64,000 nt of DNA from Spirochaetales bacterium (GTDB lineage Bacteria > Spirochaetota > Spirochaetia > JABEVK01), in NCBI GenBank assembly GCA_037142615.1, contig JBAXAI010000018.1, positions 11,394-75,393 of the forward strand, given 5' to 3'. This document shows positions 1 to 64,000 of this stretch, piece by piece. The notes beneath the pieces were generated by a model, which was not told where the DNA came from, made no database searches, and was given only the letters and a program-made list of their open reading frames with translations. The translations under genes were made by a program, and so were the position numbers. Within the stretch, counting starts at the first letter, position 1. Each line of letters starts with the position of its first letter.

Positions 1-2
1 GC

Positions 3-404
3 GGTGCCTTGTACGCGCCTTTCATAGGCTACCTATCGCCACCCGGCTTCGATTTTTTGCGTTCGGTCTTCTTTGTCATCATCGTAGTTTTGGGCGGTAT
101 GGGCTCGATCACCGGCACAGTCATCGCCGGCATCGGACTCACTTTCTTGCAGGAGTTCCTGCGAACCAACGCCAAAGACGCCGGCAATGGGCTGATCAAG
201 CTGGTGCAACAGTCGATCTTCCCGGGCACCCTCAGCAGTGGCGCCTGGACCGTCGATCTCGTTCCCCTCAGTCAGGTGCTTTTCGGCCTGATTCTCATTC
301 TTCTGATGATCTTCCGTCCTGGAGGCCTGATGGGGACCCGGGAGTTGCCCTTGACCAGGCTGTTGAGCACCCCCTGGTGGCGAAAAAAGGCGGCCCATCC
401 ATGA
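3..404 (+). CDS. livM: Branched-chain amino acid ABC transporter permease (5'-truncated by window edge)
   Basis: Hydrophobic; VVLGGMGSITG and IFRPGGLMG motifs; stop overlaps the next ATG (ATGA). Confidence 0.85.
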   Translation, partial: GALYAPFIGYLSPPGFDFLRSVFFVIIVVLGGMGSITGTVIAGIGLTFLQEFLRTNAKDAGNGLIKLVQQSIFPGTLSSGAWTVDLVPLSQVLFGLILILLMIFRPGGLMGTRELPLTRLLSTPWWRKKAAHP

Positions 405-1192
405 GTCGGCTTCTTCACGCACAGAACCTGGTGATGCAATTTGGAGGGCTCCGCGCTGTCAGCGACTTCAGCTTGGAACTCGCCGAAGGGGAGTTGGTGG
501 GCCTCATCGGCCCCAACGGTGCAGGAAAGACCACGGTCTTCAACATGCTGACAGGAGTGTACGCGCCGACCTCGGGCACCATTCGACTCCAGAATGCTAC
601 GGGGACCGACGAAAACATCGCAGGGCTGTTGCCCCACAAGATAACTCGCAAGGGTGTTGCCCGAACGTTTCAGAATATCAGGCTCTTCAAGAGCATGTCC
701 GTCTGGGAGAACGTCTCAATCGCGCGGCATTCCCACGTTCCTTACAATTTGGCCCAGGGAGTACTTCGCCTGCCTCCCTTCCGTAAAGCTGAGATTCAGT
801 TGAAGGCCGAAATCTTGGAACTTCTGGCGATCTTCAAGATAGACAACAAGGCCGAGTTTCAGGCCTCCAACTTGCCCTACGGGGAACAACGGAAGCTCGA
901 GATTGTTCGGGCGCTGGCCAGCAAACCCCGTATCCTGTTGCTCGACGAGCCTGCCGCGGGGATGAACCCCCAGGAAACTCTGGAGTTGATGGAACTCATC
1001 CGTTTCATCAAGGAACGGTTTCAGCTGACAGTGCTCTTGATTGAACATGACATGAGCTTGGTCATGGGCATTTGTGAAAGGTTGCTGGTGCTCGACTACG
1101 GCCGTACAATCGCATCGGGACTTCCCCTCGAAATCCGCCAGAATCCTGTTGTGATCAAGGCCTATCTTGGGGAGGACGCGGTCCATGCTTGA
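401..1192 (+). CDS. livG: Branched-chain amino acid ABC transporter ATP-binding protein
   Basis: GPNGAGKTT Walker A, ARTFQNIRLF, LPYGEQRKLEI, LLDEPAAG, IEHDM, AYLG end. Confidence 0.92.
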   Translation: MSRLLHAQNLVMQFGGLRAVSDFSLELAEGELVGLIGPNGAGKTTVFNMLTGVYAPTSGTIRLQNATGTDENIAGLLPHKITRKGVARTFQNIRLFKSMSVWENVSIARHSHVPYNLAQGVLRLPPFRKAEIQLKAEILELLAIFKIDNKAEFQASNLPYGEQRKLEIVRALASKPRILLLDEPAAGMNPQETLELMELIRFIKERFQLTVLLIEHDMSLVMGICERLLVLDYGRTIASGLPLEIRQNPVVIKAYLGEDAVHA

Positions 1193-1889
1193 TGTGCAAA
1201 ACCTCCACGTCTACTACGGTGCCATTCACGCGCTGCACGGAGTTTCCTTTCAGGTCCAAGAAGGGGAAATTGTCTCGCTGATCGGTGCCAACGGCGCCGG
1301 CAAGACGACCATACTGCATACTTTGTCGGCGCTGATCCGTCCCAAGGATGGCTCGATTAGTTTCTTGGGTAGCCCCATCGCCGCCAACAGCCCCGAGAGA
1401 ATCGTCAGGGCGGGGCTGGTCCAGGTGCCTGAGGGACGGCGCGTCTTCGCCAACCTCACCGTCCGCGACAACCTTGCCCTCGGAGCGTACACGCGCAAGG
1501 ACGTTGCAGGTATCGCAAGCGACCTCGAGAGAGTGTTTGCCCGGTTTCCACGGCTCAAAGAGCGGGCGAGACAGGTGTCTGGCACCCTGTCGGGCGGCGA
1601 ACAGCAGATGCTCGCTATCGGTCGAGCACTGATGGCCAGGCCAAAACTGTTGCTGCTCGATGAACCTTCCATGGGCCTTGCACCGCTCCTGGTCCGCGAA
1701 ATCTTCAGCATCATTACCGAAATCAACAAAGAGGGCACCACGGTTCTGCTGGTCGAGCAAAATGCCCACATGGCTCTCGGGATTTCTAACCGCGCCTACG
1801 TACTCGAAACGGGGCGGTTTGTGCTCAGTGGCCCGGCCAAGGAGTTGGCCCAGTCGGACGAAGTCCGCAAAGCCTACCTCGGCGGCTAG
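1185..1889 (+). CDS. livF: Branched-chain amino acid ABC transporter ATP-binding protein
   Basis: GANGAGKTT, VPEGRRVF, LSGGEQQML, LLDEPSMGLAP, VEQNA; GGAGG upstream of ATG. Confidence 0.92.
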   Translation: MLDVQNLHVYYGAIHALHGVSFQVQEGEIVSLIGANGAGKTTILHTLSALIRPKDGSISFLGSPIAANSPERIVRAGLVQVPEGRRVFANLTVRDNLALGAYTRKDVAGIASDLERVFARFPRLKERARQVSGTLSGGEQQMLAIGRALMARPKLLLLDEPSMGLAPLLVREIFSIITEINKEGTTVLLVEQNAHMALGISNRAYVLETGRFVLSGPAKELAQSDEVRKAYLGG

Positions 1890-2015
1890 CGTCTCGGGCT
1901 TTTGGCGGTGCCTCAACCCGCCGGGCCGAAAGCTGATCCACGTCGACGCTAAACGATTCCTGTTGTGGCTTCGAGGGCACCGGTTTAGAATGAAAAGAGA
2001 CCCGGAGGATGCAGC

Positions 2016-2660
2016 ATGATTGTCGGCCAAAGAATGATCAAGAATCCCATTACCGTGACGCCCGAGACCCCTGTTTCCGACGCCCAGTACATGATGCGCA
2101 AAGAGAAAGTGCACCGGTTTCCCGTGGTCGGCAAAGACGGGCGGGTCAAGGGAATTGTCACCGAGAAGGATCTTCTGTACGCGACCCCGTCCCCGGCGAC
2201 CACGCTCGACGTGTACGAGATGAACTATTTGCTGTCCAAGTTGACCGTCGATGAGGTGATGAGCACTGACGTCATTTCGGTAACCGAAGACACGACCGTC
2301 GAAGAGGCCGCCCGGGTTTTGGTTGACAACAACATTGGCGGACTGCCCGTCATGCGCGGCGGACAGTTGGTCGGCATCATCACCGAAAGTGACCTGTTCA
2401 AGGTGTTCCTCGAGATGTTCGCCTCGCGGCAAAAGGGCTTGCGCATCACGCTCATGGTTCCCGAGCAGAAGGGCGAGTTGGCCCGTCTTTCGGGGGCGGT
2501 GAGTGCCATAGGCGGCAACATTGTCGCCCTCGGAACCTTCCTTGGCGAGGACTCCTCGCAGACCCTATTGACCATGAAAGTCCAAGGTTGTACCGAGGAA
2601 GCCCTTCGCGAGGCGGTCAAGCCCTTCGTTCAGAGGATCCTCGACTGCCGGTCCGTCTAG
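2016..2660 (+). CDS. CBS-pair + ACT domain protein (AcuB-like)
   Basis: Two CBS repeats (GIVTEKDL, GIITESDLF) and a C-terminal ACT-like domain; GGAGG RBS; commonly linked to liv operons. Confidence 0.85.
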   Translation: MIVGQRMIKNPITVTPETPVSDAQYMMRKEKVHRFPVVGKDGRVKGIVTEKDLLYATPSPATTLDVYEMNYLLSKLTVDEVMSTDVISVTEDTTVEEAARVLVDNNIGGLPVMRGGQLVGIITESDLFKVFLEMFASRQKGLRITLMVPEQKGELARLSGAVSAIGGNIVALGTFLGEDSSQTLLTMKVQGCTEEALREAVKPFVQRILDCRSV

Positions 2661-2673
2661 CCCCCCCGTTCTC

Positions 2674-2702
2674 TTGCGCAACAGGAGCCGTTTGCCTATA
2701 AT
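2674..2702 (+). promoter_or_regulatory. Putative sigma70 promoter of fusA
   Basis: TTGCGC-17 bp-TATAAT, 30 nt before the ATG; GAGAGG RBS. Confidence 0.7.
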
Positions 2703-2732
2703 AACCTCCACTTTGCAGAGAGAGGTTTTTCC

Positions 2733-4823
2733 ATGAGTATTGCTATCGACAAAATGCGTAACATCGGGATCAGCGCCCATATCGACTCGGGCAAGACGAC
2801 CCTGACCGAACGCATCCTGTTCTACTGTGGCCGCATCCACGCCATCCACGAAGTCAAGGGCAAAGACGGCGTTGGTGCCACCATGGACTCCATGGAACTC
2901 GAACGCGAGCGCGGGATCACCATTCAGTCAGCTGCCACCAGCGTGCAGTGGGGTGACAAGTTCATCAACATCATCGACACCCCAGGTCACGTTGACTTCA
3001 CCATCGAAGTAGAGCGTTCGCTGCGCGTTCTCGACGGCGCCATTTTGGTGCTTTGTTCGGTCGCCGGCGTGCAGTCTCAGTCGATTACCGTCGACCGTCA
3101 AATGAAGCGCTACGATGTGCCCCGGCTTGCCTTCATCAACAAGGCCGACCGGACCGGGGCCAACCCTTATCGGGTTCGCGAGCAGTTGCGCGACAAGCTC
3201 GGTCACAACGCCGTGTTCGTCACCCTCCCCATCGGTTTGGAAGACAAGTTTGAAGGCGTCATCGACTTGGTGAAGATGGTTGCTGTCTATTTTGAAGGCG
3301 AAGACGGCCTCGATATGGTCGAGCGCGAAATCCCGGCTGGGCAGCTGGCCGAAGCCGAAAAGTACCGTGAAATGATGATTGAAGAGCTTTCCATGTTCAG
3401 CGACGAGCTCATGGAACTCCACCTGGAAGGCAAGGACGCTCCCATCGACCTGGTCAAGGCTGCCATCCGCAAGGGCACCATCAGTCGCGAACTGACCGCC
3501 GTGTTTGTGGGTTCGGCGTACAAGAACAAGGGCGTTCAGGTACTTCTCAACGGTGTTGCCGACTACCTGCCGGCCCCCACCGAAAAGGCCAACTACGCGC
3601 TCGACCAGAACAACAACGAGGAACGCGTCGCCCTCGAGGTGATCGACTCCAAGCCGACCGTGGCGCTGGCGTTCAAGCTCGACGACGGCCAATACGGCCA
3701 GCTCACCTACGTGCGCATCTATCAGGGTGTGGTCAAGAAGGGCATGGAACTCAAGAACATGCGCACTCAGCGCCGCTTCAAGATCGGTCGCCTGATCAAG
3801 ATGCACTCCAACCATATGGAAGACATCGACTTTGCCGGCGCTGGTGACATCGCGGCCCTGTTCGGCATCGAGTGCGCCTCGGGCGATACTTTCTGCGACG
3901 ACCGCCTTGACGTCACCATGACCTCGATGTTCGTCCCTGCGGCGGTCATCTCGCTTTCCATCGAGCCCATCGACAAGAAGTCGGGCGACAACATGGCCAA
4001 GGCTCTCAACCGCTTCACCAAGGAAGACCCGACGTTCCGCACCTACGTCGACCCGGAGTCGAACCAGACCATCGTTCAGGGTATGGGCGAGTTGCACCTT
4101 GAGGTGTACATCGAACGCATGAAGCGCGAGTACAAAGCTGAAGTGAAAACCGGCATGCCCCAGGTCGCTTACCGCGAGGCGATCAGCGAACGGGTTGAGT
4201 TCACGTACGTGCACAAGAAGCAGACCGGTGGTTCGGGCCAGTACGCCAAGATCGGTGGGTTCATCGAACCCTTTTCGGAGAAGGACTACAACTTCGTCAA
4301 CATGGTGAAGGGTGGTTCCATCCCGAACGAGTTCATTCCCAGTTGTGACAAGGGCTTCCGTGAGGCCGTCAAGAAGGGCACGCTCATCGGGTTTCCCGTG
4401 GTAGGGGTTCAGGCTACCGTCAACGACGGTGCTTCCCACCCTGTCGATTCCTCCGACATGGCGTTCAGTACGGCTGCGCTCATGGCGTTCCGCGAAAACT
4501 ACGCCAAGGCCAAGCCCATCATCCTGGAACCCATCATGCGCGTGGCCGTCGAAGGCCCGACAGAGTTCCAAGGCAACATCTTTGGTTCGATTAACCAGCG
4601 CCGTGGCGTCATCATCGGGTCTACCGAAGACGGCCAGTTCTGCTCGGTGCAGGCGGAAGTGCCGCTGTCGGAAATGTTCGGTTATTCGACCATCCTCCGG
4701 TCGATGAGCCAGGGCAAAGCGGAGTTCACCATGGAGTTTGAAAAGTACGCCAAGGTGCCCGAAAGCGTCGCCGTGGTCTTGAAGAAAGAGTACGAAGAAA
4801 AGCGCAAGGCCATGAACCGCTAG
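2733..4823 (+). CDS. fusA: Elongation factor G (stand-alone spirochaete/mitochondrial EF-G1 type)
   Basis: [48 protein letters not shown]; 696 aa; not in an rpsL-rpsG operon. Confidence 0.97.
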
Positions 4824-4840
4824 CGACGGCAGTTCGTAGC

Positions 4841-4870
4841 AAGGGCCACCGGAAACGGTGGTCTTTTTTT
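4841..4870 (+). terminator. Rho-independent terminator of fusA
   Basis: GGCCACCG-GAAA-CGGTGGTC followed by T7. Confidence 0.85.
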
Positions 4871-4953
4871 GTGCCCGGACAGCCCCTCAGGGCATAAAAA
4901 AAGCCCCGGCTGTCCGGGACTCATGGGCGAGGAACCTCGAGGCGAGCCGACGG

Positions 4954-5547
4954 CTACTCCTCTTCTTCCTCTTCGGCAACCTCGACTTCAAACTCCTCGT
5001 CGGCCTCGGGGTCCATCAGCGCCAGTGACTTGCCCAGTGGTTCGAGCTTCTCGTGCACCTGGCGCTCGACTTCCCCGACCGATATGTTCAACGAGAAAGC
5101 GATTTCGTCGATCAGCAGCTTCATGGCGCTATCGTAGAGTTTGCGCTCCAAAATCGGGAGCTCTTTGACTTTGCTTCGGTGGTAGAGATTGCGGACAACG
5201 AGAGCGATGTCGGTGATGTCCCCGCTCTTGAGGTGGTCCAAGTTCATCTGGTAGCGCATCTTCCAGTCTGCGGTGACGGGCTCGAAATCGCTACCGATGA
5301 TCTCAAACGCCTCTTCGGCCTTTTCTGGCGGAACAATGGCCCGAATTCCGATCTCCACGGCCTTATCGACGGGAATCATGACCGTCATGTCGGTGACAGG
5401 AAGAAAGATCTGGTAATACTGGGTGGGTTTGCCTTTGAACACCCTCTCGGAGATCGACAGGATCTGGCCGACGCCCTGAAGGGGATACACCACTTTTTGG
5501 TTCAGAACAAAGGGAGCAGCGGCTCCGGGGACGGTCGCATCAGGCAT
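4954..5547 (-). CDS. carD: CarD/CdnL family RNA polymerase-binding regulator with acidic tail
   Basis: KVVYPLQGVGQI, MTVMIPVDK, GIRAIV, conserved W in DWKMRY, ERKLYDSA. Confidence 0.9.
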   Translation of the reverse strand: MPDATVPGAAAPFVLNQKVVYPLQGVGQILSISERVFKGKPTQYYQIFLPVTDMTVMIPVDKAVEIGIRAIVPPEKAEEAFEIIGSDFEPVTADWKMRYQMNLDHLKSGDITDIALVVRNLYHRSKVKELPILERKLYDSAMKLLIDEIAFSLNISVGEVERQVHEKLEPLGKSLALMDPEADEEFEVEVAEEEEEE

Positions 5548-5569
5548 GGCAGGGATGATAGCACAAAGC

Positions 5570-7147
5570 CTACCTTAGGTCAAACCTCACAGTGTTCTTC
5601 ACAGAGGGCAAGGGCTTCCAATAAAGGCTCTTGAAGGGGTGCAAATCAAGTGGGTTGGCATACCAACCACCTACCTGCTGAAGGTCAATCAGACTGAAGC
5701 CGGGCGTGTGGCTCAGGGGTATAAGAAGTCCTTGCTGCAAAAGAAATTCCTCGGCTTTTCCAAGGTCCTTGAGGCGGTCTTCGGACTTCGTTTCCTTGGC
5801 AGACTGGACGAGGAGCCGGTCGTAGTCGGCGTTCTGGAAGTGAAACGAGTTCAGACTGCTTCCACCCTTCCAAAGATAAAGAAAGGTGACCGGATCGAGG
5901 AAGTCGCCAATCCAACTGAAGTAGCCCAGAGTGGCGTCTTGACCTGCGAGCTGGTCGTAATAGTTGCCCTTCACCTCGACGGCTGCGACGCTGAGGTGCA
6001 AGTCAGCCCAGCTCTTGGTGAAGAAGTCCGTAAAAAATTGGGAATCACTTCCTTCGGGCACCACGATGCGTACTGGCGGAAGTCCATCCCCGTTGGGAAA
6101 GCCTGCGGCAGCCAGGTCCGACAACGCAGATTCTTTGTCCGCCTTGAGGGGTTCCACTTTGGGATACCCTTCGAACCAAGGAACCAGCACCGAGGTTGGC
6201 TGCAGGTAGTTCTTGCGTAGCTCTTCCAGCGGCAGCAACTTGATGAGCGCCTGCCGGATCCTCGCGTCGCTCCAAGGGGCTTTCGTGGACTCAAAGAAGA
6301 AGAAACTCGTCCCAAAAAGCGGGGTTGCCGAGACCATACGTCCGTTGATGGTGGCAGAAAGGTCTATCACATCGGCCAGCCAGGCGTACTGCCCGTCTTT
6401 GAACTCCTTCGTCACCTGTTCCTTGTCATCGCGGAAAGTGAACTCCAGGTTGTCGATCTTCACGCTGGAGGCGTCCCAGTACTTGTCGTTCTTGACCAGT
6501 TCCCACCGGGCTGGGCTTCCTTCGGAGGCGAGGCTGTGGCTCAACAGACGATAGGGTCCGTTCGATGGCGGGTACACTCCAGCTGGTTGCTTTTGGGAAC
6601 GCCAACTCTTAGCCAGTGGGACAAACGAGTAGTGGGAGAGAATGCTCGCCATTTGTGGCGCCGGTTCGTGGAACTTCAAGACGATCTTGTCGGGCGCGGG
6701 GGTTTGAATCCCAAGCTTGCTGACATCCTTGAGTTTGCCCTCTCTCCAGGCCTGCACGCCTTCGATGGGATCGAGAAGCGACGCAAAGGGGGCTCCCAAG
6801 GCAGGATTCAGTAGCCGGAGCCAGCTTTGCAGAAAATCGTCGCTCGTGAGGGGCGTGCCGTCTTCGTAGGTGAGTCCTGGCCGCAAAGTAAGGGTAAGGC
6901 CCATATTGCCGGGCGCGAACTCCCACTTCTGGGCTGCACCCGGGGCAGGCTTGAGCGTCACGGGATCGTAGGTCAGCACGCCTTCGTACAGCGCCGAAAG
7001 CACTTGAGCCTCCAGCGAGGTCTGTCCCTGAGCGGGATCGTTCGAGATCGGCGAGTCGCCAAAGTTCACTCTCAACGTCGGCGAACCTTCGGCCCAAAAC
7101 AGCGCGGGCAAAAGCAGAAACCAAAGGGCAAGTAGGATTCGGATCAA
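5570..7147 (-). CDS. Peptide ABC transporter substrate-binding protein (SBP family 5, OppA-like)
   Basis: Signal peptide, DP..LYEG, SNGPYRL, KNDKYWD, WIGDFLDP; TTG start overlaps upstream TGA. Confidence 0.85.
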   Translation of the reverse strand: MIRILLALWFLLLPALFWAEGSPTLRVNFGDSPISNDPAQGQTSLEAQVLSALYEGVLTYDPVTLKPAPGAAQKWEFAPGNMGLTLTLRPGLTYEDGTPLTSDDFLQSWLRLLNPALGAPFASLLDPIEGVQAWREGKLKDVSKLGIQTPAPDKIVLKFHEPAPQMASILSHYSFVPLAKSWRSQKQPAGVYPPSNGPYRLLSHSLASEGSPARWELVKNDKYWDASSVKIDNLEFTFRDDKEQVTKEFKDGQYAWLADVIDLSATINGRMVSATPLFGTSFFFFESTKAPWSDARIRQALIKLLPLEELRKNYLQPTSVLVPWFEGYPKVEPLKADKESALSDLAAAGFPNGDGLPPVRIVVPEGSDSQFFTDFFTKSWADLHLSVAAVEVKGNYYDQLAGQDATLGYFSWIGDFLDPVTFLYLWKGGSSLNSFHFQNADYDRLLVQSAKETKSEDRLKDLGKAEEFLLQQGLLIPLSHTPGFSLIDLQQVGGWYANPLDLHPFKSLYWKPLPSVKNTVRFDLR

Positions 7148-7920
7148 CGGATGACTCCTAGCAACAGAATGCCGGCTGCCAGAACGGCGACTCCGATCGA
7201 ACTACCAAACAGAACGAAGGCCGAGGTTTTGATCCCCTGGGAAAGCTCTTGAAACGATCGTGGACTCACGACAAACATGGCGTCTTTGGATTCGGGCTTC
7301 CGGAGTTCGACCGTTCCGCCGGCGTCGGACGCTTCGGCAAAAACCGAGACCTCTTGGTCGAGTCCCAGGCAAGACTCCTCATAACGGTACCCCAACGTAT
7401 CGCCGCCCCGTGGCAGCGTCAGGTGAAACTGGGCAAAGGCCGGGTTATGCGCCATTTCGAAGCTGGAGTGAGTCTTCACCAAATCGACTTTTGCCTTTTC
7501 GGGAGCCACCAAGATACGGCCAGTGGCGTCCTCGAGCCAAAACGTCGTGCGGCGCTCGTTTCCCGCGACGACCTCGCTTTTGCGCACGCGGTTGGAAGTC
7601 CGGTTCCCTTTGGCATCCGTGGTCCAAGTGATCTCCTCAAACTCGCGCGTCACAGAAAACTGATAAGCGACGCAAGGAGTCTGAGTCAACTCGGCCAAAA
7701 GCGGCTGGTCACAGCGAATCTGGCCGTGGACTTTGACGGGTTGGCGAAACGAACCGGCCCCCAGCTGCGCCGCCACCGCCGCCGCGTCTTCCTTGAGTTG
7801 CTGAACGGGAAACTCAGGGGTCGCACCCGCGGACATAGCCTTGAGCGACTGGCGGCGACTGAGCCACCACAGGCCGAAACTCGCGGCAAACAGTCCGACA
7901 GACACTAGAAATTGCAGCAC
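7144..7920 (-). CDS. Membrane protein with GIDE-like domain (MUL1/SP1-type, no RING)
   Basis: N- and C-terminal TM helices; PLLAELTQTPCVAY, FWLEDATGRILV, GYRYEE pattern; GTG start with GAGGAAGG upstream. Confidence 0.7.
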   Translation of the reverse strand: MLQFLVSVGLFAASFGLWWLSRRQSLKAMSAGATPEFPVQQLKEDAAAVAAQLGAGSFRQPVKVHGQIRCDQPLLAELTQTPCVAYQFSVTREFEEITWTTDAKGNRTSNRVRKSEVVAGNERRTTFWLEDATGRILVAPEKAKVDLVKTHSSFEMAHNPAFAQFHLTLPRGGDTLGYRYEESCLGLDQEVSVFAEASDAGGTVELRKPESKDAMFVVSPRSFQELSQGIKTSAFVLFGSSIGVAVLAAGILLLGVIR

Positions 7921-8074
7921 TAGGGATGACCTTCCTCGACCCAAGACGTCACCCCATGGTACGTATCCCCGAGGGCCTTGTAAAGTTCTTCGGTCATAGT
8001 TTGAATGTACGACCCGGGGGTTGAGGTTTCAAGGAGAAAGGGTTATGTTGAGTATGTAACTTGAGGAGGTAATT

Positions 8075-8572
8075 TTGGACGTTGCCATTACGGATCCCCT
8101 GCCTTGGTATATCGCCGGGCCACTTCTGGGGCTCTTTGTCCCTGCCATGCTCCTGTTGACGGGCAAAGAGCCTGGAGTCTCCAGTTCTTTCCGTCACGCC
8201 TGCGCCGCATTGCTGCCGTCAGGCAAGCCTGACTACTTCCGCTACGACTGGCTTAAGTCCGGCCTGTGGCAAATCCTGTTTGTCGTCGGCATCCTGCTTG
8301 GCGGAACCTTGGTTCAGTTTGGTTTGGGGGGGGCCGGTGTTCCGCTGTTCCTACCGGAGAATCTCACGGCCGCCGGGTTGGCGCTCCTGTTCGTCGGTGG
8401 CGTACTCGTCGGTTTCGGTACCCGCTACGCCGATGGCTGCACCTCGGGCCACACCATTTCGGGTATCTCGAACCTCAGCGTTCCCAGCCTGATCGCCTCG
8501 GTGTGCTTCATCGTCGGAGGCAGCGCCGCCAGTCTGGTTCACCGCTTTGTTTTTGGAGGTCTGGTTCCATGA
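8075..8572 (+). CDS. YeeE/YedE family sulfur-compound transporter, half 1
   Basis: [31 protein letters not shown]; TTG start with GAGGAGG. Confidence 0.85.
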
Positions 8573-9021
8573 GCACCGAAAAGAAACCCCCAACCACCCC
8601 TTGGTGGAAGTACCCGCTTTGGCTGTTGCTCGGCGTCGGCTTCGGGGCCGTACTCACGGCGGCCCAAGTGATCTCGGTTGTCCGTGTACGCCGCATGTTC
8701 GCCTTCCAGGAGGCGCACATGTTTTTGGTGATCGGCGCGGCGGTCGTCACCGGCGTGATCAGCATGCTCCTCGTCAAGGCGCTCCGCAAATCCCAGACCG
8801 ACATTTCGGGAGAAAAGATGGAGTTCAAGGAAAGGCCGATGCAGCCCGGGATTATTATCGGTGGGCTGACGTTCGGAATCGGTTGGTACCTCACCGCCGC
8901 CTGCCCTGGACCCATTTATGCCCTGATCGGCACCGGCACTTGGACGGCGTTTGCCATCCTGGGCGGAGCCTTGGTCGGGACGTTTGTGTACGGTTTGGTC
9001 AAGAAGTCCTTGCCCCATTGA
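8569..9021 (+). CDS. YeeE/YedE family sulfur-compound transporter, half 2
   Basis: [18 protein letters not shown] motif; ATGA overlap with the previous gene. Confidence 0.85.
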
Positions 9022-9095
9022 GTTTTTCCCGGTTTCGTTTTAGGGTGTCGGAACGCCCGGACATGGAGCCGGGTAAACTCATTTCTGGATGGATT

Positions 9096-9779
9096 ATGAA
9101 AAAGCTCCTCCTAGCTGCCTTCGCGGTGGCTGTCCTCTTCGCCTCGTGCCAAAATACGGCTACGACGCCAGCCAAGACCGATGGCACCGCCACCAAGGCC
9201 GATGTCAGCTATGCGTTCGGCGTGTTGATCGCCAACAACCTGAAGACCACGGGCCTCGAGTTTGACTACGATGCCATGGCCAACGCCATGCGCGACACGC
9301 TGGAAAAGAACGCTCCTAAAGTGACCGTTGAAGTCGCCAACACCACGGTCCAAACTGCCGTCACCGAAGGGATGAAGAAGAAGGCCGAAGCCAACGCCGT
9401 TAAGGAAAAGGCTTTTCTCGAGAGCAATGGCAAGAAGACCGGCATGAAGACGACCGCCAGCGGCCTGCAGTACGAAGTCATCAAGGAAGGCACCGGGGTC
9501 AAGCCCAAGGAAACCGACAAGGTGAAGGTTGACTACGTGGGCACGCTCACCGATGGCACCAAGTTCGACAGTTCCATCGACCGCAATGAACCTGCCGTGT
9601 TTCCCCTGGCCGGCGTGATCCCTGGCTGGACCGAGGGCATCCAGTTGATGCCCGTCGGCAGTCAATACAAGTTCTACATTCCTTCGGCGCTCGGCTACGG
9701 CGAACAGGGTTACGGCGACAAGATCCCGGGCAACTCCACGCTGGTGTTCGAAGTCACCCTCATTTCGATCGAGAAGTAA
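9096..9779 (+). CDS. FKBP-type peptidyl-prolyl isomerase lipoprotein (Mip/FkpA-like)
   Basis: Lipobox LFASC; SYAFG, TASGLQY, FDSS, VIPGWTEG, LVFEV. Confidence 0.93.
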   Translation: MKKLLLAAFAVAVLFASCQNTATTPAKTDGTATKADVSYAFGVLIANNLKTTGLEFDYDAMANAMRDTLEKNAPKVTVEVANTTVQTAVTEGMKKKAEANAVKEKAFLESNGKKTGMKTTASGLQYEVIKEGTGVKPKETDKVKVDYVGTLTDGTKFDSSIDRNEPAVFPLAGVIPGWTEGIQLMPVGSQYKFYIPSALGYGEQGYGDKIPGNSTLVFEVTLISIEK

Positions 9780-9812
9780 GGTGGCGGTGCCTTGAGGCAC
9801 TGCCGACGGACC

Positions 9813-9842
9813 AGCCGACCCCTCGCGGGTCGGCTTTTTTTT
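9813..9842 (+). terminator. Rho-independent terminator
   Basis: AGCCGACCC-CTCGC-GGGTCGGCT followed by a T tract. Confidence 0.85.
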
Positions 9843-9938
9843 GCCCTTTTGCGTTCTTCGTCTTTGTGAAGGTTTGGTGAAGACCCGGTAAAATACCTGA
9901 GTAGTTGTATAATGAACCTGCTAAGAAGAGGAGAGATC

Positions 9939-11153
9939 ATGAAAACGACTTTGGGATTTGTTGCGGCGATGGCCGCGTTGGTTTTACTGGGTGGTTGCGC
10001 CGCAATGGGCTTGGGAACGCCTGCACCTGCCACCCCTGCTGGGTACGTTAAGGGTGTGATCACCGCCAAGGGTTCGATTTGGGTGAACGGGGTAGAATAC
10101 CAGACGACCGGTAGCTCGGTCACTGTTGATGGCTCGTCTACGGGCACCGATGCTGACCTGAAGGTCGGTATGACCGTCGAGTTCAATGCCAGCGTCGACG
10201 CGAGCGGCAAGGCAACCGTTAAGACCGTGGCCTACGAAAGCGGCGTCAAGGGCCTCGTCGAGGTCGCGGGTGACCTGACGACCGGGCAATTTACGGTGCT
10301 TGGGCAGGTCGTGCAGACCGGACTTTCCACCGTCATCGAAGGCGCTGCCGACGTCACGGGTGTGACTGTCGGCAAGTTTGTCGAGGTCAGCGGCCAGCTG
10401 GACGCTACGAACGTTCTCGTCGCGACGCGGGTCGAAGTGAAGAGTTTTGGCTCCGGCGATGAACTGAAATTGAAGGGTGAGGTCAGCGCTCTCGATACAG
10501 TTGCCAAGACCTTTGTTTTGACTTTGGAAAACGCCAAGACTTATACAATTGACTACTCAACCGCCGCCGCCGATAAGGTCGACTCGGCCTTGGCAAACAA
10601 GTCCAAAGTCCGGGTTAAGTTTGCTACGTCCCCCGCTGGTTCGACCATCACCGCAACCTCCGTGACGCTCAAGAAGCAGGACGTCAAACCGGAAAGCGGC
10701 AGCAAGGGCGAACTCGAAGGAATTGTCAGCTCGTACGTCGCTGACCCCCTCAGTTTCACGCTTGACGGTACCCCCGTGTCAGCCACGGGCGACGTCGCCA
10801 GCAAGGCGCTCGCTGCGGGACTCGCCGACGGTAAGAAGGTCGGGGTCAAGGGAGACGTCGGGGCTGACGGTGTTCTGGTTGCCACCAAGATCGAAGTCCA
10901 GAAGAGCGACAAAGAGCTGAAGGGCGATCTGAAGGAGTTTGACGGCGCCGTAACGGCCGTCGACATCACGCTCGACACATTCGCCATCGATAGTACCACC
11001 TATTACGTCACTTCGAAGACGATCTTCCATGACAAAGATTGGACCGGCACCGACCCACTAGCGAAGCTCGGGGTGGGTGACCAAGTAGAAGGGAAGGCTC
11101 TCAAGGGCACAGACGGAATGTACAGCGTCATCGTGCTCGAAAAGCACAACTGA
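9939..11153 (+). CDS. Repeat-domain lipoprotein (DUF5666-like OB-fold repeats)
   Basis: Lipobox LGGC; about 5 repeats such as 'VEVSG...LVATRVE' and 'VGVKG...LVATKIE'; GAGGAG RBS. Confidence 0.75.
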   Translation: MKTTLGFVAAMAALVLLGGCAAMGLGTPAPATPAGYVKGVITAKGSIWVNGVEYQTTGSSVTVDGSSTGTDADLKVGMTVEFNASVDASGKATVKTVAYESGVKGLVEVAGDLTTGQFTVLGQVVQTGLSTVIEGAADVTGVTVGKFVEVSGQLDATNVLVATRVEVKSFGSGDELKLKGEVSALDTVAKTFVLTLENAKTYTIDYSTAAADKVDSALANKSKVRVKFATSPAGSTITATSVTLKKQDVKPESGSKGELEGIVSSYVADPLSFTLDGTPVSATGDVASKALAAGLADGKKVGVKGDVGADGVLVATKIEVQKSDKELKGDLKEFDGAVTAVDITLDTFAIDSTTYYVTSKTIFHDKDWTGTDPLAKLGVGDQVEGKALKGTDGMYSVIVLEKHN

Positions 11154-11173
11154 GAACTCCAAACCACGGAATG

Positions 11174-11213
11174 GCAAGAGCCCTCATGGAGCCCGTGAGG
11201 GCTCTTGCTTTTT
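11174..11213 (+). terminator. Rho-independent terminator
   Basis: 13-bp stem GCAAGAGCCCTCA/TGAGGGCTCTTGC followed by TTTTT. Confidence 0.85.
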
Positions 11214-11237
11214 GGGGCTACCTCGTTAGCACCCACA

Positions 11238-11266
11238 TTGCGAGCGCGCCATTGCCGGTGTAGACT
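11238..11266 (+). promoter_or_regulatory. Putative sigma70 promoter, leaderless SDR transcript
   Basis: TTGCGA-17-TAGACT-6 nt-ATG. Confidence 0.6.
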
Positions 11267-11272
11267 GAAAGG

Positions 11273-12106
11273 ATGAAGAAAAGCATCCTCATCACCGGCA
11301 GCGCTACGGGCATCGGCCTAGCTGGGGCCTTTCATTTGGGCCAACGTGGCTGGAAAGTGCTCCTCCACGCTCGCAGTGAAGCGCGCGGTCAGTCGGCGCT
11401 CGACAACCTGCGCCAGGCAAACCCCGAAGGGGACTACCAATTGGTCACCGGTGACTTGGCGAGCCTTGACGAGGTGCGGGCGCTGGCGGTGCAGGTCAAG
11501 CGTCAGCTTCCGCGATTGGACGTGCTCTGGAATAATGCCGGACTCATGGTGAACGAGCGCCAAACCTCGGCTGACGGCTGGGAACTCCAGATGGCCGTGA
11601 ATCACTTGGCCCCCTTCGTGCTCACCCGCGAACTGATGCCCTTGTTACTGAACCCGGGTGGGCGGGTCATCACCACCAGCTCGGCTGCCCACGTCGCCGG
11701 CAAGATCCGCTGGAACGATTGGATGGACGAGGGACGCAAGTACAATCCTTTTGTCACCTACAGCAAGACCAAGCTGGCCAACATTTTGTTCACCCGCGAA
11801 CTGGCCCACCGCTATGGGGCCGACGGTCTCACGGCGCACTGTTTCCACCCCGGGTTTGTCCGCACCGAGTTTGGCAAGTCGCGCGAAGGCGCCCACAAAA
11901 AGACCTTTGTCGACTACCTCACGTTCGCCCAGATTTCGCCGGAAACCGGTTGCGACACGGGCGTCTTTCTGGCAGAAACCGACCTGTTGCCGGGGCCGAA
12001 CGGTTCGTACTGGTCGACCAGAAAGGTGCGGCGACCAGCCGGCGAAGCCAGCTCGACGAATGCCGCCTTGCTTTGGGAACTCAGCGAGAGGGCCATTGGC
12101 GACTAG
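11273..12106 (+). CDS. Short-chain dehydrogenase/reductase (retinol dehydrogenase-like)
   Basis: TGSATGIG, NNAG, VNHLAPF, YSKTK catalytic YxxxK, HPGFV. Confidence 0.92.
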   Translation: MKKSILITGSATGIGLAGAFHLGQRGWKVLLHARSEARGQSALDNLRQANPEGDYQLVTGDLASLDEVRALAVQVKRQLPRLDVLWNNAGLMVNERQTSADGWELQMAVNHLAPFVLTRELMPLLLNPGGRVITTSSAAHVAGKIRWNDWMDEGRKYNPFVTYSKTKLANILFTRELAHRYGADGLTAHCFHPGFVRTEFGKSREGAHKKTFVDYLTFAQISPETGCDTGVFLAETDLLPGPNGSYWSTRKVRRPAGEASSTNAALLWELSERAIGD

Positions 12107-12108
12107 AA

Positions 12109-12888
12109 TCAGCGGGGCGTGAACTGGTACATAGCTGTCTTGGGGTTTTCACCGTAGTAGGCGACAAATTCCAAGCCCTTGGGACCCTTGGTATAGGCGA
12201 GGTAGAAATGATGCGGGAAGAAAAAGGCCGCGAAACCCACCAGTGACATGTCGGCCACCACGTAGTTCCCCACAGGGACGGCCTTGCGAAACTCCTCGGG
12301 ATAATCGTACTTGGTGCTCAGCGCCAGTGGATTGTCGGTCTCCAGGAACACGATCTGGAAGTCCCCTACCAGGCCTCCGTCGGGCGAAAGGCTTTTGAGG
12401 AGCAATCCATCGCGAATCCCGGCCTTCCACGCTTGGTAGACGACGTTGCTGATTTCCGTCTGCAAGGCGAAACCCGGACCCAGACTGGAGGTTCGCTCGG
12501 ACTGCGCTTTTCCGTTTATTGAAACAACGGTCTGAACCAGGTTTCGGGCTTCATCCACGGATTGCTGGAAGCGTTTGCCCTGGCTCGTTGTTTCCAGAGC
12601 GCTGATCAGCGTGCCATCCCTGTGAAACCGCTGGAGAAGTGAGACTTCGGCGTTCGAGGCTTCCACCGTGTAGGTTCCGTCCGAGCCATTCGTCCGCCTG
12701 AGCGTATACTGCTGACGGGTTGTGCCACGCTCGCTCTTCATCAGGATGACCAAAGGAGCCTCGGAGGGGAGGTCAAGGCTTTGGCTGCGGACTCTTTGGT
12801 CCACAGTGCTGAGCTCAGTCAGCGAGAAGAGCGGTACCATCAGACTACTCACGGCCACGAGAACGAAAAGTCGAAGCACCTGCGACAT
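12109..12888 (-). CDS. Hypothetical secreted protein
   Basis: Signal-peptide-like N-terminus; GGAGGG RBS; fills the gap between two genes. Confidence 0.65.
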   Translation of the reverse strand: MSQVLRLFVLVAVSSLMVPLFSLTELSTVDQRVRSQSLDLPSEAPLVILMKSERGTTRQQYTLRRTNGSDGTYTVEASNAEVSLLQRFHRDGTLISALETTSQGKRFQQSVDEARNLVQTVVSINGKAQSERTSSLGPGFALQTEISNVVYQAWKAGIRDGLLLKSLSPDGGLVGDFQIVFLETDNPLALSTKYDYPEEFRKAVPVGNYVVADMSLVGFAAFFFPHHFYLAYTKGPKGLEFVAYYGENPKTAMYQFTPR

Positions 12889-12962
12889 GAACCCTCCTGC
12901 CTGCCAAGATACTGCCATTTGGCTTGTTTTGGAGCCCGTTTTTGCTCTAGGATGAAGAAACC

Positions 12963-14021
12963 ATGCCGTTCACGACCGATGACCTTCGAGTTCAGGCCCT
13001 CAAGCCTCTTCTGCCGCCCGCCATTCTGATGGAGGAAATCCCCGCCACCGAAAGTCTGCAGCGCTTTGTCGCCGAAAGCCGCCAAACTTGTGAGGCTGTC
13101 ATTCAGGGCAAAGACGACCGGCTGCTGGTCATTGTCGGTCCGTGTTCTATCCATGACGTCAAAGCGGGGCGGGAGTACGCAGAGAGGCTGTCGGCAGTCA
13201 GGCAAAGGCTCAAGGGTGATTTGGAAATCGTGATGCGCGTGTATTTTGAAAAGCCCCGGTCGCGCTCGGGTTGGAAAGGGCTCATCAACGACCCGTTCAT
13301 CGACGGAAGTTTTCAGATCAACAAGGGGCTCCGCATCGCCCGTCAGTTTCTTGTCGATGTCGTGTCGCTGGGAGTTCCCACTGCGGTCGAGTACCTCGAC
13401 ACCATCAGCCCCCAATTCATCGCCGACTGTGTTACTTGGGGTGCGATCGGCGCGCGAACCACCGAGAGCCAGGTGCACCGCGAGCTCGCCTCGGGTCTCT
13501 CGACCCCGGTCGGCTTCAAGAACGGTACGGACGGAAACATCAAAATCGCCATCGACGCAATCCACGCCTCACGCAATCCGCACCACTTCTTGTCGGTCAC
13601 CAAACAGGGAGTGGCGGCCATCGTCAGCACCCGCGGAAACAAGATGGGACACCTTATTCTGCGCGGCGCCGGGACCGCTCCCAACTACGACGAAGTTTCC
13701 GTAAAGGCCGCGTGCGCTTCACTCGTCGAAGCGGGATTGCCCGGTTCGCTGATGGTCGATTGTTCGCACGGCAACTCCCAAAAGGACCACCTGAAGCAAC
13801 CCCTTGCCGCCGCCGAAGTGGCACGTCAGTTGGCCGCCGGTTCACACGACATTTTTGGGGTGATGCTCGAAAGCCACCTGGTGGGCGGCAACCAGAAGGA
13901 AAGTCCCCTCGAGAAGCTGGTCTACGGCCAGTCGATTACCGACGCTTGCCTCAGCTGGGACGATACCGTGCCGGTGCTCGAGCAGTTGGCGGCTGCCGTG
14001 AGGTCGCGGCGCAAGCCCTGA
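12963..14021 (+). CDS. aroG: DAHP synthase, class I-alpha (AroF/G/H type)
   Basis: GPCSIHD, MRVYFEKPR, GWKGLINDP, IGARTTESQVHRE, DCSHGNS, YGQSITDAC; isoenzyme assignment uncertain. Confidence 0.93.
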   Translation: MPFTTDDLRVQALKPLLPPAILMEEIPATESLQRFVAESRQTCEAVIQGKDDRLLVIVGPCSIHDVKAGREYAERLSAVRQRLKGDLEIVMRVYFEKPRSRSGWKGLINDPFIDGSFQINKGLRIARQFLVDVVSLGVPTAVEYLDTISPQFIADCVTWGAIGARTTESQVHRELASGLSTPVGFKNGTDGNIKIAIDAIHASRNPHHFLSVTKQGVAAIVSTRGNKMGHLILRGAGTAPNYDEVSVKAACASLVEAGLPGSLMVDCSHGNSQKDHLKQPLAAAEVARQLAAGSHDIFGVMLESHLVGGNQKESPLEKLVYGQSITDACLSWDDTVPVLEQLAAAVRSRRKP

Positions 14022-14704
14022 GACACTTTGCCGAAGTTCCGCTTGCGGCGCGCAAACTCGGCCAAAGCTTCGTTGAGGTCTGTCCCTGTCCAGTCGGGCC
14101 AGAGGGTTTCACTGAACGAAAACTCGGCGTAAGCCGCGCGCCATAGCTGAAAATTGCTCAGCCGCTGTTCGCCTGAGGTGCGGATCACCAGGTCAAGGTC
14201 GGGCACCTCGGGGTGGTCGAGCGCCGACGCCAGGTCCGCTTCGTTGGGGACTTCGCCGGGGCGACGGGCCATCCAGCGCCTCACGGCCCGCGCGATCTCG
14301 TCGCGACCCCCGTGGTTCAACGCGAGGTTGACGGTCATCCCCCCATGTTCCCGGGTGGCAGACTCAACCCGGCGCAGCGACTTTTGCACATTCGCCGGGA
14401 GCGCCTCCAAGTCCCCGCTGGCGACGACCCGCAAATCCAGTTCGTGGTAGAACTCCATTTCGGCTTCGAGATGCTTACCGATCAGTCCCATCAGGAACTC
14501 GACCTCGCGCACGGGGCGTCCGTGGTTCTCGGTCGAAAAAACGTACAGGGTGAGGTAGCGGATCCCGGTCTCGGCTGCGGCGCGCGTCACCCTGCGGGCG
14601 GCCTTGAGGCCTTCGAGGTGGCCCTGTGACCGGTCTTTGCCCTGTCGAGTGGCCCAGCGGCCATTGCCGTCCATGATGATGCCGACGTGCTGTGGTGTGC
14701 TCAT
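13922..14704 (-). CDS. uppS: Undecaprenyl/polyprenyl diphosphate synthase
   Basis: HVGIIMDGNGRWA, FSTEN, HGGRDEI, DLVIRTSGEQRLSNF, LWPD; the C-terminal tail overlaps the aro gene by 100 nt. Confidence 0.93.
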   Translation of the reverse strand: MSTPQHVGIIMDGNGRWATRQGKDRSQGHLEGLKAARRVTRAAAETGIRYLTLYVFSTENHGRPVREVEFLMGLIGKHLEAEMEFYHELDLRVVASGDLEALPANVQKSLRRVESATREHGGMTVNLALNHGGRDEIARAVRRWMARRPGEVPNEADLASALDHPEVPDLDLVIRTSGEQRLSNFQLWRAAYAEFSFSETLWPDWTGTDLNEALAEFARRKRNFGKVSQGLRRDLTAAANCSSTGTVSSQLRQASVIDWP

Positions 14705-14782
14705 AGAAGCAGTATGCCCGGCGATGGTGGCGAAACCCATGGGAAGCCCTGAGAAAAACGGCCCATGTGCTATAGTAACCTC

Positions 14783-15772
14783 ATGCGCTGGACCGATTTC
14801 CTGGTTCCCTTGTTGGCAGTTTTGACAAGTTTGCCGCCCCTCACCGTGGCGTGGTTGGCCGGCCATAAATCCAAAGACCCCGCCCGTCGGCTGTTTGCCG
14901 GGGGGTTGGCTTTGGTCGCCGCCATCATCTTTCTGGTGAGCACCGGGGTGTTTCTCGACGTGGCCGGGGTCGCCACCGCTACCGGGGCCACCGCGCTCGC
15001 CCCAATCGCGGGGCTGAAGTTCCTGTTCTGGAACCTTACGTTTCTGCTTGCGTTTGGCAGTTTGTTGGTTCTGCGGCATTTTATCACGCGAGTGCTTCCG
15101 GGCCCGCACCGGCGGCCGCTCCTGTTCTGGGTCCTCAGCGCCGTTTTCTACGCGGTCACTCTGGTGCTCGCTTTTGGTGTCACTCCGCCTTTGATCGATT
15201 TCCGAAGCACCACCGCCTCGGTGTTGGGGAGTCTGTACTACCTTGGGGGGATCACTTTGCCTGGTTGGAAAATGTGGCGTCGCCGCCAGGTTCTTCCGAC
15301 CTGGTTCTCGCCTACCGTCGAGTTGCTCGTGCGCATTTTGCTCCCACTGGGAGTGCTCGCGGCGCTGTGGGAGGGACTTCGTTTTTGGAACCCCGCCTGG
15401 CCTGCGGTTTCTGCCATTCCCGTGGTGTTCTTCGTTTTCTTTGCCCTCGTGGGGCTCGAGTTGGTGCGCCGATTCCCCATGGCCAGCGCTTCTGGAAGCC
15501 CGATGGAAAAGGCCGAACGGCTGGCAGCACGTTTCCCTGCACAGAACATCACTGCCCGCGAAAAACAAGTGCTCTCACACCTGCTTGAAGGCCACAAGAA
15601 CACCGAAATAGCCGCAGTCCTGGGCGTGTCGGCGCACACGGTGAAGAATCACATCTACAACCTTTACCAGAAGTTGGGCACCGACACCAGGCTGGAGTTG
15701 CTGGCGCTGGTCATGGACTCGAGCCCTATGGACTCGAGCCCTACGGGCTCTTCGGAAACTCGAGCGAAATGA
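14783..15772 (+). CDS. Membrane-anchored LuxR-family regulator (about 7 TM + C-terminal HTH)
   Basis: Hydrophobic N-terminal region; ITAREKQVL..GHKNTEIA..VSAHTVKNHIYNLYQKL; TG-C-TATAGT 6 nt before the ATG. Confidence 0.85.
   Translation: MRWTDFLVPLLAVLTSLPPLTVAWLAGHKSKDPARRLFAGGLALVAAIIFLVSTGVFLDVAGVATATGATALAPIAGLKFLFWNLTFLLAFGSLLVLRHFITRVLPGPHRRPLLFWVLSAVFYAVTLVLAFGVTPPLIDFRSTTASVLGSLYYLGGITLPGWKMWRRRQVLPTWFSPTVELLVRILLPLGVLAALWEGLRFWNPAWPAVSAIPVVFFVFFALVGLELVRRFPMASASGSPMEKAERLAARFPAQNITAREKQVLSHLLEGHKNTEIAAVLGVSAHTVKNHIYNLYQKLGTDTRLELLALVMDSSPMDSSPTGSSETRAK
15713..15742 (+). repeat. 15-bp perfect tandem duplication (ATGGACTCGAGCCCT x2)
   Basis: Seen directly; encodes MDSSP-MDSSP. Confidence 0.9.
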
Positions 15773-18074
15773 CCTGACCCTTTTCGGGGTTGAAGAGCTT
15801 GATCAGCAAGGTGTTGTCGTTCTCGTACCAGGCCGCGCTGCGGTCGGTGTCGGTGATGCCGAACGAGTCGCCGTACTTGGGAATGACCTTGTTGTCGATC
15901 TTCACCGTCTTGGGATTGTAAACCTTATGGAGCCGAAAGAGGACATAGGGGTCCGAATACCGCATCCGGGGTCCCGAATCGACCACTTCGCTGGAAATTT
16001 CCATCGAGTTGGCCCGGTAACTGAACTGGAAGTCCACCGTGGTGATCAGCCCCCGTTCGTCGTCACGGGTGAGGCCGTCGTCTACCGAGTACCTGCCTTT
16101 TCCGACGCCGCCAGGGTACACGTGGAAGGTCAGGGGGTTGTAGGTCGCCTTGTCGTCGAACACTTCGGCTTCGCGCACAGCCACGAAACCTCCCGCCTTG
16201 GTGAAGACCAGCGGGAAGTCGGGGCTGGTGGGCAAGTCGTAGGCCTGTCCCCCCGAGAACTCCTCGCCGGCCGGGAACTGGAACCAGACTCCCCCGCCCG
16301 GCAAATAGACCTTGCGCGTCGGGTTGCCGTCGACCGCCGGAGCGATAAGCAGATTATCGCCCAAAAGGAACTCGTCGCGGATGGCCCGCACTTTCGGGTC
16401 GCTGGCGTAGCTCCAAAGGAGGGGCCGCAGAGCCGGCACGCCGGTTGGTGCGGCCTGGCGAAGAACTTCCACCATGGTCGGCTTGAGAGTAGAACGGCGG
16501 TCGAGCACGGCTTTGAACAGTTTCTTGTCTTTGTCGGTCAGGCTCAACCACCACGACAGGGGGTCGGGGCCGGCGTCGAGCACGAGGTAGGGGTTGAGCA
16601 GGGCCATCTGCAGGCCCCTCCAGGCCGCCGGAGCCTTGGCAGGATCGGCAAGCGGCCGCACATCAAGCCTGATCAGTGCCGTCCCCAAGCCGGAAAGGCC
16701 AGCCGAGAGCACTTTGTCGAGGGTCAGTTGGTCGTCGACGCCTGCCGTTGCCAAGATTTCGGGCGCGCCCCAGCGCGATGAGCCGGTGAAGCCCGTCTGC
16801 CACGTGTTCCACGGCCGGAAGCTCGGAAAGGCCGCGCGTTGGGCCTCGGCGGCCTTCTGCGCCCCCCAAACCGCAAACGGATTGTTGCTCCGAGCCAAGA
16901 GTGACTTGAGTCCCCGGTCGTCGAAAGTTGTGTCCCAAAGGGCTTCGCCGGGAACGAGAGACGAGGTGTCCACAGCCTGTCCCAGAGCCCAACTCGGCGA
17001 AGGGGACAGACCTACGCTGAAATGGGCCGCTTCGAGGGCCTTTGCCTCGGCCTCGCTGGTGTTGCCTTGGCGAACCTGGCCCACGGAAAGCTTGGCCCTT
17101 CGCAAGAAATCGCCATTGCTCCCGTCGGGCAACACAAACCCTGCCGTGGTCGCCCAGGCTGGGGAGCGGGGAGTACGACCGACCACCGTGGTCAATCCAG
17201 CGATTACCTCGCCGGGGCCTTTCCCGGTCCAAAAGACCAGATCGAGCCCTCCGTTGAGGGTGCCGAAAAAGGCCTTCGCCGGATCGAGCTGAATGTAGCT
17301 TTGGTAGGAGCTATCGATCAGCACCCCGAACGGCGGCGCGGCTCCGGGTCCGTTGGCACCAGCCGCGAGCAGGAAGGGGATGCCCCAAGGTCCACTTTCT
17401 GCGTTGGGTCCCGCCCACAGCTTGACCCACTGGCCTGACTTGTCGAAGCCCTGCGACGGGGGGGAAAGCCCCGCAGTTCCCAGGCCCGTCCAGATCGGCT
17501 GAGCCGCCATCGAAAACTCCTGCTTCAGGCGCTTTTTGAGGAACATCGGACCCGAGGGGGTCTTCCACAGCAGCGTGCCGGCGGAGCGGACCTCGCAAGC
17601 CAGGGTTGCCTTGTCGAGCCTCCACTCCAGGTCGCTTGTGGCCGCAACAAGGTGGGTCGGTGTCTCGCTCACGGTCAGGTCGAACCGGCCTTCGGGCCAA
17701 GTCCGGGGTCCGGGTGACGAAGGCGAAACGTCGTTTGCGGGAGGAAACCACAGCCGGAAGCTCTTCGTGGTCAAAAACTGCACCGAGGCGAGCTTGCCCC
17801 CCTCGAGCGTGAGCCCGAGCCCGTTCCCCTCGCGCGTCCACGAACTCAGCGCCGGAAGCGGAGCCCACGAACCCTCGAGGAACTCGGTCTTGCTCACCAG
17901 GCGGTGGTCGTCGTCGATTTCGGGTGGCTTGGGCGGGGGTGGCAATGGCTCAACCACCTCCGGCACAATCACTGGCTCTACCACTTTGGGCGGAGGCGAA
18001 GCGCACTGCGAAAGCACGAGCTGGAGCGCGAGAAAAGCGGCAAGGAGGGGAAGAACTCGGCGAAGAGACGTCAT
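15741..18074 (-). CDS. GH31-like (alpha-glucosidase fold) lipoprotein, catalytic motifs apparently degenerate
   Basis: Lipobox LSQC + Pro linker; GH31 hallmarks IPF, GGLD, GRTP.SPAWA, GVPALRPL, DEFLLGDNLLIAP, VYLPG, DDG. Confidence 0.75.
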   Translation of the reverse strand: MTSLRRVLPLLAAFLALQLVLSQCASPPPKVVEPVIVPEVVEPLPPPPKPPEIDDDHRLVSKTEFLEGSWAPLPALSSWTREGNGLGLTLEGGKLASVQFLTTKSFRLWFPPANDVSPSSPGPRTWPEGRFDLTVSETPTHLVAATSDLEWRLDKATLACEVRSAGTLLWKTPSGPMFLKKRLKQEFSMAAQPIWTGLGTAGLSPPSQGFDKSGQWVKLWAGPNAESGPWGIPFLLAAGANGPGAAPPFGVLIDSSYQSYIQLDPAKAFFGTLNGGLDLVFWTGKGPGEVIAGLTTVVGRTPRSPAWATTAGFVLPDGSNGDFLRRAKLSVGQVRQGNTSEAEAKALEAAHFSVGLSPSPSWALGQAVDTSSLVPGEALWDTTFDDRGLKSLLARSNNPFAVWGAQKAAEAQRAAFPSFRPWNTWQTGFTGSSRWGAPEILATAGVDDQLTLDKVLSAGLSGLGTALIRLDVRPLADPAKAPAAWRGLQMALLNPYLVLDAGPDPLSWWLSLTDKDKKLFKAVLDRRSTLKPTMVEVLRQAAPTGVPALRPLLWSYASDPKVRAIRDEFLLGDNLLIAPAVDGNPTRKVYLPGGGVWFQFPAGEEFSGGQAYDLPTSPDFPLVFTKAGGFVAVREAEVFDDKATYNPLTFHVYPGGVGKGRYSVDDGLTRDDERGLITTVDFQFSYRANSMEISSEVVDSGPRMRYSDPYVLFRLHKVYNPKTVKIDNKVIPKYGDSFGITDTDRSAAWYENDNTLLIKLFNPEKGQVISLEFPKSP

Positions 18075-18112
18075 ATCTCTTTATCGGAAGGATTTCAGGA
18101 GAGAAATACCGT

Positions 18113-18150
18113 GATATTCTGCCCGATATAGGGCAAATATCTGGGCAAAT
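18113..18150. promoter_or_regulatory. Palindromic operator-like site between the divergent GH31-like gene and the small-ORF/glmS operon
   Basis: GATATT-C-TGCCC-GATATA-GGGCA-AATATC dyad; GGGCAAAT repeated at 18131 and 18143. Confidence 0.6.
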
Positions 18151-18151
18151 C

Positions 18152-18179
18152 TTGAAATCTCCCGAGAAAACGGTAAGAT
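18152..18179 (+). promoter_or_regulatory. Putative promoter of the small ORF-glmS operon (leaderless)
   Basis: TTGAAA-16-TAAGAT-7 nt-ATG(18187). Confidence 0.6.
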
Positions 18180-18186
18180 GCCCTTC

Positions 18187-18462
18187 ATGGAACACGGCGA
18201 GTCGGCGAACGAACGCGGAATCGAAGCCATCAGCCAGACCTACTCGCTCGACCGAGACCTGGTTCGTCGTCTGGACGAAGAGTTCCGCGCGTTGAGTGCC
18301 GAGACGGTAGAACAGTTTGTCGTTCGCCGCCATCAGGAACTCCAGCGGGCCGGTTGGTCGAACGAGGCCATCTACGAGCAACTGCAACGCGAGACCCGCG
18401 GGGGGCGTTTCCGGGCTCGTGAGCTGAGCGTGCGCCAAGTCAGGCGTCTGATTTACGGATAG
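18187..18462 (+). CDS. Small hypothetical protein upstream of glmS, possibly DNA-binding
   Basis: 91 aa, helical, basic C-terminus LSVRQVRRLIYG; ends 10 nt before glmS, whose AGGAG RBS overlaps the stop. Confidence 0.75.
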   Translation: MEHGESANERGIEAISQTYSLDRDLVRRLDEEFRALSAETVEQFVVRRHQELQRAGWSNEAIYEQLQRETRGGRFRARELSVRQVRRLIYG

Positions 18463-18472
18463 GAGACTACTT

Positions 18473-20314
18473 ATGTGTGGAATTGTTGGTTACGTGGGGC
18501 CTCGCAAGGCCGCTGAAGTGCTGTTGCAAGGGCTCAAGATGCTCGAATACCGCGGCTACGACTCGTCGGGTATCGCCTACCTGCACCGCAACGCCATCAA
18601 GGTGTACAAAAAGGAAGGCAAGATTAACAACCTCGAGAGTGTGCTGCCCGAATCGGCCCCCTCGCATTGTGGGCTCGGGCACACCCGCTGGGCAACCCAC
18701 GGCAAGGTGAACGACCTCAACAGTCACCCCCACCTGAGCCAGTCGGGCAAAATTGCCATCGTGCACAACGGCATCATCGACAACTACAACGCGCTCAAGC
18801 ACGAGCTTCAGGCCAAGGGCGTGGTCTTCAAGAGCGAGACCGACAGCGAGGTCATCGCGCATCTGGTGGAGCAATACCTCGACGCCGACACCGCCGCTGG
18901 TCCCGAGGAAGCCGTTCGCAAGACTCTGGCCCGGCTGGTGGGCACCTACGGCATCGTCGTGCTGTTCACCGACTTTCCCGACCTGCTCATCGGCGCCAAG
19001 AACGGCTCGCCGCTGGTGGTAGGGCAGGGCGACGGCGAAATCTTCCTCGCCAGCGACCCGGCCGCGTTTATCGGCTACACGCGCAACGCCGCCTTTTTGG
19101 AAGACCGCGAAATGGTCGTCATCCGCAAGAATGAATGGGTGACCAAGACCTTGGGCAACGTGGTGGTGGCCCGCGAGGCCGAAGCCCTCAACTGGAGCGC
19201 CGAAGCCGCCTCGATGGGCGAGTTTCCCCACTACTTCGTCAAAGAGATTTTTGAGCAGCCCGAGGCCATGCGCCGAGCGCTGGGTCACGGCGGCCGCCTG
19301 ATGCCCGACTTCGGGACCGCCAAGCTCGGCGGCCTCAACCTTGAAAGCCGTGACTTGCTCGACGTGAAGCGCGTGGTGTTCATCGGCATGGGTTCCGCGC
19401 TGCTGGCCAGCCAGGTCGGCGCCTACCTGCTCGAAACCGTGGCCCGGATTCCCGCCACCGCCGAAGACAGCTCCGAGTTCCGTTACCGCAACCCCATCGT
19501 CGAAAAAGATACGCTGTATTTCGCCGTCAGCCAGAGCGGCGAGACCGCTGACACCATCCTCGCGATGCAAGAGATCCAGCAGCGCGGCGGTCGTGTGCTG
19601 GGCATCGTCAACGCCGTTGGCTCCACCATCGCGCGCCTGTGCAAGGGCGGGGTGTACATCCACGCCGGCCCGGAAATCTCGGTGACGAGCAGCAAGGCCT
19701 TCTTGGGCCAGATGGCGGTGATGAATCTGCTCACTGTCCTGTTCGCGCGTATGCACATTTTGAGTTTGGCGCGCGGACGCGAGATCATCGAACACCTGGC
19801 CGCGCTGCCTGCCTTGATGGACATCGCCCTCCAGCAGAGCCCGCACATCCAGAACGTGGCGCGCAAGTACATCCAGCACAAGAACTTCCTGTACATGGGG
19901 CGTGGCATTCAGTTTCCCATCGCGCTCGAAGGCGCGCTCAAGCTCAAGGAGATCAGCTACGTACACGCCGAGGGCTTCAGCTCGGGCGGCCTCAAGCACG
20001 GTCCGCTCGCGCTGGTGAGCCCCGACACCCCCTGCCTGTTTATCATCACCGAGGGCGAAACCTTCGAAAAGGTGCTCGGCAACATGCAGGAGGTGAAGGC
20101 CCGAAATGGGAAGATTATCGCTGTCACCAATAGTAACGACCAGCGCGTCGCTGCCCTCGCTGACGACGTGATCAAGGTCCCACTCACCGAGGAATTGATG
20201 GCGCCCTTCCTGACGCTCATACCTCTCCAGTTGTTCGCGTACTACACGGCCGTTGAACTGGGTGTCGACGTGGACAGGCCGCGCAATCTCGCGAAGTCGG
20301 TGACAACCGAGTGA
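18473..20314 (+). CDS. glmS: Glutamine--fructose-6-phosphate aminotransferase (isomerizing)
   Basis: MCGIVG, LEYRGYDS, GHTRWATHG, SQSGETADT, EGALKLKEISY, PRNLAKSVTTE. Confidence 0.98.
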   Translation: MCGIVGYVGPRKAAEVLLQGLKMLEYRGYDSSGIAYLHRNAIKVYKKEGKINNLESVLPESAPSHCGLGHTRWATHGKVNDLNSHPHLSQSGKIAIVHNGIIDNYNALKHELQAKGVVFKSETDSEVIAHLVEQYLDADTAAGPEEAVRKTLARLVGTYGIVVLFTDFPDLLIGAKNGSPLVVGQGDGEIFLASDPAAFIGYTRNAAFLEDREMVVIRKNEWVTKTLGNVVVAREAEALNWSAEAASMGEFPHYFVKEIFEQPEAMRRALGHGGRLMPDFGTAKLGGLNLESRDLLDVKRVVFIGMGSALLASQVGAYLLETVARIPATAEDSSEFRYRNPIVEKDTLYFAVSQSGETADTILAMQEIQQRGGRVLGIVNAVGSTIARLCKGGVYIHAGPEISVTSSKAFLGQMAVMNLLTVLFARMHILSLARGREIIEHLAALPALMDIALQQSPHIQNVARKYIQHKNFLYMGRGIQFPIALEGALKLKEISYVHAEGFSSGGLKHGPLALVSPDTPCLFIITEGETFEKVLGNMQEVKARNGKIIAVTNSNDQRVAALADDVIKVPLTEELMAPFLTLIPLQLFAYYTAVELGVDVDRPRNLAKSVTTE

Positions 20315-20387
20315 GTGAGATTGCGATGGCGTAAGCCGACCTTGGTCGGCGTCGCCCGGATTCTCGCGAAGTCGGTGACAACCGAGT
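20287..20387 (+). repeat. 26-bp exact direct repeat of the glmS 3' end (20287-20312 and 20362-20387) flanking a hairpin
   Basis: TCTCGCGAAGTCGGTGACAACCGAGT twice, 75 bp apart; GCCGAC-CTTG-GTCGGC at 20335-20350. Confidence 0.95.
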
Positions 20388-20485
20388 AGTTAGCCTTTTA
20401 CCAAGACCTGTGACACGGCCGAACTTTTGGTCTCAAAAATCAAAGTTTGTATGGATTAATTAGGAATAATGGACATAATAGGAGT

Positions 20486-21700
20486 ATGAGTAACGTAGCC
20501 GAACCGTTTGCCCCCTCGGAAGAGGGTGTTTCTGCTCCTTCGAAGTTGCGCTTGCTTCCCCGTCCGGTCGAAGTCGCGCCCGCCGAAGTTCACCCGACCA
20601 ACCAAGGGGTGCTCCCGACCTTCCTGGTGGGCCTTGTCTTCTGCCTCACCGCCATGTTGTGGGACCTGCTGGTTTCGCGGGAGTTTTCCCTGATCCCCAT
20701 CAGTCCGTTCTGCTTTTTGGGCTTCCTGATCGCGGAGTTCCTGCTCACCGAGCGCTGGTTCCGCAAGGCCGATGCGCAAAGTTCAGCGCTGGGCCAAAAG
20801 GTAACCCAAACGGAAGTGGCTCTGCTTGAGGCCGCCGAAGCCTACCGCCGCTTCGTTCCCGAACAGTTCCTTCGCCATCTGGAGCGCCGGTCCATCTCGC
20901 AGGTTCGCCTCGGCGATCAGGTCGCCCTGGGGATGACCGTGATGTTTGCCGACATCCGCAACTACACAGCCATGAGCGAACATCTCACCCCTGAAGAGAA
21001 CTTCTCGCTCCTCAACAGTTACTTTGGCCACATCGGGCCGGTGATCCGCGAACAGTTCGGCTTCGTCGACAAATACATCGGCGACGCTATCATGGCTTTG
21101 TTCGACGGTCCTGTCGATGAAGCGATCGCCGCCGCCGTCGGCATTCAGCTGGCCACCGCAGAGTACAACCGAAGTCGTTCCGACTACGGCCCCGGGCCCA
21201 TCCATATTGGTGTCGGCCTGCACGCCGGTCCGTTGATGCTCGGAGTGATCGGCGAACTCGACCGCATGGAAAGCACCGTCCTCGCCGATGCTGTCAACCT
21301 TGCCAGCCGAATTGAGTCGCTGACAAAGTACTACGATTGCAAGATTCTCCTTACCCGCACAACCTTTGAGGCGCAGACTGACCCGATGCCCTACGAGACC
21401 CGCCCGGTCGACTTGGTACGGGTCAAAGGCCGCAGCCAGGCCGTCGAACTGCTCGAAATCCTGGACGTTCGCTTCGACCCGAGAGCACGACTCAAGATCG
21501 AGCTGGCCGCTCACTTGGCCGAAGCCCTCATTGTCTATCGCAGCGGAGATCTGATCGAAGCCCGGAGTTTGTTCCAGCGCCTGGCCTACCGGGACCCCGA
21601 AGATATTCTGTACGGCATCTACCGGCGTCGTATCGACGAGATGATTCGCATGGGAATCCCCGATGGCTGGACAGGAATCAACGAGTTCGCGTTCAAGTGA
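20486..21700 (+). CDS. Membrane-bound class III adenylate/guanylate cyclase, paralog 1
   Basis: 2 TM; VMFADIRNYT, DKYIGDAIMA, IGVGLHAG, DAVNLASRIE, VRVKGR. Confidence 0.92.
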   Translation: MSNVAEPFAPSEEGVSAPSKLRLLPRPVEVAPAEVHPTNQGVLPTFLVGLVFCLTAMLWDLLVSREFSLIPISPFCFLGFLIAEFLLTERWFRKADAQSSALGQKVTQTEVALLEAAEAYRRFVPEQFLRHLERRSISQVRLGDQVALGMTVMFADIRNYTAMSEHLTPEENFSLLNSYFGHIGPVIREQFGFVDKYIGDAIMALFDGPVDEAIAAAVGIQLATAEYNRSRSDYGPGPIHIGVGLHAGPLMLGVIGELDRMESTVLADAVNLASRIESLTKYYDCKILLTRTTFEAQTDPMPYETRPVDLVRVKGRSQAVELLEILDVRFDPRARLKIELAAHLAEALIVYRSGDLIEARSLFQRLAYRDPEDILYGIYRRRIDEMIRMGIPDGWTGINEFAFK

Positions 21701-22923
21701 GCCGACCCTTCGTCAAGTCGGATCCGCCCACCAGTCTGGAACCCACCATCGGGCACCTTCGTCTTGTGCCTGTCGCCAGTCCACCGGATCCAGAGGTTCT
21801 GAAGGCCGTTGTCACCGCGAGTCAGCGGGCCTTGGCGCCCACCTTTGCGGTGGGCGTCGTGCTCTGCCTGGCGGGCCTGGCGTTCGATCTGTCGCCGTGG
21901 CATAGACTTGTTGCCGTTCCTGTTACGCCGCTGGTGCTTCTGGGCTACCTCGTGGTCGGTTTCGCGCTGGCCCGAAGGTGGTTTCAGCAGGCCGACGTTT
22001 CAACGGTCGAGCTGAACCAAAAGCTCACTGACACGGAACTCGCCCTGATCGAGGCCGCCGACGCCTACAGTCGCTTTTTCCCCGAGCAGTTTCTGCGGCA
22101 CTTCGAGCGCAAGTCGGTCGCGCAGGTACGTCTGGGGGACCAAGTTGCTCGCGGAATGACCGTCATGTTTGCCGACATCCGCAACTTTACCGCCATGAGC
22201 GAAAACTTGACTCCCGAAGAGAACTTCCGGTTCCTAAACGACTACTATGGTCGCATAGGCCCCGTCATACGGGAACAATACGGCTTCATCGACAAATACA
22301 TCGGCGATGCCATCATGGCCCTCTTCGATGGTCCGGTAGACGAAGCTATCGCTGCCGCTGTTGCCATCCAGTTGGCGACCGCCGACTACAACCTGAATCT
22401 CAAGGACCAGCGGTTTGGCCCCATCACGATCGGTGTGGGCTTGCACAGCGGGCCGTTGATGTTGGGTGTGATCGGCGAGATCGACCGGATGGAAAGCACG
22501 GTGATCGCCGACGCCGTGAACCTGGCCAGTCGCATCGAGTCACTGACGAAGTACTACGATTGCCGAATCCTTCTTACCCGCTCGACCTTTGAGGCTCAGT
22601 CGGATCCATTGCCGTACATGACTCGACCGGTTGACTTGGTCCGGGTCAAGGGCCGCCGGGAGTCCGTGGAACTGCTCGAAATCCTCGACGAGCGGTTTGA
22701 CCCGCGGGCTTTCCTCAAAAGGGACCTCGCGGCGCACTTAGCCGAGGCTCTGATCGTGTACCGACGCGGTGAGTTTCAGGAAGCGCGTATCCTGTTTCAG
22801 CGTTTGGCCTATTTGGACCCGCAAGACGTGCTCTACGGGATCTATCGGCGACGAACCGAAGAGATGGTTCGGCTCGGAAAACCCGAAGGCTGGACGGGAA
22901 TCAACGAATTCGCTTTCAAGTGA
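21697..22923 (+). CDS. Membrane-bound class III adenylate/guanylate cyclase, paralog 2
   Basis: Same motifs; GTGA start/stop overlap; identical C-terminus GWTGINEFAFK. Confidence 0.92.
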   Translation: MSRPFVKSDPPTSLEPTIGHLRLVPVASPPDPEVLKAVVTASQRALAPTFAVGVVLCLAGLAFDLSPWHRLVAVPVTPLVLLGYLVVGFALARRWFQQADVSTVELNQKLTDTELALIEAADAYSRFFPEQFLRHFERKSVAQVRLGDQVARGMTVMFADIRNFTAMSENLTPEENFRFLNDYYGRIGPVIREQYGFIDKYIGDAIMALFDGPVDEAIAAAVAIQLATADYNLNLKDQRFGPITIGVGLHSGPLMLGVIGEIDRMESTVIADAVNLASRIESLTKYYDCRILLTRSTFEAQSDPLPYMTRPVDLVRVKGRRESVELLEILDERFDPRAFLKRDLAAHLAEALIVYRRGEFQEARILFQRLAYLDPQDVLYGIYRRRTEEMVRLGKPEGWTGINEFAFK

Positions 22924-22959
22924 TTCGCACTATCGGTTACACTGCTCGTAGGAGTCCTC

Positions 22960-23601
22960 ATGTCGGAGCAGGTTGTCAAGATTGTTTCCATTACTAAACT
23001 TACCCACAATATCAAGTCCTACAAGGTAGAGAAACCTGCCGACTTCGTGTTCACCTCCGGACAGGCCGTCGAATTGGCGGTGAACCAGAAGCGCTGGGAG
23101 AAAGAACCCCGGCCTTTCAGCCCCGTGAGCCTTCCCAAGGACCATGAGCTGGAGTTTGTCATCAAGTCGTACCGTGAGTCTCGTGGAGTGACTTCGATTT
23201 TTGACACGCTCAAGAGAGACGCCGAGTTGTTGCTTGGTGATCCTTGGGACTGCTTCCACTACAAGGGGCCGGGACTCTTTCTTGCGGGCGGAACTGGCGT
23301 CACGCCGTTCTTGTCCATTTTTCGCCAGCTCGCGTCCGATGGCCGTTTGGCAGGCAACCGCTTGATCTGGGCCAACACCACCGAGCACGACACGTTTTAT
23401 GACGACGAGTTTCACCGTTTGCTCGACGCGGGTTACCTTCCCACGGTTGGGCGGATCAAGTTGTCGGCGATCCGTAAGCTCCTCAAGCCCGCCACCGACT
23501 GGGTGTACATCTGCGGACCCGAGGACTTTGAAACCGCTACGGTCGACTTTGTCACCGAATTGGGCGTACCCACCAACAAAATCCTCCGCGAGGAAGAGTA
23601 G
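22960..23601 (+). CDS. FNR-like FAD/NAD(P)H oxidoreductase (flavodoxin reductase family)
   Basis: FTSGQA, RPFS, AGGTGVTPF, YICGP; AGGAG RBS. Confidence 0.88.
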   Translation: MSEQVVKIVSITKLTHNIKSYKVEKPADFVFTSGQAVELAVNQKRWEKEPRPFSPVSLPKDHELEFVIKSYRESRGVTSIFDTLKRDAELLLGDPWDCFHYKGPGLFLAGGTGVTPFLSIFRQLASDGRLAGNRLIWANTTEHDTFYDDEFHRLLDAGYLPTVGRIKLSAIRKLLKPATDWVYICGPEDFETATVDFVTELGVPTNKILREEE

Positions 23602-23602
23602 G

Positions 23603-24775
23603 TTACAGGACCCGCAGCAACACGCCCTTGAGGTACTCAGCCTCGGGCATGCTGGTTCGGATGGGGTGGCAGGGGGCTTGGTGCAACTGTCGGACCACGT
23701 CGACCCGTCGGCCGGAATCCTTGGCCGCGAAGGCAATCATTTCACGGAAGGCGCCGAAACTCACCAGACCGCTGCAACTGAAACTCGCCAGATAGCCGCC
23801 ACTTTCCAGCAGCTTGAGCGCCTGCAGGTTCAGGTCCTTGTAGCCTCGCATGGCTTTTTCCAAGTGCTCACGCGCCGTGGCAAGTTTGGGTGGGTCGAGC
23901 ACGATGGCACCAAAGGTTCGTCCCTGCTTTTTCAAATCCCGCAGGAGTTGAAAGGCGTCGCCTTCGAAGACCTCTTGTGCGCTGTAGCCGTTGGCAGCCA
24001 AGTTCTTGGCGGCCTGCGCGAGCGCGTCGGCACTCGAATCGAGCAAGCTGACCGACGCCGCCCCGGCGCGCAGGGCGTGAACTGCGAAGCCCCCGGTAAA
24101 CGTGAACGCGTCGAGCACGGTGCGTCCCTTGAAATAGGGGGACACTGCCACCCTGTTGTCCCGCTGATCGGTGTAGAAGCCGGTCTTTTGGGCCGTCGGG
24201 TCCACCAGGAAGCGGGCACCATTCTCGGTAATGGCGATTTCTCCCGAGGTCTGTCCCCACAGCACCCCCGTCACTTCCGGAAGTCCCTCCATTCGGCGTC
24301 CGTCGCCGTCCGATTTTTCCAGGATTCCACGTAAGTTGGGAATGTTCTGCTGAAAGAGTCCGGTGATCAGCGCCTTTTCGCGGTCGGCCCCGCTCGTGAG
24401 GAACTGCAACACCAAAAAGGGACCAAACAGGTCGGCCACGAGCCCAGGAATCCCGTCCGACTCCGAAAAGAACACACGCAACGCGTCGGTGGTGACAAGC
24501 ACCGGCTGGCGCAACGCCCAAGCCTCCTCCAAACGGGTTCGGTACCACAGGTCGTCGATCGTCACGCCCTCGTTCCATTCCATCAGACGCAGCCGGATCT
24601 TTGAACCCGGGTTGAACTGGCCCGTGGCCACGAACTTTCCCTCGGCAGTTCGCACCGTCACTAGTTCGCCCGCCGCAGGCTGACCTTCCACGCGGGAAAT
24701 TGCGCCCGAAAAGACCCAGGGATGGCGGTTGAGCGCCAGTTTCTCCCGACCGGGAAGCAGAGTGACAATCTTCAT
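23603..24775 (-). CDS. rlmI: RlmI/RlmK-like SAM-dependent rRNA methyltransferase
   Basis: PUA-like HPWVFSGAI, ESDGIPGL, QKTGFYTDQRDNR, VLDPPK, FSCS, YLKG. Confidence 0.88.
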   Translation of the reverse strand: MKIVTLLPGREKLALNRHPWVFSGAISRVEGQPAAGELVTVRTAEGKFVATGQFNPGSKIRLRLMEWNEGVTIDDLWYRTRLEEAWALRQPVLVTTDALRVFFSESDGIPGLVADLFGPFLVLQFLTSGADREKALITGLFQQNIPNLRGILEKSDGDGRRMEGLPEVTGVLWGQTSGEIAITENGARFLVDPTAQKTGFYTDQRDNRVAVSPYFKGRTVLDAFTFTGGFAVHALRAGAASVSLLDSSADALAQAAKNLAANGYSAQEVFEGDAFQLLRDLKKQGRTFGAIVLDPPKLATAREHLEKAMRGYKDLNLQALKLLESGGYLASFSCSGLVSFGAFREMIAFAAKDSGRRVDVVRQLHQAPCHPIRTSMPEAEYLKGVLLRVL

Positions 24776-24795
24776 CCGATGAGTCTAACTTGGAT

Positions 24796-24824
24796 TTGCC
24801 TTCGGCTACAATCGTCGCTACATT
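24796..24824 (+). promoter_or_regulatory. Putative sigma70 promoter, leaderless
   Basis: TTGCCT-17-TACATT-7 nt-ATG. Confidence 0.55.
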
Positions 24825-24831
24825 GGGTTTT

Positions 24832-25728
24832 ATGCCTATTCCGACCTACCCCGATTTTGCCCCGATCACGCTGGACATGCGGGGCGAACTGCACCCTTGG
24901 TTCCAGACGTTGGAAGCGGGCCTGTCCGAGTTCACTTTTTCGAACATTTTCTTGTTCCGGCACAACTACGACTACCAGCTTTCTCGTTTTGCCGAGGGTA
25001 AATACCTGATCCTCGGTGCCAAGAATGGGCGGACGTTCTTTTCTGCGCCCTGGGGGCCCCCGTCGCTGGAAATTGTCCAGGAACTCCTGCGAAAGGTGGA
25101 CTTTTACAAGAACCTTAACGAGAGTCAGGTGGCCCAGCACGGGCCCGAGTACGAGGCGGCGGGCTATCAACTGGTCGAAGACCGCGACAACTTCGACTAC
25201 CTGTACGATAGTACCGAAATGGCCACCCTGGACGGCAAGAAGTTCCACAAAAAGCGCAACCACATCCATCAGTTTTTCGCGGCCTACCCTGCCGGCTTTG
25301 AAGGTCGTGACATGACCAGCGCCGCCGCCGATACCGAAGCGGCCCTGGCAGTCCTGGAGCATTGGCAGAGCAGCCGCGAAGACCGTTCCGACTATCTGCC
25401 CTCCAAAGATGCTATCTATTTGCGCGACGAACTCGAGCTGGCCGGGCGAATCTGGACGCTGAACGGCCGAACCGTGGGCTTTGCCCAAGGCGAACCGACC
25501 CAACTTGGGCAGACGTTTACCATTCATTTTGAGAAGGCCGACGGGTTCGAGTACAAAGGGGTCTACCAGGCGATCTTCTTCGATTGGGCGGGGCTGCTCA
25601 AGGACCGCTTCGCGCTGATTAACCGCGAGCAGGACCTCGGCGACCCCGGCCTGCGGCAGGCCAAAGAGACCTATCGGCCTGTCGGTTTTGTGCGCAAGTA
25701 CCGGGTGGAGAAAGCACCCCCGGCGTAA
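24832..25728 (+). CDS. DUF2156 / LPG synthase C-terminal-like GNAT protein
   Basis: SEFTFSN, DRDNFDYLY, GKKFHKKRNH, HFEKA, INREQDLGDPGLRQAK.TYRP. Confidence 0.85.
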   Translation: MPIPTYPDFAPITLDMRGELHPWFQTLEAGLSEFTFSNIFLFRHNYDYQLSRFAEGKYLILGAKNGRTFFSAPWGPPSLEIVQELLRKVDFYKNLNESQVAQHGPEYEAAGYQLVEDRDNFDYLYDSTEMATLDGKKFHKKRNHIHQFFAAYPAGFEGRDMTSAAADTEAALAVLEHWQSSREDRSDYLPSKDAIYLRDELELAGRIWTLNGRTVGFAQGEPTQLGQTFTIHFEKADGFEYKGVYQAIFFDWAGLLKDRFALINREQDLGDPGLRQAKETYRPVGFVRKYRVEKAPPA

Positions 25729-25838
25729 AGCGACATTTTTGTCTGATCATCCCACCGTCCGGTAGCCAGCCGTGTCTGCCATCGATCAACCCCTTGCCAA
25801 AACCGCAGTTTCCGGGCAGAATTCCGCCGGTCTGCCTC

Positions 25839-25855
25839 TTGGCACGTGTTTTGCT
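25839..25855 (+). promoter_or_regulatory. Sigma54 (-24/-12) promoter of glnA
   Basis: TTGGCACG-TGTT-TTGCT, an exact match to TGGCACG-N4-TTGC. Confidence 0.85.
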
Positions 25856-25897
25856 AAGGCAATAGATCTCATAGACCCTTTTGATAGGAGTACAAAC

Positions 25898-28015
25898 ATG
25901 TCCGAATCCAACGAAGTTCCGACCGGAGTCCCCGCCCTGTTTGGGAGCAAGACCTTTGGCGATGCCACCCAGCGCGCCCGCCTCCCCAAGTCCGTGTACA
26001 AGGAACTGAAGCAAGTCAAGGAAGGCAAAAAAAAGCTGACCCCCGAAGTGGCCGAAGTCGTCGCCAACGCCCTCAAGGATTGGGCCCTCGAGCACGGAGC
26101 TACCCACTACACTCACTGGTTCCAACCCTTGACCGGCATCACCGCCGAAAAGCACGACTCGTTCATTAGCCCCGTCGGCGATGGCACCATCATCATGGAG
26201 TTTTCGGGCAAGGAACTCATTCAGGGTGAACCCGACGCCTCGTCGTTCCCGTCCGGAGGTCTGCGCGCCACGTTTGAGGCCCGCGGCTACACCGCTTGGG
26301 ACGCCTCGTCGCCGGCCTTTCTTAAGAGCGACGCCAGCGGCGTCACGTTGTGTATCCCCACCGCGTTCGTCGGCTACCACGGCCAGGCGCTCGACAAAAA
26401 GACCGCTCTGCTCCGCTCGATGGAAGCCCTGAACGTCCAGGCCGTCCGCGTGCTCAAAGCTCTGGGCAACACGACCAGCAGTCGCGTCACCACCACCGTC
26501 GGCCCCGAGCAGGAATATTTCCTCATCGACGAGGAATACTTCAACGCCCGCCCCGACCTGCTGCTGACCGGCCGCACGGTGCTCGGCACCCTCCCTGCCA
26601 AGGGGCAGGAACTCGAAGACCACTACTTCGGCGCAATCCCCGACAACGTGGCCGGTTTTATGCGCGAGTTCAACGAGGAACTCTGGAAGCTCGGCATCAC
26701 CGCCAAGACCCAGCACAACGAAGTGGCACCCCATCAGTACGAAATTGCGGTGATTTTTGATACCAGCAACGTGTCGGCCGACCAGAACCAGTTGGTGATG
26801 GAAACCCTACGCAAGGTGGCCACGCACCATGGCCTGGCTGGACTCATCCACGAAAAGCCCTTTGCCGGCGTGAACGGCTCGGGCAAGCACAACAACTGGT
26901 CTATGGGTACCGACGACGGGAAGAACCTGCTCGATCCGGGCAAGACCCCCCAGGACAACACCCAGTTCCTGCTGTTCGCCACCGCCGTGATCCAGGCCGT
27001 CGACGAGTACGCTTTGCTGCTGCGTACCGCTGCGGGTAACCCGGGCAACGACCACCGCTTGGGTGCCAACGAGGCTCCCCCGGCCATCATCTCGATCTTC
27101 CTCGGCAGCCAGTTGAGCGACATTCTCGACGCCATCGCCGACGGCAAGGACCTCAAGGCCAAGGAAGGCACCAAGTTGGCGTTGGGGCACAACAGCCTGC
27201 CCGACCTTCCCAAGGACATGACCGACCGCAACCGAACCAGCCCGTTCGCGTTTACCGGCAACAAGTTCGAGTTCCGCATGGTTCCTGCCGGCGATTCGAT
27301 CAGCGGTCCCAACGTGGTGCTCAACACCGTGGTGGCCGACAGTCTGGCTCAGTTTGCCGATCGCCTCGAAAAGGCCAAGGACAAGCTGGCGGAAGTCCGC
27401 AAGATCATCGCCGAAAGCTACAAAGCACACCGAAAAGTGGTGTTCAACGGTAACGGGTACGCTCAGGAATGGCAGGACGAAGCCGCCAAGCGGGGCTTGC
27501 CCAACGTGAAGGCCTGGGTTGACTGTATTCCTGAGCTGGCTTCGAAGAAGAGCGTCGCCCTGTTTGGCAAGCACGCTGTGTTGAGCGCGGAAGAACTGCA
27601 CAGCCGCGTCGAGATCTACCTCGAAAAGTACGCCAAGACGATCAACATCGAAGCCGGCGTGATGGTCGAAATGGTGAAGAAGAACATCCTTCCCTCGGCC
27701 ATCGACTGGCTGACGGGGTTGGCGGGCAGCATCGAAGTGCTCGAGTCGGCCAAGGTGCCCACCACGGGCGCCACCGCCCAGCTGAAGGAAGCCGGGGCCC
27801 TGGTCGAAAAATCGTACAAGGCCCTGGCCGCGCTCGAAAGCAAGCTTGCCAAGACCCGCGCCATCGACGACATCCACAAGAAGGCAAAGGCCTTCCGTGA
27901 AAGCGTCTTTGCGGCGATGAGCGACGTGCGCAAGGAGGTGGACGCCCTCGAGCGCCTGATGCCGGCCGACTTCTATCCGTACCCGACCTACGAAGACATG
28001 CTCTTTCGCTTTTAG
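25898..28015 (+). CDS. glnA: Glutamine synthetase type III
   Basis: GATHYTHWFQPL, GEPDASSFPSGG, HNEVAP, NGSGKHNNWS, RLGANEAPP, DRNRTSPFAFTGNKFEFR; AGGAG RBS. Confidence 0.96.
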   Translation: MSESNEVPTGVPALFGSKTFGDATQRARLPKSVYKELKQVKEGKKKLTPEVAEVVANALKDWALEHGATHYTHWFQPLTGITAEKHDSFISPVGDGTIIMEFSGKELIQGEPDASSFPSGGLRATFEARGYTAWDASSPAFLKSDASGVTLCIPTAFVGYHGQALDKKTALLRSMEALNVQAVRVLKALGNTTSSRVTTTVGPEQEYFLIDEEYFNARPDLLLTGRTVLGTLPAKGQELEDHYFGAIPDNVAGFMREFNEELWKLGITAKTQHNEVAPHQYEIAVIFDTSNVSADQNQLVMETLRKVATHHGLAGLIHEKPFAGVNGSGKHNNWSMGTDDGKNLLDPGKTPQDNTQFLLFATAVIQAVDEYALLLRTAAGNPGNDHRLGANEAPPAIISIFLGSQLSDILDAIADGKDLKAKEGTKLALGHNSLPDLPKDMTDRNRTSPFAFTGNKFEFRMVPAGDSISGPNVVLNTVVADSLAQFADRLEKAKDKLAEVRKIIAESYKAHRKVVFNGNGYAQEWQDEAAKRGLPNVKAWVDCIPELASKKSVALFGKHAVLSAEELHSRVEIYLEKYAKTINIEAGVMVEMVKKNILPSAIDWLTGLAGSIEVLESAKVPTTGATAQLKEAGALVEKSYKALAALESKLAKTRAIDDIHKKAKAFRESVFAAMSDVRKEVDALERLMPADFYPYPTYEDMLFRF

Positions 28016-28032
28016 TCCCCTGCGTTGAAACG

Positions 28033-28062
28033 AAGGCCGCCTTTCGGGGCGGCCTTTTTTTT
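28033..28062 (+). terminator. Rho-independent terminator of glnA
   Basis: AAGGCCGCCT-TTCG-GGGCGGCCTT followed by a T tract. Confidence 0.88.
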
Positions 28063-28084
28063 GTCATCGGGTGTACCATGGGGC

Positions 28085-29191
28085 ATGCCTGTCCCCTCTG
28101 CCTCAGTCCGGCTCGTGAATGTCTCCAAAACCTTCCGCTCCGCCGATCGGGTCGGGCCGGGGTCGGCCATCGGTGCTGTGGTCGAAGGCAACCTGCTGCG
28201 CGAGATGGTGTCGGGTACGGCAAGTTCCTTCACCCTGAGCAACCTCAACCTCGAGTTTCCCGCCGGCAAGACCTCGGTGATTCTGGGGCCCTCGGGGTGC
28301 GGCAAGAGCTCCCTTTTGCGGTTGCTGGCGGGGTTCGAGCCCCCCGATCGCGGGAGTATTTTCTTTGGCGAAAATGACATGACCCGGTCCAGGCCCTCGG
28401 AACGCGGGCTCGGAATGGTGTTTCAAGACTACGCCTTGTACCCCAACCTCAAGGCCGAGACCAACGTGCTCAGTTGGTTCGCGTTCCGTAAGCCTACGCC
28501 GGTGCTTGCCGAGGAAGCACGCCTCAAGCTGGAACGAACCGCGCAGTTGCTGGGGGTGTCGCTTACCAGTCTGCTCGGACGGATGCCCAAGGGACTTTCC
28601 GGCGGTGAGCGTCAGCGGGTTGCCCTTGGCCGATGCCTCACCCGGGATCCCCGGCTTTTTCTTTTGGACGAACCGTTTTCCAGCCTGGATGCGCCGCTGC
28701 GCGAACGTTACCGGGTCGAACTGCGCCGACTGCTCACAGAGTTCCACATCACCACGGTGCTGGTGACCCACGATCAGCAGGAGGCGTCGGTGCTAGCCGA
28801 CAGACTGTTCGTGATGGACCAAGGCCGCGTCGTGCAGGAAGGCTCTCCGCGCGAGTTGACCGAGTCACCGGTCAGCCGGTTTGTGGCCGAGTTTTGGAAT
28901 CCCGATCCCCTGCTTCCGGCAATGATCTGGTTGCAATTCGAGGGTGAGACGGTCGGCTTCCGTCCCCACGACCTGACTATCCTACCGCTGGCTTCACTGG
29001 CCGCCGATCGGCCCCCCCAGAGTGAGTTTCTGCCGGTCACAGTCCTTGGAGGTGCAGACCTTGCGTTCGGAGGGCGCCGGGTACTTCAGGTTCAGCTTCA
29101 GGGCCAAACCGTTCCGGTGCCGCTGCGTGACGGAATGCCTCTTGCGCCCGGGCCCGCTTTGCTCACCTGGACCCGCGTTCTGAGATTCTAG
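28085..29191 (+). CDS. Orphan ABC transporter ATP-binding protein (MalK/PotA-like)
   Basis: GPSGCGKS, VFQDYALYP, LSGGERQRVA, LLDEPFS, VTHDQ. Confidence 0.88.
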   Translation: MPVPSASVRLVNVSKTFRSADRVGPGSAIGAVVEGNLLREMVSGTASSFTLSNLNLEFPAGKTSVILGPSGCGKSSLLRLLAGFEPPDRGSIFFGENDMTRSRPSERGLGMVFQDYALYPNLKAETNVLSWFAFRKPTPVLAEEARLKLERTAQLLGVSLTSLLGRMPKGLSGGERQRVALGRCLTRDPRLFLLDEPFSSLDAPLRERYRVELRRLLTEFHITTVLVTHDQQEASVLADRLFVMDQGRVVQEGSPRELTESPVSRFVAEFWNPDPLLPAMIWLQFEGETVGFRPHDLTILPLASLAADRPPQSEFLPVTVLGGADLAFGGRRVLQVQLQGQTVPVPLRDGMPLAPGPALLTWTRVLRF

Positions 29192-29226
29192 GCGCCGCAA
29201 TCCCGTACCGGCGCAAGACCCAGGGC

Positions 29227-29256
29227 AAAAAAAAACCGCTCCCCAACGGAGCGGTT
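29227..29256 (-). terminator. Rho-independent terminator of rpmB
   Basis: AACCGCTCC/GGAGCGGTT stem preceded by A9 on the + strand. Confidence 0.8.
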
Positions 29257-29287
29257 CGCTTGTCCCAGCGGTTGCCGGGCAAAAGCC

Positions 29288-29515
29288 TCAGACCTTAACG
29301 ATCTTGTTGGCCTTGAGGCAAGACGTGCAGATCTTGATGTGCTGAACGGTGGAGTTCAGAACCGTTTTGACTTTGACGATGTTGGCTTTGAAGGTCCGCT
29401 TGGTGCGCACACCAACGTGCTGACCAGCACCACCCTGCTTCTTCGGCTGACCTTTGCGAGGAACGTTGTTCCCGGACATGGTGCCCTTTCCGCAAATTTC
29501 ACATTTTCTGGCCAT
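29288..29515 (-). CDS. rpmB: 50S ribosomal protein L28 (zinc-ribbon form)
   Basis: MARKCEICGK..GNNV..TKRTFKAN..ICTSCLK; extended KGQPKKQGGAG loop. Confidence 0.95.
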   Translation of the reverse strand: MARKCEICGKGTMSGNNVPRKGQPKKQGGAGQHVGVRTKRTFKANIVKVKTVLNSTVQHIKICTSCLKANKIVKV

Positions 29516-29615
29516 AAGAATACCCCTTCCTGAAACTCTAGGGCAAAAACCTAGCATGAGAGCGAGGTGCGTGTAAAGTCCTGCAAAACAGGTTTGGATG
29601 TTTTAGACTAGGAGG

Positions 29616-32051
29616 ATGAAGCGTCTTTCTGCCCGCCCCCTGATGGTGTGGCTCACTTTCTTCCTCATCACCTTGGCCGTGGGGTCGACCCTTGCCCTCA
29701 ACCGTTTGAACAACCGCGACCGGGTGGTTACCGAGAAAGCGCAATGGATGGGCACGTTGGCCCGCGTGATCGACAAGACTATTTCCAATCAGTTGGTGCT
29801 GGCTTCTCACGTGCTCGATTCGCTCCGCGACGGTGTCTACGTGCATTCGCAGGATATCAATCAGTTGGCCTCGACGTTGCCGGGCATCCGCACCATTCTT
29901 CAAACCGATGTCTCGGGCCGGGTCATTGCGTCGAGTCGTCCGGAGTTGATGGACACGAGTCTGGCCGAGTCGGCTGTGTTCCGCGAGCTTCGCGAGGCCA
30001 CCGGTCGGCTGGGTTTTTCGCTGAGTGAACCCGCCGAATCGCTAGGCGGCACTCCCATCATTTTCGGTGTTAAAAAGGTCACCGACTCCCAGGGGAACTT
30101 CGCCGGTATCGTCGCGGTCGCGTTTGACCCGGAGTACTATCGGAACCTCCTGGACTCGGTTCGCGACGACCCGCAAATGTGGGTCCGCCTCTACCACGGT
30201 GCTGACCTGCTCTACCTTGAGCTCAATGACGGTCAGGCTCCCTCGCAAGAAAGCCGAGTTGCTTTGTCAACCGACTATGCGCAATACCGGTTGCACAGCC
30301 TGACAGCGTGGACCGTCTCGGAACCTTCGCCGCCGGCGAGTGGACTTCCGAGGGTCGCGGCCTTTCGAACCATCAACCCAACGGGGCTCGCATTGGACCA
30401 CCCGCTCATTATTGAGGTCGGTGAGGACCTGAGGCCGACTTTGGCTCAACTGCAGCGCGGAGAAGTGATGGTCTGGTTGCTGTTTGTTTTGGGGGTCGCG
30501 GTCGCGGCGGTTCTTCTGGTACTTTACAACTGGCGGCAAAGGAAGCACCGAAACGAAAACCGCCGCTTCACCGCGCTTCTTCAAGAGTCCTCCCTTCGTT
30601 TTCAACTGGCGACCGAAGCGGCGAGGCTGGGCGTGTGGGAATGGAACCCCGCTACCGACGTGCTCACCTGGGATTCCCAGATGCAGAGGCTCTACGGTGC
30701 CGACCCCAAGGGGCCGCCTCCGGAAATGGCCTCGTGGATGGCGATGATCGTCGAAGAGGATCGGGCGTTGGCACAACGGCAGCTTCAGATCTGCGTGAAC
30801 ACGCGTGAACCCTCGCATCGGACGTTCCGTATCCACCGGGGTGGTGAAGTGCGGTGGATTCAGTGTAACGCCCGCTTTTACCGTCAGCAGGGGGAATCTC
30901 CGGCCCGCGTGATCGGCATCAACGAAGACATCACGGCTCGGGTCGAAAGCGCCAACAACCTCGTGGCCAGTGAACGGTTCCTCAAGACGATCACCGAGAA
31001 GATCCCGACGATGATCGCCTATTTCGACGCTGACGAGGTGTGCCGCTTCGCCAACGACGGTTACGCTTTTTCACACGCACGGCGGCCCGAGGAACTCTTG
31101 GGCAAGACCATTTCGGAGATCCTCGGTGAAAACCTGTATGGGCAACGCAAGGCCCTGATTGAGCAGGCGAAGGCGGGTTTGCCCAGCGAGTTGCAGGCCA
31201 CGTCTGAGAATGCGCACGGTGTATCGGCCCAACTGTGGATCCACTACATTCCGGACTTGAGCGGCAGCACGATTCAGGGCTTCTTCGTTCTCGTCGATGA
31301 TGTCAGTGAACTCCGGTCTGCCCAGGCCCAGTTGGAGGCCCAACAGGGACGCCTCATCCTTAACTCCCGGATGGCTCAGATGGGCCAGTTGCTTAGCTTG
31401 ATCGCGCACCAGTGGCGCCAGCCCCTGACGGTGATTAGCACTCTGGTGGGCAACATTCAGCTCAAGGCGCAGCTGGCATCACTCGACTCGGAGTACTTAA
31501 TGCCAAAACTGGCCAAAATCGGCCAGACGGTGGTGAATCTATCCGACACGATCGACACGTTAAGGTTGTTCTACGCCCCTGCCAAACAGAAAGACAAGGC
31601 AGACCTTGGTGATTTGACTTCGAAGGCCCTGGAGTTGCTCGCGCCCGTCCTCAAGACCGAGACTCTTGAGGTCCGCTTCGATCCACCGCAGCCACCGCTT
31701 TGGTCCACCGTGTTCCGGGCCGAGCTCATGCAGGTCATCATCGAACTCATCGGAAACGCCCGCAGCGCTTTGAGTGGACGCTCGGGTTGGGTTTCGATTG
31801 TCTGGTCGGTGCAAGGCAGCGACACCGTGCTCGAAATGTCGAACAACGGCGGGGCGATTGCCGACAATGTTCTCCCCAAGATTTTTTTGCCACACTATAC
31901 TTCCAGTGCCGAAGGGGCCGGTACGGGTATGGGTCTCCACATGGTAAAGGTCATCATCGAAGACCACCACGGCGGTACCATCCGCGCCTCAAGTGACGGC
32001 GATGTGACGCTCTTCCGGATTTCGCTCCCCACGGAGGTTCCTGTTTCATGA
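29616..32051 (+). CDS. Sensor histidine kinase (periplasmic Cache-like, 2 PAS, HisKA-HATPase)
   Basis: 2 TM; GVWEWN PAS, VCRFAN PAS, H-box IAHQWRQPL, GTGMGL. Confidence 0.9.
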   Translation: MKRLSARPLMVWLTFFLITLAVGSTLALNRLNNRDRVVTEKAQWMGTLARVIDKTISNQLVLASHVLDSLRDGVYVHSQDINQLASTLPGIRTILQTDVSGRVIASSRPELMDTSLAESAVFRELREATGRLGFSLSEPAESLGGTPIIFGVKKVTDSQGNFAGIVAVAFDPEYYRNLLDSVRDDPQMWVRLYHGADLLYLELNDGQAPSQESRVALSTDYAQYRLHSLTAWTVSEPSPPASGLPRVAAFRTINPTGLALDHPLIIEVGEDLRPTLAQLQRGEVMVWLLFVLGVAVAAVLLVLYNWRQRKHRNENRRFTALLQESSLRFQLATEAARLGVWEWNPATDVLTWDSQMQRLYGADPKGPPPEMASWMAMIVEEDRALAQRQLQICVNTREPSHRTFRIHRGGEVRWIQCNARFYRQQGESPARVIGINEDITARVESANNLVASERFLKTITEKIPTMIAYFDADEVCRFANDGYAFSHARRPEELLGKTISEILGENLYGQRKALIEQAKAGLPSELQATSENAHGVSAQLWIHYIPDLSGSTIQGFFVLVDDVSELRSAQAQLEAQQGRLILNSRMAQMGQLLSLIAHQWRQPLTVISTLVGNIQLKAQLASLDSEYLMPKLAKIGQTVVNLSDTIDTLRLFYAPAKQKDKADLGDLTSKALELLAPVLKTETLEVRFDPPQPPLWSTVFRAELMQVIIELIGNARSALSGRSGWVSIVWSVQGSDTVLEMSNNGGAIADNVLPKIFLPHYTSSAEGAGTGMGLHMVKVIIEDHHGGTIRASSDGDVTLFRISLPTEVPVS

Positions 32052-33247
32052 TCAGCCTTTCGACCACACCGTCTCCGTTCCTCCAGCGAATTTTGGCGCT
32101 TTCCCGCGAAGCCACCGTCCTCTACGTCGAAGACGAGGCAGAGATACGGCAGGAGATGACCGAGATCCTTACCTCGCTTTTTCCCGAGGTGGTCACGGCT
32201 TCCAACGGTCGCGACGGGCTGGAACTTCTGCGCAGCCGTGAGTTTCTTCTTGTGATCACCGATATCAACATGCCCGTGATGAGTGGTATCGAGATGATCG
32301 CCGAAGTCCGTACCTTTCGACCTCACCAGTCGATTCTGGTGACTTCGGCGTACAGCGATGCCAACAACCTCATTCCGTTGCTCAACCTGGGCGTCGGTAG
32401 CTTCCTCCTCAAGCCGCTCAACTGGGAGCAGCTGTTGCCGACTTTGTACAAGGAACTCTCGATGGCTTTGTCGGCCCAGCAGGAAATTCGTTATCAGCAG
32501 AGGCTGGCCAAAGAAGTGGAGTTGCGCACGGCCGAGCTCCACGAGGCCCAACAACAAGTGCTGAAATTGAGCGAGGCCAAGGACAACATGCTGGCGCTGA
32601 TCAGTCACGAGATGCGAACGCCCCTGAACGCTATCCTGGGGTTTCTCGACTTGGTGCGGCCCGCCTTGGCGGCTGACCAGGAGGCCTTGGGCTACCTCCA
32701 GTTCATCGACCAGGCCTCACGGAGGCTCGATCGGTCCACCCAGAAGGCTCTGGAGTTCAGTCAGTTTTCGACGGGCAAGAAGAGCATCCACCTCGACGAG
32801 TTCCCGGTCCAACCGCTGTTGACCCAGGTTTGGGGCCAGGTGCTGGAGTCGCTCCACCCCGACAATCGGCCGCAGTTCAATTGCGACGCCGTCGCAGGTC
32901 GATCCCTGTTCAGCGACAGCGACCTGGTGACCGAGGCCGTACGAAACCTGTTCGAGAACGCGATCAAGTATGGTGGTGAACACCCTCAGGTCGAGGTCAG
33001 TCTGGTGGCCCGCTCGGTCTGGCTGGAACTGACCGTACGCGACCATGGGCCGGGTTTCAACACTGTTGCGCTCGCGCAACTGTTCACGCCCTTCATGTCA
33101 GGAAACATCATGCACCATTCCGAGGGAATGGGGCTGGGGCTGGCTCTGGTTGATGTGATCCTGCTCACGTTGGGCGGAAAGGCCAGCGGCGGCAACGCCT
33201 CCGACGGCGGGGCCTGGGTCACTCTTTCGTTCCCGATAGGGCGGTGA
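32048..33247 (+). CDS. Hybrid receiver-histidine kinase
   Basis: VLYVED, TDINMP, LKP receiver; SHEMRTPLN, NAIKY, DHGPG, GMGLGL; ATGA overlap. Confidence 0.92.
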   Translation: MISLSTTPSPFLQRILALSREATVLYVEDEAEIRQEMTEILTSLFPEVVTASNGRDGLELLRSREFLLVITDINMPVMSGIEMIAEVRTFRPHQSILVTSAYSDANNLIPLLNLGVGSFLLKPLNWEQLLPTLYKELSMALSAQQEIRYQQRLAKEVELRTAELHEAQQQVLKLSEAKDNMLALISHEMRTPLNAILGFLDLVRPALAADQEALGYLQFIDQASRRLDRSTQKALEFSQFSTGKKSIHLDEFPVQPLLTQVWGQVLESLHPDNRPQFNCDAVAGRSLFSDSDLVTEAVRNLFENAIKYGGEHPQVEVSLVARSVWLELTVRDHGPGFNTVALAQLFTPFMSGNIMHHSEGMGLGLALVDVILLTLGGKASGGNASDGGAWVTLSFPIGR

Positions 33248-34703
33248 CCGATTCCAAGTTTCCGGAAATGACCCCGAAAAGTCGCCCTGCCAAGGCCTCG
33301 AGGTCGGCGCTGGCGACGAGGAGTTCCGCTACAACCTGTGCGCGCTGAGCCGGACTCAAGTTGGTGCTGCGGGCCAGAACCCGGTTGCCGAAGTACGAGG
33401 GCCACGCACCGCGCCCCTGCTGAAGCACGTAGGCCTGGAACTCGTTGATCATCAGGGGCTCATCGGTGGGATCATACTGGGAGAATGCCAGAAAGCTCCG
33501 AAAGGCCTTTTTGGTCCCTTCGCTCAGCTGATTCCAGCGGTCGCGCACCCCCCGCCGAAACTCGTCGCTGGTAAAATACAGGCCATGGAAGCCTTCGTGA
33601 GTGAACAGAAACCCTCGGAGGGTCGGCGGTGACTCGGCACTGACGCCCAGCACGGCACCTTGGCCCGCCTTCCAGCCCCCGCCCTCGACGAGCAGGATTC
33701 CCGAAGCCACCAATCGCTCCCGAAGCTCGAGCTCGCTCGGATTCAGCGGAAATTGGCGGACCGCGGCCAGCGAATAGAAGTTGGCCAGATCGCTCGCTGC
33801 GTAGTCATGGGCGTTCCAGCCGTGCTGCCCCGCCAGAGCCTCGTCGCTGACCAAAGTTCCCCGGGTGCCCGTTTTTTCGACAAAAAAGGCCAACCGTTTG
33901 AAATAATCGTCTTGCACGGCGTACGAGGCGGTGACCAACACCAGGACGTTCGGCGCGGTCGCCCAGGCAAACCACTCGCGCGCGGAATTGCGCCACTGGG
34001 CATGCGGCCAGACGAGCAGCGTCGCCGTGTCGGCCGGCAAGGGTTGGTCGCCGGCGATACCCGTGGCTCTGAGCTCACGAGGCGAAAAATCCGCGTCGGT
34101 GGCCGCGCTGAGCGTGACCAGCCGGGGGGGCACGCCCCACGCCTGCGGCGAATAGGCCCATTTTGTGACTTCCGGACCCAGTTCAAAGCGTTTTGACACA
34201 CCCTCGCCACTGACTGTCGCCTCCCACGGGCCTTTCGCCCGAACGTCAAGGATCAGTTGCGGTGTGAAAGACGGGGCGGCATTCCAGGCCGGAAACTCAA
34301 ACTGGTACAAGGGATGTCCGGACCTCAGGCGGGTTACCTGAAGCTCGTTGCCCTCTGCCGGCCTCTTTGTGGTTCGAAGCGTTGCCACTGCAGACTTCCA
34401 GACACCGCTCACGCTGACGCGGAGGGTGCCGGGAGGAAGAGGCCACGACCAGGTGACCGGCAAGCCCGCGACGAGGGGCAATTCGGCGAGCGTGCGGAAG
34501 CCGGCGCCTTCGAGCAGCAGGTGAACTTGAAGCGCTCCGCTCAGTGGGCCGATGACAACCCATGGATGTTGACTGGCCTCGTCCGCTGATAGGGACAAGA
34601 CCGATTTCTGCGCCCCGCCGAGCGTCAGCGTTCCTAAAGAAAGGGCCCACGCCGGGGGGACCAAAAGGCACCCCAAAAGCAGCAGGTTGATCTTGCGTCG
34701 CAT
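33219..34703 (-). CDS. Secreted hypothetical protein with HExxH motif (possible zinc metallopeptidase)
   Basis: Signal peptide; THEGFHG and downstream NEFQAY. Confidence 0.7.
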   Translation of the reverse strand: MRRKINLLLLGCLLVPPAWALSLGTLTLGGAQKSVLSLSADEASQHPWVVIGPLSGALQVHLLLEGAGFRTLAELPLVAGLPVTWSWPLPPGTLRVSVSGVWKSAVATLRTTKRPAEGNELQVTRLRSGHPLYQFEFPAWNAAPSFTPQLILDVRAKGPWEATVSGEGVSKRFELGPEVTKWAYSPQAWGVPPRLVTLSAATDADFSPRELRATGIAGDQPLPADTATLLVWPHAQWRNSAREWFAWATAPNVLVLVTASYAVQDDYFKRLAFFVEKTGTRGTLVSDEALAGQHGWNAHDYAASDLANFYSLAAVRQFPLNPSELELRERLVASGILLVEGGGWKAGQGAVLGVSAESPPTLRGFLFTHEGFHGLYFTSDEFRRGVRDRWNQLSEGTKKAFRSFLAFSQYDPTDEPLMINEFQAYVLQQGRGAWPSYFGNRVLARSTNLSPAQRAQVVAELLVASADLEALAGRLFGVISGNLESVTALSGTKE

Positions 34704-34732
34704 GAGGCCATACTATCACGGGTGGAAACCCG

Positions 34733-35143
34733 ATGAAACAACGCTACCTTGTCTGGATGCCTCCCGACGGCGATGCCCGACTTACCACCCTGCAGGACGA
34801 CTTGGCTTTCTCCTCCGGTCGCGCCGAGTTTGGCGCCCGGCCGCCTCACCTGATGCTGCCTGAGGGAACCCCGCGTCCAACGTCTCCGGTTCGCACCGGA
34901 GCCTGGGTGGATTCCCCAGAGGGTCTTTTTCTCGAGCTGTTTGAGGGAAAACGACTTCTTGGCCTTGTTCGCCTGGCCGAAGCGTGGAGGGTCGAGGCAG
35001 GGAAGGTGCCCCGGCCGGCGGAGGATTGGGGCGAAGCCCCCGTCTGGACCTGGCGACGGGGCAAATGGGCGATGATGACCGTCTGGACCGGCTCGACTTC
35101 GCTGAGTTGGAGCTTCGAACCGGTTTCCGGCTGGAAGGCTTAG
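34733..35143 (+). CDS. Small hypothetical protein
   Basis: 136 aa, globular-looking composition; overlapped by the run-on tail of the opposite ORF. Confidence 0.5.
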   Translation: MKQRYLVWMPPDGDARLTTLQDDLAFSSGRAEFGARPPHLMLPEGTPRPTSPVRTGAWVDSPEGLFLELFEGKRLLGLVRLAEAWRVEAGKVPRPAEDWGEAPVWTWRRGKWAMMTVWTGSTSLSWSFEPVSGWKA

Positions 35144-36002
35144 GTTTCCACGGAACCAAGGTATTGGCCCGGCCGATACTCGACTTGCCCGAGGCCACGA
35201 TCATCCAGGTATCTGCCGTCCCTCTGCACCAGGTTCGTGTCGCGGTGGTGCCCTGAGGGCTTCGCTCCTGCCCTTCGCCCAAGGGGACCCCGGCCGCTGT
35301 TGCCAGTTTACGGGCCTCACCGGCGCGAAGCGCCCACGCAAAGGCATCGAGAGGCGCCTCCCCCGGCCCGGTGCGAAGCGTCAGCAACCCCGTTACCGCA
35401 GAAAGTCCCTTGCCAGCCGGTTGAAAAAATACTTTCCCGGCGGCAGAAGTCCCCGGCTTGTAAAGGACGACCAGTAAAGCTCCCTTGGCTACCTCGGTGT
35501 CAGGAAAGACGAAATCCTGATGGGTCCCTGGCCCCCGGTAGTCGAGCGTCAGGCCCCCCAGGTTGCCGGCCTGGGTCACCAGCACCTCGACGGCATCGGG
35601 CTTGTCACCGGTGCCGGCAAACCTGACCTCGTTGAGGCGCACCCCGGCCGGATGTTCGTTGGGACCCAGCAACTTACCTTGCAAACTGGTCGGATTGCCG
35701 GCCTTGTCGCCAACGGAGACCGACCAGTGGTACTCCTTTCCTGGTCGCAGGCCCGAGGGAAGCCCGAGTAACAGGCGGGTCTCTTCGAGCTTCACAGGTA
35801 CCTGCGGGGCAAAGTCGCCGTCTGCCGTGGCCTTTCCCAGCGGCTCATCCCATTCCAGAACCAGGGACCATCCAGTGCCCCCGGGTGTGGTGGGTGCGAG
35901 GTGATGCCGCTGAAGCTTGGGGCCTTGAGTGTCACGAGGTTCGCCTCCGACGCAGGCTGCCAGCGTGACCGCCAGGGCAAGAGCAGGTATGAAGTTGCGC
36001 AT
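34782..36002 (-). CDS. Lipoprotein with Ig-like + lamin-tail-like domain; true end probably near 35140
   Basis: AAGGAG RBS, lipobox LAAC; RLNEVR..DAVEV..AGNLGG motif; low-complexity tail after 'PWKP'. Confidence 0.7.
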   Translation of the reverse strand: MRNFIPALALAVTLAACVGGEPRDTQGPKLQRHHLAPTTPGGTGWSLVLEWDEPLGKATADGDFAPQVPVKLEETRLLLGLPSGLRPGKEYHWSVSVGDKAGNPTSLQGKLLGPNEHPAGVRLNEVRFAGTGDKPDAVEVLVTQAGNLGGLTLDYRGPGTHQDFVFPDTEVAKGALLVVLYKPGTSAAGKVFFQPAGKGLSAVTGLLTLRTGPGEAPLDAFAWALRAGEARKLATAAGVPLGEGQERSPQGTTATRTWCRGTADTWMIVASGKSSIGRANTLVPWKPKPSSRKPVRSSNSAKSSRSRRSSSPICPVARSRRGLRPNPPPAGAPSLPRPSTLRPGEQGQEVVFPQTAREKDPLGNPPRLRCEPETLDAGFPQAASGEAAGRQTRRDRRRKPSRPAGW

Positions 36003-36091
36003 TGGATTCTCCTTGATGCCACAGACGGGGCAGAAGAGGGGTTTGCTTGCGCCAACCTTGAAAAATCGTCTCAAAACGCCGATAGAAGGGT

Positions 36092-37216
36092 ATGAAATGC
36101 CACTTGCTCTTTCGGACTTTCGCCGCTGCTTTGTTTCTTTGGGGATCGCTGACCCTGCCAGGACAGGAAATCAAAGCAGGCGACGTGAGGGTAGAGGCCC
36201 GCGAGGATGGCTACCATGTGTTTGTCCGGGCAGCCGGCCTGGCCAGCGCGCTTCTGACCGAGGCGTTTGAACTGCCCAACCACAGTCTGGCGACCTACGC
36301 CCTGCGATCGCAGGCCCCGACGGCCGTGGCAAAGGACGAGAAGCGCCTGCTCAACGGCAAGTTCCTTACCCAGCCGCACAACTCGCTGATCAGTTCGACG
36401 CCGGTGTCGGACCCGGTACTCGGAACCGCCTTTCACCTGTTGATTCCGCCCGTGGTGGAGTACGGCAACAAGGCCAACCCGAACACCCGGTGGGGCCAGG
36501 TCGATGTCCGTGCTCAGTTGTCGGCCAACGGCACCGGCTTTTGGTTCTCGATCCGCGGGTTTTCGAAGCCGTTTGCCGACTACACGGGAACCTACCGCGA
36601 CAATGCCTTCGAGCTGAAAACCTTGCAGGTGCAGAGGTCTGTCCCCACCGGCGAGAAGTATGAGAAGGGCTTGGTCGAAGGTTTTTCCCGCTTGGGCGAC
36701 TCGTACCAAGCCAGCGACATCAAGGATGCCCTAGATCGCATCAACCGGGCCGTGGACCGAAGCGGCGACAGCCTGGATATGGTCCTGGCGATCGATACCA
36801 CCAAGAGCATGCTCGAAAATCTCAAGGCCGTGAAGGCAAACCTCCTCGGTCCGATCCGCGAGGAAGTCAAACGCTTCAAGACCTTCCGAATTGGTCTGGT
36901 CTTCTACTGCGACTACATGGAAAACTACCTGACGCGCGTCGTCAGCTTTCAAAGCGATCTCGACGCGGTGCAGAGGGAACTCGACAAGGCCAAGGCGGAA
37001 GGAGGCGGTGACATCCCCGAGGCCGTCGTCGAAGCGCTCTACGCCGGCCTGACTCAATTTGACTGGAAGGCCGAAAACCGGGTCATTCTGCTTTTGGGTG
37101 ACGCACCCCAGCATCCGACTCCGCGCGGGTCGGTCACTGAAGCTCAAATGCACAAGGTCGCCGACGACAAGAAGGTCGAGCTTCAGCTCATCCTCCTGCC
37201 CCAAACGCTCTATTGA
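36092..37216 (+). CDS. Secreted VWA domain protein
   Basis: Signal peptide; MIDAS-like DTTKSM, GGGDIPEA, LGDAPQH. Confidence 0.85.
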   Translation: MKCHLLFRTFAAALFLWGSLTLPGQEIKAGDVRVEAREDGYHVFVRAAGLASALLTEAFELPNHSLATYALRSQAPTAVAKDEKRLLNGKFLTQPHNSLISSTPVSDPVLGTAFHLLIPPVVEYGNKANPNTRWGQVDVRAQLSANGTGFWFSIRGFSKPFADYTGTYRDNAFELKTLQVQRSVPTGEKYEKGLVEGFSRLGDSYQASDIKDALDRINRAVDRSGDSLDMVLAIDTTKSMLENLKAVKANLLGPIREEVKRFKTFRIGLVFYCDYMENYLTRVVSFQSDLDAVQRELDKAKAEGGGDIPEAVVEALYAGLTQFDWKAENRVILLLGDAPQHPTPRGSVTEAQMHKVADDKKVELQLILLPQTLY

Positions 37217-37225
37217 ACGTGCGAG

Positions 37226-37618
37226 TCAGGGCTGCGGGGCGCCCTTGAGCTCGTCAAGCTTCTTTTGCGAGAGGACTTTGACCCAGGCCGGGTACTGTGC
37301 CGACTTGGCGACATCTTGAAAGTCGGCAAGAATTGCCTCGTAGTCCTTCGTGGCGGCCTCGCGTTCGCCTTGCTTGGCCTTCAGCAGCGCTATTTCGAAC
37401 CGTGCGCTCAGAACTTCTTCGGTAGCATCCGCTGGAGCTGCCGACAAGAACTCCTCAAAGATGGCCTGCGCCTGCGGAAGGTGCCCCAGATCGGTCTCGG
37501 ACTGAGCCTTTTGAAAGTAGATTTCCGGGGCTGAACCTTCGGGAATGTCATGGTTGACAGTCTGACACGAAACCAACACTGTGGACAGGAACAAGACCGC
37601 AAGCGGGGTGAACTTCAT
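37226..37618 (-). CDS. Small TPR-like lipoprotein
   Basis: Lipobox LVSC; helical repeats (YFQKAQ, ARFEIA); TG-A-TAGACT 7 nt before the ATG. Confidence 0.75.
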   Translation of the reverse strand: MKFTPLAVLFLSTVLVSCQTVNHDIPEGSAPEIYFQKAQSETDLGHLPQAQAIFEEFLSAAPADATEEVLSARFEIALLKAKQGEREAATKDYEAILADFQDVAKSAQYPAWVKVLSQKKLDELKGAPQP

Positions 37619-37675
37619 AGGCCGGAGTCTATCATACCCCCCCGGTGAAGGGTCAATCGTTCCAAGGAGACCCCC

Positions 37676-38392
37676 GTGCTCGCTGTCCTTATCAACGTCG
37701 CAACCGTGCTCGTCGGCTCGGCTGCAGGCCTCCTCCTCGGCCGAAAACCCTCGGAACGACTCAGGTCCCTGGTGTTTACCGGCGCCGGCCTCGTTACCCT
37801 GCTCATTGGTCTTCAAATGGCTTGGAAAGACGAGCGGATTTTGTACCTGGTGCTGTCCATGATTCTTGGTGGTCTGATTGGAACCGCGCTCGACCTCGAG
37901 GGCAAAATACTCCGCTTCGGTGACCGGCTCCAAAAGCTCCTGCCAGTTCAGGCTGGAGGGCAGGACTTTGCTCAGGGGTTCCTGACCGCCAGCGTGCTGT
38001 TCTGCGTGGGAGCCATGAGCATCCTCGGATCCTTTCAGGCCGGGGCCGAGGGCAAGATGGACATCATCCTCGTCAAATCGGTGATGGACGGTTTTATGGC
38101 CTTTTTGCTGACGGCGGCCTTAGGAATCGGCGTTGGGTTTTCGGCGCTCAGCATCTTGCTGTACCAAGGAACGCTGACCCTGCTGGCTGTCTGGGTCAAG
38201 CCGTGGGTCGACCTTCATCCACTGGTCCTCGCGGAAGTCTCGGGCGTGGGCGGCCTGATGGTCGTCATGATTTCTTTCAATCTTCTTGAGCTCAAGAAGA
38301 TCCCCACGGGAAACTTCTTTCCCAGCCTGATTCTGGCGGTGCTGTTCGTGCTGGCCGACCCGTGGATTGCGCCCTTGGTCGGCTGGCATTGA
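37676..38392 (+). CDS. DUF554 family membrane protein
   Basis: GFLTASVLFCVGAMSILGS, KSVMDG, GIGVGFS, YQG; GTG start with AAGGAG. Confidence 0.9.
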   Translation: MLAVLINVATVLVGSAAGLLLGRKPSERLRSLVFTGAGLVTLLIGLQMAWKDERILYLVLSMILGGLIGTALDLEGKILRFGDRLQKLLPVQAGGQDFAQGFLTASVLFCVGAMSILGSFQAGAEGKMDIILVKSVMDGFMAFLLTAALGIGVGFSALSILLYQGTLTLLAVWVKPWVDLHPLVLAEVSGVGGLMVVMISFNLLELKKIPTGNFFPSLILAVLFVLADPWIAPLVGWH

Positions 38393-38413
38393 ACCCTAAC
38401 TCGCTGACCCGGA

Positions 38414-39952
38414 TTACTGCGGCGGAATGATGAGCTGCCAGCCGGGATAGATAAGGTCCGGATTCTGGACGAGCTTCTGGTTCCGCTTCCAGATTTTGGG
38501 CCATTCCCACGGACTCCCAAAGATGGAGTCATATTCGGAAATGCGCCACAGACTGTCGCGCCGATCGGGAATCAGCCGCACCGTGTACACCTTTTCAACG
38601 GCAAGCGCCAGGTAGGCGTCAATCAGCTTCTGCGCCTGAAGGAACTCCTGGTTGGCAAGGGGGTAGTCCTCATCGTCCATGGCTTCGACGCCACGGCGCC
38701 AGGCCTCTTTGGCGTCGTCGAGGTAGGTCACGCGTTGCTTGTCGCCCAAAACCACCACGCCCTCTTGAGGAATCTTGGCCACGGGTTGCCCGGAAACGGC
38801 CGATTGCGGCTTTTTGATCGCCTTGAGCTGTTCCGTGCCGTTCCAAGGTTGCGGGCCAATGATGTTGTCCTGGGGATCCACGATGGTGGCTCCCGAAGCC
38901 TTTTCGAGCTTGCGCATCGTGTCGAGCATCAGTTGTTCGGTCTGTTTGCGAGCCAGTTCGCGGATGGCCTTGGCTGTTGCCGCCTGCGCCTGGAACAGGG
39001 CTGCGGTCCAAGTCTCTTCGGCTTTGTCGAGCTGGAACTTCTTGAACTGCGAAGTGCCGGCGAAGTAGGTGTCGTTGGCCTCCTGCAACTGGTCAGGGAC
39101 CCACACAAACGCGTCGGCCTTGTCGGCCTCGTCGAGTGCCCCGAGGACCGACTTCTGCAACCGTTGGACCGTGCCTAGTCGCTCGGTCAGCTCCTTGAGC
39201 AGCGTTGTCATCGCCTCGATCACGGCTTGGGCCTTGGGCAGACCCGTCGCATAGTCCTCCTGAAGGCTTGCTTCCGCTTCGGCACGCTGGTCTTCCAGGG
39301 TCTTGGTGTCGTCAGCTCGCCATTTGTCGGCCTTCAGGGCCTTGAGCAATTCCGAGGCCTTTGCCAGCTTGTCGAGGGTGTTTTGAAGTCTGAGGGCGAG
39401 GGAGGCGTCGCGGGCCTGTACCGCCTTTTCAGCGGCCGACTTGAGCAGTTCGCGGGCGCCGTCGGGGTCACTGGTGGCTTTGGCCTTGGCGTTGTCGAGG
39501 TCTTGGCGCGCGGCGTTGATCAGGTCGGGGCTGTAGCGGTCGGCTTCTGCCGCCTCCGCGTCGGCGATCGCCTGCTGGGCTTCGTCGAACTCCGAGGCTT
39601 CCAACGGCGGTGGCGGGGGGGGAAGATCGGGCACGACCACCGGCTCGGGGGCCGGCTCCACGACAGGTTCCGGAACGGGCGTTGGCTCGGGGGTCGGTTC
39701 CACTACGGGTTCTGGGACGGGTTCGGGCGTCGGCTCGGGAGCTGGTTCGACGACAGGAACGGGCGTGGGCACGGGAACCACTTCGGGAGTTACGACCGGC
39801 ACGACTTCGGGGGTCACGACCGGTGCCGGCTCGGGGGTTACCGCAGGTTCAACCGGTTTGGCGGGTGCTGAGGCGCAACTGACGACCAGGGCAAGTGCCA
39901 CAGCAGAGAGCACCAGCACGGCCCAGCGGGCAAGCGATCGAACGAACAGCAT
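38414..39952 (-). CDS. LysM-domain lipoprotein with Pro/Glu-rich linker and helical repeats
   Basis: Lipobox VVSC; PEPV repeats; C-terminal YTVR..DSLWRIS..WPKIW..NPDLIYPG..LIIP; GGGGAGG RBS. Confidence 0.88.
   Translation of the reverse strand: MLFVRSLARWAVLVLSAVALALVVSCASAPAKPVEPAVTPEPAPVVTPEVVPVVTPEVVPVPTPVPVVEPAPEPTPEPVPEPVVEPTPEPTPVPEPVVEPAPEPVVVPDLPPPPPPLEASEFDEAQQAIADAEAAEADRYSPDLINAARQDLDNAKAKATSDPDGARELLKSAAEKAVQARDASLALRLQNTLDKLAKASELLKALKADKWRADDTKTLEDQRAEAEASLQEDYATGLPKAQAVIEAMTTLLKELTERLGTVQRLQKSVLGALDEADKADAFVWVPDQLQEANDTYFAGTSQFKKFQLDKAEETWTAALFQAQAATAKAIRELARKQTEQLMLDTMRKLEKASGATIVDPQDNIIGPQPWNGTEQLKAIKKPQSAVSGQPVAKIPQEGVVVLGDKQRVTYLDDAKEAWRRGVEAMDDEDYPLANQEFLQAQKLIDAYLALAVEKVYTVRLIPDRRDSLWRISEYDSIFGSPWEWPKIWKRNQKLVQNPDLIYPGWQLIIPPQ
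39610..39860 (-). repeat. Coding low-complexity repeats (VTPE, PEPTPEPV, PEPVVEP)
   Basis: Repeated peptide units in the LysM lipoprotein linker. Confidence 0.75.
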
Positions 39953-40048
39953 CAGGCAAACCTCCCCAAGATGAGACGACGTTACCAATGTACCGGAGTG
40001 GCGCGAAAAAATCTAGAAATATCGGGGCCCCACGGCTATGATGGGCTC

Positions 40049-41167
40049 ATGAACCGTCTTCTTCCCGCGTGGGGTCTCTTTGCCGTGTTGTTGCTTGTTG
40101 CTCCGAATCTGGTGGCGGCCTCTATTGGGCGTGTCACGCTGGTCGAAGGCGACGCGTCCCTGACGCGCAACGGCAAGCCTCTCGAGGCCGCCCGCCTTGC
40201 CGAAGGGCTTGAGCTTGAAACCGACGATTCTTTGACAACGGGCCCCAACGGCAAGGTCGAGCTCATCCTCGACAAGGCCGGCGGCGTTCCTGCCTCGCTC
40301 AGTTTGGGCGCCTCGACCTCGCTTTCGCTGGACATTACCGCGCTCAAACGCGAACAGGCGGCGGCGATCGAGTTTATCGGCGGCTCCTTGGCCGTCAAGC
40401 TGACGTCCGTCTCGGGGAGCTCCAGCTTGGAAGTTCGCACCGGAATTGCTCTGCTCTCGACTCGCTCGGCGACGTTCCGGCTGATGACGGCTTTGGGCGG
40501 AGAATTGGCGGTTTCGACGTCGGCCGGCAGGGTTCAGTGCCTGGTGGGCGAGCTTTCCTACCAATCGGAGCCGGGGGCAGTTGTGGTGATTACACCCGAT
40601 CCACTCGAAGGTCACAGTCTGCCAGCCAACGCATCGACCTTGGATTCCTGGAACCAGACTTGGAAGGCCGGTATCGACGCCGATATCCGTAATCGTGCGC
40701 TTCAGACCCTTCAAGCTTCCACTTCGCACTATCTCCAGACCGCCGGTCAGCTTCAGCGCACTTGGGACCGCTGGCTCCGCGAGGGGTCCACGGTTGCGGC
40801 CCTCTGGGCGAAGCAAGACGAAACGGGCGCCGTCAGCTCGGCCGAGCAGCTTGTTCTGGAAAAGAAAACCGTGGGAGGTTTGGCGGTGGCCCTTCGGCGC
40901 CAGGCGCTCGCTTTGGAACGCGACAGCTTCCGCCTGGTGGCCTTGCGTTCGCGGCTCCTTCCGGCCCTGCTGTCGGAATCGCAGGAAGTCGCAGAAGGCT
41001 ACACCCTCAAGGACTTTTACCGCCAGTTTGATCGCGACCAGGCTTCGGCCTCGCGCTTGGCGACCGCACGCTGGTTGCACAAAGCCTATCTTCGCCGCAA
41101 CTTCGGGGATTTTCCTTCGCCACGGGCCCTTCCCGAGGTCACCCGCGAGTCGCCCTTTTTCAATTAG
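40049..41167 (+). CDS. FecR-domain secreted protein
   Basis: Signal peptide; VTLVEGDA, DSLTTGPNGKVEL, LEVRT; TATGAT 6 nt before the ATG. Confidence 0.75.
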   Translation: MNRLLPAWGLFAVLLLVAPNLVAASIGRVTLVEGDASLTRNGKPLEAARLAEGLELETDDSLTTGPNGKVELILDKAGGVPASLSLGASTSLSLDITALKREQAAAIEFIGGSLAVKLTSVSGSSSLEVRTGIALLSTRSATFRLMTALGGELAVSTSAGRVQCLVGELSYQSEPGAVVVITPDPLEGHSLPANASTLDSWNQTWKAGIDADIRNRALQTLQASTSHYLQTAGQLQRTWDRWLREGSTVAALWAKQDETGAVSSAEQLVLEKKTVGGLAVALRRQALALERDSFRLVALRSRLLPALLSESQEVAEGYTLKDFYRQFDRDQASASRLATARWLHKAYLRRNFGDFPSPRALPEVTRESPFFN

Positions 41168-41861
41168 GTGGTTGGAGCAACCGGGAGCGGCCCTTGGCTC
41201 CCACATCGACTAAAAGGCCCAGCTTCTTGTAGCACGACGTCAGACTTTGAACCTCGGCAGGGCGCAACTTCAGCATTATTGCCAGTTCGCTGTTGGTGGA
41301 GGGGCCCGACCAAGCCGGTGGAAGCAGGGCCGACCAGTCCCTTGCGCCGTGGAACTCGCGTAGCCCGAAGATGGTCGCCAGTTCACGGTCAACCTTTGAC
41401 ACGCCCTTTCTGCGCCAGCTGCCCTGGCCGTCGTCGGCTCGGTGTTCCCTTTCCTCGATGAGGCAGAACACCAGGGTGAAGCCGGGATGAAGCAGAAACT
41501 CCCACAGTGAGCCGATCTCGCGGAACAAGGCCTCGATCCTCTCTTTTTTGGGTGACGGGCGTTCGCGCAGCACTTGCGAACGGTCCGCGGTCCAAGTCAC
41601 GATGGTCTTTCGCACGGCTACCGGATGGATCACCGTCACCACCGAATGCTGGAGGAAACTGCGGAGTTTGGGCCGGAGCTTGGCTAGGCTCCCGGTCTGG
41701 ATCTCGATGATTCCCTGCGACGGAGACACAATGTCGGCCACCCAGGAATCCACCGGAACCTCCACCTCGCCGTCGCTGGGTAAGAAGTGGGCCTTCAGTT
41801 GCCGGTGGAGCGTGCGCTCGCGCAATTCCCCGACCCGAAAATCGCTCATCGGTTGTTGCAT
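41160..41861 (-). CDS. Hypothetical protein, PD-(D/E)XK nuclease-like
   Basis: ERTLHRQLK, E.PV..ADI...IEIQT pattern; C-terminal wHTH-like segment; start could be 41849. Confidence 0.65.
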   Translation of the reverse strand: MQQPMSDFRVGELRERTLHRQLKAHFLPSDGEVEVPVDSWVADIVSPSQGIIEIQTGSLAKLRPKLRSFLQHSVVTVIHPVAVRKTIVTWTADRSQVLRERPSPKKERIEALFREIGSLWEFLLHPGFTLVFCLIEEREHRADDGQGSWRRKGVSKVDRELATIFGLREFHGARDWSALLPPAWSGPSTNSELAIMLKLRPAEVQSLTSCYKKLGLLVDVGAKGRSRLLQPPN

Positions 41862-41877
41862 TTCCTTTCATGGGAAT

Positions 41878-41905
41878 AAAAAAGGCCGTCCCCAAGGACG
41901 GCCTT
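41878..41905 (-). terminator. Rho-independent terminator of the sugar ABC ATPase gene
   Basis: AAGGCCGTCC-CCAA-GGACGGCCTT preceded by an A tract on +. Confidence 0.8.
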
Positions 41906-41926
41906 CCATCGAACCTCTTTCCCCGA

Positions 41927-43048
41927 TTACAGGGTACGCGAGGCTTCTTCGTTGAACAGGATCGACTTTTCAGTTTCACCGTCGAAGAAACACACCTTGT
42001 TCATGTCGGGCACAAAGTGCACTTCGTCGCCGACATGGAACGCATGGTTGGGTTCGACGCTGGCGATCAGTTGGTGGTTGGCGGTTCCCACGTACAGGTG
42101 GATTTCGGCGCCGAGGGGCTCAACGACTTCCACGGTGGCGGTCATGTTGTTCTTGGAACCGGCGTTCACCTGAAGGTTGAGGTCTTCGGGGCGTACGCCA
42201 AACAAGACAGTTTTGCCGACATAGGCCTTGAGGGCCTCACCCTGAACGCCTTCGACTGGCAACACGAACGAACCTTCGTTGATCATGATTTTGCCGGCTT
42301 GTTCTTCAACCTTGACCGACAGGATGTTCATGGGGGGCGAACCGATGAAACTCGCCACGAAGCGGTTGATCGGGTGGTTGTACAGCCCGAGCGGGGTACC
42401 AATCTGCTGGATCAGGCCGTCTTTGAGCACGACAATCTTGTCGGCCATTGTCATGGCTTCGACCTGGTCGTGGGTCACATAGATCATCGTCGACTGCAGA
42501 CGGGTGTGGAGGGCCGAAATCTCGGCGCGCATCTGAACACGAAGCTTGGCGTCGAGGTTCGACAGGGGTTCGTCAAACAGGAACACCTTGGGCTTGCGCA
42601 CAATGGCGCGACCAACGGCCACGCGCTGGCGCTGACCACCAGAAAGGGCCTTGGGCTTGCGTTCGAGCAGGGCCTCGATGTCGAGGATGGCTGCGGCTTC
42701 TTTGACGCGGTTCTGGATTTCAGCCTGGGGGTACTTGCGGATGCGAAGACCGAAGGCCATGTTTTCGAAGACGCTCATGTGGGGATACAAAGCGTAGTTT
42801 TGGAACACCATCGCAATGTCGCGGTCTTTCGGCGCGATGTCGTTGCACAGCTTTCCGTCGATGAGCAGTTCGCCACCAGAAATATCTTCGAGCCCGGCGA
42901 TCATGCGCAGGGTGGTCGACTTGCCGCAGCCCGAGGGCCCGACAAACACACAGAACTCTTTGTCGTTGATGTGAATATTCACATTATCGACCGCTTTGAC
43001 ATCACCTTCGTACATCTTGGTGATATTCTTCAGAATAACCTCAGCCAT
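41927..43048 (-). CDS. msmK: Sugar ABC transporter ATP-binding protein (MsmK/MalK/UgpC family)
   Basis: GPSGCGKSTTLR, VFQNYALYPH, LSGGQRQRVA, DEPLSNLDAKLR, FIGSPPMN, GVRPED; GGAGG RBS. Confidence 0.93.
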   Translation of the reverse strand: MAEVILKNITKMYEGDVKAVDNVNIHINDKEFCVFVGPSGCGKSTTLRMIAGLEDISGGELLIDGKLCNDIAPKDRDIAMVFQNYALYPHMSVFENMAFGLRIRKYPQAEIQNRVKEAAAILDIEALLERKPKALSGGQRQRVAVGRAIVRKPKVFLFDEPLSNLDAKLRVQMRAEISALHTRLQSTMIYVTHDQVEAMTMADKIVVLKDGLIQQIGTPLGLYNHPINRFVASFIGSPPMNILSVKVEEQAGKIMINEGSFVLPVEGVQGEALKAYVGKTVLFGVRPEDLNLQVNAGSKNNMTATVEVVEPLGAEIHLYVGTANHQLIASVEPNHAFHVGDEVHFVPDMNKVCFFDGETEKSILFNEEASRTL

Positions 43049-43080
43049 ACAAACCTCCGTTAGGACTATATTATCCCCCG

Positions 43081-43119
43081 AGTATGGGACCACTTAAATT
43101 GCCTGTCAAGGCAATTCAA
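43081..43119 (-). promoter_or_regulatory. Sigma70 promoter of msmK with an inverted repeat over the -35 box
   Basis: TTGACA-17-CATACT; AATTGCCT-GTCA-AGGCAATT dyad at 43097-43116. Confidence 0.65.
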
Positions 43120-44372
43120 CGGGTGGTTTGGGTGCTGGCGGCGGGTTTGCCGAAGTTGGTGAGTTGGTCCTGCAAGGCAGAAACCTTGTCCGGCGTGGGA
43201 TCGGTCCCCAACCAAGGAACGACGACCTTGTCGCGCAAGGTGGCCCAGTTGGTCGGCAGGGGCTTCCAGAACTTCAGCTGTGCGGCAACCGGAATCCGGT
43301 GGTCGACTTCGGGGTAGTAGCCCGGCAGGTCGGAGGTGTTGGTTGCTATCACGGCCGACAGGCCACCGAGGAGGCCAAAGGGCCGGAACTCGCTGGACCG
43401 GGACCAAGCGATCAGACTTTTCTGACTCGACGGCTTCACCAAGTCGGCCAGGAACTCGCGGGCTGCACCCGGCGAGGCAGAATTGGCCCGAATACCACCC
43501 CACAAAACGTTGTCGGTCACCGCGACTTGGCCGTCCAGTTCCAGGTAGCGGAAGTCGAGCCCGCGCCTTTCGTCCAACGGCAAGGTGACGAACTCAGAGA
43601 GCGTTGCCGGGTAGAAGAGGACACGACCCTGTGTGAGAAGAGGCCAAGGGCTGGTGGACAGGTACTTGGTCGTGAACTCCTTCTGGGTTTTCCAGCCGCG
43701 TCCTTCGACCGCCGTCCACTCCGACAGGGTCTTGAGGCCGGCCTCCAAGCCGGGAAGATTCCAGACGAGTTTGCCTTGGAAGTCGGCCGAAAAGTCGGCA
43801 CCGGTCAAATGGAGGTAGGTGAGGGGAAAGTCGGCCCACAGCGGAGAAAAGCTTTGCGTGAGGCTGCTGTTCTTCCCTTCGGCCTGAAACGCTGCCGAGA
43901 GTTCGCGCACCTTGGAAGGCGTCAGGGTGAGCGGGTCGAGTTCGGGAAGCCTCTGGCTTGAGTAGACAAGCACCGGTAAATCGAAGCTCAGCGGAACCAG
44001 CCTAAGCTCGCCTCTGACCGAGCCTTGCTCGATCAGGTCGCGGTAGAAGGAGGCCCGCGAAATCTCTCCCCGCTCAAAGAGAAAGTCGAGGGAGGCCGAG
44101 GCTTCGAGTGTCGTCGCCTGATCGATCGACCGGCCCACCACCAGGTCGGCAATGACTCCCGGCACGCTGAGGGCTTCGGTCAAGTTGGCGTGGTATTCCA
44201 GAAGAATCTGCCACGACGACTGCTCGGCATTGAAGCGCTCCACAGCCCCCGAAATCTCGGGAGCGTCGGTCCACAGCACGGAGGTTCTCCGGTCCGGCTG
44301 GCTGCACGAGGTGGCAAGGCATAGGGCACCCAGGAGCAGCGCCAATCCGACCGGCCACGCCCGTGAACTCAT
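43116..44372 (-). CDS. Divergent extracellular solute-binding lipoprotein (SBP family 1-like)
   Basis: Lipoprotein-like signal (ATSC); VERFNAEQ, LVPLSFDLPVLVY. Confidence 0.7.
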   Translation of the reverse strand: MSSRAWPVGLALLLGALCLATSCSQPDRRTSVLWTDAPEISGAVERFNAEQSSWQILLEYHANLTEALSVPGVIADLVVGRSIDQATTLEASASLDFLFERGEISRASFYRDLIEQGSVRGELRLVPLSFDLPVLVYSSQRLPELDPLTLTPSKVRELSAAFQAEGKNSSLTQSFSPLWADFPLTYLHLTGADFSADFQGKLVWNLPGLEAGLKTLSEWTAVEGRGWKTQKEFTTKYLSTSPWPLLTQGRVLFYPATLSEFVTLPLDERRGLDFRYLELDGQVAVTDNVLWGGIRANSASPGAAREFLADLVKPSSQKSLIAWSRSSEFRPFGLLGGLSAVIATNTSDLPGYYPEVDHRIPVAAQLKFWKPLPTNWATLRDKVVVPWLGTDPTPDKVSALQDQLTNFGKPAASTQTTR

Positions 44373-44375
44373 CGG

Positions 44376-45674
44376 TCAGAGTCCCGCGAGGGTGTCGGCC
44401 GCCTGGAAGACCGCCGCGTAAAGGGCCTTGAGATCACGGTTGTCGACCGACGAATAGGCGAGCCGGAGGTACTTCTCTTGCAGCGAGATGGTGCCGATGC
44501 CCTCGGTTTTGAGCAGGTACTTTCGCAGGTCCTCGCTCGAGCCCCGGGTGAGCTCGAAGGTCATGAAGTACCCTGAGTTGAAGGGAAGGGCCTTCAGTGT
44601 CTTGCCGTTTTCCCGGGTCTCGAGAATCTTCTTGACGGTTTTGAAGCGTTCTTCGAGGACCTTGGCGTATTTGGTTTTGATGCCGTGGTAGACGAGGCTG
44701 GAAAGTTCCTTGTACAGCAGCGTTTGTCCGACCCGGCTTGAGCTCGAAATCGTGGTGCGGATGGCCCCCAGCACCTTCTGGTTGAGCGCGTCGAAATGAC
44801 TCTCGCGCAGACCGAAGGCCCCGAAGGTGAGGAACCCGACACGGAAGCCCCACACGTAGTCTTCTTTGGTGGCACCATCGACCTTGACGGCCAAAAGGTT
44901 CTCGTGGGCATTGTGCAGCAGGGTGAACATCGACTGTCGGTAGATGTCTTCCTCGTAGTACAGGCCGAAGTACGCGTCGTCGCACAAAACCACCAGATTC
45001 AAACCGCCCGAGGCCAGGGTGACCAGCTTGGCGGCGAGATCTTCGGCCTCGGCCTTGCTCGGTGAGTACCCCGTCGGGTTGTGCGGAAAGTTCAAAAGGA
45101 GCACGGCCTTGTGGTTGCGGGCGTTGTCCCTCAGGGTTGTGATGATGCCATCGACGTTGAGACCGCCGTGGGCCGTGAAGACCGGATGCGTAAAACAGTG
45201 GGCCTGGTTGCGCGTTTCGAAAATCAGCGGGTAGTTGTCCCAGCAAAGTTCCGAGAAGACCACGGTGTCTTCCTCGTCGATGAACAGGTCGGCCGCCATC
45301 GAGATGCCGGCGGTGATGCCAGGCACCACGGCGGGGAGTGAGACCTTGCTGTCGAGGATGCCAGGGTTCTTGCGGAGCATCTCTTCCTTCCACAGCACGC
45401 GCAGGCGATTGTCGCCGCCAGGGGGCGCGTAGTCGATGGCCTCGGAAGGCGACAGGCGAGGCAGATTGTCTTGGATGGTGGGCAGGATCATCGGCTCGCC
45501 GTCGGAAAGCGCGATCCCCACGGTGGCGTTGAAGGTGGTGGCGGATTTTTTGGCCTCGGTCGATTGGGCCACGATGCCTTTGGGGAAGTAAATCCTTTTC
45601 CCAAAACGTGAAAGAGTTCGGTCGACGACGGTGCCCGCGAGTTGGGCGTTGAGTTCCACAGCGATCGGGTGCAT
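44376..45674 (-). CDS. PLP-dependent aminotransferase class I/II
   Basis: NATVG, NFPHNPTGY, CDDAYFG, DGATKE..WGFRVG, PFNSGYF. Confidence 0.9.
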   Translation of the reverse strand: MHPIAVELNAQLAGTVVDRTLSRFGKRIYFPKGIVAQSTEAKKSATTFNATVGIALSDGEPMILPTIQDNLPRLSPSEAIDYAPPGGDNRLRVLWKEEMLRKNPGILDSKVSLPAVVPGITAGISMAADLFIDEEDTVVFSELCWDNYPLIFETRNQAHCFTHPVFTAHGGLNVDGIITTLRDNARNHKAVLLLNFPHNPTGYSPSKAEAEDLAAKLVTLASGGLNLVVLCDDAYFGLYYEEDIYRQSMFTLLHNAHENLLAVKVDGATKEDYVWGFRVGFLTFGAFGLRESHFDALNQKVLGAIRTTISSSSRVGQTLLYKELSSLVYHGIKTKYAKVLEERFKTVKKILETRENGKTLKALPFNSGYFMTFELTRGSSEDLRKYLLKTEGIGTISLQEKYLRLAYSSVDNRDLKALYAAVFQAADTLAGL

Positions 45675-45680
45675 CGCAAC

Positions 45681-45738
45681 AGACTGACGGTTTCGACTTG
45701 TTGTGTCAATTGACAGGAGCACAGGCGTTCATCATACT
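45681..45738. promoter_or_regulatory. Back-to-back divergent sigma70 promoters sharing palindrome TGTCAATTGACA
   Basis: + strand TTGACA-17-CATACT; - strand TTGACA-17-CAGTCT-6-ATG. Confidence 0.65.
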
Positions 45739-45754
45739 CCCCTGAGAGGAATTC

Positions 45755-47347
45755 ATGGCCAAAACACCGTCCAAACCGACGTCTAGCAGCTCAAAAGGGG
45801 CTGTGGCCTCAGATCAACCTGCCAGCCTCCTCAACCGGATTTTGGCTCTGCTCGGCGTCGAGCCTGACCCGGACCGCGAGCGGAAAACCCTGCTCAAGGA
45901 ACTGAAGCTTACGCTCAAGAAAGCCAAGGGAAAGTTTTTTCAGCCCAACGGTGACCTCGTGGATACCGGGCTCGCCAGAGCCGTCCATGAAATGTACGCC
46001 GTCGTCGGGCCCGCCAACACGCTTTTGCAGAATGCCGCGAGTTCCAACGCGCTCAAGGCCATTTTCATCGAGCAAGTACTGAGCGAGGCCCAGCGCAATC
46101 TGCAGACCCAACTCAACGAAGAGCACATTCGCAGCGTCGCGCCGACGATGCCGGTCGATCAGTTGGTCTCGATGTTCAAAGAGATGCTGGCTGAGTTCTC
46201 GAGTGCGCTCGAGGCCGAAATGCAGCGCAAGATCGACACCCAGTACAACCTCTTCCTGATCTTTGTCGATTTTATTAGTTTCAACTATTATTTCATGCTC
46301 AAAAAGTTCGATTCGAGCCTTCCCGAGGGCGACTTCAGCTACCTGCCCCGTTTTGAAGCCATCAACGGAGAGTACGTGCTCGACGACCTCAAGGACTTCT
46401 TGACGGCCATCGCTGCGGTCAATCCTGCAGCCGAGTGGGACGCTCTGTTCGATGTTCTGAAGTCCTACAAGGGCATGGACGTGGTTTCGCGCGCCAACTG
46501 GAAGAAGATGATGGCCAACTTCGTCACCCTGAAGAAGTCGGGGATTCTGCTGCAACTTACCCAGTACCTTGGCGGTGACCCCTATTATAAGGTGAAGGCT
46601 TACGTACCGAGCGAACGCATCGTGGACCCCTACTTGAGCCATATCCGCAGCCAGGTCGAGTCGGTGTTGCAAAAGATCAGCCAGGAGAAGCGCAACGACA
46701 AGCTCACGGGGCTGGTTCAGCAGGTGTTCAATACCACCGGCATCAGCCGCACCAAGAACTACACCGAAAAGGCCAATCTCGGCTTTCAGAAGAAGCGCGT
46801 GCCCGGGTACTCGCTGGTCGAACCCGTGAATTATCTGAAGGCCTTCATGCTCGACTACTACAAGCGCGACATCCGCGAGCTGGTGAACCTGCTGCTGGTA
46901 AAGGGCCAATGGGTGAGCAATGCCCTGGCCCAGCCCATGTCGGACTCGTTTTACCACCTGATGGAACTGTCGGACCAGCTGACCGCTTTTGACGATGGGT
47001 TGGGCGATGACGCCGAACGGGGCAAAAAAATCAGCGTGCTGCTCGCCCGGGCCGACAAAGATCCGAACGCCGCGACGTCGCTGAAAGTGCAGGTGAAGGA
47101 AGTGAATGCCACGGCGAGGACCCTCATCGTGGAAAGTGCCACCCACCTGATTGTGATTGGCAAGCACCTCAAGATGGCCATCGATGACTATGCGAAGCCC
47201 AAGCCGGAGTTGGTGCTCAACTGGAAGCAGATCGAAGGCGGCACGCAGAACATCTTGCGGGATTGGCTGCCCACCACCTATAAACTCATCTACAACTTCG
47301 TTCAGCTGATGCAGTTCTTCGTCAAGGAACAAGCGCCCAAGGAATAG
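45755..47347 (+). CDS. Conserved spirochaete helical protein (DUF5312-like)
   Basis: FNYYFMLKKFDS, YLKAFMLDY, ELVLNWK; strong codon bias; GAGGA RBS. Confidence 0.75.
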   Translation: MAKTPSKPTSSSSKGAVASDQPASLLNRILALLGVEPDPDRERKTLLKELKLTLKKAKGKFFQPNGDLVDTGLARAVHEMYAVVGPANTLLQNAASSNALKAIFIEQVLSEAQRNLQTQLNEEHIRSVAPTMPVDQLVSMFKEMLAEFSSALEAEMQRKIDTQYNLFLIFVDFISFNYYFMLKKFDSSLPEGDFSYLPRFEAINGEYVLDDLKDFLTAIAAVNPAAEWDALFDVLKSYKGMDVVSRANWKKMMANFVTLKKSGILLQLTQYLGGDPYYKVKAYVPSERIVDPYLSHIRSQVESVLQKISQEKRNDKLTGLVQQVFNTTGISRTKNYTEKANLGFQKKRVPGYSLVEPVNYLKAFMLDYYKRDIRELVNLLLVKGQWVSNALAQPMSDSFYHLMELSDQLTAFDDGLGDDAERGKKISVLLARADKDPNAATSLKVQVKEVNATARTLIVESATHLIVIGKHLKMAIDDYAKPKPELVLNWKQIEGGTQNILRDWLPTTYKLIYNFVQLMQFFVKEQAPKE

Positions 47348-47353
47348 ACCACC

Positions 47354-48574
47354 ATGTCCATTCTCTTCATCGGGAGCGGTCCACACAATCTGACCGCGTT
47401 GACCTTCCTTTTGCAAGGACGCCCTGAACTCAAGGGCGAGGTGCGTGTGCTCGACCCTTCCGGAGCGTGGCTCAAGCGGTGGAACGCTCAGATGCGGGCC
47501 CAGGAAATCGTTCACTTGCGTTCGAGTTCGGTGCACCATCCTGACCCAGATCCACTCGCTCTGCGACGTTTTGCCAAGGGGCGCTACGACGAGTTCTACC
47601 CACCATATTTTTTGCCAGGCACCGAGTTGTTCGGGCAGTTCTGTGCCGATGTGATCGACCGGTTTGACGTTGGTTCACTGCCGGAAGAGGCCCGGGTGTT
47701 GCGCTTGGAAGCTCGTGAGGGGCGGTTGACGGCTCACTTGTCCGGGACCGAGGATTGCGCGCAGGGAGTGCTGAGTCCCCGCCACGTGGTTGTTTCGTTG
47801 GGCGGAGGGGAACGCAGGTACCCGGAGTTCTACCAGAAGTGGCTGGAAGGTTCGGGTGCTTTCCGCCTCGCTGGCGAGACGCCGCCCTTGCTTCACTCCG
47901 AAGAGGTCGACTTGACGGAACTCGGGGAGGGCGTGGGAAGAACTGTCCTCATCGTGGGAGCCGGACTCACCGCTGGCCACCTTGCCCTCGGGGCCCTGAA
48001 ACGCGGCTGGAAGGTGGCCCTGCTCGCCCGCCGACGGATCACGTACAAGCTCTTTGATTCGGCCCCCGGCTGGATTGGCCCCAAACACCTGGCGGGTTTT
48101 CTGCGCGAAAAGCGGTGGGAACGGCGTCGCCGGATGATTGCCAAGGCCCGCGGCGGGGGAGCGATGACCGAAGAGCTAAGGCAACAGTTGGCGCCCTTTC
48201 TCGCGGGTGGGCAACTCAAGCTGAAGCCAAGGTGCGAAGTTCGTTCGCTCAGCGTGGTGGACGACCGGTGGAGGGCCGACTGCGGCTGGGGCAGGTTTCT
48301 GTTGGCCGACCAAGTCTGGATGTGTACCGGCAGCAAGCTTGATCTGAAGACGCATCCGCTGTTCCGAGATTTGTGGAAGACCCACCCGCTGCAGCTGTAC
48401 GATGGGTTGCCCGTGCTCGACTCGGGCTGCCGCTGGCCCGGATTGCCGCTGTACCTGTTGGGCCTGCCTGCGGGACTTTCGGTGGGGCCCACCGCGCGAA
48501 ACTTTCCCGGCGCCCGCAAAGCGGCCAGTTTGGTGGCTGAGGCCATCGGCGGCGTCCGCGTGGGTCCGACATGA
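47354..48574 (+). CDS. FAD/NAD(P)-binding oxidoreductase (lysine/ornithine N-monooxygenase-like)
   Basis: IGSGP, HLRS, LHS, VGAGLTA, CTG, GPTARNFPGAR. Confidence 0.8.
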   Translation: MSILFIGSGPHNLTALTFLLQGRPELKGEVRVLDPSGAWLKRWNAQMRAQEIVHLRSSSVHHPDPDPLALRRFAKGRYDEFYPPYFLPGTELFGQFCADVIDRFDVGSLPEEARVLRLEAREGRLTAHLSGTEDCAQGVLSPRHVVVSLGGGERRYPEFYQKWLEGSGAFRLAGETPPLLHSEEVDLTELGEGVGRTVLIVGAGLTAGHLALGALKRGWKVALLARRRITYKLFDSAPGWIGPKHLAGFLREKRWERRRRMIAKARGGGAMTEELRQQLAPFLAGGQLKLKPRCEVRSLSVVDDRWRADCGWGRFLLADQVWMCTGSKLDLKTHPLFRDLWKTHPLQLYDGLPVLDSGCRWPGLPLYLLGLPAGLSVGPTARNFPGARKAASLVAEAIGGVRVGPT

Positions 48575-49599
48575 AGCCTCCGTTGCCGCGTCCGGGCGCG
48601 ACCCTGGCCTTGCTGAGTCCCTCGTGGGGTGGGCCTGCAGCCTATCCAGCCGTGTTCGAGGCCGGGAAGACCCTGCTGTCGCAAGCGTTTGGCTTTCGGC
48701 TCAAGGAGTTTCCCACCACCCGCTGGACCGCTGCCGAGCTCGACCGCGACCCTCGGGCTCGCGCTGCCGACTTCAACGCCGCGTTTGCCGACCCGGAAGT
48801 CGAGGGGATCATCGCCTCGATCGGAGGGAGCGACGCGGTGCGTCTGTTGCCCTACCTTGACGCCGACCTGGTGCGCCGACACCCCAAGATGGTCCTCGGG
48901 TACTCCGACGCCACAGCCTATTTGACTTGGCTCAGTCTCAACGGCGTTTGCAGCTACTATGGCAACACAGTGATGTCCGGCTGGCCACAGATGGCCAGCT
49001 TCCCACCGGCCATGGACTGGCACCGGGCCTTTTTTGCCGGCGAACTCCCGCCCTTGGAGCCTTTTCCGCTCTGGACCAACGGTTACCGCGACTGGAACAC
49101 CAGTTCGCGCGAGATTCTGGAGCCACAGGCCAACCCGGGCTTCACCTGGCTCGGTGGCAAAGCGGTGACCCGGGGCCGGTTGTGGGGCGGCTGCTTCGAA
49201 GTCCTCGAAATGCTCAAAGGCACGCGCTGGTGGCCCGGGCCGGACTTCTGGAACCAGCGGGTTCTGTTTCTTGAGACCAGCGAGGAGAAGCCGCTTCCCC
49301 GGCAGGTGATGTACTGGCTGAGGAACTACGGCGCGATGGGCGTCTTTTCGAGCTTGTCGGCGCTGTGGGTGGGGCGGCCCAAGGACTACACCGAGGCCGA
49401 ACGGGCCGAACTCCTGCGGGTTGTCGCGGGAGTCGTCGGTGAGGAATGGGGCGCGACCGAGTTGCCCCTCGTGATGGACCTCGACTTCGGCCACACCGAT
49501 CCCCGGTGGGTCCTCCCACTCGGCATCGAGGTCGAGACGGACCCGGTGGCGAAGAGGCTTCGGTTCACGGAGCCGTTGTTCGCCGATCCACGTCCATGA
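48571..49599 (+). CDS. S66 family peptidase (LD-carboxypeptidase/MccF-like)
   Basis: SIGG.D, GYSDAT (Ser), FLETSE (Glu), DFGHTDP (His); ATGA overlap. Confidence 0.92.
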   Translation: MKPPLPRPGATLALLSPSWGGPAAYPAVFEAGKTLLSQAFGFRLKEFPTTRWTAAELDRDPRARAADFNAAFADPEVEGIIASIGGSDAVRLLPYLDADLVRRHPKMVLGYSDATAYLTWLSLNGVCSYYGNTVMSGWPQMASFPPAMDWHRAFFAGELPPLEPFPLWTNGYRDWNTSSREILEPQANPGFTWLGGKAVTRGRLWGGCFEVLEMLKGTRWWPGPDFWNQRVLFLETSEEKPLPRQVMYWLRNYGAMGVFSSLSALWVGRPKDYTEAERAELLRVVAGVVGEEWGATELPLVMDLDFGHTDPRWVLPLGIEVETDPVAKRLRFTEPLFADPRP

Positions 49600-50896
49600 T
49601 GGCGTAGACCAGCGCTTCGACCCCCGCCAGCGCGTGCGTTCCCGAGGCCAGCGTGAGCGCTCTCACCGGGGCCCGAGGATCGGCCGCGAGCATAGCGGCC
49701 AGCGAGGCCTTGGCATTTTCGGGCGACACCAGCAAATCGGCCGGCGACGCAGCCAGGGTGACCCGGACCGACGTGGGAGCTACCCAGGTATCGAGCCTGG
49801 CTTCTTGCTGAAGGCGGTAGTACGGCAACGACATCGGGTCGGTGCCGAGCTTTTGCAGGTAATCGGCCCGGAACACATCGGCCGACGCAACGGTTCCGAC
49901 AGGCTTGCCGACGAGCTTGGTCACCGCGGCCTGCACTTGCTCGCGCGAATGTTCGCCGTCGAGCAGGGGCACGATGTTCTGAACGATCTCGGGGCGGAAA
50001 ATCTCTTCAGGACGCACCAGGTCGGGGTAGGCCCTGGCCCAGCCCAACGCCAGCAGAAGGGTGTAGTGCGGATGGGTCAGAACTTGCTTTCCGCTGGCCA
50101 CGTTTTCGACCCCCAGAGTCAGGTTCAGCGGCGCACCCAGCGGGTAGGCGTCGGTCAGCGTCAGGCCGGGAGTCGCCGCGGGGTTTTCGCTCCAGGCCTT
50201 CAGCGTCGCCATGGTGGCCAGCCCGCCTTCGGAGTAACCCAGAACCCGAAGCCGGCCCGACTCGGTGTCGCCGGTGTTCTGCTTCACCCAGGCGCGCGCG
50301 GCCTCGAGTCCGTCGAGCGACGATGCGGCCAAACTGGGCGTCAGGCAATAGTGCTGTTGCCCGGGGCTGTCGCCGACGCCACCGTAGTCGGGCATCCAGA
50401 CCGCGTGGTTCAAACTGGCCAACAGCCAGCCCAGTTCGATTTCGTCGTTGGCCAGCCGCGAGGGCTGGGTTGCACGCTGCAACTCGCTGCCCCGGTCGTA
50501 AATGACCCAATCCAGCGGCGTTGGGCCGGAACTCGGCGTGGGCAACAACAGAAGTCCCGACTGCAGATCAGGCTCACCCTGGGGCGTCAAGGCCACAAAA
50601 CGGAGCCGAACCGCCCGCACCGGCACGCGGTTGTTGAGCCGGGAATCGCGCCAGGCGTCGAGGCCCTCGGCGGCCAGCATCGAGGTGTTGATCTGCAAGC
50701 CGAGGGTCCAGCTGCTCAGCAGGTTGAGCAGTTGCCCCGCCTCTGGGCCCGAGCGTCGTTCGAGGTCTGTCCCCTCGAGCAGCGTTCCGGGGACGGCTTG
50801 GGCGGGGAGGGCAGGCGGTGGGGTCCAGGGGACTTTGTTCATCGTGACGCACGAGGCGAGAAGCAGGGGAGCGAGCAGAATCGGCAGGGTCTTCAT
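49565..50896 (-). CDS. Secreted lipase-like alpha/beta hydrolase lipoprotein
   Basis: Lipobox LASC; MPDYGG, GYSEGG nucleophile elbow, D and H near the C-terminus. Confidence 0.82.
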   Translation of the reverse strand: MKTLPILLAPLLLASCVTMNKVPWTPPPALPAQAVPGTLLEGTDLERRSGPEAGQLLNLLSSWTLGLQINTSMLAAEGLDAWRDSRLNNRVPVRAVRLRFVALTPQGEPDLQSGLLLLPTPSSGPTPLDWVIYDRGSELQRATQPSRLANDEIELGWLLASLNHAVWMPDYGGVGDSPGQQHYCLTPSLAASSLDGLEAARAWVKQNTGDTESGRLRVLGYSEGGLATMATLKAWSENPAATPGLTLTDAYPLGAPLNLTLGVENVASGKQVLTHPHYTLLLALGWARAYPDLVRPEEIFRPEIVQNIVPLLDGEHSREQVQAAVTKLVGKPVGTVASADVFRADYLQKLGTDPMSLPYYRLQQEARLDTWVAPTSVRVTLAASPADLLVSPENAKASLAAMLAADPRAPVRALTLASGTHALAGVEALVYAIMDVDRRTTAP

Positions 50897-50935
50897 GTTT
50901 CCTAATTTACCCGAAATCCGCTACACTCGGCCATC

Positions 50936-52315
50936 ATGCAGGATTTGAAATACGACACGGACGACCGCATTGTCGCCTTGGCAACCCCTTGGGCTCCCTC
51001 AGCCCTTGCCGTCATCCGCGTTTCCGGACCCGGCTGCATTGAGGCTGTGGCGACCTGTTTTTCGCGTCCGGCGAAGCTGACTTCGGCCCCCGGCAACTCC
51101 GTGGTTTTGGGGAACTTGATCGACAGCCGCGGGCAAGTCCTCGACGAGGTGCTGGCCACCGTGTTCCGAGCCCCGCGAAGTTACACCGGTCAGGACAGCG
51201 TGGAACTCAGCTGCCACGGCAGCCTTCCGGGGTTGGCGCGCATAGTGGCCGCGTTGACGGGCGAGGGCGGGGCAAAAGGCCCCTTCCGACCCGCGGGTCC
51301 GGGCGAGTTCACCCTGCGGGCGTTTTTGAACGGCAAGCTCGACCTGACGCGGGCCGAGGCTGTGCAAGAACTCGTGGCGGCGAGGACGCAAACGGCGCAA
51401 ACCCTGGCCCTGCATCGACTTTCGGGCTCGGTGGAGGGGCGGATCCGGGAACTGACCCGGCGGTTGCTCGACCTGACCGCCCTTTTGAACATCCAGCTGG
51501 ACTACGCCGAAGACGACGTGGAAACCACGCCCGTTCCGTTTGCCCTGCTCGACGCGGTCAAGGCCGAACTGGTGAACTTGGCGGCGACGTTCCGCACAGG
51601 CCAGGTGTATCAGGAAGGCATCCGCCTCGTGCTGGCCGGCCGCACCAACGCGGGCAAATCGAGCCTGTTCAACCTTTTCTTGAAAGAAGACCGCTCCATC
51701 GTGAGCGACGAGCATGGCACCACGCGCGACTGGCTGGAAAGCTGGGTGAGCTTGGGTGGCATACCGGTGCGCCTGTTCGACACCGCCGGCCTGCGGGAGT
51801 CCGACAGCGCGGTGGAGCGCGAAGGCATCCGCCGTACCCGCGAGATTCTCGACGCCGCCGACGTGATTTTGTACCTGATTGCCGGTGACGTCGGGCCCGA
51901 CGCCGAGGACCTGGCCTTCCTGCGTGAGGCCCAGGACGGGCGCCTGTTGGTGGTGTTCACCAAGGCGGACCTCGCGACCCTGGGATCAGACTTGGGCCTG
52001 CCTTCGCTGGCGCTCTCGAGCAAAACCGGCGAAGGCTTCGATGCCCTGGAAGACGCGGTGAAGGCCTTGGTCCCGGGCGCCAACAGGGTGGGCAGCGACG
52101 AACCGGTGATCGATTCGCTGCGCCAAAAGAACCTGCTGGACCGCGCCATCGCCGCGCTCGACCAAGTGAAAACAGGGACAGACCTCGGGGTGCCCCTCGA
52201 CTTGATTGCCCTCGACGTCAAGGACGCGCTCGATGCTTTGGGTGAGATCACGGGCGAAGTGACCACCGCCGACGTTCTCGACCACATGTTCAGCCGCTTT
52301 TGCGTGGGAAAATAG
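50936..52315 (+). CDS. mnmE: tRNA modification GTPase
   Basis: IVALATP, SYTGQD..CHG, GRTNAGKSSL, GTTRD, DTAG, FSRFCVGK. Confidence 0.97.
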   Translation: MQDLKYDTDDRIVALATPWAPSALAVIRVSGPGCIEAVATCFSRPAKLTSAPGNSVVLGNLIDSRGQVLDEVLATVFRAPRSYTGQDSVELSCHGSLPGLARIVAALTGEGGAKGPFRPAGPGEFTLRAFLNGKLDLTRAEAVQELVAARTQTAQTLALHRLSGSVEGRIRELTRRLLDLTALLNIQLDYAEDDVETTPVPFALLDAVKAELVNLAATFRTGQVYQEGIRLVLAGRTNAGKSSLFNLFLKEDRSIVSDEHGTTRDWLESWVSLGGIPVRLFDTAGLRESDSAVEREGIRRTREILDAADVILYLIAGDVGPDAEDLAFLREAQDGRLLVVFTKADLATLGSDLGLPSLALSSKTGEGFDALEDAVKALVPGANRVGSDEPVIDSLRQKNLLDRAIAALDQVKTGTDLGVPLDLIALDVKDALDALGEITGEVTTADVLDHMFSRFCVGK

Positions 52316-52323
52316 GAGTTGCC

Positions 52324-53655
52324 ATGAAGAAACTTTCGGGCGCGGATGGCTTGCGGGCGCTGGCCTGCTTGATGGTGATCGCCCACCACCTGGGCCAGCG
52401 GCTGAACTTTCAGCACCCCGGCGACGACTGGGCCTTTTGGGGCGGCATGGTCCAGACGGGAGCAGCCGGGGTGGCGGTCTTTTTTGTGCTCAGCGGCTTT
52501 TTGCTTTCGGCACCCTTCTGGCGGGCCTACGCCACGGGCGCCGCGCTGCCGAGTTTGCGCCAATACACCGTTCGCCGGGCGGGCCGAATCATGCCGGCGT
52601 TCTACGTGATCCTTCTGGTGAGCTACCTCGCCAGCGTGGCGTTCTTGCCAGGCGAGCCGGCCCTTTTTTGGCGCTACCTGGCGGGTTTGACCTTCACGTC
52701 GGGTTTTCATTGGGCGACGCTGTTTCCGACCGGCATCACCGGGCCGTTGTGGTCGGTTGGCTTTGAAGTCGTCTCGTACGCGCTGTTGCCGCTAGCCATG
52801 GTGGGACTTTTCGCGGTGGCGGGCCAGACGAGGGGGCGTCCCCGGGCTCTGGGGTGGTGGCTCCTGGTCCTGGTGGCCGTTTTTGGGGTCAATCAGCTGC
52901 TACTCGACGCTCTTCGCAGCAACGCGTTGGGCAACGGCTGGCAGTATGGCCTGGTCGGCGGCGCCAAATACTGGATGCCGCGCTACAACCCGGTGGGGTT
53001 CTTTGCCCAGTTCTCGATGGGCATTCTGGGCTGTGGCCTGGCGACCGTCTGGTCACGCGACGAACGGTTCGCTCTCTGGAAGCGCCGGGGGGTCTTTGAC
53101 GCGCTGGCCGTCCTGTTGTTGCTGGGCTTCCTCGCAATTCTTGTGAGCCAGGGCGGAGCCCGTGACTTCTCGTTGTCGTTTCAGCACCAGCCGTACTACT
53201 TTCCGCTGTTCGCCGGGACGACCGGCTTGCTTCTGGCCTGCCTGACCCAGAGCCGCTGGCTGGGGAAGGCCTTCGACAACCCGGTTTCGCGCTACGTGGC
53301 CCAAGTGTCGTACGGGCTTTACCTGTGGCACTTTTTTGTCATCGAGGTGCTCAGCGCTACGGTCTTCCCGCATTTGACCCACGGTGGAATGCCCAACCTG
53401 ACCGAGTGGCTGGTGGCCTCGGCCGTCGTGCTCGTGGTTTCGTTCGCTTTGGCGACGGCGTCGTGGTACTTGCTGGAGCGCCCCTTGCTGCGGGCCGCCC
53501 AAGCCTGGCACCCCCGCGCGGCAGGAACTCCCTACCGGCCCGGTTGGCGCACCACGACGATGGTGGCCGTCGCCGTGGCACTGGTCGCCGTACCAACGGC
53601 TGTGGCGCTGGCCAACCCGTTTACGCTGGAGTTCCCTTCGCCGTGGTTCAGTTGA
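52324..53655 (+). CDS. Acyltransferase-3 (OafA-like) membrane O-acyltransferase
   Basis: DGLRALA, FFVLSGFL, RRAGRIMPAF, LWSVGFE, SYGLYLWH, LERP; AGGAG RBS. Confidence 0.9.
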   Translation: MKKLSGADGLRALACLMVIAHHLGQRLNFQHPGDDWAFWGGMVQTGAAGVAVFFVLSGFLLSAPFWRAYATGAALPSLRQYTVRRAGRIMPAFYVILLVSYLASVAFLPGEPALFWRYLAGLTFTSGFHWATLFPTGITGPLWSVGFEVVSYALLPLAMVGLFAVAGQTRGRPRALGWWLLVLVAVFGVNQLLLDALRSNALGNGWQYGLVGGAKYWMPRYNPVGFFAQFSMGILGCGLATVWSRDERFALWKRRGVFDALAVLLLLGFLAILVSQGGARDFSLSFQHQPYYFPLFAGTTGLLLACLTQSRWLGKAFDNPVSRYVAQVSYGLYLWHFFVIEVLSATVFPHLTHGGMPNLTEWLVASAVVLVVSFALATASWYLLERPLLRAAQAWHPRAAGTPYRPGWRTTTMVAVAVALVAVPTAVALANPFTLEFPSPWFS

Positions 53656-53707
53656 CGCTCACACCACCGTGATCACGGGCCGGCCAGCGACAATCGTTCA
53701 AAAACGT

Positions 53708-53821
53708 GAGCTCGGAGCCTTCTGGTTTCGAGTTCCGGCCTGATTTTCTCCTCCAGCAGAACCTGGGGTTCTCTGTTGTTCACTATAGGAGACGCAGGAA
53801 CTTCCGTTTGGTTGGTAGCTC
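53708..53821. other. Long rod-like intergenic hairpin, possible ncRNA or miniature element
   Basis: Nested stems GAGCT/AGCTC, AGTTCC/GGAACT, TCTCCT/AGGAGA, AGAACC/GGTTCT. Confidence 0.4.
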
Positions 53822-53825
53822 GATC

Positions 53826-53854
53826 TTGCACCCGCGCCCTCGCCCGCTTAGGCT
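53826..53854 (+). promoter_or_regulatory. Putative sigma70 promoter of the deoxynucleoside kinase gene (leaderless)
   Basis: TTGCAC-17-TAGGCT-7 nt-GTG. Confidence 0.6.
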
Positions 53855-53861
53855 TGGGAGG

Positions 53862-54503
53862 GTGAAGCGCTACCTTGTCCTCGCCGGTAACATCGGAGTC
53901 GGCAAATCTACCCTTGTCGAACTACTCTGCCAACGTTTAGGCTGGACTCCCTACTACGAGCCTGTGGCCGAAAACCCCTACCTCAAGGACTTCTATGCCG
54001 ACATGGAGCGCTGGGGTTTTCACAGTCAGGCGTTCTTCTTGATGCATCGCGCACGCAGTCACCGAGGTCTGTCGCTCGAGCCGGGGAGTGTGGTTCAGGA
54101 TCGTTCGATGTACGAGGACTGCGAGGTGTTCGCCCGCAATCTTTTCATGCAGGGCCAACTTTCCTCACGGGACTACCAAGTGTACCGGGACCTTTATCAG
54201 GTCTTCGTGTCGCTCCTGCCTCACCCCGACTTGGTGGTGTACCTGCGCGCCTCGGTGCCCACGTTGCGTCGGCGTATCGCCCTGCGGGCCCGCGCCTACG
54301 AGCAGGAAATTCCCGAGGCCTACCTGCAAGGCCTGAACTTGCTCTATGAAGATTGGATCGGGAGCTTCCAGTTGGCACCCGTGCTGGCCGTTGAGACCGA
54401 CGAATTGGACATCCCGGGGCACCCCGACCACCTCGACGCGGTGGTTACCCGCATCGAGACCGCCCTTCGCGAAGGCCAGGAACTGCTGGACTTCCCAACC
54501 TGA
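53862..54503 (+). CDS. Deoxynucleoside kinase (dAK/dGK family)
   Basis: [41 protein letters not shown]. Confidence 0.93.
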
Positions 54504-54528
54504 CCACAAAAGTCCTATATTCCCGTTC

Positions 54529-56385
54529 ATGGGAACTTCTGCCGATTTTGACGCAATTGTCGTAGGGGGCGGGCACGCTGGAATCGAAGCTGGACTAGCT
54601 CTCGCCCGCTTGGGGCACCGCACCTTGCTGGTCACACAGTCGCTCGACACCATTGGCCGCATGAGTTGCAACCCGGCCGTGGGTGGCCTCGCCAAGGGCA
54701 ACATGGTGCGCGAGATCGACGCGCTCGGGGGCGAGATGGGGCGCCTGATCGACGCCACCATGATCCAGTTCCGCGTGCTCAACCGCTCGCGCGGGCCGGC
54801 TGTTCAGGCGCCGCGGGCCCAGGCCGACAAGTTTGCCTACGCCGCCCTCGCCAAGAAGACGCTCGAACTGACACCCAACCTGACTCTGTTCATGGACACG
54901 GTGGTTGATTTTCTGCTCGACACGCGCGGAACCACGGTCACCGGCGTGGTCACCGAACGAGGCAAACGCTTTACTGCCAAAGTCGTTGTGCTCACCACCG
55001 GCACCTTCCTCGCGGGCAAAATCTTCATCGGGGAATACACCGCACCCGGCGGCCGCCTGAGCGAGCCGGCTGCCTTTGGCCTCGACCGTGTGCTGCGCGA
55101 AAAGGGCTTCTCGGTGGGTCGTCTCAAAACAGGCACGCCGGCCCGTGTGGCCAAATCGAGCCTCGACTTCGGCCAGATGGAAGAGCAGTTTGGCGACGAC
55201 GAGATCATCCCCTTCAGCTTCGGCAAGCTCGCCATCGACCGCAAACAGCTCAGTTGCTATATCACCTACACCAACGACGCGACGCATCAGGTGCTCCGCG
55301 ACAACCTGCACCGGTCGCCCCTCTACAGCGGAAAAATCGTCGGCAACGGACCCCGCTACTGCCCCAGCATCGAAGACAAAGTGGTCAAGTTTCCCGACCG
55401 CGACCGCCACCAGGTGTTCATCGAGCCCGAAGGCGCCGACACCGAAGAGATGTACCTCAATGGTATTTCGAGTTCGATGCCCGAAGATGTGCAGGAAGCC
55501 TACATCCACACCATCCCCGGCCTGCAGAACGCCGTCATCCTGCGCCCCGGCTACGCTGTGGAGTACGACTACATGGATCCCAGCCAGCTGTTCCCCAGCC
55601 TGGAAAGCAAGCGCCTCGCCGGACTTTTCGTCGCCGGCCAGACCAACGGCACTTCGGGCTACGAAGAGGCCGCGGCCCAGGGACTCATGGCTGGTATCAA
55701 CGCGGCGATGAAGTTGCAAGGCGGCAAGCCAATGGTGTTGGGCCGCACCGAGGCCTACATCGGCGTGCTCATCGACGACTTGGTAACTCTCGGTACGGAA
55801 GAGCCTTATCGCATGTTCACCAGCCGCGCCGAACACCGCCTGAGCTTGCGCCACGACAGCTGCGACCGCCGTTTGACCCAGAAAGGCTACGGCATCGGGC
55901 TGGTGGGCGAACAGCAGTGGCAGCTGTTCCAGACCAAGAGCGCCGCCATCGAGGCGATCAAAGAGTTGCTGCGAACCCGCAAAGTCACCGGAACCGAGTC
56001 ACTGACGAAAGTGGAACTCGCAAACCATGCGGGCCAGAGCTTCTACCAGACGCTCAAGGACCCCACCCTCAGCATCGAGGACCTCAACACGTTGGAGCCC
56101 ACGATCGCGCTGGGCCAGCCCCTCGAGTGGGTCCGCCTGGCCGAGCTCGACATCAAGTACGAAGGCTACATCGCCCGTCAGGACCACCAGGTGGCCAAGG
56201 CCGAGCGCATGGAAGAGCTCGAGATTCCCGAGGGGTTTGACTTCGACGCGCTGCCAGGAATCAGCACCGAGAGCCGTCAGAAGTTCAAAAAGATTCTGCC
56301 GCGTTCGGTGGGGCAAGCAGGGCGCATCAGCGGGGTGCGCACCAGCGACTTGGCCATCTTGATGATGGCAGTGAGCCGCCGATGA
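54529..56385 (+). CDS. mnmG: tRNA uridine-5-carboxymethylaminomethyl modification enzyme
   Basis: [62 protein letters not shown]. Confidence 0.98.
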
Positions 56386-57053
56386 CCTTGCCACGGGGGA
56401 CAGACCTTCTCGACCAAGGCCTCGACCAGCTTGAGTGGCCCGGCGACCGTGTGGCCCTGCGTGCTTTTTTGGCCGAGGTCGAGGCTTGGAACGAGCGGTT
56501 GGGCCTGGTTTCGGTGAACGGGCCCGACGATCTGGTCGTGAGGCACGTGCTCGACAGTCTGGCACCGTGGAAGTGGCTGGCCGAGCTGGGTCTGTCGCCG
56601 TTTGGGGGGACACCCGCCAAGTCGCTCGCCGACCTGGGCAGCGGGGCCGGGTTCCCGGGAATCCCGCTGGCGCTGACGTTTCCGCGTGCCGTCACCACGT
56701 TGGTGGAGCGCATGGAACGCCGCGCCGGTTTTCTTGAGACCACGCTCATCGCCCTTCACCGCACCGACGTTACGGTGCAGCAGCGCACCTTCGAGGAAGT
56801 CAAGGACAGGTTCGACCTGGTCACCTTTCGGGCCGTTTTTCCCTTGGAGCCCAAGCTGGTGAAAAAGCTCTTGCGGCTGCTCAACCCCGGCGGCGTCGTG
56901 GTCGCCTACAAAGGGCGGCGCGAGGTGATCGACGCTGAGCTGGCGGCGCTGGCGGGGCTTTTTGTGGCTGAGCGAGAGGTCAGCATGCGCGTTGAACCGG
57001 TAACCGTGCCGTTCCTCGAGGAAGAGCGGCACCTGGTCACCTTCTCTTGGTGA
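56382..57053 (+). CDS. rsmG: 16S rRNA m7G527 methyltransferase
   Basis: [31 protein letters not shown]; ATGA overlap with mnmG. Confidence 0.93.
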
Positions 57054-57065
57054 GTCGCGGACGGC

Positions 57066-58418
57066 TCAGTTCAGCGCGTTCATGGCCTTGAGCAGCGCAT
57101 CTTTTTCGACGAGGTCGATCAGCCGTGCCTCGACAAACTGCTTGGCGGTCGGCGTGAACGTGCCCGCCGTGATGCAAAAGCCTCGGCCCGCGTGCATTTC
57201 TTTGAGGCGCACCTGCATGTCGCGCAAAAACAGCTCGCCCACCTGACCGTTGGACCGCAGGTAGCGGAACACAATGGTGTCGTCCCACTTGCTGGTGCTG
57301 ATTTCGGCCGTGATGTCGGCGTAGTCGTTTTTTTCGACTGTGACATCGATGACCTTGATCGCGGCCTTGGGGAAGAACGACCCGATGAGGTTGCGGCACA
57401 GCGCGATGAAGTCCGACGTTGGGGCCATCATGTAAATCTGCAGGTTTTTGTTGGCGTTGTACTCCGAAAGTCGGCGGATCTGGTCGTTCACATCCCGGTA
57501 GTTAGGATTGATGTTGCGGATGTCCTTGTACTGCCGCAGCGCCCCTTCCATGTCTTGTTTCTGGGTGTAGGCGGTGGCCAGCCGGTACTTCATCTCGAGC
57601 ATGATTTCGGGCGTGACTTTTTGGTGACGAACCCCGATTTCGAGGTCGTCGATGGCTTGGTCATACTGGCGGGCATTGAAGTGGATGGTGCCCGCGAACA
57701 GCGCCGCCTGAGGACCCACCTCGGGGTCGGGTCGCAGATGGGTGAAGATCTGCACCGCGTTTTCGGCCTGCCCCAACTCAAAGTAGGTTTGGGCCAAGAA
57801 GAACAGGCACTCCTTGTCGTTGGGCTCAAAGTCCATCGCCCGCCGGAGGTAGGCTACCGCTTCCTTATGGGCCTTGAGCTTGAAAAGACTCTGGCCCAAG
57901 TACTTCATCGTCGGTGCGTGGTCCTTGGAAATCGAAGCCGACTGGCGGAGCACGGCGACGGCCTTTTCGTAGGCCTTTTTTTGGTATTCGAGGTAGCCAA
58001 TGTTGTAGTTGACCTCAAAGCCGTCGCCTCGCACCGCCTTGGCAATCAGAAGCGATTTGTAGGCCTCCTCGTTCTGACCGAGCTTGATGGAACATAAGCC
58101 GGCGCGAAGGTTGATCAGGTAGGCGTCGAGCCCCAGATTGGCGCTCGTCATGGCCGACAGCATATTATAGGTCTTCGACGCCTTTTCGTAGTCGTTGTCA
58201 TTAAAGTAAATGTCGGCCAACGTCTGCAACGCCTCGGGGTCTTTGGGGTTGGACGCCAAGCGGCGGGTGGCGTCTTTCAGCTGGGCGTTCCTGTCTTTTT
58301 TCTTCCCTGTACCGGGCTTCTTCTGCCGGTTGGGCAAAACGATCATGATGAAATAGATGACGATGATCGCCGCCAAAACCGCTATCACAGCAATAGCTAC
58401 AGGAAGGTAGTCAAACAT
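57066..58418 (-). CDS. Membrane-anchored TPR protein with C-terminal Mrr-like (restriction-endonuclease fold) domain
   Basis: N-terminal TM, multiple TPRs, C-terminal VGE..LRD...GFCITAGTFT..AK.F...IDLV. Confidence 0.8.
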   Translation of the reverse strand: MFDYLPVAIAVIAVLAAIIVIYFIMIVLPNRQKKPGTGKKKDRNAQLKDATRRLASNPKDPEALQTLADIYFNDNDYEKASKTYNMLSAMTSANLGLDAYLINLRAGLCSIKLGQNEEAYKSLLIAKAVRGDGFEVNYNIGYLEYQKKAYEKAVAVLRQSASISKDHAPTMKYLGQSLFKLKAHKEAVAYLRRAMDFEPNDKECLFFLAQTYFELGQAENAVQIFTHLRPDPEVGPQAALFAGTIHFNARQYDQAIDDLEIGVRHQKVTPEIMLEMKYRLATAYTQKQDMEGALRQYKDIRNINPNYRDVNDQIRRLSEYNANKNLQIYMMAPTSDFIALCRNLIGSFFPKAAIKVIDVTVEKNDYADITAEISTSKWDDTIVFRYLRSNGQVGELFLRDMQVRLKEMHAGRGFCITAGTFTPTAKQFVEARLIDLVEKDALLKAMNALN

Positions 58419-58425
58419 AGTCGGA

Positions 58426-58454
58426 ATTATCGGTCGGGGTCGGGGGGTTGTCAA
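58426..58454 (-). promoter_or_regulatory. Sigma70 promoter, leaderless TPR gene
   Basis: TTGACA-17-GATAAT-7 nt-ATG. Confidence 0.75.
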
Positions 58455-58499
58455 GGAAGGTCGGACGGACTAGGTTGAACAGGTGGGCAGGGTAAGATT

Positions 58500-59927
58500 T
58501 TGAACAAACCGATCCTTGGGATCCGTCAGGCAGATGGCTCGTTTTACGGCATCATGGAAGACTCCGGAACCCCCCGAAAGCGACTTGTTCTCTCGGCGGC
58601 GCGGGCCGATCAGCATTCCGTGCGCATCGATTTGTACCGCTCAACCGACGGCCTGATGGAAGACGCTGCGCTCATCGGCTCCCTCGACCTGGAGAGCGAC
58701 GAGTCCTTGGAGTTTCAGGACATCGCCTTTGAAGTCTCGGTTGACGAAGAGGCCCAACTCAGCGCCACCGCCACGCTCCCGAACGGCCAATCGAGTTCGG
58801 TCGACCTGGACCTTTCGGAGTTCCGCGCCGACAGCCGCACCGACAGCGACATTTTGGGCGACTCCACCTTTGACGACGCCGAACTCGACACCTTGGACGA
58901 CGCCTTTGGCGCTGACACTCTCGATGACATCCCTGAAGACGGCGACACCTTGTCGATGGATTTGCCGGAAAGTCCCGACGACCTGCCGGACCTCCCGGAC
59001 GACGAAGAGCCCCTGGACAAGTCGTTCGAGATCGACGACCTCGATGCCGGTTTCGGCATGGACGAGGTTCCCGATTTGGACGAGGCTGAGCTGGACGCAG
59101 AGCCCTTGGACGAACCCGCCGCCAAGCCCGCAGCCAAGGGTGATGACGAAGACGAGTCCTGGCACGATTTTTCGATGGACGACATGGAACCCATGGAGTT
59201 TCTCGACACCGGCGACGTGATTTCGGCTCCCAAGGCCAAGGCTAAGGCCGCCGCCAGCGAGTTTTCGATGGACGACGAGGCCCCGCTCGATCTTTCCGAC
59301 GACACCCCCCTGGGCGATGACTTTGGCGACCTCGATGACCTGTCCGACTCGTTGCCCTCCTTTGGCGAAGAGGCGGGCCCCAGTCCTATGGATGACGCCG
59401 GGTTCGACGAGGACTTCCTTCCTCCGCCGGAGCTTTCCGACGAGGCGTACGTGCCCCCCTCGAAAGCGCGCCCCGAAAAGGCCCCCAAAACCAAGGAAAA
59501 GCCCGAGACGAAGGCCAAGGCACCCAAGCCCGCCAAGCCTGTTCCCCGCCGCGAGGGTGTCGGGGCCATCGACAAGACGGCCTTGGTTCTTTCGATGATC
59601 ACGCTCAGCCTGCTGGTGGCGTCGCTGATTGTCTTGCTGTTGCTCAATGTGATGCGCCCGCCCCAAGTGCCAGCCATCCAGCCCGAGGTTCAAGCCTGGC
59701 CGACCGGGCCTCAAACCGCCCAGCAAACTCAGAGCCTGCCGGCGGTGAGTTCTGTCGATCTAGGTCGCACACCTTGGCCGGAGTTTCAGGCCACCAACGT
59801 TCAGGAAGTTCCAGCCGGCCTTCTGGCCGTGCCCGTCACGCTGCAACTCGCGGGCACCAACCTTGCCGACGCCACCCGCCGCTTCGGGGCGCCGGATCGC
59901 GTCGAAGGCGACCTGCTGTCCTGGTGA
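58500..59927 (+). CDS. Bitopic protein: Hsp70 substrate-binding-like N-domain, long acidic linker, TM, periplasmic tail
   Basis: LGIRQADGSF...ADQHSVRIDLY...IGSL; D/E-rich region; one TM; TTG start uncertain. Confidence 0.7.
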   Translation: MNKPILGIRQADGSFYGIMEDSGTPRKRLVLSAARADQHSVRIDLYRSTDGLMEDAALIGSLDLESDESLEFQDIAFEVSVDEEAQLSATATLPNGQSSSVDLDLSEFRADSRTDSDILGDSTFDDAELDTLDDAFGADTLDDIPEDGDTLSMDLPESPDDLPDLPDDEEPLDKSFEIDDLDAGFGMDEVPDLDEAELDAEPLDEPAAKPAAKGDDEDESWHDFSMDDMEPMEFLDTGDVISAPKAKAKAAASEFSMDDEAPLDLSDDTPLGDDFGDLDDLSDSLPSFGEEAGPSPMDDAGFDEDFLPPPELSDEAYVPPSKARPEKAPKTKEKPETKAKAPKPAKPVPRREGVGAIDKTALVLSMITLSLLVASLIVLLLLNVMRPPQVPAIQPEVQAWPTGPQTAQQTQSLPAVSSVDLGRTPWPEFQATNVQEVPAGLLAVPVTLQLAGTNLADATRRFGAPDRVEGDLLSW

Positions 59928-62074
59928 AGACCCCCTCGATGCTCTACTTGCTGAGACTGCTGCCGCTGTGGATGTTCGTTTCCTGCGGGGCAACGCTGTG
60001 GAATAAGCCCGTCGAGACGCTCAAGGAAGACTGGGCGCGCGGCGACACCACCTACCTTCTGTCGCTTGCTCTGGCAGACCTCAAAAGCACCGATGTCAGC
60101 GCCTTGGGTGCGGGTGCGGCCTACAACTTGGGCCAGGTGTTTTCGCAGGCACACCGCTGGGACGAAGCCCGGGTGATGTGGGAAAAAAGCCTGCAAAACG
60201 ACCCCTCACCGTGGCGTCAGGAGGCGGGAAGAGCCCTTTATGGCCTGTATTCCGGCGACCGCGACTGGCCCAAGGCCGAGGCTGTCGCCAAGAAGATCGT
60301 TCAGGACTACGGTGACAAACTCTGGGCCCAGCGCCTGCTCTTTGAGGCCTACTACTTTCAGAAAAAGGACGAAAAAGCCCAAGAGATCTTTCAGCGCTGG
60401 AAGCCCGGCGACTTTTCTGACGGCGAAGAAACCGAGAACCGGCTTTTCGGGGCGGTGATGGCCTCGCGCGCGGGCCAGACCGGTGTGGCCTCGACCGGCC
60501 TGAAGGCGATCGTGTTCGACGAACCGGCTTCCATCTTGCACTTCCGGCTCGAAAGCTTTTTTGAAGAGGATCCGTCGCGCTACGACTTGTTGGGTCCGTG
60601 GGGGAGGGAGGCGGTCGCGTTTCAGTCGCTCGCGTACCAGGCGGTACCGCAGAACCTGCTCGACTGGCTGGCCAAGCACAAGCTTCCTGCCGAGTTTTGG
60701 AACCACCGTGCGCTGGTCGAGACCTTCGAAGGGCTCTTCAAGACCGAGGCAAGGGCCGAGACGGGCCTGAGGATTCTCGAGGGCTTCCGTACTCACGTCA
60801 CCGGTGAGGCACGCTTCGCCGCCGAATACGCGCGGGGCCGCCTGTACCGGGCTTTGAGCCGCTGGCTGGAGGCCCGTACCGCTTTCCAGGTGGCGCTGCC
60901 TTTGGCCTTCACCAACGACGACAGGCAGAAGACGGCCTGGAATTGGCTCAACGCGTGGGTCCAGCTCGAGCCCGAGGGCGCGCTAGGGCCTTTTCTTCAG
61001 GTGTACGGACAGACCACCGATCCGGCGTACTTCCACGACCTGTTCGACGATTGGATGACCAGCTTGGTGCAGAATCGTAACTGGCGCCTGTTATCGGCCG
61101 TCTGGCGGGACCTCGGGCACCGCTTGCCGGCTGCGGATCGGGCTACGGTTGGGTTTGTGCTCTCGCGCCTCGCCGCCGGGAAGTTTGTCCAACTCGACCA
61201 ACTGGGCATCGAAGCCAGTCCCGCCGACTTGCTGGCCGATCCTTTGGCTCAGTCGCCGACAACGTACGAGTCGGTGATGGCCAAGGCTGTTCTCGGTAAA
61301 GACCTCGAGTGGCCCACCGAGCCCCACCGCCCCAACCTCAGCACCGACCAGCGCGACCGCGAGACCCTGTGGGAAGGCCTGGTGGCCTACGGTCTGGGCC
61401 GCTTCGTCGTCGACCAAGTGCTCTCCTCGTCCGATCCGCTCGACCCCGAGTTTGTGGTCCGCACAGCAACCACCCTGCAAAAACGTGGGCTCTACCGGCC
61501 TTCGCTTCTGCTGGTGTACCGGTCGCTCAAAGACCAAGAGGCTGTGCTGACGAAACCCCTGGCCGAGCTGTTGTATCCGCTCGCGTTCCAAAGTCTGGTT
61601 GAGGCTCAGGCGGAACGTCAGAAGCTCGACCCCAACCTGCTGTTCGGCCTGATGCGCGAAGAAAGTTCGTTCGATCCTGTTGCCAAGAGCTGGGTGGGTG
61701 CGCAGGGCTTGACGCAGTTGATGCCCGTCACGGCCGCCGAAACGGCCAAGCGCCTTAAAATGAAGACCTACGATCTGGCGAAACCCGAAGACAATGTGAC
61801 CATTGGCGCGGCTTACTTGGCAACCATGGTGAAAAGTCAGCAGCAAATTTTCCTCGCTCTGATGGCCTACAACGCCGGTGGAGGGCGAATCAAACCCTGG
61901 AAGGCCGAGCTCGGTCGCCTGCCGGTTGAGATTTTCGTCGAGGCCGCCCCCATCGCCGAAACCCGCGACTACGTGAAGCGAATTTTGGTCAGCACCGTGA
62001 TGTATGGGGTGCTCCACGACGGCAAGTCGCTCGGCGAGATGGTGCGCCTCGTGTACCCGGGGTTTGCCCCGTAG
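59924..62074 (+). CDS. Soluble lytic transglycosylase lipoprotein (spirochaete flagellar-assembly type)
   Basis: Lipobox FVSC; TPR-like region; REESSF, GAQGLTQLMP, AYNAG, ETRDYV; start could be 59939. Confidence 0.9.
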   Translation: MKTPSMLYLLRLLPLWMFVSCGATLWNKPVETLKEDWARGDTTYLLSLALADLKSTDVSALGAGAAYNLGQVFSQAHRWDEARVMWEKSLQNDPSPWRQEAGRALYGLYSGDRDWPKAEAVAKKIVQDYGDKLWAQRLLFEAYYFQKKDEKAQEIFQRWKPGDFSDGEETENRLFGAVMASRAGQTGVASTGLKAIVFDEPASILHFRLESFFEEDPSRYDLLGPWGREAVAFQSLAYQAVPQNLLDWLAKHKLPAEFWNHRALVETFEGLFKTEARAETGLRILEGFRTHVTGEARFAAEYARGRLYRALSRWLEARTAFQVALPLAFTNDDRQKTAWNWLNAWVQLEPEGALGPFLQVYGQTTDPAYFHDLFDDWMTSLVQNRNWRLLSAVWRDLGHRLPAADRATVGFVLSRLAAGKFVQLDQLGIEASPADLLADPLAQSPTTYESVMAKAVLGKDLEWPTEPHRPNLSTDQRDRETLWEGLVAYGLGRFVVDQVLSSSDPLDPEFVVRTATTLQKRGLYRPSLLLVYRSLKDQEAVLTKPLAELLYPLAFQSLVEAQAERQKLDPNLLFGLMREESSFDPVAKSWVGAQGLTQLMPVTAAETAKRLKMKTYDLAKPEDNVTIGAAYLATMVKSQQQIFLALMAYNAGGGRIKPWKAELGRLPVEIFVEAAPIAETRDYVKRILVSTVMYGVLHDGKSLGEMVRLVYPGFAP

Positions 62075-62135
62075 GGTTAGCCTCCCGGCTCAAGGAATCT
62101 CCCGGTACGCCGACAAGGATAGAGGGAGACTATCC

Positions 62136-64000
62136 ATGGAAAACAAGCAGATTTCGGGCACCACGATCACTCTAGCTGCGCTGGCCGGTTTTTTGGTCCT
62201 GTCGCAGGGCCTGTACGCGGCCGGGTTGGGCGACTGGGTCGTCACCTCGCTGCTGGCTTGGCCGGGCGCTTTCTTGGTGCAGAGTTTCGGCTGGGTGTCG
62301 CTCTACGTGCCCCTTCTGCTGGGCACTTTGGCCTTTGTGTCGACCCAACCGGTGAACCGCACCGTGCTCACGGCGCTGTTGTACTCGTTGTTGCCGTTCT
62401 TCACCGTCGCCGCCTTGGTTCGCAGCTTCGACCCGACCGATTCCACGCTGCTGGTAAGCCAGTTGACGCAGTGGATGGGTCCCACCACGCCGTTCTTCCT
62501 CGTGTTGGTGCTGGTGGTGGAGGCCTTTGGTGGAGCCGCGCTGAAGCTGACCACCTTGCCCAAGCTGGATCCCCGAACCGCTGACGATGCGGCCGAGCCT
62601 GTGGTTCCTCCCCGGGCGGCCGCCATGGAAGACGTCGAGTCGCCAGCGAGCCCCACCGCCGAAGTGTCCCCTGAGGAAACAGCCGAGTTCGTCGAGGGCG
62701 AGTCGGAAGCCGTGGATCCTGAGGCCCCGTTGCAGGTGCCAGTGCTCAAGGAATGGAACTCGGTCCGTGCGCTCAAGGACGATCCGTATTTCGAGATCCC
62801 CGAAGAGTTTGTGTCCAACTCGCCTGCCTTGGCCGCCCTCAACCGAACCTTGGCGAACATGCCGCCCGAGGAAGCAACGGCGGAGGATATCGACGAGTCT
62901 TCGTTTGTCGATGTAGACATGCACGAGTTCGATGCGACGCCACCGCCGGAGGTCTACGAAGATGAGGCCGGCTACTCCGATTACGTCGAGGCCGTGGTGG
63001 ACTGGGACTCCTTGGTATTGGCCGGTACTGCGACCGCGCACACCGAGCTCGAAGCCTATGAGCCAGCCGACTTGGAGGCGGAGCTTGAAGCCGATCTGGA
63101 GCTCGACGAAGACGAGCTGGAGCTTGAGGCCGAGATGGAGGCTGACGCCGAAGCCGCGATTCAAGTTCTTGCGCAGCCTTCGGCGCTCATTCGACCGCTC
63201 GAGGGTGGCAACTTCCCGTCCAAAGTCGTGTACGTCCGGGAGAAAAAAACACCCGTCCCTTTTGAGTCAGCGCCGGAAGTCGCTATCGGCGGCGACCGGC
63301 TGGAGGACGACGAGCTGGATGCCGAAGCCGATCTGGTCGACCCCACGCTCCGCGAGCCGATGTCTGTCCCCCAAGCGGCGGAACCCGGCCATTGGGCACA
63401 GCGCCCCAAGTTCCAGCAGTGGCACGTGCCGATCGAGGGCCTGCTCACCGCGTACAAGCAGGGCAACTTCAGCGAGATCGACGACGCCACCAAGCGGGCG
63501 GGGCACATCCTTCAGATGACGCTCAAGGAGTTCAACATCGAGGCTCAGGTGACCGGAATCCGCAAGGGCCCCGTCGTCACTATGTTTGAAATCCTTCCCG
63601 CAGCGGGAGTGAAACTCAGCAAGATTGTCGCGCTGGCCGACAACATCGCCCTCGGTCTGGCCGCCACCAGCGTGCGCATCGTCGCGCCGATTCCCGGCAA
63701 ACACGCCGTGGGCATCGAAGTGCCCAACAAGGAACGCACGCTGGTCGGGTTTGCCGAAATGGTCGCCAGCCGCGAGTTCCAGGAAAGCACCGCCGCCATC
63801 CCCATCGTCATCGGCAAAGACATCAGCGGCGACACGCAAATCATCGACCTGACGCGCACCCCCCACCTGCTCATCGCCGGTGCCACCGGGGCGGGCAAGT
63901 CGGTCAGCGTGAACACCCTGGTGTGCTCCATCCTGTACAAGAAGAGCCCCGACGAAGTGAAGCTTCTCATGGTCGACCCCAAGATCGTCGAGCTGAAGTT
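62136..64000 (+). CDS. ftsK: DNA translocase FtsK/SpoIIIE (3'-truncated by window edge)
   Basis: Absent from the ORF track because it has no stop; N-terminal TMs, acidic linker, GPVVTMFE, PIPGKHAVGIEVPN, PHLLIAGATGAGKSV, MVDPK; GAGGGAG RBS. Confidence 0.95.
   Translation, partial: MENKQISGTTITLAALAGFLVLSQGLYAAGLGDWVVTSLLAWPGAFLVQSFGWVSLYVPLLLGTLAFVSTQPVNRTVLTALLYSLLPFFTVAALVRSFDPTDSTLLVSQLTQWMGPTTPFFLVLVLVVEAFGGAALKLTTLPKLDPRTADDAAEPVVPPRAAAMEDVESPASPTAEVSPEETAEFVEGESEAVDPEAPLQVPVLKEWNSVRALKDDPYFEIPEEFVSNSPALAALNRTLANMPPEEATAEDIDESSFVDVDMHEFDATPPPEVYEDEAGYSDYVEAVVDWDSLVLAGTATAHTELEAYEPADLEAELEADLELDEDELELEAEMEADAEAAIQVLAQPSALIRPLEGGNFPSKVVYVREKKTPVPFESAPEVAIGGDRLEDDELDAEADLVDPTLREPMSVPQAAEPGHWAQRPKFQQWHVPIEGLLTAYKQGNFSEIDDATKRAGHILQMTLKEFNIEAQVTGIRKGPVVTMFEILPAAGVKLSKIVALADNIALGLAATSVRIVAPIPGKHAVGIEVPNKERTLVGFAEMVASREFQESTAAIPIVIGKDISGDTQIIDLTRTPHLLIAGATGAGKSVSVNTLVCSILYKKSPDEVKLLMVDPKIVELK

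Follow-up and report, generated by a model that had tools for sequence, protein, structure and literature searches.

A small HTH-like protein and a palindromic DNA site: apparently a widespread regulator-operator pair for glmS

In spirochaetes, Streptomyces and several other bacterial groups a small gene, a palindromic DNA site (dyad) and glmS occur together. The small protein and the dyad most likely constitute an on-switch for glmS, as judged from comparative sequence analysis. Apparently they are a real, widespread and undescribed regulator-operator pair; no description of it was found in the literature, with most subscription journals outside our coverage. GlmS opens the pathway to the precursors of peptidoglycan and LPS, and each of its controls, i.e., the ribozyme, GlmY/GlmZ, NagC and GlmR, has become a separate field of research. 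If our view is true, this is a further solution, and the module controls the only glmS of many spirochaetes and glmS2 of Streptomyces.

The glmS locus and its small protein

The window, i.e., the whole stretch of 64,000 nucleotides which was analyzed, is from a Spirochaetales bacterium. Its plus strand carries glmS (glutamine-fructose-6-phosphate transaminase, 613 aa, 18473..20314), which scores 715.7 bits with TIGR01135 against a cut-off of 418 and is the sole copy over this cut-off in the genome. The enzyme keeps the Cys after the start Met, HTRWATHG, E486, KHGP and K608. A putative small regulator of 91 aa (P0001, 18187..18462, plus strand, ATG to TAG) with the C-terminal end LSVRQVRRLIYG terminates 10 nt ahead of glmS. 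Its stop codon overlaps a Shine-Dalgarno-like sequence of glmS in TAGGAG (18460..18465, plus strand; read from the sequence). Upstream lies the dyad GATATT-C-TGCCC-GATATA-GGGCA-AATATC (18113-18141, A/T-rich symmetric flanks included). The predicted operator core, TGCCCGATATAGGGCA (18120..18135, 16 bp, no strand assigned), is centered at about -59.5 from the predicted start site. It matches at 13 of 14 positions the family consensus TGCCCGAWWTCGGGCA, also 16 bp with A/T-rich symmetric flanks. A second half-site, GGGCAAAT (18143..18150, plus strand), fills an extra helical turn between dyad and -35 box which is seen in the window's genus. The -35-like hexamer TTGAAA (18152..18157) and, 16 nt later, the -10-like hexamer TAAGAT (18174..18179) follow on the plus strand, the latter 7 nt 5' of the ATG, which predicts a leaderless transcript. 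Dyad, second half-site, promoter hexamers, small ORF and glmS are positioned as described in the earlier note, which was made from this DNA alone. It had also denied a glmS ribozyme in the glmS leader, and rightly so: the intergenic gap is 10 nt, and no Rfam covariance model for the ribozyme matched between 17500 and 21000, where the sole hit is CRISPR-DR29 (E 7.7) within glmS.

The family of the 91-aa protein is without a Pfam or NCBIfam model. In the predicted structure of P0001 an N-terminal helix pair (residues 4-19 and 23-37), presumably for dimerisation, precedes a three-helix HTH-like domain (41-90) with a C-terminal recognition-type helix, S-x-R-Q-x-R-R-x-x-Y-G. The HTH-like fold which had been suspected in this ORF may be represented in the model, with weak fold-comparison scores. 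H49, R83, R87 and Y90 are invariant in 108 of 108 aligned homologs. The residues of highest conservation form the basic terminal helix; R47, R48, H49, N59 and E69 are conserved outside of this putative recognition helix. The N-terminal three-helix bundle dimerisation domain of MSMEG_6209 (NF046112) matches residues 23-55 with 18.4 bits (E 0.002), below the curated cut-off of 25 bits, and is matched by 2 of the 108 members.

Divergent from the module is a GH31-like, lipoprotein-like gene (777 aa, 15741-18074, minus strand). The protein matches the GH31 C-terminal domain only, with no hit for the catalytic domain, and is possibly a degenerate glycosidase. Shortly before this gene is a box, (T/A/G)CCGA(T/C)AA (18081-18088, minus strand), which we take to be a sigma-28-like promoter motif. 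The CCGATAA-type box is present in all eight family loci, 31-102 nt from the dyad. Co-control of this gene via the dyad, as once proposed, finds no backing: outside the window's family the dyad has other neighbors, and within it the gene has its own putative promoter at the said distance. In three loci of the window's genus, in which dyad and box are separated by 31-32 nt, local interference may occur.

A few further peculiarities were observed at glmS. Residues 305-309 (about 19385-19400) read MGSAL in the window and CGSAY in module-linked GlmS instead of the canonical CGTSY; the change falls on phosphate-binding positions and is common to the module-linked clade. The terminal 31 nt of glmS (20282-20312) recur 75 nt downstream at 20357-20389 with 26 nt identical, the second copy ending in TAG. 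The repeat is absent after glmS in the loci of eight relatives and elsewhere in the window's genome. Because the glmS 3' end is the Tn7 attachment region, it may be the scar of an element. Directly 3' of glmS are two tandem, similar class III adenylate/guanylate cyclase genes (20447-22923).

Linkage, dyad conservation and promoter geometry

The comparison of loci establishes that small gene and glmS are linked, that the site is conserved and in fixed phase with the promoter, and that it is retained at glmS copies distant from the small gene. Homologs were searched with the small protein alone as a query; linkage to glmS thus is an outcome of the searches. Among relatives, all 12 intact homologs have a glmS gene on their 3' side. 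So do 78 of the 80 loci from genomes, with a further one as a read-through case; 67 of the 80 from metagenomes, where 12 are unlinked and one is too short; 28 of the 30 from the class; and all 30 from Streptomyces. Linkage of homologs to glmS, one of the tests named in the earlier note, is borne out. Genomes of the window's family have no glmS besides the linked one; of 43 distant genomes 33 list at least two glmS matches. The module-linked GlmS enzymes retain the catalytic motifs and split into two well-supported tree groups. In one genome (L221, G018:C5) a dyad, a broken small gene and a truncated glmS are adjacent and an intact, dyad-less glmS is present elsewhere; judged from these remnants, the module decays there as a unit.

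The bare palindrome TGCCC-N6-GGGCA proves nothing by itself since it has 7 copies in the 4.27-Mb genome, no excess over other spacers (3-5, 7-10), which give 8-23. What raises the window's dyad above chance is conservation. As an independent test, a matrix was built from the sites of 11 relatives, the window's left out. With it the window site reaches 36.7 bits and no other place in the genome more than 16.0, and in 80 of 80 distant loci the matrix falls on the dyad. Of 92 loci 78 carry the perfect 10/10 core 5' of the small gene, compared to one of 4100 control windows from the same loci; at least 12 of 14 consensus positions are matched in 85 of the 92. Of the pooled, de-duplicated loci 208 of 216 score at least 7 bits, a partly circular count since many of these sites had entered the matrix. 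Of 43 distant genomes 17 contain the exact 16-mer, each a single time and without exception at the module; from spirochaetes to Actinomycetota and proteobacteria this 16-mer is retained where the small gene occurs. Among 30 other glmS copies neither small gene nor dyad was detected (0/30 each). Conservation of the dyad upstream of homologs across phyla, as anticipated, is evident. The second GGGCAAAT half-site is present in the window and is not conserved in the aligned upstream regions; a role for it finds no support.

The promoter geometry of the window recurs in relatives, in agreement with the earlier reading of a promoter which leads into the 91-aa ORF and then glmS. In 71 of 80 distant loci the gap between the dyad and a TTG is 5-6 nt; it is 16-17 nt in four loci of the window's genus (dyad center at about -60) and 26-27 nt in three loci of a sister genus (about -71). 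In the distant loci a -10-like hexamer follows at 16-19 nt, its first base being C in 59 of 76, and in 73 of 92 loci an in-frame start is located 5-9 nt past this hexamer. This predicts a leaderless mRNA with the dyad centered near -50 in distant loci. Some other genomes of the class are looser, with the best -10 at 22 to 79 nt. Class I activators such as CRP act at about -61.5 and -71.5. A dyad upstream of -35 at about -50, -60 or -71, i.e., in helical steps, suits an activator; the earlier note had named neither activation nor repression.

A different arrangement is found in family f57, in which 14 of 121 genomes, all kin, carry the small gene, and in none of them is there a glmS within 1.5 kb of it. 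In the complete genome G443 (L260), in L148, L153 and several metagenome contigs the small gene follows amtB-glnK-glnA (type III), which may point to a connection of glutamine supply with glmS control. In G443 glmS is 450 kb from the small gene and has a dyad variant upstream. Such a variant is at glmS in 12 of 12 carriers with a readable glmS start, and a -10 hexamer lies 50-51 nt downstream of it in 11 of 13 such glmS promoters. The variant pattern, which was derived from these f57 sites, occurs in 13 of 14 carriers versus 3 of 107 others. In four carriers the dyad is lost at the small gene and kept at glmS, thus glmS, and not self-control alone, is the target. Even with the small gene at another place, glmS retains its dyad. 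At glmS of G461 and G522 the site is present and no small gene was detected in these genomes; four other non-carriers which were checked have a different glmS context and no site. In the carriers the variant dyad also fills the -35/-10 spacer of a gene divergent from glmS (L325:3479-4816 in G443, >446 aa, leaderless), conserved, without a Pfam match and present in 100 of 121 f57 genomes. The variant could have been retained for the promoter of this divergent gene. Against this, among the best 30 loci of the gene (two without room) the dyad is upstream in 13 of 13 with glmS adjacent and in none of 15 readable ones without.

Two relatives from the window's genus have a further site, a perfect dyad with 11-bp perfect arms 17-18 nt before nagA; in G004 nagB comes next. 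No promoter fits between this dyad and the nagA start codon, therefore the site is in the leader, and binding would repress. Of the 16 genomes with a hit for nagA, two have this site; the window's genome lacks it. By eye, the two nagA leaders (L276, L292) display a terminator-like hairpin plus T run between the probable promoter and the dyad. At nagA of the window's genome (L277, G000:C54) a different inverted repeat (GGTTAAGT...ACTAACC) overlaps the promoter and adjoins a divergent GH94 gene; the sequence suggests that a separate regulator is likely there.

Proposed mechanism and its alternatives

We consider it highly probable that glmS is controlled by binding of the small protein to the dyad, whatever the sign. 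Linkage, dyad conservation and retention of the site at a distant glmS agree with this central proposal of the earlier note. Somewhat less firmly, we favor a dimeric activator at the dyad upstream of the promoter of small gene and glmS. DNA binding, dimerisation and activation are what we infer, the dimer from the symmetry of the dyad and the N-terminal helix pair. The small protein would be a sequence-specific DNA-binding transcription factor of an unnamed family, the dimer of which would bind TGCCCGAWWTCGGGCA just upstream of the leaderless promoter and activate glmS along with its own gene, probably through a contact with RNA polymerase. A site in a leader or between -35 and -10, as at nagA-nagB in two relatives and at the divergent gene in another family, would cause repression. 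The logic would resemble that of NagC: when amino sugars are scarce, synthesis would be turned on and breakdown off.

As to sensing by so small a protein, small repressors such as TrpR and MetJ bind a ligand without a separate domain. Our guess is an amino-sugar phosphate or UDP-GlcNAc as a signal, in a pocket of R47, R48, H49, N59 and E69, residues which could hold a phosphorylated ligand. Alternatively, we would guess at a protein partner, e.g., sequestration of the small protein by GlmS.

The strongest competing explanation, in our estimate rather unlikely, is an autorepressor which would block RNA polymerase at the -35/UP region until a signal of amino-sugar shortage releases it. In its favor, most loci have 3-4 bp between the end of the extended site and the -35 box, regulators which are first in an operon often are autorepressors, negative feedback would come without need of an extra brake, and some loci (L136, L140, L183) have tandem dyad-like copies. 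However, sites near -60 and -71 are too distant for simple occlusion, and steps of one turn are what a contact with the polymerase should entail. At nagA the position of the site is plainly that of a repressor, and to repress synthesis and breakdown in one state makes less sense. In addition G461, in which no regulator was found, lacks a phased -10 and has, by eye, a near-consensus promoter further down. Considerably less probable is that an unlinked transcription factor reads the dyad, with the small protein as a cofactor or, comparable to B. subtilis GlmR/YvcK, as a modulator which binds GlmS. Such a role would suit 91 aa without a sensor domain, a small gene translationally coupled to glmS, and the clade-specific surface residues which module-linked GlmS enzymes have in common. 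Against it, the presence of one identical 16-mer, from spirochaetes to Actinomycetota and proteobacteria, coincides exactly with that of the small gene, and the dyad remains 5' of the small gene in 5 of 12 metagenome and 10 of 14 f57 loci from which an adjacent glmS is gone. The most conserved residues are those of the basic terminal helix, small gene and glmS of G018 decayed together behind the dyad, and no credible fusion of the small protein with GlmS was found.

Hardly credible is an RNA hairpin, i.e., a leader element or processing site. One can draw a 6-bp stem with a 4-nt loop, and the nagA site with its perfect arms is within the probable transcript. The dyad of the module, however, is upstream of -35 and outside of the predicted (in S. 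coelicolor: measured) leaderless transcript, its core is nearly invariant without covariation, and no Rfam match was obtained. Over pairs -1 to 7 of 150 distinct sites A-C mismatches outnumber G-U pairs by 93 to 54, and in the six core pairs by 27 to 23. Mismatches which are symmetric and not pairing-friendly indicate that DNA and not RNA is read.

Known regulators of GlmS and the Streptomyces module

NagC, of the HTH-ROK type, is a large protein in which GlcNAc-6-P is recognized by a sensor domain. As a single protein it activates glmUS and represses nag genes (excerpts of PMC8964723). A like dual logic is suggested here by the positions of the sites at glmS and nagA-nagB. In contrast, the small protein has 91 aa, another operator and usually a single site per genome, and among the Pfam/NCBIfam families listed for 108 members there is no ROK hit. 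GlmR of Shewanella and Pseudomonas belongs to the DeoR family and is encoded beside glmS. A site has been predicted for this DNA-binding protein, which is dedicated to the regulation of amino-sugar synthesis (PMC3223726). Transcription-factor control would be a common denominator, but the small protein is without a C-terminal sugar-phosphate domain and has its HTH C-terminally; a DeoR family is not among the Pfam/NCBIfam families listed for P0001 or the 108 members. The glmS ribozyme and GlmY/GlmZ/RapZ also control GlmS output. The same is stated for GlmY/GlmZ and B. subtilis GlmR/YvcK in PMC8964723. These systems act on mRNA or enzyme, whereas here a predicted DNA site lies upstream of a leaderless promoter.

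In build the small protein may resemble Mor/C of phage Mu (PF08765), small activators with N-terminal dimerisation and a C-terminal HTH which bind a 16-bp dyad beside -35 (PMC2582627; 10.1101/2025.05.02.651988; both in excerpts). The helix pattern of the model fits. The similarity, TM 0.74-0.77 by query over 45-46 residues, is below the bar for naming a family; Mor is absent among the matches listed in another fold comparison. PF08765 does not match P0001 at E 0.1 and is absent among the best 25 of 57 families for the alignment. Differences are that the model has no beta-strand linker, that the site is near -50, -60 or -71 (Mor/C -43.5) with a promoter which retains TTG at -35, and that the target is chromosomal and metabolic, with no relatives found in viral contigs.

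The small gene, labelled hypothetical, is present in 150 of 151 sampled Streptomyces genomes. In S. coelicolor SCO2788, a hypothetical gene of 258 nt, is located 69 nt before glmS2 (SCO2789); according to excerpts of PMC4895711 its primary start site is at the start codon, and it is listed as leaderless and as part of an operon with glmS2, with a ribosome occupancy of 0-6 versus 64-1078 for glmS2. Size, position and near-universal presence in the genus make SCO2788 a likely family member. In the accessible parts of two other reports SCO2788 is a hypothetical protein only (PMC5826349) and SCO2789 is mentioned once (PMC13170358). With a precisely defined putative operator, a predicted sign and phasing rule, and a likely member gene in a model organism, control of glmS2 is directly testable. 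More speculatively, and on balance doubtful, a sensor-less factor of 90 residues would read amino-sugar status directly, by a pocket at the dimer-HTH junction or with GlmS as the bound sensor, turn synthesis on and GlcNAc breakdown off, and be the missing second controller, beside DasR, of antibiotic-linked amino-sugar flux in nearly all Streptomyces.

DasR/NagR (GntR) is a member of another family with another site; glmS2 is up-regulated in a dasR mutant (PMC4398421, in part). By the dre pattern, five of the 30 Streptomyces loci (L379, L380, L383, L385, L389) have DasR-box-like sequences upstream of the dyad and no more than 60 nt from it. The dyad is present in all 30, which makes it a layer separate from DasR; at glmS2, DasR may overlay it.

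Follow-up and report, generated by a model that had tools for sequence, protein, structure and literature searches.

Prophages and yeast homing elements, which bring enzymes of their own, are known to replace the 3′ end of a gene that they enter. Where prophage e14 or phage 21 occupies the 3′ end of icd in E. coli, the element supplies a replacement end, and the icdC fragment is left behind as a short direct repeat; the differences between the icd ends are mostly silent (PMC13626634). In yeast, each entry of a WHO homing element at FBA1 replaces the 3′ end of this glycolytic gene, and the old ends pile up downstream (PMC7282813).

The locus described here is the 3′ end of glmS in a lake spirochaete, where two copies of the end of the coding sequence are separated by a member of a structured, two-hairpin dispersed repeat family, named R1 here. 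As interpreted below, there is a likeness to e14 and icd: an incoming element would have brought the end of a housekeeping gene, the old end lies downstream, and the differences found between such ends are mostly silent. Unlike e14, a 15-kb prophage with its own integrase, the insert is a 75-nt non-coding hairpin repeat with no linked recombinase; unlike the WHO elements, which are eukaryotic, carry their own endonuclease and home by double-strand-break repair, it has no ORF.

R1 can also be compared with REP and REPIN sequences. Like them, it is a short, structured, palindromic intergenic repeat, present in tens of copies and vertically confined to one lineage, in a genome with one RAYT-like gene. 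Unlike the REPIN, an inverted REP doublet, it has two dissimilar hairpins, linked by TAAG and GT, which are conserved and unpaired, and, again unlike REP/REPIN, the RAYT-like gene is not flanked by R1. No report of REP/REPIN elements entering coding ends with a replacement end was found in the literature.

The IS200/IS605-derived PATEs have hairpin-defined ends and a precise 3′ boundary, and move by single-strand peel and paste. R1 shares the hairpin-defined ends, the precise 3′ boundary, and the lack of target duplication at ordinary copies; this likeness is one of layout, and putative as to cleavage motif, guide pairing, and circular intermediate. PATEs are not known to take flanking gene sequence with them. 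Tn7 inserts downstream of glmS, with a 5-bp duplication. The gene end is thus the same one as in attTn7, but here 26–31 nt of coding sequence are duplicated, and Tn7 genes were not found. Literature searches for a small non-coding element bringing a replacement gene end returned nothing relevant (subscription journals were outside their coverage), and those for glmS-end duplications nothing pertinent.

The duplicated glmS end

The window (the whole stretch of DNA analyzed, 64,000 nt; all coordinates count from its first letter) contains the following features around the glmS stop codon:

18473..20314, + strand: glmS (glutamine--fructose-6-phosphate aminotransferase), 613 aa, now TGA-terminated; from the ORF and its translation
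20282..20292, + strand: 5′ arm of hairpin 1, formed by coding sequence of glmS (codons R-N-L-A), starting where the 31-nt repeat starts; from the inverted repeat, minimum-energy folds, and the first helix of the R1 model
20287..20312, + strand: copy 1 of the 26-nt repeat, comprising the last codons of the working glmS and the first base (T) of its stop codon; loop of hairpin 1
20315..20325, + strand: 3′ arm of hairpin 1, pairing with 20282–20292 (10 Watson-Crick pairs and one G-U); from folds, and aligned to the R1 3′ arm
20328..20356, + strand: R1 module 2, with an outer 4-bp stem, TAAG, a 6-bp hairpin (20335–20350), GT, and a closing stem ending in GTCGCC; from the R1 alignment and model
20357..20361, + strand: 5-nt linker from module 2 to the exact repeat; 3/5 nt match those before copy 1
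20362..20389, + strand: copy 2 of the repeat, followed by TAG; native glmS end, now displaced; from the same-genus stop codon and the spacing to the downstream gene
20390..21700, + strand: native intergenic region and downstream gene, an adenylate/guanylate cyclase domain protein (Pfam PF00211) with a probable ATG at 20487; start syntenic in the same-genus genome G002

The translated GlmS ends in LAKSVTTE before the TGA and is 92% identical to that of a Spirochaetales bacterium MAG. As originally predicted, an exact 26-nt direct repeat lies in the stop region with a period of 75 nt (20287–20312 and 20362–20387); it widens to 31 nt at 29/31 matching positions (20282–20312 and 20357–20387). These are the only copies of the 26-mer in the whole genome, and none of 100 dinucleotide shuffles of the sequence gave two matches. 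Also as predicted, the frame stays open past the TGA, for 24 further codons, before a second tail, ILAKSVTTE, and a TAG; so do the 6-bp hairpin at 20335–20350 and the pairing of 20282–20290 with 20317–20325 recur in our analysis.

Misassembly had been raised as a possible source of the duplication. As far as contigs show, it is no assembly artefact, since contigs that two other studies assembled independently run through both copies with no difference (X3 record 10, 19931–20741; X5 record 18, 20236–20962). A further contig (X6 record 26, 20287–20615) also covers both and differs once, by C>T at 20383 in copy 2. The runs that contain the window are freshwater and lake metagenomes. RNA contigs from run X12 cover 20494–21100, inside the downstream cyclase-domain gene only, and are uninformative on the glmS 3′ end.

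The X6 contigs break at the repeat: one ends exactly at 20312, and another begins exactly at 20287, although at a contig depth of only ~4 such ends may merely reflect low coverage. Breaks at these points would be expected of a k=31 assembly graph, which we take to have been used for the X6 contigs, were an empty allele present alongside a circle or tandem junction; at this depth they are no more than a hint. No empty glmS allele was observed directly.

A dispersed hairpin repeat between the copies

R1 surfaced in a genome-wide scan for short-range direct repeats, as arrays with a unit resembling the glmS spacer, and was followed up with pattern searches. From 5′ to 3′ it consists of a 9–12-bp hairpin, RGG, G-S-S-TAAG, a short hairpin, and GT-S-S-CC, where the two S-S pairs are complementary. 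The family was defined by an alignment of 27 copies, not including the one at glmS, and a covariance model was trained on it. RNAalifold predicts 17 base pairs on this alignment, and 13 show compensatory changes; the closing pair, for instance, reads G-C in 15 copies but C-G in 12.

The model has 65 matches in the genome at E ≤ 0.01, including the 27 training copies. Under stricter filters this genome has 59 and the four others of its genus have 6, 3, 5, and 7, and 36 genomes from outside the genus have none. Copies are intergenic and occur in both orientations, according to an ORF-context analysis with rough gene calls (glmS itself was missed). Rfam had no matches at E ≤ 5 for 20100–20600, and none at E ≤ 1 for eight loci with R1 members. 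The covariance model was relied on because the motif alone is unspecific: it gave 50 matches in the genome and 38 on the reversed genome, compared with 42 and 9 when the upstream hairpin was included. A search for hairpin 1 on its own used a pattern too loose to inform.

Ordinary R1 copies lack flanking duplications: for the 45 tested, the longest common string was 3–7 nt, equal to the null expectation. Duplicated gene ends beside R1 were likewise found at none of 18 loci in relatives. R1 insertion thus does not routinely duplicate a gene end. Local tandem duplications involving R1 are plentiful in the genome. An integron reading of the family was dropped, with no integron integrase above cut-off and R1 copies in both orientations.

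The 49-nt spacer at glmS is an R1 copy. The best match to the R1 model in the 64-kb window is at 20263–20365 (21.1 bits), with an E value of 0.0024 for the whole window, or 1.3e-5 when the search is confined to 351 nt; the calibration is rough. It is a weak copy, at 21 bits compared with 26–79 for the listed members, and fails the E 0.01 threshold at whole-genome scale. The segment 20328–20356 matches every invariant column of the 27-member alignment, including TAAG, GT, and the covarying closing stem.

Hairpin 1 is likewise in place. Its 3′ arm ends 2 nt before module 2, within the R1 norm of 2–4 nt; its loop is 22–26 nt rather than the typical 3–6 nt and holds the last codons and the stop. 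The 117-nt stretch folds better than any of 200 shuffles (z = −4.6 as RNA, −5.0 as DNA). The boundaries coincide as well: the 31-nt repeat opens at the foot of hairpin 1, and its second copy opens at the base directly following module 2. The segment 20282–20356 (75 nt) is thus laid out like one whole R1 element with a gene end in its loop.

The original prediction had also looked to the rest of the genome for the spacer, but there is no second copy by blastn-short, which returned nothing beyond 14 nt. A 21-nt pattern allowing ≤3 mismatches, run against five genomes of the genus, returned only the glmS locus itself.

Relatives and the direction of the change

Relatives with an element at this site, a prospect held out by the original prediction, did not appear: among 19 relatives' glmS loci none contains an inserted element, and none has a duplicated end. 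The tail peptides at all 19 belong to one family, and 7 of them are identical to the tail here. In the same-genus relatives whose glmS end was found (G002, G003, and G004) the stop is TAG in all three; in more distant family members it is TAA.

Copy 2 (TAG) and the DNA beyond it are the original glmS end, and copy 1 (TGA) belongs to the 75-nt insertion, which is specific to this lineage. Copy 2 is taken as native because TAG is the stop of the genus, and because the intergenic length and downstream gene match those of G002 when counted from copy 2: the same gene follows ~88 nt past the glmS stop in G002 and ~96 nt past the TAG of copy 2 here.

A degenerate tail pattern was also scanned over 401 genomes of the class and matched twice in eight genomes besides this one. 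Match positions were compared for six of these (all but G334 and G136); of the six, only G119 has both matches on one contig, 1,979 nt apart, and in G331, for instance, they are on different contigs. G119, which belongs to another family of the class, has a 2-kb insert with a TIR/SEFIR gene between duplicated glmS ends.

The same layout at eno, nrd, and ftsK

ORFs of ≥150 codons were screened for a copy of their last seven residues and stop within 330 nt downstream. Nine of 10,296 had one, and none did with shuffled tails. Five of the nine trace to a tRNA tandem, repeat arrays, or spurious frames. The other four are real genes with an R1 or module-2 element between the copies: glmS and three further housekeeping genes of this lake spirochaete, at which the same layout recurs (G000 is the genome containing the window):

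G000:C59: spare end of eno (enolase); period 108 nt; 10 synonymous and 0 non-synonymous codon differences
G000:C5: spare end of nrd (ribonucleotide reductase large subunit); period 95 nt; 4 synonymous and 1 non-synonymous
G000:C74: spare end of ftsK; period 97 nt; 6 synonymous and 0 non-synonymous

Summed over these three pairs, the codon differences are 20 synonymous and 1 non-synonymous. The glmS copies, with a period of 75 nt, are identical at 26/26 nt; because they are identical to the letter, the glmS insertion is a young event, and the youngest of the four. Reverse transcriptases are present in the genome, but the differences between copies are not adenine-specific, and a DGR reading was rejected.

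Among relatives, G002 has the eno and ftsK arrangements too, while G001, G003, and G004 have single ends. At all six junctions (four in G000, two in G002) the displaced copy opens right after the GTCGCC of module 2, and at eno, as at glmS, the partner of the 3′ arm is coding sequence where copy 1 starts. The eno insert contains two in-frame stops. For nrd, the single native end of G002 agrees with copy 2 of G000 at four of the five sites at which the G000 copies differ; the downstream copy is therefore taken to be the resident, and the gene-joined copy the newcomer. Contig C72 has yet another recoded 3′ region of ftsK, the third and a longer one, interrupted by three inserted R1 copies; its downstream flank is the same as on C74.

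Probable insertion of a gene end with the repeat

The reading preferred here, with a probability of about 0.7, is that an R1 member inserted into the last glmS codons as a 75-nt unit, supplying a new end and displacing the old one. The inserted unit would give glmS its working end (copy 1, with TGA), and the old end (copy 2, with TAG) would be an untranslated leftover behind the 3′ end of the element. Because glmS and its C-terminal tail are indispensable, only insertions keeping a complete tail would be expected to survive.

The insertion could have gone by way of a RAYT-like transposase, of a small circular intermediate, or of template switching during replication. We favor a small excised circle, consisting of gene end and R1, that would re-enter the same gene position. 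The unit might be cut at the precise 3′ end of the element and at an upstream site within the gene, circularized, and inserted at that site in an intact copy; such cutting, circularizing, and reinsertion would give the observed order and junctions. The candidate enzyme is a RAYT-like HUH transposase acting in trans. The genome has a single RAYT-like gene (G000:C3:49659-49997), with 46 bits to PF01797 and 77.6 bits to NF047646, the latter below the curated cut-off of 80; R1 has no match (E ≤ 1) within 1.5 kb on either side of it. The lack of flanking duplications at ordinary R1 copies is what is expected of hairpin-guided single-strand transposition. Alleles could then spread among related strains by ordinary homologous recombination, pairing a foreign new end with a resident old one, which would explain the synonymous-only differences without selection on the leftover copy.

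A more far-reaching version, possible but rather unlikely, is that R1 and a short gene end make up a protein-free, site-specific mobile cassette of 75–110 nt, which would be excised as a circle and re-enter at the same position of the same conserved gene, in the same or a related strain, by means of a host HUH (RAYT-like) enzyme supplied in trans.

Other explanations

Replication template switching could produce the duplication with no transposase and no mobility: the polymerase would leave the glmS end, copy ~45 nt of a distant R1, and return upstream of its exit, so that 26 nt are duplicated. This would account for a direct duplication of arbitrary length around a part-element (the 3′ arm and module 2), fits the GAGT/GAGT microhomology at the left junction, and sits well both with the absence of flanking duplications at other R1 copies and with the local tandem duplications involving R1 in which this genome is rich. 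We nonetheless consider it unlikely. A donor with this 49-nt sequence was not found in the genome or in four further genomes of the genus, and neither the exact start of the displaced copy at the element's 3′ end in all six cases nor the polarity at nrd, where it is the gene-joined copy that differs from the relative's native end, is explained by it. An attL/attR scar, as proposed in the original prediction, would require a larger integrase-bearing element that brought a replacement end to glmS and then suffered internal deletion down to 49 nt. The geometry fits, with the new end joined to the gene and the old end displaced, as for icd/icdC (PMC13626634), and the 2-kb insert between duplicated glmS ends in G119 offers a larger element in such a position. 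What lies between the copies here, however, is one entire module of a repeat that the genome contains about 60 times, and the four loci would each need a separate collapse to such an R1 element; in addition, no relative has an island here (0/19), the 49 nt between the copies hold no integrase or element genes, and exact scans of metagenome and viral contigs, collections from which near-identical records may be missing, found no match to the 26-mer in either. The proposal stands in so far as the locus bears the footprint of an entry into the glmS 3′ end, with the downstream copy as the displaced original; its island does not, the whole insert being a short repeat native to the genus, and we regard the collapsed-island origin itself as quite improbable.

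The two remaining proposals concern function rather than origin. The stop-enclosing hairpin and in-frame tail might form an RNA signal for read-through, bypassing, selenocysteine insertion, or glmS regulation: the hairpin around the stop codon is strong, the 75-nt period keeps the frame with no further stop, and the sole variant in copy 2 (C>T at 20383) would be synonymous. Against this, only two of the four loci are in frame, the sister periods of 95 and 97 nt being out of frame, and the eno insert has its second in-frame stop; none of the 47 tRNAs found in the genome is a tRNA-Sec; the feature is missing from all 19 relatives; and a read-through product would bear two tails. A read-through signal is thus unsupported, and a functional RNA of any of these kinds very improbable. 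As for a second or decoy Tn7 target, the sole point in its favor is the established binding of the E. coli glmS 3′ end by TnsD. A search for TniQ/TnsD gave 0 matches, which weighs little since the 14 control genomes gave none either; a single TnsA-like match falls below the family cut-off and lies inside a 1217-aa frame. No element lies downstream of either copy, copy 2 being followed by native intergenic DNA, and none of the 19 relatives has one. The chance that the duplicated end is a Tn7 site appears negligible.

Implications

Insertion of R1 together with a gene end would differ from the known cases in its passenger, a non-coding hairpin repeat of 50–100 nt, and in the recurrence of the pattern at four essential genes. 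Because the glmS copies are still identical to the letter, the junctions there are visible before they have blurred, with the displaced end at the element's 3′ end and coding sequence serving as a hairpin arm. For annotation there is a warning, that such tails are neither read-through signals nor Tn7 sites.

If the unlikely cassette version were true, occupied and empty alleles would both be functional, because the cassette would always bring a working gene end; the ends of essential genes (glmS, eno, nrd, ftsK) would be open to colonization, and their silently recoded spare ends explained. The glmS locus would then be a time-zero snapshot, and the contig breaks in X6 might be excision products. 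The preferred reading opens two questions to testing: by what means small repeats of bacteria get into the ends of genes, and why silently recoded spare ends occur in many genomes.

Gene ends split by R1 elsewhere in the genome

In the source genome, an R1 or module-2 element (R1 being the dispersed, two-hairpin repeat family of this genus, and module 2 its 3' part) also separates the real end of the genes for enolase (eno), the ribonucleotide reductase large subunit and ftsK from a second copy of that end, which consists of the last 8-15 codons and the stop, silently recoded:

Contig C59, 403-558, minus strand: enolase end, R1/module-2 element, recoded end copy
Contig C5, about 106151-106272, minus strand: ribonucleotide reductase large subunit end, R1/module-2 element, recoded end copy
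Contig C74, 448-589, plus strand: ftsK end, R1/module-2 element, recoded end copy

The same-genus relative G002 shows this layout at eno and ftsK too. A third copy of the ftsK 3' region, about 190 codons long and recoded, lies on contig C72 (1-900), with three R1 elements breaking it up; the flank downstream of it is the one also present on C74. This copy is a strain variant or else a displaced, long gene end.

Other R1 copies, Y1 transposase domains and reverse transcriptases

Within the window the R1 model also matches, less strongly than at glmS, a second place (35755-35841, plus strand; 16 bits, E 0.039). The 37-kb contig C37 carries about 20 R1 copies, some of them in tandem arrays at contig ends that repeat every 153, 188 or 341 nt; C37 and the start of C21 are an R1 hot spot that disrupts the assembly.

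Y1 transposase and reverse-transcriptase genes are also present in this genome:

Contig C3, 49659-51811: RAYT-like Y1 transposase gene and RVT_1 neighbor
L060 (contig C5, 79927-83124), local 1033-1818, minus strand: joint Y1 transposase/BrnT open frame

The RVT_1 reverse-transcriptase gene on C3 (51140-51811) is about 1.1 kb from the transposase gene; two more are found on contigs C55 and C67. The L060 frame, a single one, combines a partial Y1 transposase domain (C-terminal half; 21.8 bits) with a BrnT toxin domain (82 bits), and an R1 copy sits about 350 nt past the end of the frame.

Surroundings of the glmS end

Window 20487-22923, plus strand: two neighboring paralogs coding for adenylate/guanylate cyclase catalytic domains
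L023 (G119, contig C1, 99500-107500), local 2262-5000: glmS-end region with inserted cargo gene
L023, local 3156-4586, minus strand: TIR/SEFIR-domain gene, 476 aa

The cyclase-domain pair follows glmS in the window, with a 4-nt overlap between the second gene and the first gene's stop. In G119, from another family of the class, the TIR/SEFIR-domain gene has glmS on one side and, on the other, a glmS 3' fragment that is duplicated and carries an internal deletion, the duplication also taking in the downstream flank of this fragment. The gene is cargo put in at the glmS end, by an apparent single-crossover integration.
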